DNA from: a virus
Lineage: Duplodnaviria > Heunggongvirae > Uroviricota > Caudoviricetes
Reading direction: 5' to 3' (one strand)
Virus record (IMG/VR): IMGVR_UViG_638341085_000008
Span: 1 to 13,231 of that record
Length of the DNA stretch: 13,231 bases
Shown here: piece after piece, positions 1 through 13,231 of the stretch
Position numbering within the stretch: position 1 is the first letter of the stretch
How the letters are laid out: every line of letters begins with the position of its first letter
Translations under genes and position numbers: made by a program
Notes under the pieces: generated by a model
The model's input: the letters and a program-made list of their open reading frames with translations, nothing else
What the model was told of the DNA's origin: nothing
Database searches by the model: none

Positions 1-34
1 CGTACTGCAGGGTTTTCGCACTTGCTGACATCAC

Positions 35-57
35 AGGGGCTCCGGCCCCTTCTTCTT
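35..57 (+). terminator. candidate intrinsic terminator or attenuator upstream of the chaperone gene
   Basis: GC-rich hairpin AGGGGC-TCCG-GCCCCT (35-50) followed by a T-rich but interrupted tract TCTTCTT (51-57). Confidence 0.25.
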
Positions 58-119
58 AATCTCCTTTAATATCCGTCACGTCCACCGCCAGACATACTGC
101 TCTGAATTTACAAAGGAGT

Positions 120-461
120 ATGATCATGTCACAGACCCAGTCCGATACTTTTACGCTGTCTTATCCTTTCACCACTGCTGCAGGTACCAGAATTGAACAG
201 ATTGAACTGAAACGCCTGACAGTAAAAGACCTGAAGCAGGTGCGCAAAATCAACAAAGACCCGGCAGACTGGGACGAACCACTGATTGCCCGTAGCACCG
301 GTATCCTCCCGGAAGACCTCGATAACATGGATCTTGCCGACTATATGGAGCTGCAGAAACGATTTCAGAAAATCACTGGGCTGGGCAAGAGCGACAAAAA
401 CACTGATGCAGGCGCAGGGCCTGCTGGCGAGATGGTTCAGGTTTCAGCCGGGGGAGATTGA
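120..461 (+). CDS. tail assembly chaperone (P2 gpE / lambda gpG-like)
   Basis: 113-codon ORF immediately upstream of the tape measure gene; AGGAG at 114-118 is better spaced for the in-frame ATG at 126 than for ATG 120; overlapped by a shifted-frame extension as in tail chaperone pairs. Confidence 0.7.
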   Translation: MIMSQTQSDTFTLSYPFTTAAGTRIEQIELKRLTVKDLKQVRKINKDPADWDEPLIARSTGILPEDLDNMDLADYMELQKRFQKITGLGKSDKNTDAGAGPAGEMVQVSAGGD

Positions 462-543
462 TGCCCTCGATACTGACGATCTGGAGATGTGGCTGGAGCA
501 GGCTGAAGAGCAAATCAAAAGCGAGTTCGGCGACAATCAGTAA
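448..543 (+). CDS. E'-like frameshift extension of the chaperone (fusion product about 140 aa)
   Basis: Frame +1 relative to the chaperone stays open to TAA 541-543; protein-like acidic sequence only from about 451 (GEIDALDTDDLEMWLEQAEEQIKSEFGDNQ); G5 run 450-454 lies two codons before the chaperone stop TGA 459-461. Confidence 0.45.
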   Translation, partial: PGEIDALDTDDLEMWLEQAEEQIKSEFGDNQ

Positions 544-557
544 CAACGTATCACTTA

Positions 558-578
558 ACAGCCGCCAGTCGCGGCTGT
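558..578 (+). other. stem-loop in the E'-T intergenic leader
   Basis: ACAGCCGC (558-565) pairs with GCGGCTGT (571-578), loop CAGTC; not followed directly by a T tract (T7 run is at 609-615). Confidence 0.3.
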
Positions 579-635
579 TCTGCATGGGGTTCAGACACTT
601 CCCTTCCGTTTTTTTGCTTTCAGAGGATAGCCACC

Positions 636-3101
636 GTGGCCAGTGAATTTTCAGTCGGCGTCATTATTGGCGGCATTGTCGGGAGCAGCTTCCGCTCAGC
701 CGTCAGTGGCACCCGACGCGCCCTTGATTCCCTTGGTGATACCTCCCGCCGTCTGCAGGAACGCCAGAATGCCTTAACCCGGGCAACAGAACGTTATGGT
801 CAACTGGGTTCTTCCCGGATGCAGCATCTCAACAGCGAGTTGCTGCGGGTAAGCCGCACCATGGAGCAAATTGAACGTCAGCAGCGCCGTCTGTCAGCAG
901 TATCAGCCACCGGTGATGCGTTGAAGGCTAACCGCCTGGCGCTCTATGGTCAGGGTGCAGAAACCTATGCTATTGGCAGAACGCTGGGCGCACCGGTCAT
1001 GGCCTCGGTTAAACAATATGCCTCGTTTGAATCACAGTTGCGGGATATCAGTGTCACAGGAGACCTGGATGCAAAACAGGAACGTGCAATTGGCCTGGCT
1101 ATCAGACAGGCCTCGCTGAAGGTTAACCAACTGCAGGAGTCTCTGTTAGGGGGAGTCGGACAATTAGTTGCTGATGGTATGGCCCCCGAACGGGCAGCAA
1201 CGTTTGCAGAGATGCTTGGAAAGACCGCTACAGCAACCAAAGCCGATATGACCGACCTTGCCAAAATGACTTATGCCTTCAGCGATGCACTCAGAATCAC
1301 TGATGCGAAAGAACTTGAACAGGCGTTTGGCATTGCGGCAACAGGAGCCAAACTTGGGTCATTTGAGCTGAAGGATATGGCAAAAGCATTACCCGGTATG
1401 GCGAAAGCCTTCGCTGCTCGTGGTATTTATGGAAAAGATGCGATTACCCAGATTGTTGCCAGTCTGGAGGTCGGTAAAGGTAGTGGCTCTGCAGAGGAAG
1501 CGGTCACCAATATGTCCAACTGGCTGGCAGCAATGGGCCGCGGAGATACCATCCAGAAATATGCTAAAGCCGGGGTGGATTACCAGGGGTCAATGCAGAA
1601 TTACGTCGCTCAGGGTTTTTCGCAGTACGAAGCTTCACTGATGATTGCCAACCGTTTTATCGACAGTAAAGGCAAAGCGTTTTTGCAGCAATGGAAAGCT
1701 GCAGGAGCAAGAGGCGATCAGGAAGGTCAGCAGAAACTCATGGAGTCATTTGGTCTGGCTGAGGTCTTTACCGATATTCAGACTGTCAACCATTTACTGT
1801 CAATGCGACAGGGCTGGGATAAATACCTTTCCAGTAAGCAGGAAATGAATGCTCCGGCTGCAATGTCTACCCTGGATAAGGATGCTGCAAAGCAGAATGA
1901 TACGCTTGAAGGTCGCTGGCGCAGAATGCAGATCGGCTTTAATGATTCTGCTATCAGCATCGGGCAATCCTTGCGTCCGGCTTTGCTCCAGTTGGGTGAA
2001 ACATTTATTCCTTTAATGGACAGCGTCGGCAAATGGATAGCGGCAAATCCGCAGCTCGTCAGCAGCACCATAAAGGTTGTGGGCGCATTACTCGCTTTCA
2101 GGATGGCCACTATCGGTCTCAAGTTTGGGCTGAATCTCCTTATTTCCCCCTTTGTAAGCGTCTGGAAAAATGCTGTTTTACTTCGGGCCAACTGGCTTCG
2201 TCTGATGCTCGCACTGGGGGAAGGCGGTAAACTCCGCTGGCTGGTGACAGGCTTTGGTGCCGTCGCCAGAGGAACCAGAACACTGGGGGGGGTGCTCTCA
2301 GGGGGGCTGGTTCGCGGAATTATGAGCGCCGGGCGTGCCGTTCTCTGGATTGGCCGGGCGCTGCTGATGAATCCCATCGGTCTCGTTATCACCGCCGTCG
2401 CGGCAGCAGCTTACCTTATCTACCGCAACTGGGGCGCTGTCAGTAGCTGGTTTAAACAGCGCTGGGCTGACATTCAGGAAGCCTTTAACGGCGGCATCGC
2501 GGGAATTGGTAAACTGCTGGTTAACTGGTCTCCGGCAGGTCTGCTTTATAAAGCCTTTGCGGCTGCGCTGAAATATCTCGGCGTTGATTTGCCGGCGAAA
2601 TTCACCGACTTCGGTGGTCATCTTATTGACGGGCTGATAAATGGCATCAGAAACAAATGGGCGTCACTGAAAACCAGCATAACCGGAATGGGTGACAGCA
2701 TCAGTGACTGGTTCAGCGAAAAGCTGGGCATCCATTCACCGAGTCGCGTGTTTATAGGCTTTGGTGACAATATCGCGCAGGGTGCCGCCATTGGCCTGCA
2801 ACGGACCACTCCGCTTGCTGCACTGGCCGGGCAGCGCCTGGCCGCTGAAATGACACCGGATGTTCCCCGTATCCCGTCGCCGGAAATCATGGCTGCCGGA
2901 TATTCAGGCCGTGGCGCAACTGCAACCGGCGGTGGAGCGTCTGGCGGTATCCAGGTCAGCTTTAATCCTCATTTTTTCCTCAATGGTAAGGAAACCGCAG
3001 CGCCTGCCGGGCTGGCTGGTGCCCTGAATATGAGCCTGCATGAGCTGGAAAAAATGCTGGAGCGTCTGCTGGCTCAGAAACAACGTAAGGAGTACAGCTG
3101 A
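636..3101 (+). CDS. tail tape measure protein (P2 gpT / Mu gp42-like)
   Basis: 821-aa ORF, GTG start with GAGGAT 7 nt upstream; position directly after the chaperone pair; Ala/Gly/Leu-rich with hydrophobic glycine-zipper-like stretches; stop overlaps next start (TGATG). Confidence 0.85.
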   Translation: MASEFSVGVIIGGIVGSSFRSAVSGTRRALDSLGDTSRRLQERQNALTRATERYGQLGSSRMQHLNSELLRVSRTMEQIERQQRRLSAVSATGDALKANRLALYGQGAETYAIGRTLGAPVMASVKQYASFESQLRDISVTGDLDAKQERAIGLAIRQASLKVNQLQESLLGGVGQLVADGMAPERAATFAEMLGKTATATKADMTDLAKMTYAFSDALRITDAKELEQAFGIAATGAKLGSFELKDMAKALPGMAKAFAARGIYGKDAITQIVASLEVGKGSGSAEEAVTNMSNWLAAMGRGDTIQKYAKAGVDYQGSMQNYVAQGFSQYEASLMIANRFIDSKGKAFLQQWKAAGARGDQEGQQKLMESFGLAEVFTDIQTVNHLLSMRQGWDKYLSSKQEMNAPAAMSTLDKDAAKQNDTLEGRWRRMQIGFNDSAISIGQSLRPALLQLGETFIPLMDSVGKWIAANPQLVSSTIKVVGALLAFRMATIGLKFGLNLLISPFVSVWKNAVLLRANWLRLMLALGEGGKLRWLVTGFGAVARGTRTLGGVLSGGLVRGIMSAGRAVLWIGRALLMNPIGLVITAVAAAAYLIYRNWGAVSSWFKQRWADIQEAFNGGIAGIGKLLVNWSPAGLLYKAFAAALKYLGVDLPAKFTDFGGHLIDGLINGIRNKWASLKTSITGMGDSISDWFSEKLGIHSPSRVFIGFGDNIAQGAAIGLQRTTPLAALAGQRLAAEMTPDVPRIPSPEIMAAGYSGRGATATGGGASGGIQVSFNPHFFLNGKETAAPAGLAGALNMSLHELEKMLERLLAQKQRKEYS

Positions 3102-3985
3102 TGTTTGCCGTACTGGGTGATATTGAGTTTGAACTGATTACCTACTGGGACGGCTTCGAGGCCACGTTTGGCGTCGATTATGCGGAGCATGCCCGCATCG
3201 AGGGTAAACCCGGCCTGCAGTTCGTCGGCGACAGGCTGGACGAAATCCAGATAAGCCTGGTCTTCCATCAGCATTATTGTGTGCCCGACGTGGAGCTGGC
3301 GAGAGTGCGAACAGCCATGAAGGCCCATCAGGCACTGGCGCTGGTCTTCGGCAACGGTGACTATCGCGGCTGGTTCGTGATTACCGATGTGACCGCAACC
3401 AGCGAGCAGACAGACAGCACCGGTAACGTGCTGGCTGTCAGTGCCACCGTGTCTCTCCGGGAATACACCGGTGACCCGAAAAATCCTCTGCAACCGCCGG
3501 CAATACGCAGGCAGGTTCCCGGTGCCGGGGCCATATCTGGTGCTGTTCCATCGCCTTCCGGGGTGGCGCAGTTCGTCCGTAACGGCGTCAACTATGCGAA
3601 ACAGGCGCAGTCTGTACTCCAGACCACCATCAGTGCCGTTCGGGTGGCGCAGAAAATGAAGGGTAACCCCGTTGTCGCGCTGACCCGTGTGCCGGGACTG
3701 ATGAGCGGACTGGGTAATATATCCGGCGCTCTGGGGAAAAGTATTCCGGCGTTTAATGTACTCTCTGAATCCATGCCCGATGCCATCAGTCTGGCCAGAA
3801 CAGCCAGTGAGGCAGCCACGTATGTACAGCAGGCGCAGTCGGCGCTGAGTGGTGTGGACAAAAGAAATATTGCAGGTGCTCTGGATACCGTTTCCGGGCA
3901 GCTTAACGCCGCCGGCACAGCATTCAACCGCATGTCTCCGGGATTAAGTGCAATGGCCGCCAGAATACTGACGAGGAGTGTGTGA
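3101..3985 (+). CDS. gpU-like tail protein with about 150-aa C-terminal Ala/Ser/Gly/Gln-rich extension
   Basis: N-terminal ~135 aa recognised as P2 gpU-type tail terminator fold; AAGGAG 3087-3092; start overlaps tape measure stop; 294 aa versus about 160 aa expected for a plain gpU. Confidence 0.65.
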   Translation: MFAVLGDIEFELITYWDGFEATFGVDYAEHARIEGKPGLQFVGDRLDEIQISLVFHQHYCVPDVELARVRTAMKAHQALALVFGNGDYRGWFVITDVTATSEQTDSTGNVLAVSATVSLREYTGDPKNPLQPPAIRRQVPGAGAISGAVPSPSGVAQFVRNGVNYAKQAQSVLQTTISAVRVAQKMKGNPVVALTRVPGLMSGLGNISGALGKSIPAFNVLSESMPDAISLARTASEAATYVQQAQSALSGVDKRNIAGALDTVSGQLNAAGTAFNRMSPGLSAMAARILTRSV

Positions 3986-4197
3986 TGTTTCTTGAACATA
4001 TTACCCGTGACGGAGAGCGCTGGGATTCGCTGGCATGGCAGTACTACGGTGACCCGCTGGGCTATCCCCGGATTATTGCAGCCAATCCGCACGTGGCCAT
4101 TACGCCAGTGCTGCCCTCCGGGTTGTTGTTACTGATCCCGGTTATTGAGGCTGAAGATGCCCGTACAGAAGAGGATATTGCCCCATGGCTGAGATAA
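3985..4197 (+). CDS. tail protein X-like (small LysM-like protein)
   Basis: 70-aa ORF with YYG...AANP...LP pattern recognised as P2 gpX family; GAGGAG 3973-3978 six nt before ATG 3985 (GTG 3982 is an alternative start); overlaps upstream stop TGATG. Confidence 0.65.
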   Translation: MFLEHITRDGERWDSLAWQYYGDPLGYPRIIAANPHVAITPVLPSGLLLLIPVIEAEDARTEEDIAPWLR

Positions 4198-5339
4198 ACA
4201 GTACTGCGCAAGCCACATCAGCGTTAACCGGCGTCAGCGATGTGCTGACGCCGGTATTCACTCTGTGGTATTTGCAGAAAAACATCACCTCTGATATCGC
4301 GCCTTATGTCACCCGTGTGGTCTGGAGCGATAACATCAAAAATGAGTCTGATACCATTGAGGTGGAGCTGGACGACACCGATGGCCGCTGGCTGGATAAG
4401 TGGTATCCGGGCAAGGGTGACACGCTGACGCTGAAAATGGGTTATCAGGGCGAGAAACTGCTGTCCTACGGTACATTCTCAATAGACGAGATCGAAGTGA
4501 GTTCGCCCGCGTCCGTTGTCGCTATCCGTGGGGTGGCCACCTCGGTTAACAGTGCTCTGCGGACTAAATCCAGCCGTGGTTTTGAGAACACCACGCTGGC
4601 AGCTGTTGCGGGTCGGATTGCCAGAAAGCACCGGCTGAAACTGGTGGGCAGCATTGAGTCCATCAGAATCGACCGGGTGACCCAGTATGCTGAAACCGAC
4701 GTGGGTTTTCTGCGCCGGCTGGCCAGCGAGTATGGTTATGCAGTGAAAGTGGTCAGTGACCAGTTGATTTTTTCTCATCTGGCCACATTGCGCAGTCAGG
4801 AGCCGGTCAGGCAGTTAAAACCGCAGGATGTGGCCCACTTTTCCCTGCGTGACACCATCAACCGGGTCTATAAATCTGCAAAGGTAAAACACCAGAAAAG
4901 CAGCAGTAAAAAACTGATCGTCTACGAAGCTGATGGTGGTACCCGTGAAAGCGACAAAAAGCTCAAAGGCGGTAAGGTTACCAGCGCTGACTCACTTAAA
5001 GTTAACAGCCGCGTCAGCGACCCGGACAGTGCCCGGATTAAAGCGGATTCAGCACTGGCCAGACATAACGAATACCAGCAGAACGGCTCCCTGACGCTGA
5101 CGGGAACGCCTCAACTGACAGCAGGCAACAAAATTGAACTGGTGGGCTTTGGACAATTATCCGGTCCATGGCTGATAATCACTGCCCGCCATGCGTTTGA
5201 GCGTAACAGCGGCTACACCACAGAGCTGGAAGTGGCACGGGGGCCAGTCACAAGAGGGAAAAAACAAAAAACTCAGAAACTCACGGTTTATCACCCGGAT
5301 GGCAGTACATCGACGGTGATTAAGGAGAAGAAAAAATGA
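4185..5339 (+). CDS. gpD-like tail/baseplate hub protein (phage late control D family)
   Basis: 384-aa ORF, size and position match P2 gpD / Mu P; start overlaps the gpX-like gene; stop overlaps next start (ATGA). Confidence 0.8.
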   Translation: MAEINSTAQATSALTGVSDVLTPVFTLWYLQKNITSDIAPYVTRVVWSDNIKNESDTIEVELDDTDGRWLDKWYPGKGDTLTLKMGYQGEKLLSYGTFSIDEIEVSSPASVVAIRGVATSVNSALRTKSSRGFENTTLAAVAGRIARKHRLKLVGSIESIRIDRVTQYAETDVGFLRRLASEYGYAVKVVSDQLIFSHLATLRSQEPVRQLKPQDVAHFSLRDTINRVYKSAKVKHQKSSSKKLIVYEADGGTRESDKKLKGGKVTSADSLKVNSRVSDPDSARIKADSALARHNEYQQNGSLTLTGTPQLTAGNKIELVGFGQLSGPWLIITARHAFERNSGYTTELEVARGPVTRGKKQKTQKLTVYHPDGSTSTVIKEKKK

Positions 5340-5848
5340 CTGGTGTCACCCGCCAGGTCGGTACGGTCAGTGCCGTTGATGCCGACAGGGTTCAGGCCCG
5401 CGTTCGTCTGCCTGAATGCGATAATCTGCGCACAAACTGGCTTAACGTGCTGCAGCGCAATACCCAGGATAACAAGGATTACTGGCTCCCTGACGTGGGG
5501 GAGCAGGTTGAGGTGCTGCTCGATGCCAACGGCGAGGATGGTGTTATTCTGGGCGCGGTGTACTCAGACGTCGATAAACCGCCGTTCGGTGATAAAAACG
5601 TCCGGGGCACGAAGTACGCTGATGGCGCGGAGTTCAGTTATGACCGCGCGACCCATACGCTGACGGTCAAAGGAGGTATCGAGCATGTGGTGATCGAGGT
5701 TGCAGTGGGTATTAGTCTGAAAGGGAAAACCATTGATTTGACAGCTGACACTATCATGGTGAACGGCAATCTTGAAATCAAAGGGAGTACCCATGCGACT
5801 GGTAACATATTTGCAGATGGACAGAATTCCAATCATCACTCTCACTAA
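5336..5848 (+). CDS. gpV-like baseplate spike protein
   Basis: 170-aa ORF after gpD; AAGGAG 5322-5327; recognised as P2 gpV / Mu gp45 type; C-terminal His cluster NSNHHSH. Confidence 0.8.
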   Translation: MTGVTRQVGTVSAVDADRVQARVRLPECDNLRTNWLNVLQRNTQDNKDYWLPDVGEQVEVLLDANGEDGVILGAVYSDVDKPPFGDKNVRGTKYADGAEFSYDRATHTLTVKGGIEHVVIEVAVGISLKGKTIDLTADTIMVNGNLEIKGSTHATGNIFADGQNSNHHSH

Positions 5849-5929
5849 TTTTTCAAGTATGTGACTCCATTTCCTCTCCCGCGGATATGATAGAATTTTT
5901 TAATTAACACTAATTTGGCGGGGACTTAA

Positions 5930-6649
5930 ATGCGGTTATCAAGATCCTTATGTAAAGTAGTTGGCGATGTCATTGCTAACTCAGGCTCTCATGCAGCTTT
6001 AGATACGTTATTTCTTACTTCGGGAGCACCAGGAAACCCTCCGGCAGGATCTCATAGTACAAAATGGAAAGACTGGTTATTTCTTGCAGGGCAAGATCCA
6101 GATACAGATAGTCTGGCAGTTCTGGGCGGAGTAATTGAGGAGTTTATGGATTTACCTCCAAAAGAAGGTACTCCCGAATATGCAGAATGGAAGGAAAAAC
6201 GAGACAGAATTGAAGCTGTGTTACAAGAGAATGGACTTAGATATTATCGTTTTGGTCGAGTGTTGCCTGAAGGCCACATCCCGTCACACAATATGGATTA
6301 CCCAGAGACCATAATTACTTATCAACAGCCAGTAATGCCAGAAAAAGTTGAGAACTTACTGGAAAGGCTGGTCAAAGGCTTACAGCGAGCAATGCATCCA
6401 CTTACTCATAGGCGAAAAGGAAGCCAGTCATTATCTTTTAGCAATGAATATGACGTGCAAGACCTTCTCCATGCATTGCTCAGACCATGGGTTCAGGACA
6501 TCCGCCCAGAAGAGTTTACTCCAAGTTACGCTGGTTCAAGTACTCGAATGGATTTTTTGTTACCTGCGCATAAATTAGTACTGGAAACCAAAATTGTTCG
6601 TGATCGTTCTCATGCAAAGAAAATCGGCGATGAACTTATTATCGATTAG
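5930..6649 (+). CDS. IS2-truncated cargo gene, 5' part (239 codons); restriction-endonuclease-like D-x10-E-x-K signature, function unknown
   Basis: ATG 5930 with GGGGA 5 nt upstream; low-GC sequence; motif D208 (6551-6553), E219 (6584-6586), K221 (6590-6592) in RMDFLL...LVLETKIV; reading frame ends in the TAG that is the first 3 nt of IS2. Confidence 0.7.
   Translation: MRLSRSLCKVVGDVIANSGSHAALDTLFLTSGAPGNPPAGSHSTKWKDWLFLAGQDPDTDSLAVLGGVIEEFMDLPPKEGTPEYAEWKEKRDRIEAVLQENGLRYYRFGRVLPEGHIPSHNMDYPETIITYQQPVMPEKVENLLERLVKGLQRAMHPLTHRRKGSQSLSFSNEYDVQDLLHALLRPWVQDIRPEEFTPSYAGSSTRMDFLLPAHKLVLETKIVRDRSHAKKIGDELIID
6642..6646. repeat. IS2 target site duplication, left copy (TCGAT)
   Basis: TCGAT directly flanks the IS2 left end; identical to 7978-7982. 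Confidence 0.9.
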
Positions 6650-6737
6650 ACTGGCCCCCTGAATCTCCAGACAACCAGTATCACTTAAATAAGTGATAGT
6701 CTTAATACTAGTTTTTAGACTAGTCATTGGAGAACAG

Positions 6738-7103
6738 ATGATTGATGTCTTAGGGCCGGAGAAACGCAGACGGCGTACCACACAGGAAAAGATCGCAATT
6801 GTTCAGCAGAGCTTTGAACCGGGGATGACGGTCTCCCTCGTTGCCCGGCAACATGGTGTAGCAGCCAGCCAGTTATTTCTCTGGCGTAAGCAATACCAGG
6901 AAGGAAGTCTTACTGCTGTCGCCGCCGGAGAACAGGTTGTTCCTGCCTCTGAACTTGCTGCCGCCATGAAGCAGATTAAAGAACTCCAGCGCCTGCTCGG
7001 CAAGAAAACGATGGAAAATGAACTCCTCAAAGAAGCCGTTGAATATGGACGGGCAAAAAAGTGGATAGCGCACGCGCCCTTATTGCCCGGGGATGGGGAG
7101 TAA
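6738..7103 (+). CDS. insC: IS2 OrfA (InsC) transposase regulatory/DNA-binding protein
   Basis: Sequence recognised as IS2 InsC ([24 protein letters not shown]...); ATG 6738 is the likely true start, the longer ORF from 6693 is an upstream extension. Confidence 0.95.
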
Positions 7104-7966
7104 GCTTAGTCAGCCGTTGTCTCCGGGTGTCGCGTGCGCAGTTGCACGTCATTCTCAGACGAACCGATGACTGGATGGATGGCCGCCGCAGTCGTCACAC
7201 TGATGATACGGATGTGCTTCTCCGTATACACCATGTTATCGGAGAGCTGCCCACGTATGGTTATCGTCGGGTATGGGCGCTGCTTCGCAGACAGGCAGAA
7301 CTTGATGGTATGCCTGCGATCAATGCCAAACGTGTTTACCGGATCATGCGCCAGAATGCGCTGTTGCTTGAGCGAAAACCTGCTGTACCGCCATCGAAAC
7401 GGGCACATACAGGCAGAGTGGCCGTGAAAGAAAGCAATCAGCGATGGTGCTCTGACGGGTTCGAGTTCTGCTGTGATAACGGAGAGAGACTGCGTGTCAC
7501 GTTCGCGCTGGACTGCTGTGATCGTGAGGCACTGCACTGGGCGGTGACTACCGGCGGCTTCAACAGTGAAACAGTACAGGACGTCATGCTGGGAGCGGTG
7601 GAACGCCGCTTCGGCAACGATCTTCCGTCGTCTCCAGTGGAGTGGCTGACGGATAATGGTTCATGCTACCGGGCTAATGAAACACGCCAGTTCGCCCGGA
7701 TGTTGGGACTTGAACCGAAGAACACGGCGGTGCGGAGTCCGGAGAGTAACGGAATAGCAGAGAGCTTCGTGAAAACGATAAAGCGTGACTACATCAGTAT
7801 CATGCCCAAACCAGACGGGTTAACGGCAGCAAAGAACCTTGCAGAGGCGTTCGAGCATTATAACGAATGGCATCCGCATAGTGCGCTGGGTTATCGCTCG
7901 CCACGGGAATATCTGCGGCAGCGGGCTTGTAATGGGTTAAGTGATAACAGATGTCTGGAAATATAG
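7061..7966 (+). CDS. insD: IS2 OrfB (InsD) transposase catalytic domain; full transposase made as InsCD by -1 frameshift
   Basis: Sequence recognised as IS2 InsD; sits in the -1 frame relative to insC; slippery A-AAA-AAG at 7055-7061. Confidence 0.95.
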
Positions 7967-7977
7967 GGGCAAATCCA

Positions 7978-7982
7978 TCGAT
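7978..7982. repeat. IS2 target site duplication, right copy (TCGAT)
   Basis: Identical to 6642-6646, directly flanks the IS2 right end. Confidence 0.9.
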
Positions 7983-8141
7983 ATAGAGCATTATCGTCGG
8001 CACTCTGATTGCAAAAATCTCTGGTGTGTCATCTACGATCCGAACCAGCTTATTACTAATTCTGAGGGGCTGAAATCTGATCTTGAGGGGAAGAGAGTTT
8101 CTAAAGACGGAGAACTTATCGTCAAGGTTTTCGTAATTTAA
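7983..8141 (+). pseudogene. 3' fragment (53 codons) of the IS2-disrupted cargo gene
   Basis: After removing IS2 plus one TCGAT copy this segment is in frame with 5930-6646, giving a 292-aa ORF ending TAA 8139-8141. Confidence 0.75.
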
Positions 8142-8195
8142 CAAACGTATCAATAACTCCTTTTTAAATCCCTTTAATATCGTTCTTTTCTTACT

Positions 8196-8211
8196 GGGGC
8201 AATACTGCCCC
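8196..8211 (+). promoter_or_regulatory. hairpin abutting the gpW-like start codon
   Basis: GGGGCA (8196-8201) pairs with TGCCCC (8206-8211), loop ATAC; ATG at 8213; no Shine-Dalgarno within 5-10 nt of the ATG. Confidence 0.35.
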
Positions 8212-8212
8212 C

Positions 8213-8560
8213 ATGAAAACGACCTCAGTATTCTGGCAACCGGCTCTGCAGGCTCCCGGCGAAATCGTCCGGGGGCTGGATGATATCCAGCAGTCCATCC
8301 AGATCATCCTGCGGACTCCCCGCGGCAGCGACCCGCATCGCCCAGAGTTCGGCAGCAATCTGCACCTTTATATCGACTGGCCTGTCGACCGGGCCATTCC
8401 GCATGTGGTTCGCGAATCCGTCGATGCCATCAGGCGCTGGGAACCCCGCTGCCAGCTTATGTCGGTTAAACCCGCCGTCGACGGCGAACATCTTACGCTC
8501 CGGGTGAGCTGGAAAGGCTCAGACGGACAACCCCGTACTCAGGAACTGCTATGGCGCTGA
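8213..8560 (+). CDS. gpW-like baseplate wedge protein (gp25 family)
   Basis: 115-aa ORF, size and position match P2 gpW / Mu gp46; overlaps next gene by 10 nt. Confidence 0.8.
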   Translation: MKTTSVFWQPALQAPGEIVRGLDDIQQSIQIILRTPRGSDPHRPEFGSNLHLYIDWPVDRAIPHVVRESVDAIRRWEPRCQLMSVKPAVDGEHLTLRVSWKGSDGQPRTQELLWR

Positions 8561-9654
8561 CAGAACCCGATTTTATTGAACTCGATGCCGATAAAATCAC
8601 GGCAGAAATGATTGCGAAATATGAAGCGGATACCGGCAAAACGTTGTACCCGGCACAGGCAGAACGTCTGCTGATAGATCTGTGGGCCTATCGCGAAATG
8701 CTGGTCAGGGTGGCGGTACAGGAGGCGGCGAAGCTGAATCTGGTCGCCTTTTCCCGGGAGCCGATGATTGATTACCTCGGAGAACTGGTTGGTGTATACC
8801 GCCTTCCCGCGCAGCCTGCCACCACCACACTTCAGTTCTCTGTGGATGAGGCACTGGCCATTGATGTGCTGATCCCGGCAGGCACCCGCGTCAGCGCTTC
8901 CGACAGCGTGATTTTTGCCACCGATACAGATGTAGTGCTGAAGGCCGGTTTGCAACTGGTCAATGCCCCTGCCACCTGTACTGAGCCGGGTACCTCTGGC
9001 AACGGCTGGCAACCGGCTCAGGTCAGTCAGCTGCTTGATGAGATTGATAACGTTGACCTGCTGGTGACCAATCTGACGGCCAGCACTGGCGGTTCAGAGC
9101 AGGAAGACAATGACCGACTCCGGGAGCGTATCAGGCTGGCCCCGGAGTCATTCACCAATGCCGGAAGCCGTGGTGCATACCGTTTTCATGCCATGGGGGC
9201 GCATCCCAGTATTGTCGACGTCGCTGTTCTTTCTCCCGTTCCCGGTACTGTCGAGCTGTATCCACTGCTCAGCACTGGTCTGCCAGACAGCAGTATCCTC
9301 ACTCTGGTAGAGAGTTTCTGTTCTGACGAAAAAGTCAGACCACTCACTGATACCGTGCGGGCTAAAACACCTGTTCAGGTGGATTACACCATTGAAGCCA
9401 GGATTACGATCTATCGTGATCAGGATGCAATGTCGGTAAAGGACAACGCTAACAGCGCCATACAGAACTGGGTGGCATCACGTGCCGCCACGCTGGGACG
9501 CGATATTGTCCCCAGCCAGATTATCAGTGCATTGTCCGTTTCCGGGGGGTACCAGGTTGAACTGGTGACACCGGCACTGCGGGTGGTTGCAGAAAACGAA
9601 TGGGCAAACTGTACGGCAATCACTCTTAACGTGACAGGGGTGTCCGATGGCTGA
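8551..9654 (+). CDS. gpJ-like baseplate protein
   Basis: 367-aa ORF following gpW in the conserved W-J-I order; start overlaps gpW stop, stop overlaps gpI start. Confidence 0.8.
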   Translation: MALTEPDFIELDADKITAEMIAKYEADTGKTLYPAQAERLLIDLWAYREMLVRVAVQEAAKLNLVAFSREPMIDYLGELVGVYRLPAQPATTTLQFSVDEALAIDVLIPAGTRVSASDSVIFATDTDVVLKAGLQLVNAPATCTEPGTSGNGWQPAQVSQLLDEIDNVDLLVTNLTASTGGSEQEDNDRLRERIRLAPESFTNAGSRGAYRFHAMGAHPSIVDVAVLSPVPGTVELYPLLSTGLPDSSILTLVESFCSDEKVRPLTDTVRAKTPVQVDYTIEARITIYRDQDAMSVKDNANSAIQNWVASRAATLGRDIVPSQIISALSVSGGYQVELVTPALRVVAENEWANCTAITLNVTGVSDG

Positions 9655-10225
9655 GGCGCTACGACTACCGCCACCGCTTGAGGGTGATATCAGTCTCAAA
9701 ACGCTGGGAAGACTGGCCGAACGGCTGGATAACATCGACCTGAGCGTACTGATGGTCTGTCTCGTCGATATCGTCGACAGTTCCGCGCTGCCATGGCTGG
9801 GCGAGCAGTTCTCGTTGTTCGGCGATGGCTGGGAACTGGCGGAATCGGACGATGTACGCCGCATGCTTATCAAATCCGCTATCGAGCTACACCGCTATAA
9901 AGGAACGCCGTGGTCAATCCGGGAAATTATCCGCCGTTTTGGCTTTGGCGAAGTAGAGCTGATAGAAGGTACGGGGCAGATCGGCTACGACGGTAAACAC
10001 AGTTACAACGGACTTTTCGTCCATGGCGATGCACAAGCCTGGGCAGTCTATCGGGTCATCCTTCAACAGCCCATCACTAATGATCAGGCAGCGCTGTTAC
10101 GTCAGACGCTCGCTGCCTTTGCTCCGGCTCGCTGCCATCTGGCAAGCCTGGAATATCAGTCTGTCGCCATTCGATACAACAGTACTACCCGTTATGACGG
10201 TAGTTACAACCACGGGAGCAGTTAA
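9647..10225 (+). CDS. gpI-like baseplate protein
   Basis: 192-aa ORF in the conserved W-J-I position, immediately before the tail fibre gene. Confidence 0.75.
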   Translation: MAEALRLPPPLEGDISLKTLGRLAERLDNIDLSVLMVCLVDIVDSSALPWLGEQFSLFGDGWELAESDDVRRMLIKSAIELHRYKGTPWSIREIIRRFGFGEVELIEGTGQIGYDGKHSYNGLFVHGDAQAWAVYRVILQQPITNDQAALLRQTLAAFAPARCHLASLEYQSVAIRYNSTTRYDGSYNHGSS

Positions 10226-10227
10226 TT

Positions 10228-11172
10228 ATGGCAAATCTACCTGAAACCCCACAGTGGGAAGACGGCATCTACCAGATTGAGGTCTCTGACCCCGTTCTGG
10301 GCGGGCCTGACGGAATTTCTAACCGTCAGGGTAAACAACTGGCCAGCCGCACGCTGTACCTGAAGCAACAGGTTGAAAAAGGCGGGGCTGACCTTGCGAA
10401 ACACATCGCGGCAGCAGACCCGCATGCCCAGTATGCACCGAAAGCCAGTCCGGCATTCACCGGCACACCAACAGCACCTACACCTGCAAATGGCGATAAC
10501 AGCAAAAAGCTGGCGACGACGGAGTTTGTGGCCAAAGCACTTGCGGCGCTTGCAGGCAGCGCCCCTGAGACACTGGATACGCTTAAAGAGCTGGCTGACG
10601 CTCTCGGTAATGATCCAAACTTTGCGACTACGGTACTGAACAAGCTGGCGGAAAAGCTGGCTAAAGACCAGAACGGCGCAGATATTCCTGATCCTGCGCT
10701 GTTTGTCAAAAACCTTGGTTTGGGAGAAGGTACTCCAGCTATTGGCGTTCCGTTCTTCTGGCCCTCCGCGGCAATGCCAAATACTGTAATCGACAGCTGG
10801 TCCAGTATGGTGTTTTTGAAGTTCAACGGGGCGAAATTTTCTGCCACTGATTACCCTGTGCTGGCGAAAGTGTTTCCTTCGCTGGTATTACCTGAAGCCC
10901 GCGGTGATTTCATTCGTATCTGGGATGACGGGCGAGGTGTAGACGGTGGTCGCGAATTATTAAGCTGGCAGGCAGCTACAAACTTTTCTCAGTTTGCCGG
11001 GAATATAGGCGATGGTGCGGGCCACGCAATTAATTTTCATGATGGTATCGCCGGAAATCAGCCAGGATTTTCACGATTTAATTTCACCAGTAACTCTGTG
11101 GGTGATGGTGTGAATTTTGTTGCCGTCAGACCGCGAAATATTGCATTTAACTTTCTGGTGAGGGCTAAATGA
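10228..11172 (+). CDS. tail fibre protein: constant N-terminal part plus currently expressed variable C-terminal part (Sv)
   Basis: 314-aa ORF; GGGAG 10214-10218; N-terminus with QWEDGIYQIE motif typical of P2 H / Mu S fibres; a recombination site lies inside the gene at 10703-10728. Confidence 0.85.
   Translation: MANLPETPQWEDGIYQIEVSDPVLGGPDGISNRQGKQLASRTLYLKQQVEKGGADLAKHIAAADPHAQYAPKASPAFTGTPTAPTPANGDNSKKLATTEFVAKALAALAGSAPETLDTLKELADALGNDPNFATTVLNKLAEKLAKDQNGADIPDPALFVKNLGLGEGTPAIGVPFFWPSAAMPNTVIDSWSSMVFLKFNGAKFSATDYPVLAKVFPSLVLPEARGDFIRIWDDGRGVDGGRELLSWQAATNFSQFAGNIGDGAGHAINFHDGIAGNQPGFSRFNFTSNSVGDGVNFVAVRPRNIAFNFLVRAK
10703..10728. other. left recombination (crossover) site of the invertible segment, hix/gix-like
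   Basis: TTGTCAAAAACC-TT-GGTTTGGGAGAA matches the 26-bp TTnTCnnAAACC-nn-GGTTTnnGAnAA pattern; 10715-10729 is an exact inverted copy of 12542-12556. Confidence 0.6.
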
Positions 11173-11765
11173 TGACCCCAATTTTTGATGAAAATGGACT
11201 GGCTACAGTGCCGGGCGATATGCGTTGTTTTTATTATGATGCAGTAACGTATGAATATACGGGCTGGTCTGATGAATATATTAATACTGGTGTAAGTATG
11301 CCCGCCTGTTCCACTGGTATTGACCCGGGCGAAAACATTCCGGGAAAAGTGGCAGTATTTACGGGTAAGGGATGGAGCCATGAAGAAGACCATCGCAATG
11401 AGACTGTTTACTCAACAGAAAATGGTGCAACTGTTACAGTGGATTATATCGGTGCCATCAAAGACGGTTATGTCACGCTTTCACCGTTAACGCCATACGA
11501 TAAATGGGATGGTGAGAAATGGGTGACAGATTCTGAGGCACAACACGGTGCCGCAGTAGAAGCGGCAGAAGCACAGCGCCAGTCACTTATTGATGCAGCA
11601 ATGGCTTCCATTAGTCTGATTCAGCTGAAATTACGGGCCGGGCGGAAGCTGATGCAGGCAGAGACCTCCCGACTTAACACTGTGCTGGATTACATTGACG
11701 CGGTGACGGCAACAGATACCAGCACCGCGCCGGATGTCATCTGGCCTGAACTGCCGGAGGAGTAG
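11169..11765 (+). CDS. tail fibre assembly protein (Tfa; P2 gpG / Mu U-like), currently expressed orientation
   Basis: 198-aa ORF overlapping the fibre stop; C-terminal motif LDYIDAV...DTSTAPDVIWP shared with the inverted paralogue. Confidence 0.8.
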   Translation: MMTPIFDENGLATVPGDMRCFYYDAVTYEYTGWSDEYINTGVSMPACSTGIDPGENIPGKVAVFTGKGWSHEEDHRNETVYSTENGATVTVDYIGAIKDGYVTLSPLTPYDKWDGEKWVTDSEAQHGAAVEAAEAQRQSLIDAAMASISLIQLKLRAGRKLMQAETSRLNTVLDYIDAVTATDTSTAPDVIWPELPEE

Positions 11766-12177
11766 GCCATTCAATATCTGGCGCACTGGAAGTATCGACC
11801 AGCTCCAGTGCGTCCAGATAATCCAGCCACAAATTATATTGCGCCAGTTCCTCACCTTTCAGACGACCAATAGCCGCTTTACCAGCCCATTGTTTACTGT
11901 TCATATAATCGTTGGCCTGATTAATCAATTGCTGCTTTTTCAGTTCGGCTGCAGCAATCTGTTCCTCATGTGTTGGTGGTGGAATTTCAGACCATGCAGG
12001 AAAACCATTTTCTCCAGCGATACGGATTTTTCCTTTCGGCGGTAATCCGGAAAACTCAATATACACTTGCTCATCAACTTCAACAGCATCATCTGGCCAT
12101 GAGTCAGCTTGCGTGTAATCCTCTTTCATCTCCAAGGGATAGAAAGAGTTTGTAGTCGCGGAATATATGTAATTCAT
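11737..12177 (-). CDS. alternative tail fibre assembly protein (Tfa'), inverted orientation
   Basis: 146-aa ORF on the minus strand with GGAG upstream of ATG 12177; C-terminus LDYLDALELVDTSSAPDIEWP resembles Tfa. Confidence 0.75.
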   Translation of the reverse strand: MNYIYSATTNSFYPLEMKEDYTQADSWPDDAVEVDEQVYIEFSGLPPKGKIRIAGENGFPAWSEIPPPTHEEQIAAAELKKQQLINQANDYMNSKQWAGKAAIGRLKGEELAQYNLWLDYLDALELVDTSSAPDIEWPTPPAVQAR

Positions 12178-12203
12178 TTTTCACTCCATAAAGTTAAAAG
12201 AAA

Positions 12204-12554
12204 TTAACACCCTAATGCGAAAAATGAAGCACCGATACCGGGTACGCCTGCTCTGGAAATAAATTTCACCGGGTCCTGGTTATAACCGGCACAAGCTATA
12301 TAGCCAACATTTGCACTGCCGGGAGTGTAATCCTGAGTTGCAAATACCCGCAGACATCTATTCGGAAATGCAATCGGAAAATAGGTTACTGTGTCCTGAG
12401 ACGTCAGCGAAACATCAATTGGCCCCCATTGAATAATTAAACCGGATGGCAATTTTTGATATCCAGTACCTGAAACAGAAAGCGTGAAGCTACCCATATC
12501 AGGTATCTGATTCGTCCCTGTCCCCACATTCCTTTTTGCCGCTTCTCCCAAACC
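12204..12554 (-). CDS. alternative tail fibre C-terminal segment (Sv'), promoterless and start-less until inversion
   Basis: Minus-strand frame is open from the right crossover site to stop at 12204-12206; after inversion it fuses in frame to the fibre constant part (...[16 protein letters not shown]...); the ORF-track start is a TTG inside the crossover site. Confidence 0.65.
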
Positions 12555-12568
12555 AACGTTTTCGTCTT
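12543..12568. other. right recombination (crossover) site of the invertible segment
   Basis: TTCTCCCAAACC-AA-CGTTTTCGTCTT; inner half identical as inverted repeat to the left site, outer half degenerate; 55 nt upstream of the invertase start. Confidence 0.6.
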
Positions 12569-12622
12569 AACTCCCACCTATACCAGCTATGTATTTTTAA
12601 CAAAACAAAGAGGATATTTTTC

Positions 12623-13195
12623 ATGCAAATTGGCTACATTCGTGTGTCAACAAATGACCAGAATACAGATTTACAACGAAACGCACTGAACTGCGCAGGA
12701 TGTGAACTGATTTTTGAGGATAAAATCAGCGGAACAAAGTCAGCCCGACCGGGATTGAAAAAGCTGCTCAGAACGTTATCAGAAGGAGATACGCTCGTTG
12801 TCTGGAAGCTGGATAGGCTGGGCAGAAGCATGAAACACCTTATCACTCTTATTGAGGAACTGCGGGGAAAAGGGGGTAATTTCCGTAGTCTTACAGACAG
12901 CATTGATACGTCAACACCCATGGGACGTTTCTTTTTTCACGTCATGGGGGCTTTAGCGGAAATGGAGCGCGAATTAATAGTTGAACGAACACTGGCCGGA
13001 CTTGAGGCAGCACGTGCACAGGGGCGTATTGGCGGACGCCGTCCGAAACTGACAAAAGAGCAACATGAACAAATAGCAAGGCTGATCAAAAATGGCTATA
13101 GCAGGAAACAGTTGGCAATTATTTACGATATCGGTATATCGACGATTTATCGTTATCACCCTGTAGAGGAACTCCAAACTCAAGCTAAGTTGTAA
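12623..13195 (+). CDS. serine DNA invertase, Gin/Pin/Cin/Hin family
   Basis: 190-aa ORF from ATG 12623 (GAGGAT RBS 12609-12614); N-terminal resolvase motif GYIRVSTNDQ with catalytic Ser, C-terminal helix-turn-helix; the 12536 ORF-track start runs through the crossover site and has no RBS. Confidence 0.9.
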   Translation: MQIGYIRVSTNDQNTDLQRNALNCAGCELIFEDKISGTKSARPGLKKLLRTLSEGDTLVVWKLDRLGRSMKHLITLIEELRGKGGNFRSLTDSIDTSTPMGRFFFHVMGALAEMERELIVERTLAGLEAARAQGRIGGRRPKLTKEQHEQIARLIKNGYSRKQLAIIYDIGISTIYRYHPVEELQTQAKL

Positions 13196-13231
13196 TTCTT
13201 TTTCAGATATTGAAATGCCGCAGCGATGTAA

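Follow-up and report, generated by a model that had tools for sequence, protein, structure and literature searches.

The best model for the tail assembly chaperone gene described here, which we regard as probable on the sequence of the locus and of its relatives, is a +1 slip at the tetramer UUU_C (positions 363–366) that would join the chaperone E to an overlapping extension, E′, and so give two chaperone products. Tail chaperone frameshifts are textbook cases of recoding, and the P2 E/E′ pair, described as −1, is the reference case for contractile tails. According to the best-supported model, the chaperone pair studied here would be a variant of this well-known recoding system, namely a forward-slipping version of the P2 E/E′ frameshift. 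The window (the whole stretch of DNA that was analyzed, 13.2 kb in length) is the tail module of a prophage with a Mu-like head and a P2-like tail. The features on which the argument depends are as follows, together with the evidence for each of them:

115–118, plus strand: Shine–Dalgarno sequence GGAG, 7 nt 5′ of ATG 126 (direct reading)
126–461, plus strand: tail assembly chaperone gene (P2 gpE / FluMu gp41-like), 111 aa (PF10109 Phage_TAC_7, phrog_166)
360–362, plus strand: CGA (Arg) codon directly 5′ of the slip codon (57 of 57 unique IMG/VR relatives)
363–366, plus strand: proposed +1 slip site TTT_C, UUU_C in the RNA (invariance, stop bracketing, homology at the P2 junction)
367–543, plus strand: E′ extension in the +1 frame, 58 codons (RKSLGWARATKTLMQAQGLLARWFRFQPGEIDALDTDDLEMWLEQAEEQIKSEFGDNQ) plus the stop TAA 541–543 (translation, phrog_8286, variability pattern)
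396–400, plus strand: A5 run, not conserved (direct reading, alignment)
404–406, plus strand: TGA closing the −1 frame, invariant in close relatives (translation, alignment)
424–522, plus strand: GpE-like (P2 E′) domain in the +1 extension (PF06528, hhalign)
450–454, plus strand: G5 run, frame-0 codons GGG GGA, not the conserved slip site (direct reading)
636–3101, plus strand: tape measure protein gene, partner of the chaperone pair (phrog_28, E = 2.9e-119; PF10145)

As a mechanical open reading frame, the chaperone runs from 120 to 461 (113 aa) and ends with TGA 459–461, which is evident both from direct reading and from the ORF listing. Its N-terminal domain matches PF10109 Phage_TAC_7 above the curated threshold (79.8 bits against a cut-off of 25 bits, E = 1.5e-22), and the protein also matches phrog_166, a tail protein family (E = 1.7e-32). 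The true start is likely ATG 126, because the Shine–Dalgarno sequence GGAG precedes it and only the ATG equivalent to 126 is found in relatives; PGAP also starts the gene there, giving 111 aa. One source names relatives of the window chaperone "FluMu_gp41". The gene is located between the tail tube and tape measure genes of a contractile-tail module, and in KP12, PhiKM, and E. coli 503025 sheath and tube genes are found upstream of the chaperone.

Two sets of relatives were compared. The close set comprises 77 IMG/VR relatives (59–100% identity) and three GenBank phages, which were aligned (80 loci). For the distant set, GTDB species genomes were scanned with a five-sequence profile, which yielded 69 further loci (Enterobacterales, Burkholderiales, Neisseriales, and others), and the whole comparison covers about 150 relatives.

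A three-frame translation reveals that the +1 frame (positions mod 3 = 1) is open from 286 to 543 and ends with TAA 541–543. The first-pass annotation, which had been made from the window alone, had placed the extension of the chaperone in this frame with this stop, and the ORF listing, phrog_8286, and the relatives all agree with that placement. The +1 product of 406–540 matches phrog_8286 (E = 1.6e-29), which identifies the +1 frame as a real, recurrent coding frame. The +1 arrangement is present in all 77 IMG/VR relatives, two of which (L076 and L080) have lost one nucleotide close to the G run, and this conservation of the +1 frame downstream, together with the lack of conservation of the −1 frame, bears out the frame relationship in homologous chaperone pairs. 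When the N-domain and the E′ domain were mapped separately by tblastn, the offset between them was +1 in 73 of 76 loci and −1 in one locus; the remaining two, L086 and L087, are 1-nt-deletion variants with both domains in the same frame. Loci with the +1 layout occur in Escherichia, Klebsiella, Salmonella, Pectobacterium, Brenneria, Lonsdalea, Ralstonia, Pandoraea, Pseudomonas, and other genera, and relatives of the window family were found in many Beta- and Gammaproteobacteria. As judged from these comparisons, the +1 frame is far above chance expectation.

The −1 frame is stopped by TGA 404–406 and then becomes Trp/Arg/Cys-rich (CRRRACWRDGSGFSRGRLMPSILTIWRCGW...), exactly as the earlier reading of the translation had it, and a +1 or −2 event is indeed needed to reach the extension. 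That reading had also taken the +1 frame as the only protein-like frame past the chaperone stop. This was not confirmed: the −1 frame is open as well, from 407 to 646, although it is not conserved among relatives.

The variability of the alignment columns changes along the overlap. Up to position 386, variable columns are mostly frame-0 third positions; columns 387–407 are variable in all phases; from 408 onward, variation is almost exclusively confined to positions mod 3 = 0, which are the third positions of the +1 frame. This last pattern indicates that the +1 frame is translated well before the G run, and the alignment shows purifying selection acting on the +1 frame from 408 on. Conserved +1 sequence begins by about 403–408 (TLMQAQGLLARWFRFQPGE), considerably earlier than the position of about 451 from which the frame had been said to become protein-like, and a conserved +1 linker motif, P-x-x-L-W, is located upstream of 406.

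These observations bear on the possibility that there is no frameshift at all and that E′ is translated on its own from ATG 406 as a 45-aa protein. NCBI PGAP annotates the region in this way, calling two separate genes and naming 406–543 "GpE family phage tail protein" (45 aa); phrog_8286 is made up of such short gene calls, and ATG 406 is present in the window and in some relatives. However, codon 406–408 is ACG, ATT, ACA, or AAA in relatives, ATG 406 is not preceded by a Shine–Dalgarno sequence, and no start codon of the +1 ORF is conserved in position across 72 loci, eight of which lack any ATG, GTG, or TTG in the open +1 stretch. Moreover, every locus keeps an uninterrupted +1 frame as far back as TTT_C, with stops immediately upstream of the motif, the P-x-x-L-W linker motif is conserved 5′ of 406, and the P2 homologue is produced as a fusion. 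A separate E′ protein is therefore very unlikely. A start of its own for E′, either at ATG 406 or at the CTG/TTG/ATG of position 403, was likewise rejected, since neither the start codon nor a Shine–Dalgarno sequence is conserved. What is found instead is the arrangement by which a frameshift pair is recognized, a conserved second ORF that lies across the 3′ portion of the chaperone gene in a different frame and has no conserved start.

The extension carries a putative GpE-like domain. PF06528 Phage_P2_GpE matches fusion residues 102–134 with 16.4–17.4 bits (E = 0.003–0.006), which is a weak match below the 23-bit cut-off. All 27 predicted fusions match PF10109 and 19 of the 27 match PF06528 (best E = 8e-8). 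When a profile of these 27 predicted fusions was compared with P2 gpE+E′ by hhalign, the two aligned with a probability of 96.2% (E = 2.2e-9) over 119 columns that include both domains, and homology to P2 E+E′ is accordingly a finding of this comparison. The GpE-like segment LARWFRFQPGEIDALDTDDLEMWLEQAEEQIKS aligns with P2 "VIFHWPPSELYPMSLTELITWREKA". The NCBIfam HMMs gave no match for E, E′, or the fusion, and a PDB sequence search with the family profile returned nothing at E ≤ 1.

Where the ribosome changes frame is the main point on which our results depart from the first-pass annotation. It had correctly noted the G5 run (450–454), the A5 run (396–400), and the chaperone stop, all of which are confirmed by direct reading, and had proposed a slip at the G5 run with the A5 run as a weaker alternative. 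The conserved TTT_C is located about 90 bases upstream of this G run. If tRNA-Gly slipped by +1 or −2 on this run (GCC GGG GGA, 450–455), the product would read ...VSAG(G)EIDALD...; frame 0 does reach the run in this window, the verified −2 site of Mu is also a G5 run (CGG GGG CGA), which explains the appeal of the run in the window, and several database ORFs are fused exactly there (P0003–P0005, P0007–P0009, and locus L080). Nevertheless, we consider a slip at the G5 run highly improbable. The frame-0 stop shifts in position among relatives and lies upstream of the run in many of them: it is a TAG at the equivalent of 438–440 in 40 of the 80 close loci, and a TAG at 396–398 in L047 and L048, whose 90-aa form (P0022) is found on 914 contigs and whose lineage retains the +1 E′ ORF. 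The run itself is reduced to G4 (CCT/CCA-GGGG) in L036, L046, L062, L074, and L077 and is absent (CCGAGTGAG) in L078 and L079, seven unique relatives altogether, and it is likewise G4 or absent in all distant relatives with PSE or PTE.

The position of the G5 run argues against it as well. In the +1 frame it provides the third base of Pro110, the whole of Gly111, and the first base of Glu112, equivalent to P2 "PPSE", and thus lies inside the E′ domain, downstream of +1 sequence that is already under purifying selection from 408. A fusion at the run would lose the invariant residues L102, A103, F106, and F108, and the conserved LLARWFRFQ segment would be deleted. A −2 shift of the Mu type on a G run is contradicted by the frame-0 stop 5′ of the run in 40 of 80 loci and by the conservation of the +1 frame upstream of the run, and the likeness of the G5 run in the window to the Mu site is coincidental. 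The run is also a place where 1-nt deletions cluster among database assemblies (L080, P0003–P0009). The fused database ORFs have their junctions at various homopolymers (A5, G3–4, G5) and are mostly represented by single or few, often short contigs; such mixed junctions on few contigs fit indel errors. A homopolymer beside a stop codon is thus a poor guide to +1 sites, which are located better by stop-codon bracketing across relatives.

The other runs and repeats of the overlap were examined in the same alignment. The A5 run is not conserved, being replaced by GACGAAAAC in KP12-like and by AACCAGGGC in PhiKM-like relatives, and the lineage with TAG 396–398 still has the +1 E′ ORF; it was rejected as a slip site. 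The GCA-GGC-GCA-GGG region at 408–420, considered either as a +1 (GGG_G) or as a −2 (GCG_CA) site, was ruled out by alignment because selection on the +1 frame has already begun in this region, where positions 414 and 420 vary as +1 synonymous sites.

It might also be argued that the two-frame layout results from decay or sequencing error and that the functional gene is a single in-frame fusion, as in-frame versions exist (L076, L086, L087, and P0001–P0010). These versions are rare, however, and their junctions differ, mostly being located at A5, G3–4, or G5 runs or at nearby 1-nt deletions (P0001–P0010, L076, L080), with P0010 fused much further upstream than the other in-frame ORFs. The identical +1 layout is found in hundreds of independent genomes, and relatives of segment 100–660 are present in 636 of 5426 complete E. 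coli genomes (~12%). In addition, no short chaperone would be left if the fusion were constitutive, and lambda requires that form in excess (PMC5009743). Decay or error as the origin of the layout is thus extremely improbable. A large protein database contained no annotated fusion at TTT_C, only ORFs joined by 1-nt deletions, and the in-frame fusion ORFs are most simply interpreted as indel errors or mutants.

Several lines of evidence point to TTT_C. The window reads CGA TTT CAG at 360–368, and a zero-frame UUU followed by a pyrimidine is conserved throughout the family. All 72 unique +1 loci, ranging from Enterobacterales to Burkholderiales and Pseudomonas, have TTT at the end of the N-domain with C as the next base, and these four nucleotides are the only ones that never vary among them. 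When 33 sequences of the region were aligned, TTTC was likewise the sole invariant block. The codon before TTT takes at least 14 forms (CGA, GCA, GCC, GCG, TCC, ACA, AAA, TTT, ATG, TGG, and others), and the codon after it encodes Q, L, R, or H, always with C as the first base. Distant +1 relatives with TTT_C include a Salmonella prophage (CGA TTT CAG), Ralstonia phage YO107_2 (CGA TTT CTG), and Pseudomonas phage Bise (GCA TTT CAA). In Pasteurella phage AFS-2018a, the −1 frame is used and the TTT_C motif is missing.

Stop codons in both frames narrow the region in which the shift can occur. In L083, L128, L130, L131, L132, L146, L147, and L149, the open +1 stretch begins only 8 nt ahead of TTT; L149 reads ...TGA ACG CCT TTT TTC... 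at the site. On the other side, L142 has a frame-0 stop after a single further codon (TTT TTT CGC TGA), and a frame-0 stop is found 15–27 nt after TTT in L084, L127, L135, L137, L140, L144, and L146. Together with one site shared by the family, these stops place the shift within about −8 to +6 nt of TTT, an assignment that rests on cross-lineage bracketing and assumes a single homologous site family-wide. TTT_C is the sole conserved sequence within this bracket, and a conserved slippery sequence is thus found inside the overlap of the two ORFs, which is a further mark of a frameshift pair.

Close relatives show the same conservation at a finer scale. The stretch CGATTTCA (360–367) is invariant in 57 unique close relatives, among which CGA 360–362 and TTT 363–365 are the only fully invariant codons of the 77 degenerate frame-0 codons at 150–386; the median third-position variability of these codons is 13 variant sequences. 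TTT accounts for 44–69% of the other Phe codons in the genes of the relatives and is thus not rare, so that the invariance of TTT, taken alone, is moderate evidence. CGA is not kept in distant relatives, which have GCA, GCC, GCG, TCC, or others instead, and the invariant rare CGA in Enterobacterales may be a context element that tunes the shift, either through the E-site or through I:A wobble. Substitutions at 367–386 follow frame 0 (ITGLG), indicating that the +1 linker is weakly constrained there.

A shift into the +1 frame elsewhere in the 367–405 linker, for example at the A5 run, or a shift by −2, must be weighed against a +1 slip at TTT_C. The linker is poorly constrained, and close relatives alone therefore cannot fix the site; loci that read TTT TTT C (L129, L142, and L149) could in principle slip by −2. 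Against this, no other conserved motif is found in 367–405, the A5 run is missing in KP12-like and PhiKM-like relatives, and the lineage with TAG 396–398 bounds the site to before 396. Because the bases before the site vary (GAU, CCU, GCU, and others), most loci do not allow tRNA-Phe to re-pair there by −2. Such a shift at another site or in the other direction is very unlikely.

The comparisons show the frame relationship, its conservation, the bracketing of the site, the invariance of TTT_C, and the homology to P2 E+E′; the ribosomal nature of the shift, its forward direction by P-site slippage, its efficiency, and the functions of the proteins are inferred. Two chaperone proteins would be expressed from one start codon. 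Most ribosomes would read frame 0 from 126 to TGA 459–461 and produce the 111-aa E-like chaperone. In a minority, peptidyl-tRNA-Phe (anticodon GAA) on UUU 363–365 would re-pair with UUC 364–366, trading the G:U wobble on UUU for a G:C pair on UUC, and reading would continue as AGA AAA TCA ... to TAA 541–543. The predicted product is a 138-aa E+E′ fusion (140 aa if the start is ATG 120) that would consist of 80 N-terminal residues ending in ...LQKRF, a linker of ~19 residues, and the GpE-like C-terminal domain. The size of about 140 aa proposed earlier therefore holds, as it is independent of the position of the shift. The predicted Glu-C peptide across the UUU_C junction is LQKRFRKSLGWARATKTLMQAQGLLARWFRFQPGE. 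The lambda G/GT and P2 E/E+E′ pairs suggest, by analogy, that the N-domain common to both products would coat the tape measure protein and that tail tube subunits would be recruited through the E′ domain, with a low and fixed ratio of long to short product that would be set by the intrinsic shiftiness of UUU_C.

UUU_Ynn is known to be prone to +1 shifting in bacteria, for example in YopN-TyeA (PMC5009743), the frameshift site of PA-X is UUU_C (PMC3498833), and an E. coli cell-free screen lists TTT_C as one of the efficient +1 tetramers (bioRxiv 10.1101/2025.10.02.679949). RNAalifold found 0 conserved pairs in 33 diverse sequences, the single-sequence fold of 355–470 (z = −0.19) revealed no stimulatory structure, no upstream Shine–Dalgarno-like element is conserved at the slip site, and the 0-frame A-site codons CAG, CTG, and CGC are not rare. 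In view of this lack of conserved structure, Shine–Dalgarno-like element, and rare A-site codon, the shift is probably a low-efficiency intrinsic slip. The first +1 codon in the window, AGA, is rare in E. coli, and the shift should be disfavored for this reason. A G/GT-type pair needs the long product at a low level, which a low-efficiency slip fits: lambda makes ~30 gpG per gpGT (PMC5009743), and the efficiency of the Mu chaperone shift is about 2.2% (PMC3498833).

Among known systems, the closest is that of P2, in which gpE and gpE+E′ are produced by a programmed −1 frameshift at T_TTT_TTG (Christie et al. 2002, cited in PMC3091744); this experimentally defined −1 site, GGT TTT TTG, is annotated at 19685 in AF063097. 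Both halves belong to the same family in P2 and in the window (PF10109 N-domain and PF06528-like E′ domain), the gene is likewise located between the tube and tape measure genes, the sizes are similar (91 and 142 aa in P2; 111 and 138 aa in the window), and the slip site proposed for the window corresponds to that of P2 both in its place at the domain junction that follows the N-domain and in being a Phe UUU codon. The two differ in direction (−1 in P2, +1 proposed here) and in the site, which is a heptamer in P2 and the tetramer UUU_C here. The frame-0 tail after the site of the window family, different from P2, is long, variable in length, and dispensable, and whereas E′ overlaps T in P2, E′ and the tape measure gene of the window are separated by a 92-nt gap with a hairpin.

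Mu gp41 is similar in being a PF10109 tail chaperone (the Pfam name lists "E, or 41 or 14") and in having its chaperone extension in the +1 reading frame. Its verified −2 shift takes place on the G5 run eight codons before the stop, and its extension, unlike that of the window, has no evident GpE-like motif. Xu, Hendrix, and Duda reportedly described a general tail assembly chaperone frameshift in 2004, with lambda gpG/gpGT. The lambda pair resembles the pair proposed here in its two products with a common N-terminus, their fixed low ratio, and the location of the genes just 5′ of the tape measure gene, but it has no detectable sequence similarity and shifts by −1 at G_GGA_AAG. Versions of −1, −2, and +1 are all recognized in tail chaperone genes (PMC5009743). 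The earlier remark that a +1 or −2 chaperone shift would be unusual is thus only partly true, as the −2 shift of Mu is experimentally verified and hundreds of actinophage chaperone genes carry an annotated +1 shift.

Outside tail chaperones, YopN-TyeA of Yersinia and influenza A PA-X (UCC_UUU_CGU) have the same P-site tetramer, UUU_C/U, with the same proposed re-pairing of tRNA-Phe, although the proteins and their biology are unrelated. Two relatives of the window, L135 and L148, come close to the PA-X site, reading TCC TTT CGC or TCT TTT CGC. PA-X may use a rare A-site CGU codon, whereas no such context is conserved in the window family.

Literature and annotation searches found no description of a UUU_C +1 site in the E/E′ family; Xu et al. 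2004 was outside their coverage. We tentatively propose, with confidence somewhat short of even, that a large and widespread branch of P2 E/E′ slips by +1 on UUU_C, stimulator-free, at the junction where P2 slips by −1, so that the slip codon would be kept and the direction reversed, and that its loci are mis-annotated as two genes. Such a sister group, reaching the same E′ domain by +1 on a minimal UUU_C, would offer a natural and easily testable bacterial +1 programmed frameshift. Homologous genes with opposite slip directions at one junction would be useful for determining what sets direction and efficiency. For annotation, hundreds of enterobacterial genomes would be corrected by merging "phage tail assembly protein" and "GpE family phage tail protein" into one joined CDS with a ribosomal slippage flag.

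The remainder of the window continues the tail module. The tape measure gene is followed by gpU-, gpX-, gpD-, and gpV-like genes and then by gpW, J, and I with tail-fibre genes. E. coli chromosomes with identical DNA carry Mu-type head genes (DUF935 portal, Mu F-like) as well as sheath and tube genes upstream. An IS2 element is inserted in the baseplate module of this prophage copy, which consequently may no longer make tails.

Rare database variants carry 1-nt deletions that fuse the frame of the tail assembly chaperone (E) with that of its +1 extension (E′), and these were identified in the homologous loci L076, L080, L086, and L087 and in chaperone-family proteins P0001–P0010. Their fusion junctions vary and lie mostly at homopolymers.

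Junctions of the in-frame E/E′ variants (window positions)
near 378-400: run of three to four G
396-400: A5 run
450-454: G5 run, the commonest junction
14 nt upstream of TTT_C (363-366), the proposed +1 slip site: one case
much further upstream: one case (P0010)

Because the junctions differ among variants and the G5 run is the commonest of them, this run, which the first-pass annotation had considered as a slip candidate together with the A5 run, appears to be a hotspot for sequencing or replication indels and not a ribosomal slip site.

In two relatives (L047 and L048), a frame-0 TAG at the equivalent of window positions 396-398 yields a 90-aa chaperone (P0022), and this lineage is widespread in E. 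coli (914 contigs). The +1 E′ ORF remains intact in the lineage despite this stop, which indicates that the frame-0 tail of the chaperone past approximately residue 90 appears to be dispensable. In Betaproteobacteria, the frame-0 stop often lies 1–9 codons past TTT_C.

The locus from Pasteurella phage AFS-2018a (L085) lacks TTT_C, and its E′ is in the −1 frame. Its terminal sequence, CAA AAG GGA AAG TAA, suggests a candidate A_AAG-type −1 site. With the L085 slip predicted from sequence, a single chaperone protein family would use both slip directions.

Two hairpins flank the chaperone pair.

35-50: GC-rich hairpin, AGGGGCTCCGGCCCCT, followed by a T-rich tail, TCTTCTT; upstream of the chaperone gene
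561-579: stem-loop, CAGCCGC-CAGT-CGCGGCTG; within the 92-nt gap that separates the E′ stop from the start of the tape measure gene

The first, located after the tube gene and the small ORF downstream of it, is terminator-like together with its tail. The second lacks a T-tract and is therefore not a typical terminator; its stem is kept in phages KP12, PhiKM, and Phi06_2974B, with different loops. Phage P2 has no such gap between E′ and the tape measure gene.

Within 5930-7980, the gpV-like and gpW baseplate genes are separated by an inserted IS2 element.

5930-6649: ORF directly before IS2; C-terminus similar to the DpnII/MboI restriction endonuclease family
~6648: start of the IS2 left end, TAGACTGGCCCCCTGAATCTCC
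6693-7103: IS2 orfA
7054-7060: classic −1 slip site of IS2 itself, A_AAA_AAG
7061-7966: IS2 orfB

Since the DpnII/MboI match covers only the first 100 of 150 family positions and IS2 directly adjoins the ORF, the latter may have been truncated by the insertion. The same spot carries IS100 and IS2 in E. coli 503025. This prophage copy may be defective.

The right end of the window looks like an invertible tail-fibre segment (11169-13195), similar in arrangement to the Mu G-segment/Gin system.

11169-11765, +: tail-fibre assembly gene 1
11737-12177, −: tail-fibre assembly gene 2, on the opposite strand
12204-12551, −: gp53-like fibre C-terminus
12536-13195: serine recombinase/invertase gene (Resolvase and HTH_7), next after the fibre C-terminus

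What the first reader, a model, noticed from the sequence alone, without database searches (positions are those of the whole stretch)
5849..8212. Low-GC cargo island between the spike and gpW-like genes carries a nuclease-fold gene of unknown function
In P2- and Mu-type tail operons the spike gene (V / Mu Q) directly abuts the gpW-type gene. Here they are separated by about 2.36 kb (about 1.03 kb without IS2) that is visibly more AT-rich than the flanking tail genes. It holds one gene with its own ATG and purine-rich RBS; the rebuilt 292-aa product has a helical-looking N-terminal region and a C-terminal D208-x10-E219-x-K221 motif (RMDFLLPAHKLVLETKIV) in the arrangement typical of PD-(D/E)xK nucleases. 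I cannot place it in any named family from memory. A single nuclease-like gene at a variable spot inside a prophage structural operon is the pattern expected for a phage-carried anti-phage or exclusion gene, and that is my leading hypothesis, not a demonstrated function.
Basis: partly seen in the sequence, partly recalled or inferred. Interest (0 to 1): 0.8.

Follow-up and report, generated by a model that had tools for sequence, protein, structure and literature searches.

The report
IS2-broken prophage nuclease, likely anti-phage
A rare, AT-rich extra gene sits between two baseplate genes of an E. coli prophage; it encodes a two-domain DNA-cutting protein of a widespread, untested family that looks like a one-gene anti-phage defence, and this copy has been knocked out by an IS2 insertion.

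Summary
IS2 (6647-7977, TCGAT duplication) splits one ORF. The rebuilt 291-aa product (not 292) is identical to intact WP_001371051.1 of E. coli JNEC-KY202. The island is 41.5% GC against about 54% in the flanks. It occurs in 18 of 5426 complete E. coli genomes, whereas 638 carry the related tail module; every sampled relative outside the 18 island carriers has V and W about 55 bp apart.

Homologues are solitary cargo in other phages, a satellite-like island and defence islands. No methyltransferase or partner gene is conserved next to them.

Best reading: an AbiJ-like single-protein defence or abortive-infection DNase, carried as a moron with its own conserved extended -10 promoter. Function is inferred, not shown.

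The parts
5336..5848 (+). Baseplate spike gene V (170 aa). It forms the left boundary of the insert.
   Evidence: ORF list. RefSeq annotates the same gene as 'phage baseplate assembly protein V'. Homology to empty-site relatives runs up to its stop codon.
5849..5929 (+). Leader of the cargo gene. It holds a candidate extended -10 promoter (TG at 5888-5889, TAGAAT at 5891-5896) and a purine-rich RBS (GGCGGGGA, 5918-5925).
   Evidence: Sequence. A TGATAGAAT/TGATATAAT element about 34 nt upstream of the ATG is conserved in four unrelated genomic contexts. The consensus -35/-10 scan did not call it, so this is an inferred promoter.
5930..6274 (+). N-terminal domain (aa 1-115): five helices plus a beta-hairpin. 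Proposed sensor, regulatory or assembly module.
6275..6343 (+). Variable, disordered interdomain linker (about aa 116-138).
   Evidence: pLDDT is below 50 for residues 116-132. This is the least conserved stretch of the family alignment.
6344..6646 (+). First part of the PD-(D/E)xK nuclease domain (aa 139-239). It contains the catalytic codons D208 (6551-6553), E219 (6584-6586) and K221 (6590-6592).
   Evidence: Pfam PF18742 matches aa 143-286 at E=4e-47. PADLOC Aga_Helical-REase matches at 1.8e-30. The triad is invariant and aligns with EcbAgaN D298/E309/K311.
6642..6646 (.). Left copy of the IS2 target-site duplication (TCGAT).
6647..7977 (+). IS2 (1331 bp; orfA/orfB transposase with terminal inverted repeats). 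It interrupts the nuclease gene after codon 239, and its first bases, TAG, create a stop codon.
   Evidence: ORFs 6693-7103 and 7061-7966. Inverted terminal repeats (I1). RefSeq annotates an 'IS3-like element IS2 family transposase' at the same place in strain B7A.
7978..7982 (.). Right copy of the IS2 target-site duplication (TCGAT).
7983..8141 (+). Last part of the nuclease gene (aa 240-291 plus the stop codon). It encodes the final core strands and helix of the nuclease fold.
   Evidence: The rebuilt frame is open and identical to the intact WP_001371051.1. Secondary structure E251-257, H266-273, E275-279, E282-290.
8142..8160 (+). 3' end of the inserted DNA. No intrinsic terminator was found here.
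   Evidence: Alignment to empty sites. The terminator scan found none.
8161..8212 (+). Retained ancestral V-W intergenic spacer. It includes a conserved GGGGCA-ATA-CTGCCCC hairpin just before the W start codon.
   Evidence: It aligns with the 55-bp spacer of four empty-site prophages.
8213..8560 (+). gpW/gp25-type baseplate gene (115 aa). It forms the right boundary.
   Evidence: ORF list. RefSeq annotates it as 'GPW/gp25 family protein'.

Best explanation
The segment is a 'moron': a single accessory gene of about 0.98 kb with its own promoter. It was inserted directly after the stop codon of spike gene V in a BcepMu/phiE255-like prophage, which has a Mu-type head and a P2-type tail. In this strain, which matches E. 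coli B7A, the gene was later inactivated by IS2.

The intact gene encodes a 291-aa two-domain protein. The C-terminal domain is a PD-(D/E)xK DNase of the AgaN/'DpnII-MboI' clade, with catalytic residues D208, E219 and K221. The N-terminal 115 residues form a helical, death-fold-like module. Related proteins carry this module in front of HEPN RNase or TIR effectors instead of the nuclease.

I propose the protein works like a single-chain abortive-infection or superinfection-exclusion system, such as AbiJ or Tha. It would be expressed in the lysogen and kept inactive by the N-terminal domain. An infection cue would be sensed through that domain and would drive a change of oligomeric state. That change would switch on non-specific DNA cleavage and stop replication of the incoming phage, possibly at the cost of the cell.

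Shown here: the gene structure, its rarity, the nuclease family and catalytic triad, effector swapping behind the N-domain, and the mobile-element and defence-island contexts. Inferred: expression in the lysogen, autoinhibition, the trigger, the DNA substrate and the anti-phage phenotype.
For: **Accessory cargo**
- The island is in 18 of 5426 E. coli genomes, whereas 638 carry the related tail module. Every sampled relative outside the 18 island carriers has a spacer of about 55 bp.
- It is 41.5% GC against about 54% in the flanks.
- The slot is reused. A 91%-identical gene sits at the same V-W position in a diverged prophage lineage named from Yersinia. A Pseudomonas relative carries two DUF4145 genes there instead.

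**Nuclease**
- PF18742 matches at E=4e-47, 160 bits against a cutoff of 27.
- D208/E219/K221 are invariant in 68 homologues.
- phmmer finds EcbAgaN (PDB 23wq, E=2e-5) with D208=D298, E219=E309 and K221=K311.
- That D-EVK motif is essential. The AgaN C-terminal domain is toxic when expressed alone and is autoinhibited by its N-terminal domain. It is active as an octameric non-specific DNase (PMC13535254).

**Defence logic**
- The same nuclease domain is the effector of BPAN (PADLOC Aga_Helical-REase, 1.8e-30) and of some Detocs variants.
- The N-domain profile finds 405 clusters. Of 38 long members, 21 carry Abi_C/HEPN, 3 TIR_2, 1 CAP12/Pycsar-TIR and 3 this REase. The PADLOC AbiJ model covers the C-terminal half of the HEPN versions.

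**Contexts of homologues**
- All are solitary, with no conserved neighbour and no methyltransferase.
- Neighbours seen: TIR_2 with DUF4365-TPR and integrases (Salmonella); Shedu SduA_C (Permianibacter); HsdR plus a reverse transcriptase (Alishewanella); a YobI-ATPase (Enterobacter); an integrase-AlpA-Rep island (E. coli); an ICE and variable islands (P. aeruginosa); other phages, beside an endolysin or next to the portal gene inside the head-packaging gene block.

**Own promoter**
- An extended -10 element (TGATAGAAT) about 34 nt upstream of the ATG is conserved across four unrelated flanking contexts.
Against: - No experiment links this family to phage resistance. It matches no whole-protein model in PADLOC 2.0, which gives domain-only hits, and none in NCBIfam. 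I found no paper on it.
- The gene lies in the same orientation as the late tail operon, and no terminator separates it from that operon. It could therefore be expressed during the prophage's own lytic cycle.
- The consensus scan did not call the promoter.
- The full-length model is only of medium confidence in parts of the nuclease domain: pLDDT 40-65 for residues 160-205.
- In 7 of the 18 E. coli carriers the gene is IS-disrupted. This fits either a cost or toxicity of the gene, or simple dispensability.
Confidence: 0.6

Rival explanations
1. It is a solitary type II restriction endonuclease of the DpnII/MboI kind, cutting unmethylated GATC. It would use the host's Dam methylation for self-protection and restrict incoming unmethylated DNA.
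For: The Pfam family is named REase_DpnII-MboI. E. coli is Dam+ (general knowledge). No cognate methyltransferase lies next to the gene, so a host-supplied methylase would be needed.
Against: - There is no hit to the DpnII family proper (PF04556) even at E<=1. Only the generic 150-residue catalytic core matches.
- Homologues about 70% identical over their full length occur without any adjacent methyltransferase in Pseudomonas aeruginosa, Burkholderiales, Permianibacter and Alishewanella. From general knowledge, Pseudomonas and Burkholderia lack Dam, so a constitutive GATC cutter would be lethal there.
- The N-terminal domain is shared with HEPN RNase and TIR proteins. That fits a regulatory module, not a DNA-recognition domain.
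- The closest characterised relative, AgaN, is a non-specific DNase (PMC13535254).
Confidence: 0.06
2. It is a selfish toxin or addiction-type nuclease, or a weapon against other mobile elements such as plasmids or rival prophages. On this reading it stabilises or favours its carrier element and does not defend against lytic phages.
For: - It is always found on or beside mobile elements: prophages, an integrase-AlpA-Rep island, an ICE, and a polymorphic-toxin region in Pantoea.
- By analogy with AgaN, its nuclease domain would be toxic when unrestrained.
- Repeated IS knock-outs in ETEC lineages suggest a cost.
Against: No antitoxin-like partner is conserved: the neighbouring small ORFs differ in every context. 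The effector swapping (HEPN/TIR/REase) and the adjacent Shedu, TIR, type I R-M, RT and YobI genes are the pattern of anti-phage immunity genes. This rival also overlaps mechanistically with the main explanation and differs from it mainly in the target.
Confidence: 0.14
3. It is a nuclease used in the prophage's own lytic cycle, for example to degrade host DNA or to process DNA. It would be co-transcribed with the tail genes.
For: It has the same orientation as the late operon, lies 81 nt after V, and no terminator was predicted on either side. In other phages, homologues lie among late genes such as endolysin, portal and terminase.
Against: - It is absent from about 97% of closely related prophages and from the isolated phages KP12 and PhiKM-type, so it is dispensable for the phage.
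- Many homologues lie in non-phage chromosomal islands.
- It travels with its own conserved -10 element.
- Its position differs from phage to phage, as expected for cargo.
Confidence: 0.08
4. It is a transposase, as many GenBank records name its homologues, and the island is a small transposable element.
For: The legacy NCBI name 'transposase' is attached to many cluster members. A loose 9-bp similarity (TTTTTCAAG / TTTTTAAAT) flanks the insert.
Against: Neither Pfam nor NCBIfam finds a transposase or integrase domain. No terminal inverted repeats bound the island. Current RefSeq names it a PD-(D/E)XK nuclease domain-containing protein. The gene occurs once per genome (median 1 place).
Confidence: 0.01

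Closest known systems
bAgaN / EcbAgaN, the nuclease partner of long-B prokaryotic Argonaute (BPAN system; PDB 23wq; PMC10620215, PMC13535254)
   Same: The C-terminal PD-(D/E)xK domains are homologous (PADLOC 1.8e-30, PDB phmmer 2e-5), and the D-x10-E-x-K catalytic motif aligns residue for residue. Both have a two-domain layout, with an N-terminal helical regulatory domain, a flexible linker and a C-terminal nuclease.
   Different: The N-terminal domain is unrelated: the matches cover only the nuclease half. No Argonaute gene lies nearby in the window or in any homologue locus I read. This protein is stand-alone and 100 residues shorter.
AbiJ and AbiJ-like single-protein abortive-infection systems (N-terminal domain plus C-terminal HEPN, Pfam Abi_C)
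   Same: Size (about 270-300 aa) and architecture are the same. The N-terminal domain of this protein is the one found in a large set of Abi_C/HEPN proteins, which the PADLOC AbiJ model recognises through their C-terminal halves. Both are single genes on mobile elements.
   Different: The effector is a DNase, not a HEPN RNase. The N-terminal domain matches none of the Pfam families, AbiJ_NTD families included, and is not covered by the PADLOC AbiJ profile.
Bacterial death-like domains, bacterial CARD and 'effector-associated domains' (EADs) (Kaur et al. 2020/2021, PMC7159879, PMC8195603; PDB 8ss1, 9frr)
Prophage and satellite defence hotspots and prophage single-gene defences (P2/P4 hotspots, PMC9122126; BstA, 10.1101/2020.07.13.199331; Tha, PMC11087260)
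   Same: It is a variable, AT-rich cargo slot at a fixed position in a temperate phage. The slot holds different defence-like genes in different relatives: this nuclease in some, DUF4145 genes in a Pseudomonas relative.
   Different: The slot lies inside the baseplate gene block (V-W) of a BcepMu-like phage, not at the P2 Z/fun or P4 sites. It is empty in the great majority of relatives, so calling it a 'hotspot' is weakly supported. No phenotype has been measured.
Shedu (SduA, DUF4263 nuclease)
   Same: It is a single-protein defence with a variable N-terminal regulatory domain and a C-terminal PD-(D/E)xK nuclease that acts as an oligomer. It appears as a weak Foldseek hit (8ti9) and as a direct neighbour of a homologue.
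   Different: There is no sequence-family match: the SduA_C and DUF4263 models were not hit.

Membership tests
PD-(D/E)xK nuclease superfamily, Pfam PF18742 REase_DpnII-MboI | Profile match above the curated threshold | tested here: met
   160 bits against a gathering cutoff of 27, E=4e-47; aa 143-286 cover profile positions 2-147 of 150.
PD-(D/E)xK nuclease superfamily, Pfam PF18742 REase_DpnII-MboI | Conserved catalytic D...(D/E)-x-K motif on adjacent beta-strands | tested here: met
   D208, E219 and K221 are invariant in 68 homologues. They lie on strands 207-211 and 216-222 and align with the essential D298/E309/K311 of EcbAgaN.
PD-(D/E)xK nuclease superfamily, Pfam PF18742 REase_DpnII-MboI | Alpha-beta-alpha restriction-endonuclease core fold | tested here: met
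PD-(D/E)xK nuclease superfamily, Pfam PF18742 REase_DpnII-MboI | Metal-dependent nuclease activity | not testable with these tools
   Needs purified protein.
Type II R-M endonuclease DpnII/MboI (GATC-specific) | Match to the DpnII endonuclease family (PF04556) over the whole enzyme | tested here: not met
   PF18742 is the only Pfam family reported at E<=1.
Type II R-M endonuclease DpnII/MboI (GATC-specific) | Adjacent cognate methyltransferase | tested here: not met
   No methyltransferase lies next to the gene in the window or in any homologue locus I read.
Long-B pAgo-associated nuclease (bAgaN, BPAN system) | Homologous nuclease domain | tested here: met
   PADLOC Aga_Helical-REase at 1.8e-30; EcbAgaN at E=2e-5.
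Long-B pAgo-associated nuclease (bAgaN, BPAN system) | AgaN-type N-terminal helical domain | tested here: not met
   Matches cover only aa 136-274, against profile positions 224-362 of 378, and chain residues 230-344 of 390.
Long-B pAgo-associated nuclease (bAgaN, BPAN system) | Neighbouring long-B Argonaute gene | tested here: not met
   No Argonaute or PIWI gene is present in the window or in the contexts.
AbiJ (abortive infection; N-domain plus HEPN Abi_C) | C-terminal HEPN (Abi_C) domain | tested here: not met
   The C-terminal domain is PF18742, not PF14355.
AbiJ (abortive infection; N-domain plus HEPN Abi_C) | Shared N-terminal domain and two-domain architecture with AbiJ-type proteins | tested here: inconclusive
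   The N-domain is shared with 21 of 38 long relatives that carry Abi_C, and the PADLOC AbiJ model hits 19 of the 38. In the individual members checked, that profile aligns only to their C-terminal halves. Homology of the N-domain to lactococcal AbiJ itself is therefore not shown.
Death-fold / bacterial death-like / EAD adaptor domains | Death-fold helical bundle | tested here: inconclusive
Death-fold / bacterial death-like / EAD adaptor domains | Sequence-profile match to a described bDLD/EAD family | tested here: not met
   No Pfam family covers aa 1-140 at E<=1. Relatives likewise show only their effector domains. HHpred-type profile-profile searches could not be run.
Death-fold / bacterial death-like / EAD adaptor domains | Second copy of the same domain on a sensor or core protein in the same locus (the 'EAD principle', PMC8195603) | tested here: not met
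   hmmsearch with the N-domain profile, run on all six-frame ORFs of the window and the fetched loci, finds only the gene itself. Whole genomes were not searched.
Prophage 'moron' / accessory cargo | Presence/absence polymorphism among close relatives, with deviant base composition | tested here: met
   The island is in 18 genomes, against 638 with the tail module. GC is 41.5% against 54%.
Prophage 'moron' / accessory cargo | Own promoter and terminator | tested here: inconclusive
   A conserved extended -10 element is present. It was not called by the consensus scan, and no terminator was found.
Validated anti-phage defence system | Measured protection against phage | not testable with these tools
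   I found no paper on this family, and no whole-protein PADLOC model matches.

The most novel reading that the evidence does not exclude
The N-terminal 115 residues are a genuine death-fold (DD/CARD-like) assembly module. The family then comprises this REase form plus its HEPN and TIR siblings. It would be a widespread class of one-protein immune sensors, carried by phages and defence islands. In them, infection-triggered homotypic death-fold polymerisation would bring the effector domains together and activate them. This would be a single-chain prokaryotic counterpart of animal death-domain signalling, needing no STAND or NLR partner.
Probability: 0.25. Interest if true: 0.8.

Novelty: new variant of a known kind. 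Interest (0 to 1): 0.55.

Why it matters
If the intact gene protects against phage, it defines a new single-gene defence family. The family is large: more than 100 full-length homologue clusters at 67-100% identity (of 3375 hits, many matching the nuclease domain only), and 405 N-domain clusters at 50% identity.

- It links a well-understood effector, the AgaN-type oligomerisation-activated DNase, to an undescribed sensing or assembly domain. That domain also drives HEPN and TIR effectors.
- It adds the V-W baseplate junction of BcepMu-like prophages to the known cargo slots of temperate phages.
- It offers a compact 291-aa system in which activation by a possibly death-fold-like domain can be dissected.
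- The repeated IS knock-outs in ETEC lineages give a natural on/off series for testing cost against benefit.

For this particular window the practical message is more modest: the gene is a pseudogene.

Tried and rejected
- **NCBIfam:** no family matched.
- **PHROGs:** only an unannotated family, phrog_29450.
- **tblastn against 50,697 deposited phages:** one weak Clostridioides hit only.
- **Foldseek of the full model against the PDB:** nothing at E<=0.001. The weak top hits were Can2, Shedu and Kpn2I.
- **Literature searches:** 'DpnII-MboI', WP_001371051, PF18742, prophage hotspot/baseplate and prophage-encoded nuclease/moron found no paper on this family. One search ('AgaN') was spoiled by word-start matching.
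- **Promoter/terminator scan:** it found no credible sigma-70 promoter upstream of the gene and no terminator. The extended -10 element came from an alignment instead.
- **Paired N-domain copy (EAD principle):** none in any locus.
- **Conserved neighbour (antitoxin, methylase or sensor):** none across about 12 contexts. The P. aeruginosa trypsin-like pair is specific to that lineage.
- **Transposase reading:** rejected. No transposase domain matches and no terminal repeats bound the island.
- **Dam-dependent restriction enzyme:** largely rejected, for the reasons given under rival explanations.
- **Data caveat:** the full-length AF2 model and the A3 family alignment used the cluster representative P0001. 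It differs from the window protein at one residue (A71 instead of E71), which does not affect the conclusions.


Full report
**1.

The window is the tail module of a temperate phage: tape measure (636-3101), gpU-, gpX- and gpD-like genes, spike V (5336-5848), gpW (8213-8560), gpJ, gpI, tail fibre and an invertase. Between V and W lie 2364 bp.

- IS2 takes up 1331 bp of this (6647-7977), with its orfA/orfB, terminal inverted repeats and a 5-bp TCGAT target duplication at 6642-6646 and 7978-7982.
- Removing IS2 and one TCGAT copy fuses 5930-6646 to 7983-8141 into an open 876-nt frame.
- The rebuilt protein, and the entire 1028-bp island, are identical to an uninterrupted copy in E. coli JNEC-KY202, annotated WP_001371051.1 'PD-(D/E)XK nuclease domain-containing protein'.
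- The island without IS2 is 41.5% GC, against 54.3% and 54.7% in the flanking tail genes.
- The window matches E. coli B7A. Among the 18 carriers, B7A is the one with IS2 alone.

**2. It is rare cargo at a fixed slot**

- A V-D / W-J probe finds a related tail module in 638 of 5426 complete E. coli genomes. The island is in only 18.
- In every sampled relative outside the 18 island carriers, V and W are about 55 bp apart. This covers 59 full matches in the spread listing, whose spans fit a short spacer once V-length differences are allowed for, and 4 loci read in full.
- The same short spacing holds in the isolated Klebsiella phage KP12 and in related prophages of about 11 other enterobacterial species.
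- Alignment with empty sites places the left junction exactly at the V stop codon and the right junction at about 8160/8161. The ancestral spacer, with its hairpin just before the W start codon, is therefore retained at 8161-8212.
- The phage is of the BcepMu/phiE255 kind, with a Mu-type head and a P2-type tail. RefSeq labels upstream genes as gp436 and Gp37 families. The prophage sits at different chromosomal sites in different strains: beside ppiD-hupB in B7A and inside the pdu region in JNEC-KY202. The nearest deposited phages are PhiKM and KP12, with distant similarity to Burkholderia phiE255.
- The slot is reused. A 91%-identical copy of the gene sits at the same V-W position in a clearly diverged lineage, in which V is 63% identical and 200 aa long. 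That copy is named from Yersinia enterocolitica in its source records, and it also occurs on an IMG/VR contig.
- A Pseudomonas anatoliensis relative carries two reverse-strand DUF4145 genes in the slot. From memory, DUF4145 belongs to the HEPN clan.

**3. What the protein is**

*C-terminal half (aa about 139-291).*
- Pfam PF18742 REase_DpnII-MboI matches at E=4e-47, 160 bits against a cutoff of 27.
- The PADLOC models for the Argonaute-associated 'Helical-REase' nuclease match at 1.8e-30, but only over the nuclease part.
- Among solved structures, the only significant sequence match is EcbAgaN (23wq, E=2e-5). Q D208, E219 and K221 align with D298, E309 and K311.
- The paper on that structure reports four relevant points (PMC13535254). 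The D-EVK motif is essential. The isolated C-terminal domain is toxic. The N-terminal domain keeps the dimer autoinhibited. The active form is an octamer with robust non-specific DNase activity.
- In an alignment of 68 homologues the triad is invariant, as are E173, D178, H181, R185, E194-E195, R224-D225 and a C-terminal H242-Y243/H246/C249/W253-C254/Y257-D258 cluster.

*N-terminal 115 residues.*
- No Pfam family matches this region.
- Modelled alone with a diverse alignment, it folds with very high confidence (pLDDT 96.6, pTM 0.89) into five helices plus a hairpin.
- A profile of this domain, searched against 1.84 billion representative proteins, finds 405 clusters (205 at E<=1e-10).
- Of 38 hits long enough to be complete, 21 carry Abi_C (HEPN), 3 TIR_2, 1 the CAP12/Pycsar TIR, 3 this REase, one a protein kinase and one an Hsp70 fragment plus Abi_C.
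- PADLOC's AbiJ model recognises the HEPN forms through their C-terminal halves only.
- This is the signature of a regulatory or sensor module with interchangeable toxic effectors.
- The 'EAD principle' of Kaur et al. expects a second copy of the domain on a sensor protein in the same locus (PMC8195603). That is not met in any locus examined.

**4. Family and contexts**

- The full-length family is strikingly conserved: about 70% identity from Enterobacteriaceae to Pseudomonas, Burkholderiales, Permianibacter and Alishewanella. There are 3375 hits at E<=1e-3.
- Many GenBank records call it 'transposase'. No domain evidence supports that name.
- The gene is always solitary. Its neighbours differ from one context to the next:
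  - TIR_2, DUF4365-TPR and integrases in Salmonella.
  - Shedu SduA_C in Permianibacter.
  - HsdR plus a reverse transcriptase in Alishewanella.
  - A YobI-ATPase giant protein in Enterobacter.
  - An integrase-AlpA-Rep island resembling a phage satellite in E. coli.
  - Small islands and an ICE in P. aeruginosa.
  - A Tlde1 toxin region in Pantoea.
  - Other phages, where it lies beside an endolysin or next to the portal gene inside the head-packaging gene block.
- No methyltransferase and no conserved partner appears anywhere.
- An extended -10 element (TGATAGAAT, or TGATATAAT in one case) about 34 nt upstream of the ATG is conserved across four contexts whose flanks are otherwise unrelated. 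The gene therefore seems to travel with its own promoter. No terminator was detected.

**5. Most likely mechanism**

Shown: the gene is a mobile, dispensable cargo gene. It encodes an AgaN-clade PD-(D/E)xK domain with an intact, invariant catalytic triad. That domain sits behind a module which elsewhere carries HEPN or TIR effectors.

Inferred: the lysogen expresses the protein from its own promoter, and the N-terminal domain holds the nuclease in check. An infection-derived cue, acting through that domain, changes the oligomeric state and releases non-specific DNase activity. This aborts the infection or excludes the superinfecting phage.

I put about 0.6 on this defence reading. I put above 0.9 on the narrower statement that this is accessory cargo encoding a regulated PD-(D/E)xK nuclease.

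Rivals:
- A Dam-dependent solitary restriction enzyme (0.06). It is weakened by close homologues in taxa that lack Dam, by the absence of a PF04556 match and by the shared N-domain.
- A selfish toxin or a weapon against other mobile elements (0.14).
- A nuclease for the phage's own lytic cycle (0.08).
- A transposase (0.01).

**6. State in this window**

The gene is dead here. IS2 truncates the product at residue 239; its first bases supply a TAG stop. The last three core strands and a helix are lost.

Of the 18 E. coli carriers, 11 have an uninterrupted island. B7A has IS2 alone. Five ETEC strains have the same IS2 plus an IS100 at nt 517 of the island. ATCC 43896 has an independent ISCro1 insertion at nt 228. 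That makes two independent primary knock-outs in a 0.9-kb gene. This is suggestive of a cost, but it is also explained by IS-rich ETEC genomes and an AT-rich target.

**7. Novelty**

The nuclease domain, the moron concept and effector swapping are all known. What I could not find described is this family as a unit: the N-domain, its HEPN/TIR/REase siblings, and the V-W slot of BcepMu-like prophages. PADLOC 2.0, NCBIfam, PHROGs annotation and the searchable literature are all silent on it. I therefore class it as a new variant of a known kind. It has moderate interest and is directly testable.

Noticed in passing
window 6647-7977; L015 (ATCC 43896) 832-3447; L016 (strain 503025) 4084-5885: The 876-bp nuclease gene has been hit by three different insertion sequences in ETEC-type strains. 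IS2 sits after codon 239 in B7A and five other strains. IS100 sits at island nt 517 in those five, on top of the IS2. ISCro1 (IS66 family) sits at island nt 228 in ATCC 43896. In all, 11 of the 18 carriers keep an intact gene.
   Followed up: partly
window 10709-10729 and 12542-12562, with 12536-13195: There are 21-nt inverted repeats, 95% complementary. They contain the AAACCTTGGTTT core that I recall from Gin/Cin/Pin crossover sites. The repeats bracket the 3' part of the tail-fibre gene, two tail-fibre-assembly genes on opposite strands and a reverse-strand alternative fibre tip. A serine-recombinase (invertase) gene follows. This looks like a G-segment-like invertible host-range switch.
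   Followed up: partly
window 8196-8212 (also L003-L006, just upstream of the W start codon): A GC-rich hairpin (GGGGCA-ATA-CTGCCCC) ends directly at the gpW start codon. It is conserved in all empty-site relatives. It may control or couple W translation.
   Followed up: no
window 5849-5857 and 8161-8169: The two junctions of the inserted DNA carry similar 9-mers, TTTTTCAAG and TTTTTAAAT. Both resemble the single TTTCTTAAAC found at the empty site. This may be a footprint of how the cargo was inserted.
   Followed up: no
L041 3423-4868 (Pseudomonas anatoliensis prophage): In this distant relative the V-W slot holds two paralogous reverse-strand genes (225 and 220 aa). Each has a DUF4145 domain and an R-x-x-x-N-x-x-V-H-P-G motif. 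The same junction therefore carries a different defence-like cargo.
   Followed up: partly
L007-L011 3516-5738 (Pseudomonas aeruginosa): In P. aeruginosa the nuclease homologue always travels with an upstream pair of genes, at several chromosomal and ICE locations. One encodes an unannotated 234-aa protein and the other a 483-aa trypsin-like protease. Neither carries the N-domain of the nuclease. The pair may be a separate defence system.
   Followed up: partly
P0219 (510 aa) and P0263 (902 aa): Some relatives of the N-terminal domain have unusual architectures. One has an Hsp70 substrate-binding fragment, then the N-domain, then Abi_C. Another is a 902-aa protein with the domain in an internal position. 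In the Pfam scan of all 38 long relatives, one member matched protein-kinase families; which member it was, was not determined.
   Followed up: no
window 120-543: The tail-assembly-chaperone gene (120-461) is overlapped by an 85-aa ORF in another frame (286-543), as with the gpE/E' frameshift pair of P2-type tails. I saw no classical XXXYYYZ slippery heptamer, only an A5 run at 396 and a G5 run at 450.
   Followed up: partly

Follow-up and report, generated by a model that had tools for sequence, protein, structure and literature searches.

A full-length IS2 element splits a PD-(D/E)xK-type nuclease gene carried as a moron in a Mu-like Escherichia coli prophage

IS2 belongs to the IS3 family (IS2 group) of Escherichia coli. 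Elements of this family transpose by a copy-out-paste-in route, in which a circular intermediate is formed and the donor copy stays in place, and IS insertions in operons are known to exert polarity. Among nucleases, bAgaN, the long-B Argonaute-associated nuclease (BPAN; 'Aga_Helical-REase' in PADLOC), has a layout in common with the protein discussed here, namely a helical domain at the N-terminus that a linker connects to a PD-(D/E)xK DNase domain at the C-terminus. It was demonstrated that bAgaN is a nonspecific Mn2+-dependent DNase that forms an autoinhibited dimer and whose C-terminal domain alone is toxic (PMC10620215, PMC13535254). EcbAgaN (PDB 23wq), an Argonaute-associated abortive-infection DNase, is the only solved sequence relative of the protein encoded at the present locus. 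The DpnII/MboI-type Type II restriction endonucleases, which gave the Pfam family PF18742 its name, and the prophage-encoded single-gene defence morons together with effector nucleases whose sensor domains are swappable (AbiJ-type fusions, Detocs REase effectors, Card1/Can2) complete the set of described systems with which this locus can be compared.

The whole stretch of DNA that was analysed, hereafter the window, comprises 13,231 nucleotides. Its central part belongs to a tail gene block, in which the gene for baseplate assembly protein V (positions 5336-5848, plus strand) encodes a product identical to WP_000148264.1, annotated as 'phage baseplate assembly protein V' in locus L001. Directly after the stop codon of V starts a block of accessory DNA (5849-8150, plus strand) that measures about 970 bp once IS2 is discounted, and this is followed by the intact GPW/gp25 baseplate gene W (8213-8560, plus strand; WP_000859110.1), which lies downstream of IS2 in the same operon. 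At 41.7%, the G+C content of the accessory block is below the ~54% of the tail genes on either side. Only about 55 bp separate V from W in the related phages KP12 and PhiKM, whose conserved V-W spacer aligns to window positions ~8150-8212, 3' of the accessory gene. Judged from the sequence, the latter, here called the cargo gene, is an AT-rich moron placed after V in a BcepMu-like (Mu-like) transposable E. coli prophage, since it is absent from the V-W position in KP12 and PhiKM and deviates in base composition. This prophage, of about 40 kb, is otherwise intact in strain 503025. An extended -10-like motif, TGATAGAAT (5888-5896, plus strand), was seen 33 nt upstream of the cargo ATG and may possibly serve as the gene's own promoter; it was not listed by the two-hexamer promoter scan. 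Positions 5700-8400, scanned for promoters and terminators, contained a single internal promoter-like site and lacked terminators, counts that shuffled sequences exceeded.

The IS2 copy occupies positions 6647-7977 on the plus strand, in the same direction of transcription as the cargo gene and the tail operon. It starts with TAGACTGG and ends with GCAAATCCA, as read directly, and its two ends align over ~41/42 bp as imperfect terminal inverted repeats with mismatches and one gap, which places the left repeat (IRL) at 6647-6688 on the plus strand and the right repeat (IRR) at 7936-7977 on the minus strand. The first four bases of IRL, TAGA, occur a second time at 7984-7987, just beyond the element. 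The element carries orfA (InsC/TnpA, 121 aa; 6738-7103, plus strand), which matches the NCBIfam model NF006928, 'IS2 repressor TnpA', over residues 1-121 of 121 (276 bits, cut-off 229, E 2.9e-83), and orfB (InsD/TnpB, 301 aa; 7061-7966, plus strand), which contains the transposase catalytic domain and matches NF006918, 'IS2 transposase TnpB', over residues 1-301 of 301 (728 bits, cut-off 597, E 1.3e-219). An A6G slippery site, A AAA AAG (AAAAAAG; 7055-7061, plus strand), would serve the programmed -1 frameshifting through which the OrfAB transposase is produced; an identical copy is labelled 'IS3-like element IS2 family transposase, programmed frameshift' in RefSeq. All 1331 bp are 100% identical to annotated IS2 copies, including those in the enterotoxigenic E. 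coli (ETEC) strains 503025, 503440 and 504211. The sequence-only reading, in which IS2 was full length with both ends and both reading frames intact, is thus borne out by the sequence and by the NCBIfam models. Of 5,426 complete E. coli genomes, 4,853 contain IS2 matches, at 24,058 places in all and with a median of 4 places per genome having IS2; in two ETEC strains listed there are 12-15 such chromosomal places each. Given its intact sequence and the multiple identical copies in the same strains, the element is apparently transposition-competent.

IS2 entered a TCGAT sequence at codons 238-239 of a gene for 291 aa; this pentamer is now present on both sides of the element (6642-6646 and 7978-7982). 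In 11 complete E. coli genomes, at 99.9-100% identity, the site is empty with a single TCGAT, and in five other complete genomes the IS2 junction is identical base for base; therefore, the two TCGAT copies represent a real 5-bp target duplication rather than a chance repeat, as had been proposed from their flanking position. The cargo reading frame starts at position 5930 and its stop codon, TAG, is supplied by bases 1-3 of IS2 (6647-6649), so that the 5' fragment (5930-6649, plus strand) encodes a 239-aa product which matches WP_042815592.1 exactly. This fragment holds the helical N-terminal domain together with the D208...E219-T-K221 part of the nuclease domain, and D239 is its last retained residue. 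Both the position of IS2, 18 codons after the lysine of the ExK motif (K221 of E-T-K), and the termination of the frame by the IS2 TAG had been noticed beforehand and were confirmed, whereas the loss of 53 residues stated in the same reading has to be corrected: the 3' fragment (7983-8141, plus strand), with codons 240-291 and the stop codon, amounts to 159 nt, that is, 52 residues plus a stop.

When IS2 and one TCGAT were removed in silico, the repaired frame encoded 291 aa identical to WP_001371051.1, a sequence present in exactly this form on 809 public contigs, and the gene is uninterrupted in the 11 complete E. coli genomes. The uninterrupted alleles that the sequence-only reading had proposed to look for in related genomes were thus found, with both fragments belonging to WP_001371051.1. 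An origin of the two fragments from different genes is ruled out, as the repaired frame gives an exact and common protein. The insertion is unrearranged, in keeping with the earlier view, and it looks recent, as neither fragment carries a substitution relative to the intact allele (loci L001 and L017) and the IS2 copy is identical to others. In RefSeq the disrupted gene appears as separate fragments named 'hypothetical' or 'PD-(D/E)XK', among them a chimeric ORF with its start inside IS2.

The same gene has been hit repeatedly. Five ETEC genomes carry this IS2 insertion together with IS100, and one of the five additionally carries ISEc43, while the window allele has IS2 without IS100. In TW10573 the gene holds nested IS elements that add up to as much as about 5.9 kb, and ATCC 43896 carries an independent ISCro1 insertion. 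IS100, ISEc43 and ISCro1 are each flanked by their own target duplication, and these insertions in other strains lent support to the suggestion that inactivation of such a gene by an IS is a recurring pattern. The truncated product that ends at this junction was found on 13 contigs, and the 239-aa form on 10; among six listed contigs (of the 13), five terminate within the IS2 left end and the other is without IS2. Most public alleles are intact, 809 contigs versus a few dozen disrupted, and the gene is on this account not strongly deleterious.

One further allele lacks IS2. In ERR11738211 (locus L011), a single short-read assembly, the empty site is 1 nt short, ATCGATTAGAGC, and this -1 scar keeps the cargo gene dead. 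The short site fits a near-precise excision of IS2, and the scar and the shared haplotype were counted in support of IS2 loss in this locus. Its most plausible origin is a deletion by host functions between the two copies of the 4-bp repeat TAGA, and not an excision made by the transposase, because copy-out-paste-in leaves an IS3-family donor in place. That the -1 allele is ancestral to the IS2 allele is ruled out, as the right flank in the window keeps an intact ATAGAG.

Concerning the product of the intact gene, the repaired protein matches PF18742 over residues 143-286 (profile positions 2-147 of 150; 160 bits, cut-off 27, E 4e-47). All 36 homologues compared share the residues D208, E219 and K221, which the structural model places on strands 207-211 and 216-222 and which align with D298, E309 and K311 of EcbAgaN. 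By its sequence, then, the C-terminal domain is a PF18742 REase_DpnII-MboI domain with the restriction-endonuclease fold of the PD-(D/E)xK superfamily. The helical N-terminal domain belongs to no known family and has no detectable relative. Foldseek comparison of the model with the PDB gave nothing significant, no NCBIfam model matched the cargo protein, and its PHROG is one of unknown function. In PADLOC-DB 2.0 there was no full-length match to any described or candidate system, the only hits being Aga_Helical-REase hits at the domain level. No study of the family came up in literature searches on PF18742, DpnII-MboI, WP_001371051 and 'Helical-REase', and a tblastn search of 50,697 phage records found no sequenced phage with the gene, only a weak hit to a Clostridioides phage at 33% identity. 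The family exceeds 3,000 sequences, much of it still mislabelled 'transposase', and shows 67-72% identity between Enterobacterales, Pseudomonas and Burkholderiales. A relative joins the PF18742 domain to AbiJ_NTD3, other proteins combine it with DUF2321 or with one of many N-terminal domains that carry no annotation, and the list of Detocs effector domains includes it.

The consequences of the truncation can be read from the residues that it removes. These include the invariant H242, Y243, H246, C249, L252, W253, C254, Y257 and D258 of the homologue alignment, and in the AlphaFold model the strands 251-257, 275-279 and 282-290 are lost, which make up half of the predicted beta-sheet. The model is of moderate quality overall (pLDDT 74.6, pTM 0.45), with residues 211-291 at pLDDT 78-89. 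Since the central beta-strand (251-257), the terminal hairpin and nine invariant residues are gone, the 239-aa truncation is very probably a null allele, an assignment that can be made with high confidence.

As to function, the only solved sequence relative offers the main guide. By analogy with bAgaN, the intact protein is proposed, with moderate confidence, to be a stand-alone and normally autoinhibited DNase that would protect the host from other phages or mobile DNA; the N-terminal domain would act as a sensor and autoinhibitor of the C-terminal DNase until a trigger arrives, a scheme borrowed purely from bAgaN. The designation 'toxic or defence gene' likewise would draw on domain homology and genomic context. 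Homologues occupy the same V-W slot in Yersinia prophages, an integrase/AlpA island in E. coli and a mobile four-gene block in P. aeruginosa, and they lie beside TIR_2 and DUF4365-TPR proteins in Salmonella and beside an SduA_C protein in Permianibacter. Such contexts are defence-like (TIR_2, DUF4365-TPR, SduA_C), and no partner gene was constant across those examined. A bolder proposal is that WP_001371051.1 founds a new and widespread family of stand-alone anti-phage or anti-plasmid DNases, in which a helical sensor gates a bAgaN-like nuclease whose activity would be costly enough in plasmid- and prophage-rich ETEC to explain the repeated knock-out by IS elements, with four such events and a frameshift scar kept once IS2 was lost; it can be put forward only tentatively.

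The sequence of events that best accommodates these findings begins with a single IS2 insertion into TCGAT, by which 5 bp were duplicated and the reading frame was ended by the IS2 TAG. The moron would be the one stretch of an otherwise intact prophage needed by neither phage nor host, and the first hit, IS2 in one ETEC lineage and ISCro1 in ATCC 43896, would for this reason have been tolerated or mildly favoured; the dead gene would then gather further neutral insertions (IS100, ISEc43). Taken as a whole, the account of one IS2 insertion, a null allele, a prophage-borne defence DNase and an accumulation of IS elements is considered highly probable. It could be objected that the insertion is an assembly artefact, with a repeat misplaced in the contig, since IS2 is multicopy and repeats are a common source of misassembly; in addition, two 1-nt gaps within its first 9 bases set the window apart from all relatives. 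This objection is effectively refuted, as the five genomes with the same junctions were finished independently, the five short-read contigs mentioned above leave unique sequence and continue for 24-53 nt in the IS2 left end, and the exact IS ends are bounded by a perfect 5-bp duplication. A different question is whether the cargo gene served defence at all, or was rather a selfish, free-standing homing-type endonuclease or orphan restriction enzyme that cuts empty sites and whose loss is neutral to host and phage. A stand-alone REase-fold gene set precisely in the intergenic spacer of a conserved phage operon, polymorphic for presence and absence among related phages and similar enough across Enterobacterales, Pseudomonas and Burkholderiales to suggest frequent horizontal movement, is what such an element would look like. 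However, outside Escherichia and Yersinia prophages the homologues are scattered over unrelated contexts instead of sharing a single cognate site, their neighbourhoods resemble defence islands, the nearest relative to have been characterised is an immune effector that cuts DNA nonspecifically and not a site-specific homing enzyme, and no methyltransferase, which a true restriction-modification enzyme would need, is found nearby, so that a selfish origin appears improbable.

The defence DNase being retained as the preferred reading, it remains to be weighed why its gene gathers insertions. Inactivation may have been positively selected, if the intact nuclease were costly or self-toxic in ETEC backgrounds, for example through mis-triggered attack on resident plasmids, other prophages or the chromosome, and IS knock-outs had swept. 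Four independent IS insertions with proper target duplications lie in one 876-bp gene, and two of them, IS2 and ISCro1, were the first to strike, each independently and in a lineage of its own, whereas the remainder of the ~40-kb prophage in 503025 was free of IS elements, as were the flanking 6-8 kb examined in TW10573 and ATCC 43896; moreover, the homologous nuclease domain of bAgaN is toxic once freed from its N-terminal domain, and the scar allele still leaves the gene dead. On the other hand, only two of the four events struck a live gene, as IS100 and ISEc43 entered a gene that had been disrupted before, intact alleles far outnumber the others and are kept in diverse hosts, ETEC genomes are rich in IS elements, as their IS2 places indicate, and an AT-rich, dispensable gene could simply be the only place from which insertions are not purged. 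Selection rather than neutrality is thus possible, but doubtful. Somewhat less probable still is that polarity, and not the loss of the nuclease, is the consequence that matters, IS2 in the late tail operon lowering the expression of W, J, I and the tail fibre genes and locking a crippled prophage in the chromosome. IS2 does lie between V and W, in the same orientation, in a tightly packed block of co-directional tail genes, and since the interval from the cargo gene to W showed neither a terminator-like nor a promoter-like site, W is probably transcribed by read-through from further upstream. Nevertheless, all downstream tail genes are still intact ORFs in every IS-bearing genome, which speaks against a long-standing relaxation of constraint, and the intact moron already parts V from W without harm. 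Such polarity is in any case compatible with the main explanation and not exclusive of it.

The IS2 insertion itself is routine and its value lies mainly in annotation, as this copy of the gene should be treated as a pseudogene. The unusual feature is that three other insertion sequences disrupt the same gene in other strains, which results in a natural allelic series (intact, IS2, IS2+IS100, IS2+IS100+ISEc43, ISCro1 and the -1 scar) for a widespread two-domain nuclease of Mu-like prophages. If the protein were truly a single-gene defence relative of the Argonaute-associated nuclease that works without Argonaute, this series would supply ready-made controls, and it would constitute a test case for defence genes that are shed by IS insertion once they become costly.

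Compared with the described systems, the IS2 element is a plain member of its group from which nothing of note differs. The relationship between the cargo protein and bAgaN is one of nuclease domains, which are homologous (E 2.3e-7 by profile, E 1.8e-30 with PADLOC) with the D...E-x-K residues aligned, the matches extending from query residues 136-274 on positions 224-362 of the PADLOC profile and from query residues 142-250 on positions 231-342 of EcbAgaN. The homology is confined to this domain (~136-274), the N-terminal domains being unrelated, and the proteins differ in length, 390 aa in bAgaN versus 291 aa here. No Argonaute/PIWI gene was found beside the cargo gene or its homologues in the 8 contexts examined, the cargo neighbours in the window being the baseplate genes V and W; a role as BPAN/Argonaute component is ruled out on the basis of this lack and of the limited homology. 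Unlike the DpnII/MboI-type endonucleases, the cargo gene is single, sits in cargo slots of prophages or islands, possesses an extra conserved N-terminal domain and has no cognate methyltransferase. Neither the window, nor the annotation of the uninterrupted locus, nor the surroundings of homologues in 7 further contexts contained a DNA methyltransferase, and a classical restriction-modification enzyme is likewise ruled out. With respect to AbiJ-type fusions, Detocs REase effectors and Card1/Can2, the full cargo protein differs in being covered by no defence database model. It is alike in that its gene is AT-rich and accessory and lies in a late operon of a phage; its PF18742 domain is likewise joined to varied N-terminal domains, and its homologues adjoin defence-type genes.

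The sequence-only reading held that an intact, full-length IS2 flanked by TCGAT on both sides splits the cargo gene, and this was borne out; the gene is a prophage nuclease gene located between the baseplate genes V and W. Exactly 1331 bp (6647-7977) separate the TCGAT copies found at 6642-6646 and 7978-7982; at the left junction, ...TTATTA TCGAT is followed by the IS2 start TAGACTGGCCCCC, and at the right one the IS2 end GGGGCAAATCCA precedes TCGAT ATAGAGC.... Alignment of both ends revealed imperfect inverted repeats of ~41/42 bp, as expected for IS2, and the A6G frameshift site is found at 7055-7061. Additionally, orfA (6738-7103) and orfB (7061-7966) cover the NCBIfam profiles 'IS2 repressor TnpA' (1-121/121) and 'IS2 transposase TnpB' (1-301/301) completely, in both cases well over the curated cut-off. 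The element is thus a plain IS2 member presenting every sequence-level defining feature tested, and its arrival in the cargo gene was shown to be a standard IS2 transposition. IS2-like sequence occurs in 4,853 of 5,426 complete E. coli genomes, and the copies on the chromosomes and plasmids of the enterotoxigenic E. coli (ETEC) strains 503025, 503440 and 504211 are 100% identical to that of the window over the full 1331 bp. The finding is therefore correct and well supported, and represents an ordinary event of a well-known kind; what is added to it here is a candidate defence family of wide distribution, an allelic series generated naturally by four IS elements, and what is probably an excision scar.

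Concerning the effect on the gene, the cargo ORF starts at 5930 and, as had been proposed, ends at the TAG formed by IS2 bases 1-3, 18 residues past K221 of the E-T-K motif, with D239 as the last residue kept. The loss had been counted as 53 residues, which is off by one, since 7983-8141 comprises 52 residues plus the stop codon. According to the homologue alignment and the AlphaFold model, the N-terminal domain remains in the truncated product, as do the strands bearing D208 and E219/K221, but the product loses helix 240-244, strand 251-257 (LWCVIYD), helix 266-273 and hairpin 275-290, together with the invariant residues H242, Y243, H246, C249, L252, W253, C254, Y257 and D258. We infer that this is a null allele, because a PD-(D/E)xK core deprived of half its sheet would not be expected to fold. 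A 66-aa ORF with a GTG start (7941-8141) begins in the IS2 right end and continues in frame into the 3' gene fragment; it is listed in RefSeq as WP_244578079.1, either 'hypothetical' or 'PD-(D/E)XK nuclease domain-containing', and is a chimeric leftover, no gene.

When IS2 and one TCGAT copy are taken out, an 876-nt ORF encoding 291 aa is restored, and the repaired site with its flanks matched 17 complete E. coli genomes by megablast. The gene is uninterrupted in 11 of them (99.9-100% identity), annotated as WP_001371051.1, 'PD-(D/E)XK nuclease domain-containing protein' or 'hypothetical protein', with 'phage baseplate assembly protein V' on one side and 'GPW/gp25 family protein' on the other. 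By exact-sequence look-up, the repaired protein was found on 809 contigs and the 239-aa form (WP_042815592.1) on 10. Both fragments consequently belong to one gene with uninterrupted homologues, as the sequence-only reading had supposed. Its suggestion of a recent insertion also held, because neither fragment shows a single base difference from the intact allele of JNEC-KY202 or CFIAFB20190167 and identical IS2 copies exist elsewhere.

The same 239-aa product is encoded without IS2 by L011, a 55-kb short-read contig (ERR11738211), whose site ...ATCGAT TAGA GCATT... corresponds to the empty site less one A (window 7983). In L011 8700-8730, window 6642-6650 is joined to 7984-7990, which is the exact product expected from a deletion between the two copies of the 4-bp repeat TAGA, one being IS2 bases 1-4 (6647-6650) and the other the flank at 7984-7987. 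T2972 and T4349 are common to L011, the window and the IS2-bearing ETEC genomes L002 and TW10573 (L021). T4349 is present in every IS2-bearing sequence examined, and T2972 in all of them except contig L013 (G2972), whereas G2972 and C4349 were found in 5/5 inspected uninterrupted alleles and in the ISCro1 allele. The most economical reading is that L011, a single assembly, probably records a near-precise loss of IS2 mediated by the host, with a -1 frameshift remaining as a scar.

Broken alleles were found in six of the 17 complete genomes. Exactly the IS2 insertion of the window is shared by the five ETEC strains 503025, 503440, 504211, 503829 and TW10573, all of which also carry IS100 with the duplication GGAAA (window 6361-6365; L002 junctions 6517/8469). 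In TW10573 only, ISEc43 (IS66 family) immediately follows the ExK codons and has the duplication AATTGTTC (window 6593-6600), and ATCC 43896 harbors an independent ISCro1 insertion with the duplication TTATTTCT at 6077-6084. Since the five strains present the same IS2 plus further elements, the window allele, with IS2 only, is ancestral to the other ETEC alleles. The occurrence of four insertions within 876 bp, against none in the rest of the 503025 prophage, is clearly non-random, and could reflect selection for loss of the cargo gene. However, this explanation is possible yet rather unlikely, because only two of the four events struck a live gene, the AT-rich moron is dispensable to phage and host alike, these strains are rich in IS, and intact alleles far outnumber broken ones in the exact-sequence look-up. 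A second possible consequence of IS2 would be a polar effect on W, J, I and the genes for the tail fibres, which the operon layout makes plausible.

The genes around the cargo (tape measure, GpU-like, tail X, GpD-like, V, W, J, I, tail fibres and invertase) make up the tail module of a BcepMu-like transposable prophage, which in strain 503025 is ~40 kb long and sits between ppiD and ybaV, with DDE transposase, ExeA-type B protein, Gam, Mor, holin, SLT lysin, portal and head genes all annotated intact. In that strain, the lysis genes of the prophage are separated from its repressor region by a second cargo-like block (L033 31155-33758), which encodes a DUF2441 protein plus two hypothetical ones. 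Because the V-W spacer of the related phages KP12 and PhiKM measures only ~55 bp and aligns with window ~8150-8212, downstream of the cargo gene, the latter is, judging from sequence comparison, a ~970-bp moron inserted directly after the V stop codon. Its G+C content is 41.7%, versus ~54% in the flanks. An extended -10-like motif, TGATAGAAT (5888-5896), lies 33 nt before the cargo ATG, within the AT-rich spacer, and could serve as the moron's own promoter in the lysogen. A perfect hairpin without a T-run, GGGGCA-ATAC-TGCCCC (8196-8211), directly precedes the W ATG and is kept in KP12 and PhiKM, both without the cargo gene; for W, it may act as a signal in translation or RNA processing. Farther downstream, the stretches 10730-12560 and 12536-13195 comprise a tail-fibre or tail-fibre-assembly cassette region beside a Pin/Gin-type recombinase. 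Compared with the window, L011 has segment 11856-12562 in the opposite orientation, and 10730-12540 is unalignable to several otherwise near-identical prophages. The region appears to be invertible and swappable, and to determine host range. In gene J, G9548 is private to the window, all relatives having T, and two A residues present in all related sequences are missing from window 1-9 (after positions 3 and 8), probably a ragged or low-quality contig end.

At the domain level, the cargo gene belongs to PF18742 (REase_DpnII-MboI), matched over residues 143-286 with 160 bits, and D208, E219 and K221 are invariant across 36 homologues. The AlphaFold model (mean pLDDT 74.6; 80-91 for residues 1-110 and 78-89 for 211-291) presents five helices and a hairpin, a disordered linker and an alpha/beta nuclease domain. 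The N-terminal 135 residues gave no match in Pfam, PHROG, NCBIfam or Foldseek against the PDB. The nuclease domain alone is found behind many different N-terminal regions, including AbiJ_NTD3 and DUF2321, and PF18742 is also listed among Detocs effector domains. An exhaustive search showed that the full-length architecture forms a tight family. There are >3,300 homologues of ~290 aa and 67-91% identity in Yersinia, Salmonella, Enterobacter, Dickeya, Serratia, Pantoea, Pseudomonas, Burkholderiales and others. Among homologues P0001-P0091, many members are named 'transposase' in NCBI records without having a transposase domain, which is a propagated misannotation. In Yersinia prophages, homologues likewise occupy the V-W slot; in E. 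coli, they lie in an integrase/AlpA island; in Salmonella, in an island adjoining TIR_2 and DUF4365-TPR genes; in Permianibacter, next to an SduA_C protein; in Pantoea, on the chromosome near a Tlde1-domain gene; and in P. aeruginosa, within a mobile block of four genes that includes a trypsin-like protease. This last block (L004, L006 and L007, 3516-7304), which may be a composite defence island, has a constant content in three chromosomal or ICE contexts unrelated to each other: an unknown protein of 234 aa, a trypsin-like protease of 483 aa, the REase protein (70% identity) and an unknown protein of 104 aa. Neither a methyltransferase, nor Argonaute, nor any other partner that stays constant was found in the Yersinia, E. 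coli, Salmonella, Permianibacter, P. aeruginosa and Pantoea contexts examined.

Regarding known systems, the cargo protein matches no described defence system in PADLOC 2.0, where only 'Aga_Helical-REase' was matched (residues 136-274). A Type II R-M system was rejected, as there is no methyltransferase, and so was a BPAN component, given that Argonaute is absent and the N-terminal domain is unrelated to that of bAgaN, the long-B Argonaute-associated nuclease of those systems. The most fitting label for the gene is that of an uncharacterised, stand-alone moron with two domains and an REase fold. Given the domain homology, its status as a moron and its neighbours in defence islands, chances are about even that WP_001371051.1 is a self-contained defence DNase of the lysogen. 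The only solved relative by sequence is EcbAgaN (PDB 23wq; E 2.3e-7, nuclease domain only), with which the catalytic residues align. bAgaN is a Mn2+-dependent nonspecific DNase kept as an autoinhibited dimer, whose C-terminal domain is toxic alone and which is released once Argonaute reports a target (PMC10620215; PMC13535254). By analogy, the cargo protein probably works like an autoinhibited effector DNase: WP_001371051.1 would be a self-contained version of bAgaN, in which the N-terminal domain would sense a trigger or restrain the nuclease and the C-terminal domain would degrade DNA, protecting the lysogen from other phages or mobile DNA.

Follow-up and report, generated by a model that had tools for sequence, protein, structure and literature searches.

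Gene content of the locus

The sequence analyzed here (the window) is the whole 13,231-nucleotide stretch of the virus record IMGVR_UViG_638341085_000008, and its backbone is a Mu-like prophage located between ppiD and ybaV. It carries a tail-fibre gene, a second fibre tip on the opposite strand, an assembly chaperone gene for each tip, and a serine DNA invertase gene, with the following features:

10228–10728, plus strand: constant N-terminal part of the fibre, residues 1–167 ending in ...KNLGLGE, the prefix common to both orientations
10703–10728, minus strand: left 26-bp crossover site (pix-like), central TT/AA at 10715–10716, inside the fibre coding sequence
10716–12555: invertible segment, 1840 bp between the crossover centres, bounded by the centres of the two sites
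10729–11172, plus strand: tip A, currently expressed, 147 aa, tail-collar type (PHROG 523)
11169–11765, plus strand: tfa, assembly chaperone for tip A (Caudo_TAP, 1.4e-26; PHROG 105, 3.7e-82)
11737–12177, minus strand: tfa', assembly chaperone for tip B, homologue of K-12 YfdK (Caudo_TAP, 2.3e-38)
12204–12541, minus strand: tip B, silent, 112 aa, startless, with a Gp53-like_C domain (Pfam PF21882, 4.8e-19)
12543–12568, plus strand: right 26-bp crossover site, central AA at 12555–12556
12623–13195, plus strand: serine DNA invertase of the Pin/Gin/Cin class, 190 aa (Pfam and PHROG)
12641–12712, plus strand: putative Fis-dependent recombinational enhancer, inside the invertase gene, the span corresponding to P1 cin nucleotides 19–90

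The fibre ORF (10228–11172) encodes a protein that matched PHROG 3100 'tail fiber protein' as a whole (4e-119). A preliminary description of this DNA had placed the left site within the fibre gene at the codons for NLGLGE, and the site was indeed found in this ORF at ...KNLGLGE. The same description held that a minus-strand frame at the right site has no start of its own, but would fuse in frame to the constant region after inversion. This frame (12204–12563) opens directly after a TAA stop codon, its only possible start is the TTG coding for the Leu of GLGE, and it is annotated by NCBI as a 5′-truncated pseudogene. When the segment was flipped in silico at the central dinucleotide, the constant part and the minus-strand frame were joined into a 279-aa in-frame fibre, as had been anticipated. 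The tip lengths originally given, 148 and 115 aa, required correction, as 147 and 112 aa, respectively, follow the part common to both fibres.

The variable domains had not been recognised in that description, but both are recognisable and common, one being of the Gp53-like_C/yfdL type and the other of the tail-collar type found in O157:H7; matches in Pfam, PHROG, PDB and at the DNA level rule out that the tips are unknown domains. Tip A matched PHROG 523 'tail collar fiber protein' (3e-42, residues 157–314), and gave weak matches to Pfam Collar (E=0.01, below the cut-off) and to the T4 gp37 tip structure 2xgf (E=0.011). Neither Pfam nor NCBIfam had an above-threshold match to the fibre or to tip A, and a single-sequence AlphaFold2 model of this tip was uninformative (mean pLDDT, 33). 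At the sequence level, tip A shares 97% identity with the fibre tips of O157:H7 and approximately 90% with mEp213/mEp043, and it is present in 655 of 5426 E. coli genomes. Tip B, which is unrelated to tip A, matched PDB 4mtm (putative tail fibre protein) and the C-termini of R-type pyocin fibres, and its DNA is 97% identical to yfdL of K-12 CPS-53.

The proposal that each tip has its own assembly gene was confirmed by two Caudo_TAP genes (Pfam), with tfa located after tip A and tfa' after tip B. The tfa start overlaps the fibre stop codon, while tip B and tfa' are separated by a 26-nt gap with GGAG preceding the tfa' ATG; the 3′ end of tfa' overlaps tfa by 29 bp. The DNA of tfa' is 97% identical to yfdK of K-12 CPS-53. 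Similarity between Tfa' and Tfa is limited to a 72-aa C-terminal stretch with 38% identity.

Crossover sites, invertase and putative enhancer

A repeat finder detected inverted-repeat arms of 21 nt at 10709–10729 and 12542–12562, which are 95% complementary. The left site, as its reverse complement, reads TTCTCCCAAACCAAGGTTTTTGACAA and the right site reads TTCTCCCAAACCAACGTTTTCGTCTT; the two 26-mers are identical at 21 of 26 positions and both carry a central AA. The repeat finder and the 26-mer alignment agree with the two inverted 26-bp sites sharing an exact 15-bp core (10715–10729 versus 12542–12556) that had been proposed earlier. Delimiting a segment by its site centres, as was done here, also recovers the annotated boundaries of the Mu G segment. 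Both window sites are almost identical to the pix sites carried by the e14 element of K-12, and the left-site core TTGGTTTGGGAGAAGG is the e14 P-segment repeat quoted in PMC12529663, which we also located in K-12. A 20-nt site pattern (up to 3 mismatches) matched the window at these two sites only, with an expectation of 0 from 200 shuffles, thereby indicating that the arrangement is not due to chance and that there is no third site. A multi-site, shufflon-like system (Min of p15B type) was ruled out, because the window contains only two sites.

The inner half of the right site matches the left site perfectly, whereas its outer half, CGTTTTCGTCTT, is weak. By our own count it agrees with 5 of the 9 defined positions of what we take to be the family consensus for half-sites, and its e14 counterpart with 8 of the same 9. 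The remaining three half-sites of the window are good consensus matches as judged by eye, and the right outer half-site is variable among relatives. In Mu, e14, SCU-105 and the window alike, 80 bp separate the proximal site from the start codon of the invertase; the intergenic sequence itself is unrelated to that of the window in e14 and Mu, whereas SCU-105 has the window-type spacer.

The serine invertase gene noted after the tips is full-length and encodes both Resolvase and HTH_7 domains (Pfam, 1.1e-49 and 1.4e-13, respectively), with a match to PHROG 125 'DNA invertase' (2.6e-96). The amino acid identity of its product is 81% to PinE, 71% to Gin and 74% to Cin. Mutation of the catalytic serine region had been named as a reason to doubt activity, but this region is intact: residues S9, R7, D64, R65 and R68 are invariant relative to PinE, Gin and Cin, and the alignment is gap-free to residue 180. 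On what we take to be the Hin numbering, K46/K47/R50 and Q150/R153/L154 of the invertase are the conserved, aligned equivalents of Hin K47/R48/K51 and Q151/R154/L155. Equivalents of these six Hin residues are specific to Fis/enhancer-dependent invertases and contact Fis and the enhancer (PMC3798978).

In this family, the reaction depends on Fis and on negative supercoiling, and the enhancer consists of two Fis sites about 48 bp apart in the 5′ part of the invertase gene. A search of the invertase gene for such a pair, as had been suggested, identified two motifs resembling the Fis consensus at 12645–12659 (TGTCAACAAATGACC) and 12693–12707 (GCGCAGGATGTGAAC), which are 48 bp apart. These candidate Fis sites correspond to nucleotides 23–37 and 71–85 of the gene, lie within the span annotated as the enhancer in P1 cin, and occur at the same gene positions in pinE, gin and cin. 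From the coordinates, the crossover centre and the centre of the proximal Fis motif are 96.5 bp apart; in hin, the enhancer lies ~100 bp from the nearest site (PMC3798978). Among conserved amino acids, the same codon was retained in 55–67% of cases in codons 7–30 and in 32–43% elsewhere in the gene (Fisher p, 0.009–0.11 per pair), which is only suggestive of an extra constraint on the enhancer. Since the motifs lie in codons for highly conserved residues, their conservation is partly explained by the protein. A promoter scan upstream of the invertase found no convincing sigma-70-like promoter.

The locus is most probably a site-specific inversion switch of the Pin/Gin/Cin class at the right end of a Mu-like E. 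coli prophage. Each structural element of the Gin/Pin/Cin-type architecture put forward in the preliminary description was checked and is present. The analysis shows the sites, the frames, the domains, the enhancer motifs and the conserved geometry. As far as can be judged from sequence, the switch is an ordinary, structurally intact member of the Gin/Cin/Pin family, and every part of it has close catalogued relatives. We infer catalysis by the window invertase, Fis dependence and a consequence for host range. Dimers of the invertase (12623–13195) would bind the two inverted 26-bp sites, and the bound sites, together with Fis on the enhancer in the 5′ end of the invertase gene, would form an invertasome; both sites would be cut at the central AA/TT and the strands rotated, so that the 1840-bp segment would be flipped. 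In the present state, the late operon would give a 314-aa fibre (the constant 167 aa plus the collar-type tip A), followed by Tfa. In the flipped state, the constant part would be fused in frame to the Gp53-like tip B, with Tfa' encoded 26 nt downstream. Particles from the two states would differ in their receptor-binding tips and hence, presumably, in host range.

Orientation of the segment in sequenced genomes

The exact element was found in the window orientation, with tip A expressed, in 8 of 8 instances. Five of these are ETEC genomes with 100% identity, and the others are strain 97.3, a metagenome contig and the phage fragment KM389307.1. A search of 5,426 complete E. coli genomes with an inverted 3-kb query and with both states of the right junction yielded no flipped exact element. 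A 40-nt constant-plus-site pattern had no match among viral contigs and a single match, in the window state, among metagenome contigs. The four closest relatives of the right junction (92–93% identity), which reside in other prophages, are in the tip-A state too.

Documentation of both orientations is confined to a cassette that carries the same two tips, is 91% identical and is driven by a PinE-type invertase. This cassette occurs in opposite orientations in the sister substrains BH100 and BH100N, and the same holds for near-isogenic RIVM isolates, in which its chromosomal coordinates are identical. The sequence changes over precisely at the site, and the genes around and within the segment share protein accessions. 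Read at the level of genome assemblies, these pairs show that inversion occurs in close relatives. Reversible tail-fibre inversions in ST131 prophages are reported to have been confirmed by PCR, and a DNA invertase is carried by a Bcepmuvirus-type ST131 prophage (bioRxiv 10.1101/2022.05.07.487787). Since all eight instances of the exact element are in the window orientation and one of its four half-sites is weak, its own activity is best called putative.

The same observations could mean that the switch is intact but locked, or strongly biased towards tip A, having been inherited from an active ancestor and now inverting very rarely, possibly through degeneration of the right outer half-site or through very low expression of the invertase. 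We consider this unlikely, even though the eight instances with the window constant region and the four right-junction relatives share one orientation, the right outer half-site is weak (5/9) and not conserved among relatives, and the sequence preceding the invertase yielded no promoter-like site. Across the 3-kb query, the five ETEC genomes show 100% identity, and as they are assumed to be clonal, they contribute little independent evidence. Moreover, assemblies report only the majority orientation, and e14 in culture shows an orientation ratio of about 30:70 (PMC12529663); a uniform consensus is therefore expected even if the switch is active. The invertase ORF, the catalytic residues, the enhancer motifs and the 80-bp spacing are all intact, which also speaks against a locked switch. 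Functional sites with one poor half-site exist, as in hixR. Action in trans by another Pin-type invertase of the cell is possible too, PinQ acting on the e14 P segment being an example (PMC12529663).

Another reading concerns the window-type subfamily, which combines an invertase with an STIYRYHP recognition helix and a degenerate right outer half-site, and which would be a one-way or conditional switch and perhaps, as reported for PinQ and e14, also an anti-phage defence; we regard this as quite improbable. Because every close instance is in the tip-A state, inversion in this subfamily may depend on an invertase supplied in trans or on a particular signal. Least probable of all, in our view, is that inversion serves the host, as reported for PinQ and the e14 P segment, in a recombinase-activated defence in which a protein derived from the fibre would keep unrelated phages from adsorbing. 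The crossover cores are the same as those of e14 and the invertase is of the same class, and inversion of e14 produces a chimeric protein, StfE2, that blocks T2 adsorption (PMC12529663). However, the stfE frame of e14 starts outside the segment, whereas the minus-strand frame of the window opens after a stop codon and is startless outside the segment, so that no second chimeric protein is made here. The prophage also has a full annotated set of Mu-like structural and lysis genes. The only insertion sequence in the window lies in an accessory gene, the same gene in which strain 503025 has an extra IS100. A role in virion host range is thus the simpler reading, given the full structural and lysis gene set and the position of the sole insertion sequence.

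If the locus is the host-range switch that we favour, the 'pseudogene' at 12204–12563 and the 'hypothetical protein' annotated for the fibre are two states of one gene, and prediction of host range for the ETEC prophage should consider both tips. Beyond annotation, the finding carries little weight.

Comparison with known inversion systems

Precisely at the site, this tip cassette was found attached to no fewer than four different constant regions, namely Mu-like (the window), P2-like H fibre (strains 1303 and SCU-105), BH100 type and CPS-53. These junctions make the locus a clear illustration of mosaic exchange at crossover sites.

Among the closest known systems is the P segment of e14 with PinE. 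The inner half-sites and the central dinucleotide of both sites are identical (TTCTCCCAAACC AA ...), and the two systems share the order fibre, tfa, tfa', fibre', invertase, the 80-bp spacing from site to gene, and a segment of about 1.8 kb. In contrast, the variable cassette is mostly different, with only the C-terminal region of tfa (87%) and short patches aligning, and e14 has another intergenic sequence and another outer half at its right site. The window backbone is that of a Mu-like prophage, and the stranded tip of the window is startless outside the segment. That the element is e14 itself was ruled out, as only short patches align and the backbone is Mu-like; the element works like e14 P/Pin without being e14.

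With the G segment and Gin of Mu, the locus shares the S-U-U'-S'-invertase layout at the right end of a transposable phage, a crossover within the fibre gene, a proximal site 80 bp before the invertase start, and Fis motifs at the same gene positions. The Mu G segment is larger (about 3 kb), the Mu tips are much larger and unrelated, and the core dinucleotide of the gix sites (TTCCTGTAAACC GA GGTTTTGGATAA) is not that of the window sites. According to the annotation, the early region of the window prophage is divergent from the late region, unlike that of Mu; we take this divergent arrangement to be the BcepMu layout. The C segment of P1 is served by an invertase of the same class (Cin, 74% identity), and the window is 81% identical over the annotated enhancer (cin nucleotides 19–90). 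P1 differs in that cin is located on the opposite side and has cixL at its 3′ end; the P1 segment measures 4.2 kb, and its tips bear no relation to those of the window.

The tfaS-yfdK-yfdL region of K-12 CPS-53 is 97% identical to window positions 11484–12564, a homology that spans tip B, tfa' and the 3′ part of tfa and ends at the crossover site. CPS-53 differs in being a decayed remnant with pseudogenes and no adjacent invertase, in which tip B is attached to a different constant region. The PinE-type cassette of BH100/BH100N and of the RIVM ST131-like isolates carries the same tips and tfa genes (91–96% DNA identity) and the same inner sites. It differs from the window in the constant region and baseplate module, in a right outer half-site that is canonical, and in an invertase that is PinE-like and about 82% identical in amino acid sequence to that of the window.

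Fibre gene and its alternative tips

As read from the sequence, the cassette is a structurally complete Pin-type invertible tail-fibre switch with the following parts.

Features of the fibre cassette (window coordinates)
10228-11172, fibre ORF (314 aa), left site at its NLGLGE codons
10703-10728, left 26-bp crossover site, reverse complement TTCTCCCAAACCAAGGTTTTTGACAA, central AA
11169-11765, plus strand, tfa, assembly chaperone gene for tip A (Caudo_TAP)
11737-12177, minus strand, tfa', assembly chaperone gene for tip B (Caudo_TAP)
12543-12568, right 26-bp crossover site, TTCTCCCAAACCAACGTTTTCGTCTT, central AA
12623-13195, serine invertase gene (Resolvase and HTH_7 domains)
12645-12659, putative Fis motif 1 (gene nt 23-37), consensus match
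12693-12707, putative Fis motif 2 (gene nt 71-85), consensus match

A minus-strand frame across the right site begins directly past a TAA stop, and its sole possible start is a TTG, the Leu codon of GLGE; in RefSeq it is a 5'-truncated "gp53-like" pseudogene. When 10715-12556 was reverse-complemented in silico, this frame fused in frame to the fibre constant region, as the preliminary description had predicted, giving a 279-aa fibre. Residues 1-167 are common to both states and are followed by tip A, the C-terminus encoded in the present orientation, or by tip B, the silent alternative. The existence of two tips was thus upheld, but their lengths were computed as 147 and 112 aa rather than 148 and 115 aa. 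Comparison bore out that the tips are mutually unrelated, and a Caudo_TAP gene was found after each, as had been proposed. The likeness between Tfa and Tfa' is limited to a C-terminal 72-aa stretch. The two genes are convergent, with 3' ends overlapping by 29 bp (11737-11765), and a further inverted repeat (11684-11701 and 11810-11827) is present because they share a C-terminal motif (LDYIDA...TS.APD..WP).

The preliminary description had not recognised the variable domains; both tips match known domains and have catalogued relatives. Tip A matches PHROG 523 ("tail collar fiber protein"), has relatives in O157:H7 (97% identical) and in mEp213 and mEp043 (~90%), and is present in 655 of 5426 complete E. 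coli genomes. Tip B (601 of the 5426) is a Gp53-like_C domain matching PDB 4mtm, a putative tail fibre protein, and R-type pyocin fibre C-terminal domains. Across 11484-12564, which takes in tip B, tfa' and the 3' portion of tfa, the window shares 97% identity with tfaS-yfdK-yfdL of K-12 CPS-53, and this homology ends at the crossover site. In other prophages, too, homology begins or ends exactly at crossover sites, and at least four unrelated constant regions, each ending in ...LGLGE, were found joined to the same tip cassette.

Crossover sites, invertase and putative enhancer

A repeat finder returned a 21-nt inverted repeat (arms 10709-10729 and 12542-12562, 95% complementary), and re-checking the sequence confirmed the site coordinates and the exact 15-bp inverted core described previously. 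The 26-mers are identical at 21 of 26 positions and were the only matches in the window to the 20-nt site pattern with at most 3 mismatches (0 expected, 200 shuffles). Applied to Mu, the method used to locate crossover centres recovered the boundaries that the record gives for the G segment. The e14 pix sites, read in K-12 as TTCTCCCAAACCAAGGTTTTCGAGAG and TTCTCCCAAACCAACGTTTATGAAAA, show that the inner halves (toward the invertible segment) and the central dinucleotide are identical in the window and e14. The right outer half, CGTTTTCGTCTT, agrees with the half-site consensus TTnTCnnAAACC at only 5 of its 9 defined positions; it differs among the closest relatives (CGTTTTCGTTTT in ST69 and PEC240) and is canonical in PinE-type relatives. 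Kirigo et al. (PMC12529663) mapped inversion of the P segment to the repeat that forms the site core.

The invertase shares 81% amino-acid identity with PinE, 74% with Cin and 71% with Gin, ungapped to residue 180. Its catalytic serine region, on which activity had been said to depend, is intact, S9, R7, D64, R65 and R68 being invariant in the alignment with these proteins. Hin K47/R48/K51 and Q151/R154/L155, whose conservation is restricted to Fis/enhancer-dependent invertases (PMC3798978), align with K46/K47/R50 and Q150/R153/L154 of this protein. The search for a paired Fis enhancer, suggested earlier, yielded two putative motifs 48 bp apart within gene nt 19-90, the span annotated as the cin enhancer in the P1 record, and both are conserved in pinE, gin and cin at matching positions. 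Codon identity at conserved amino acids was 55-67% in the enhancer span versus 32-43% elsewhere in the gene, with modest per-pair significance. In the window, as in Mu, e14 and SCU-105, the start of the proximal 26-mer lies 80 bp from the start codon; unrelated spacer sequences occur in e14 and Mu, and that of SCU-105 is of the window type. At this fixed spacing, 96.5 bp separate the crossover centre from the proximal Fis motif, in agreement with the roughly 100 bp reported for hin (PMC3798978).

The spacer between right site and invertase (12569-12622) occurs as two unrelated types, one in the window, ST69, PEC240 and SCU-105, the other in e14, BH100 and 1303, yet the distance from site to start codon stays essentially constant (80 bp; 81 bp for strain 1303). 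The spacer of the window type occurs together with a Hin-like recognition helix (STIYRYHP) and an outer half-site that is degenerate.

Inversion in relatives and orientation of this element

Genome comparisons indicate that close relatives of the cassette do invert. One cassette, which carries both tips and is 91% identical over 2.35 kb, has the window orientation in BH100N and agrees with the in-silico inverted one in the BH100 substrains MG2014 and MG2017; BH100N and BH100 have identical protein accessions for pinE, both tfa genes and the genes on either side. Alignment of the four junctions placed the swap exactly within CCTTGGTTTGGGAGA. Near-isogenic RIVM isolates carry both states at the same chromosomal coordinates. 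More broadly in the family, right-junction queries built for the two states were covered to 80% or more by 93 and 152 genomes, respectively. According to a preprint (bioRxiv 10.1101/2022.05.07.487787), fibre inversions in ST131 prophages are reversible and confirmed by PCR, and a Bcepmuvirus-type prophage of ST131 strains carries a DNA invertase.

The present cassette is probably functional as a Pin-type fibre switch. That it is effectively locked or strongly biased appears improbable. All eight instances of the exact element (five ETEC genomes, strain 97.3, phage fragment KM389307.1 and metagenome contig OLIL01001561.1) were in the tip-A state, as were the four sequences most closely related to the right junction. 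This pattern is weak evidence against activity, because the ETEC genomes show 100% identity across the query and are assumed clonal, because assemblies give only the majority state, and because the e14 P segment is itself ~30% inverted (PMC12529663). A defence role of the PinQ kind is conceivable but unsupported; in contrast to e14, no start for the stranded tip lies beyond the segment.

The prophage and its relation to Mu

Positions 10200-13231 are 100% identical in five ETEC chromosomes (four from India and TW10573), where the element is a ~40-kb prophage between ppiD and ybaV. Its early-type genes encode a Mu-type transposase, MuB-like ATPase, Gam and Mor, and its late-type genes a DUF935 portal, Mu F/G-like head proteins, sheath, tube, tape measure and P2/Mu-type baseplate; the window corresponds to the tail half of this Mu-like transposable prophage (NZ_CP025892.1, 278200-318400). 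ORFs 120-461 (annotated in RefSeq) and 286-543 (unannotated) overlap in different frames just 5' of the tape-measure gene (636-3101), the usual place of a frameshifted tail-assembly chaperone pair. Between the baseplate V-like and W-like genes, an IS2 copy (6647-7977, 1331 bp, 5-bp target duplication TCGAT) interrupts an accessory gene (5930-8141) with a DpnII/MboI-like restriction-endonuclease domain (Pfam PF18742, 4.6e-30). A 291-aa ORF was regained once IS2 and one duplicate were taken out, and strain 503025 additionally carries IS100 in this gene.

The early operon, which comprises the transposase, MuB-like ATPase, Gam and Mor genes, and the late genes are oriented divergently, as in BcepMu-like phages. 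Mu differs in this arrangement, but there, as here, the fibre cassette and invertase lie at the prophage right end. Every component of the switch has near-identical catalogued relatives, and the switch therefore belongs to an already known kind.
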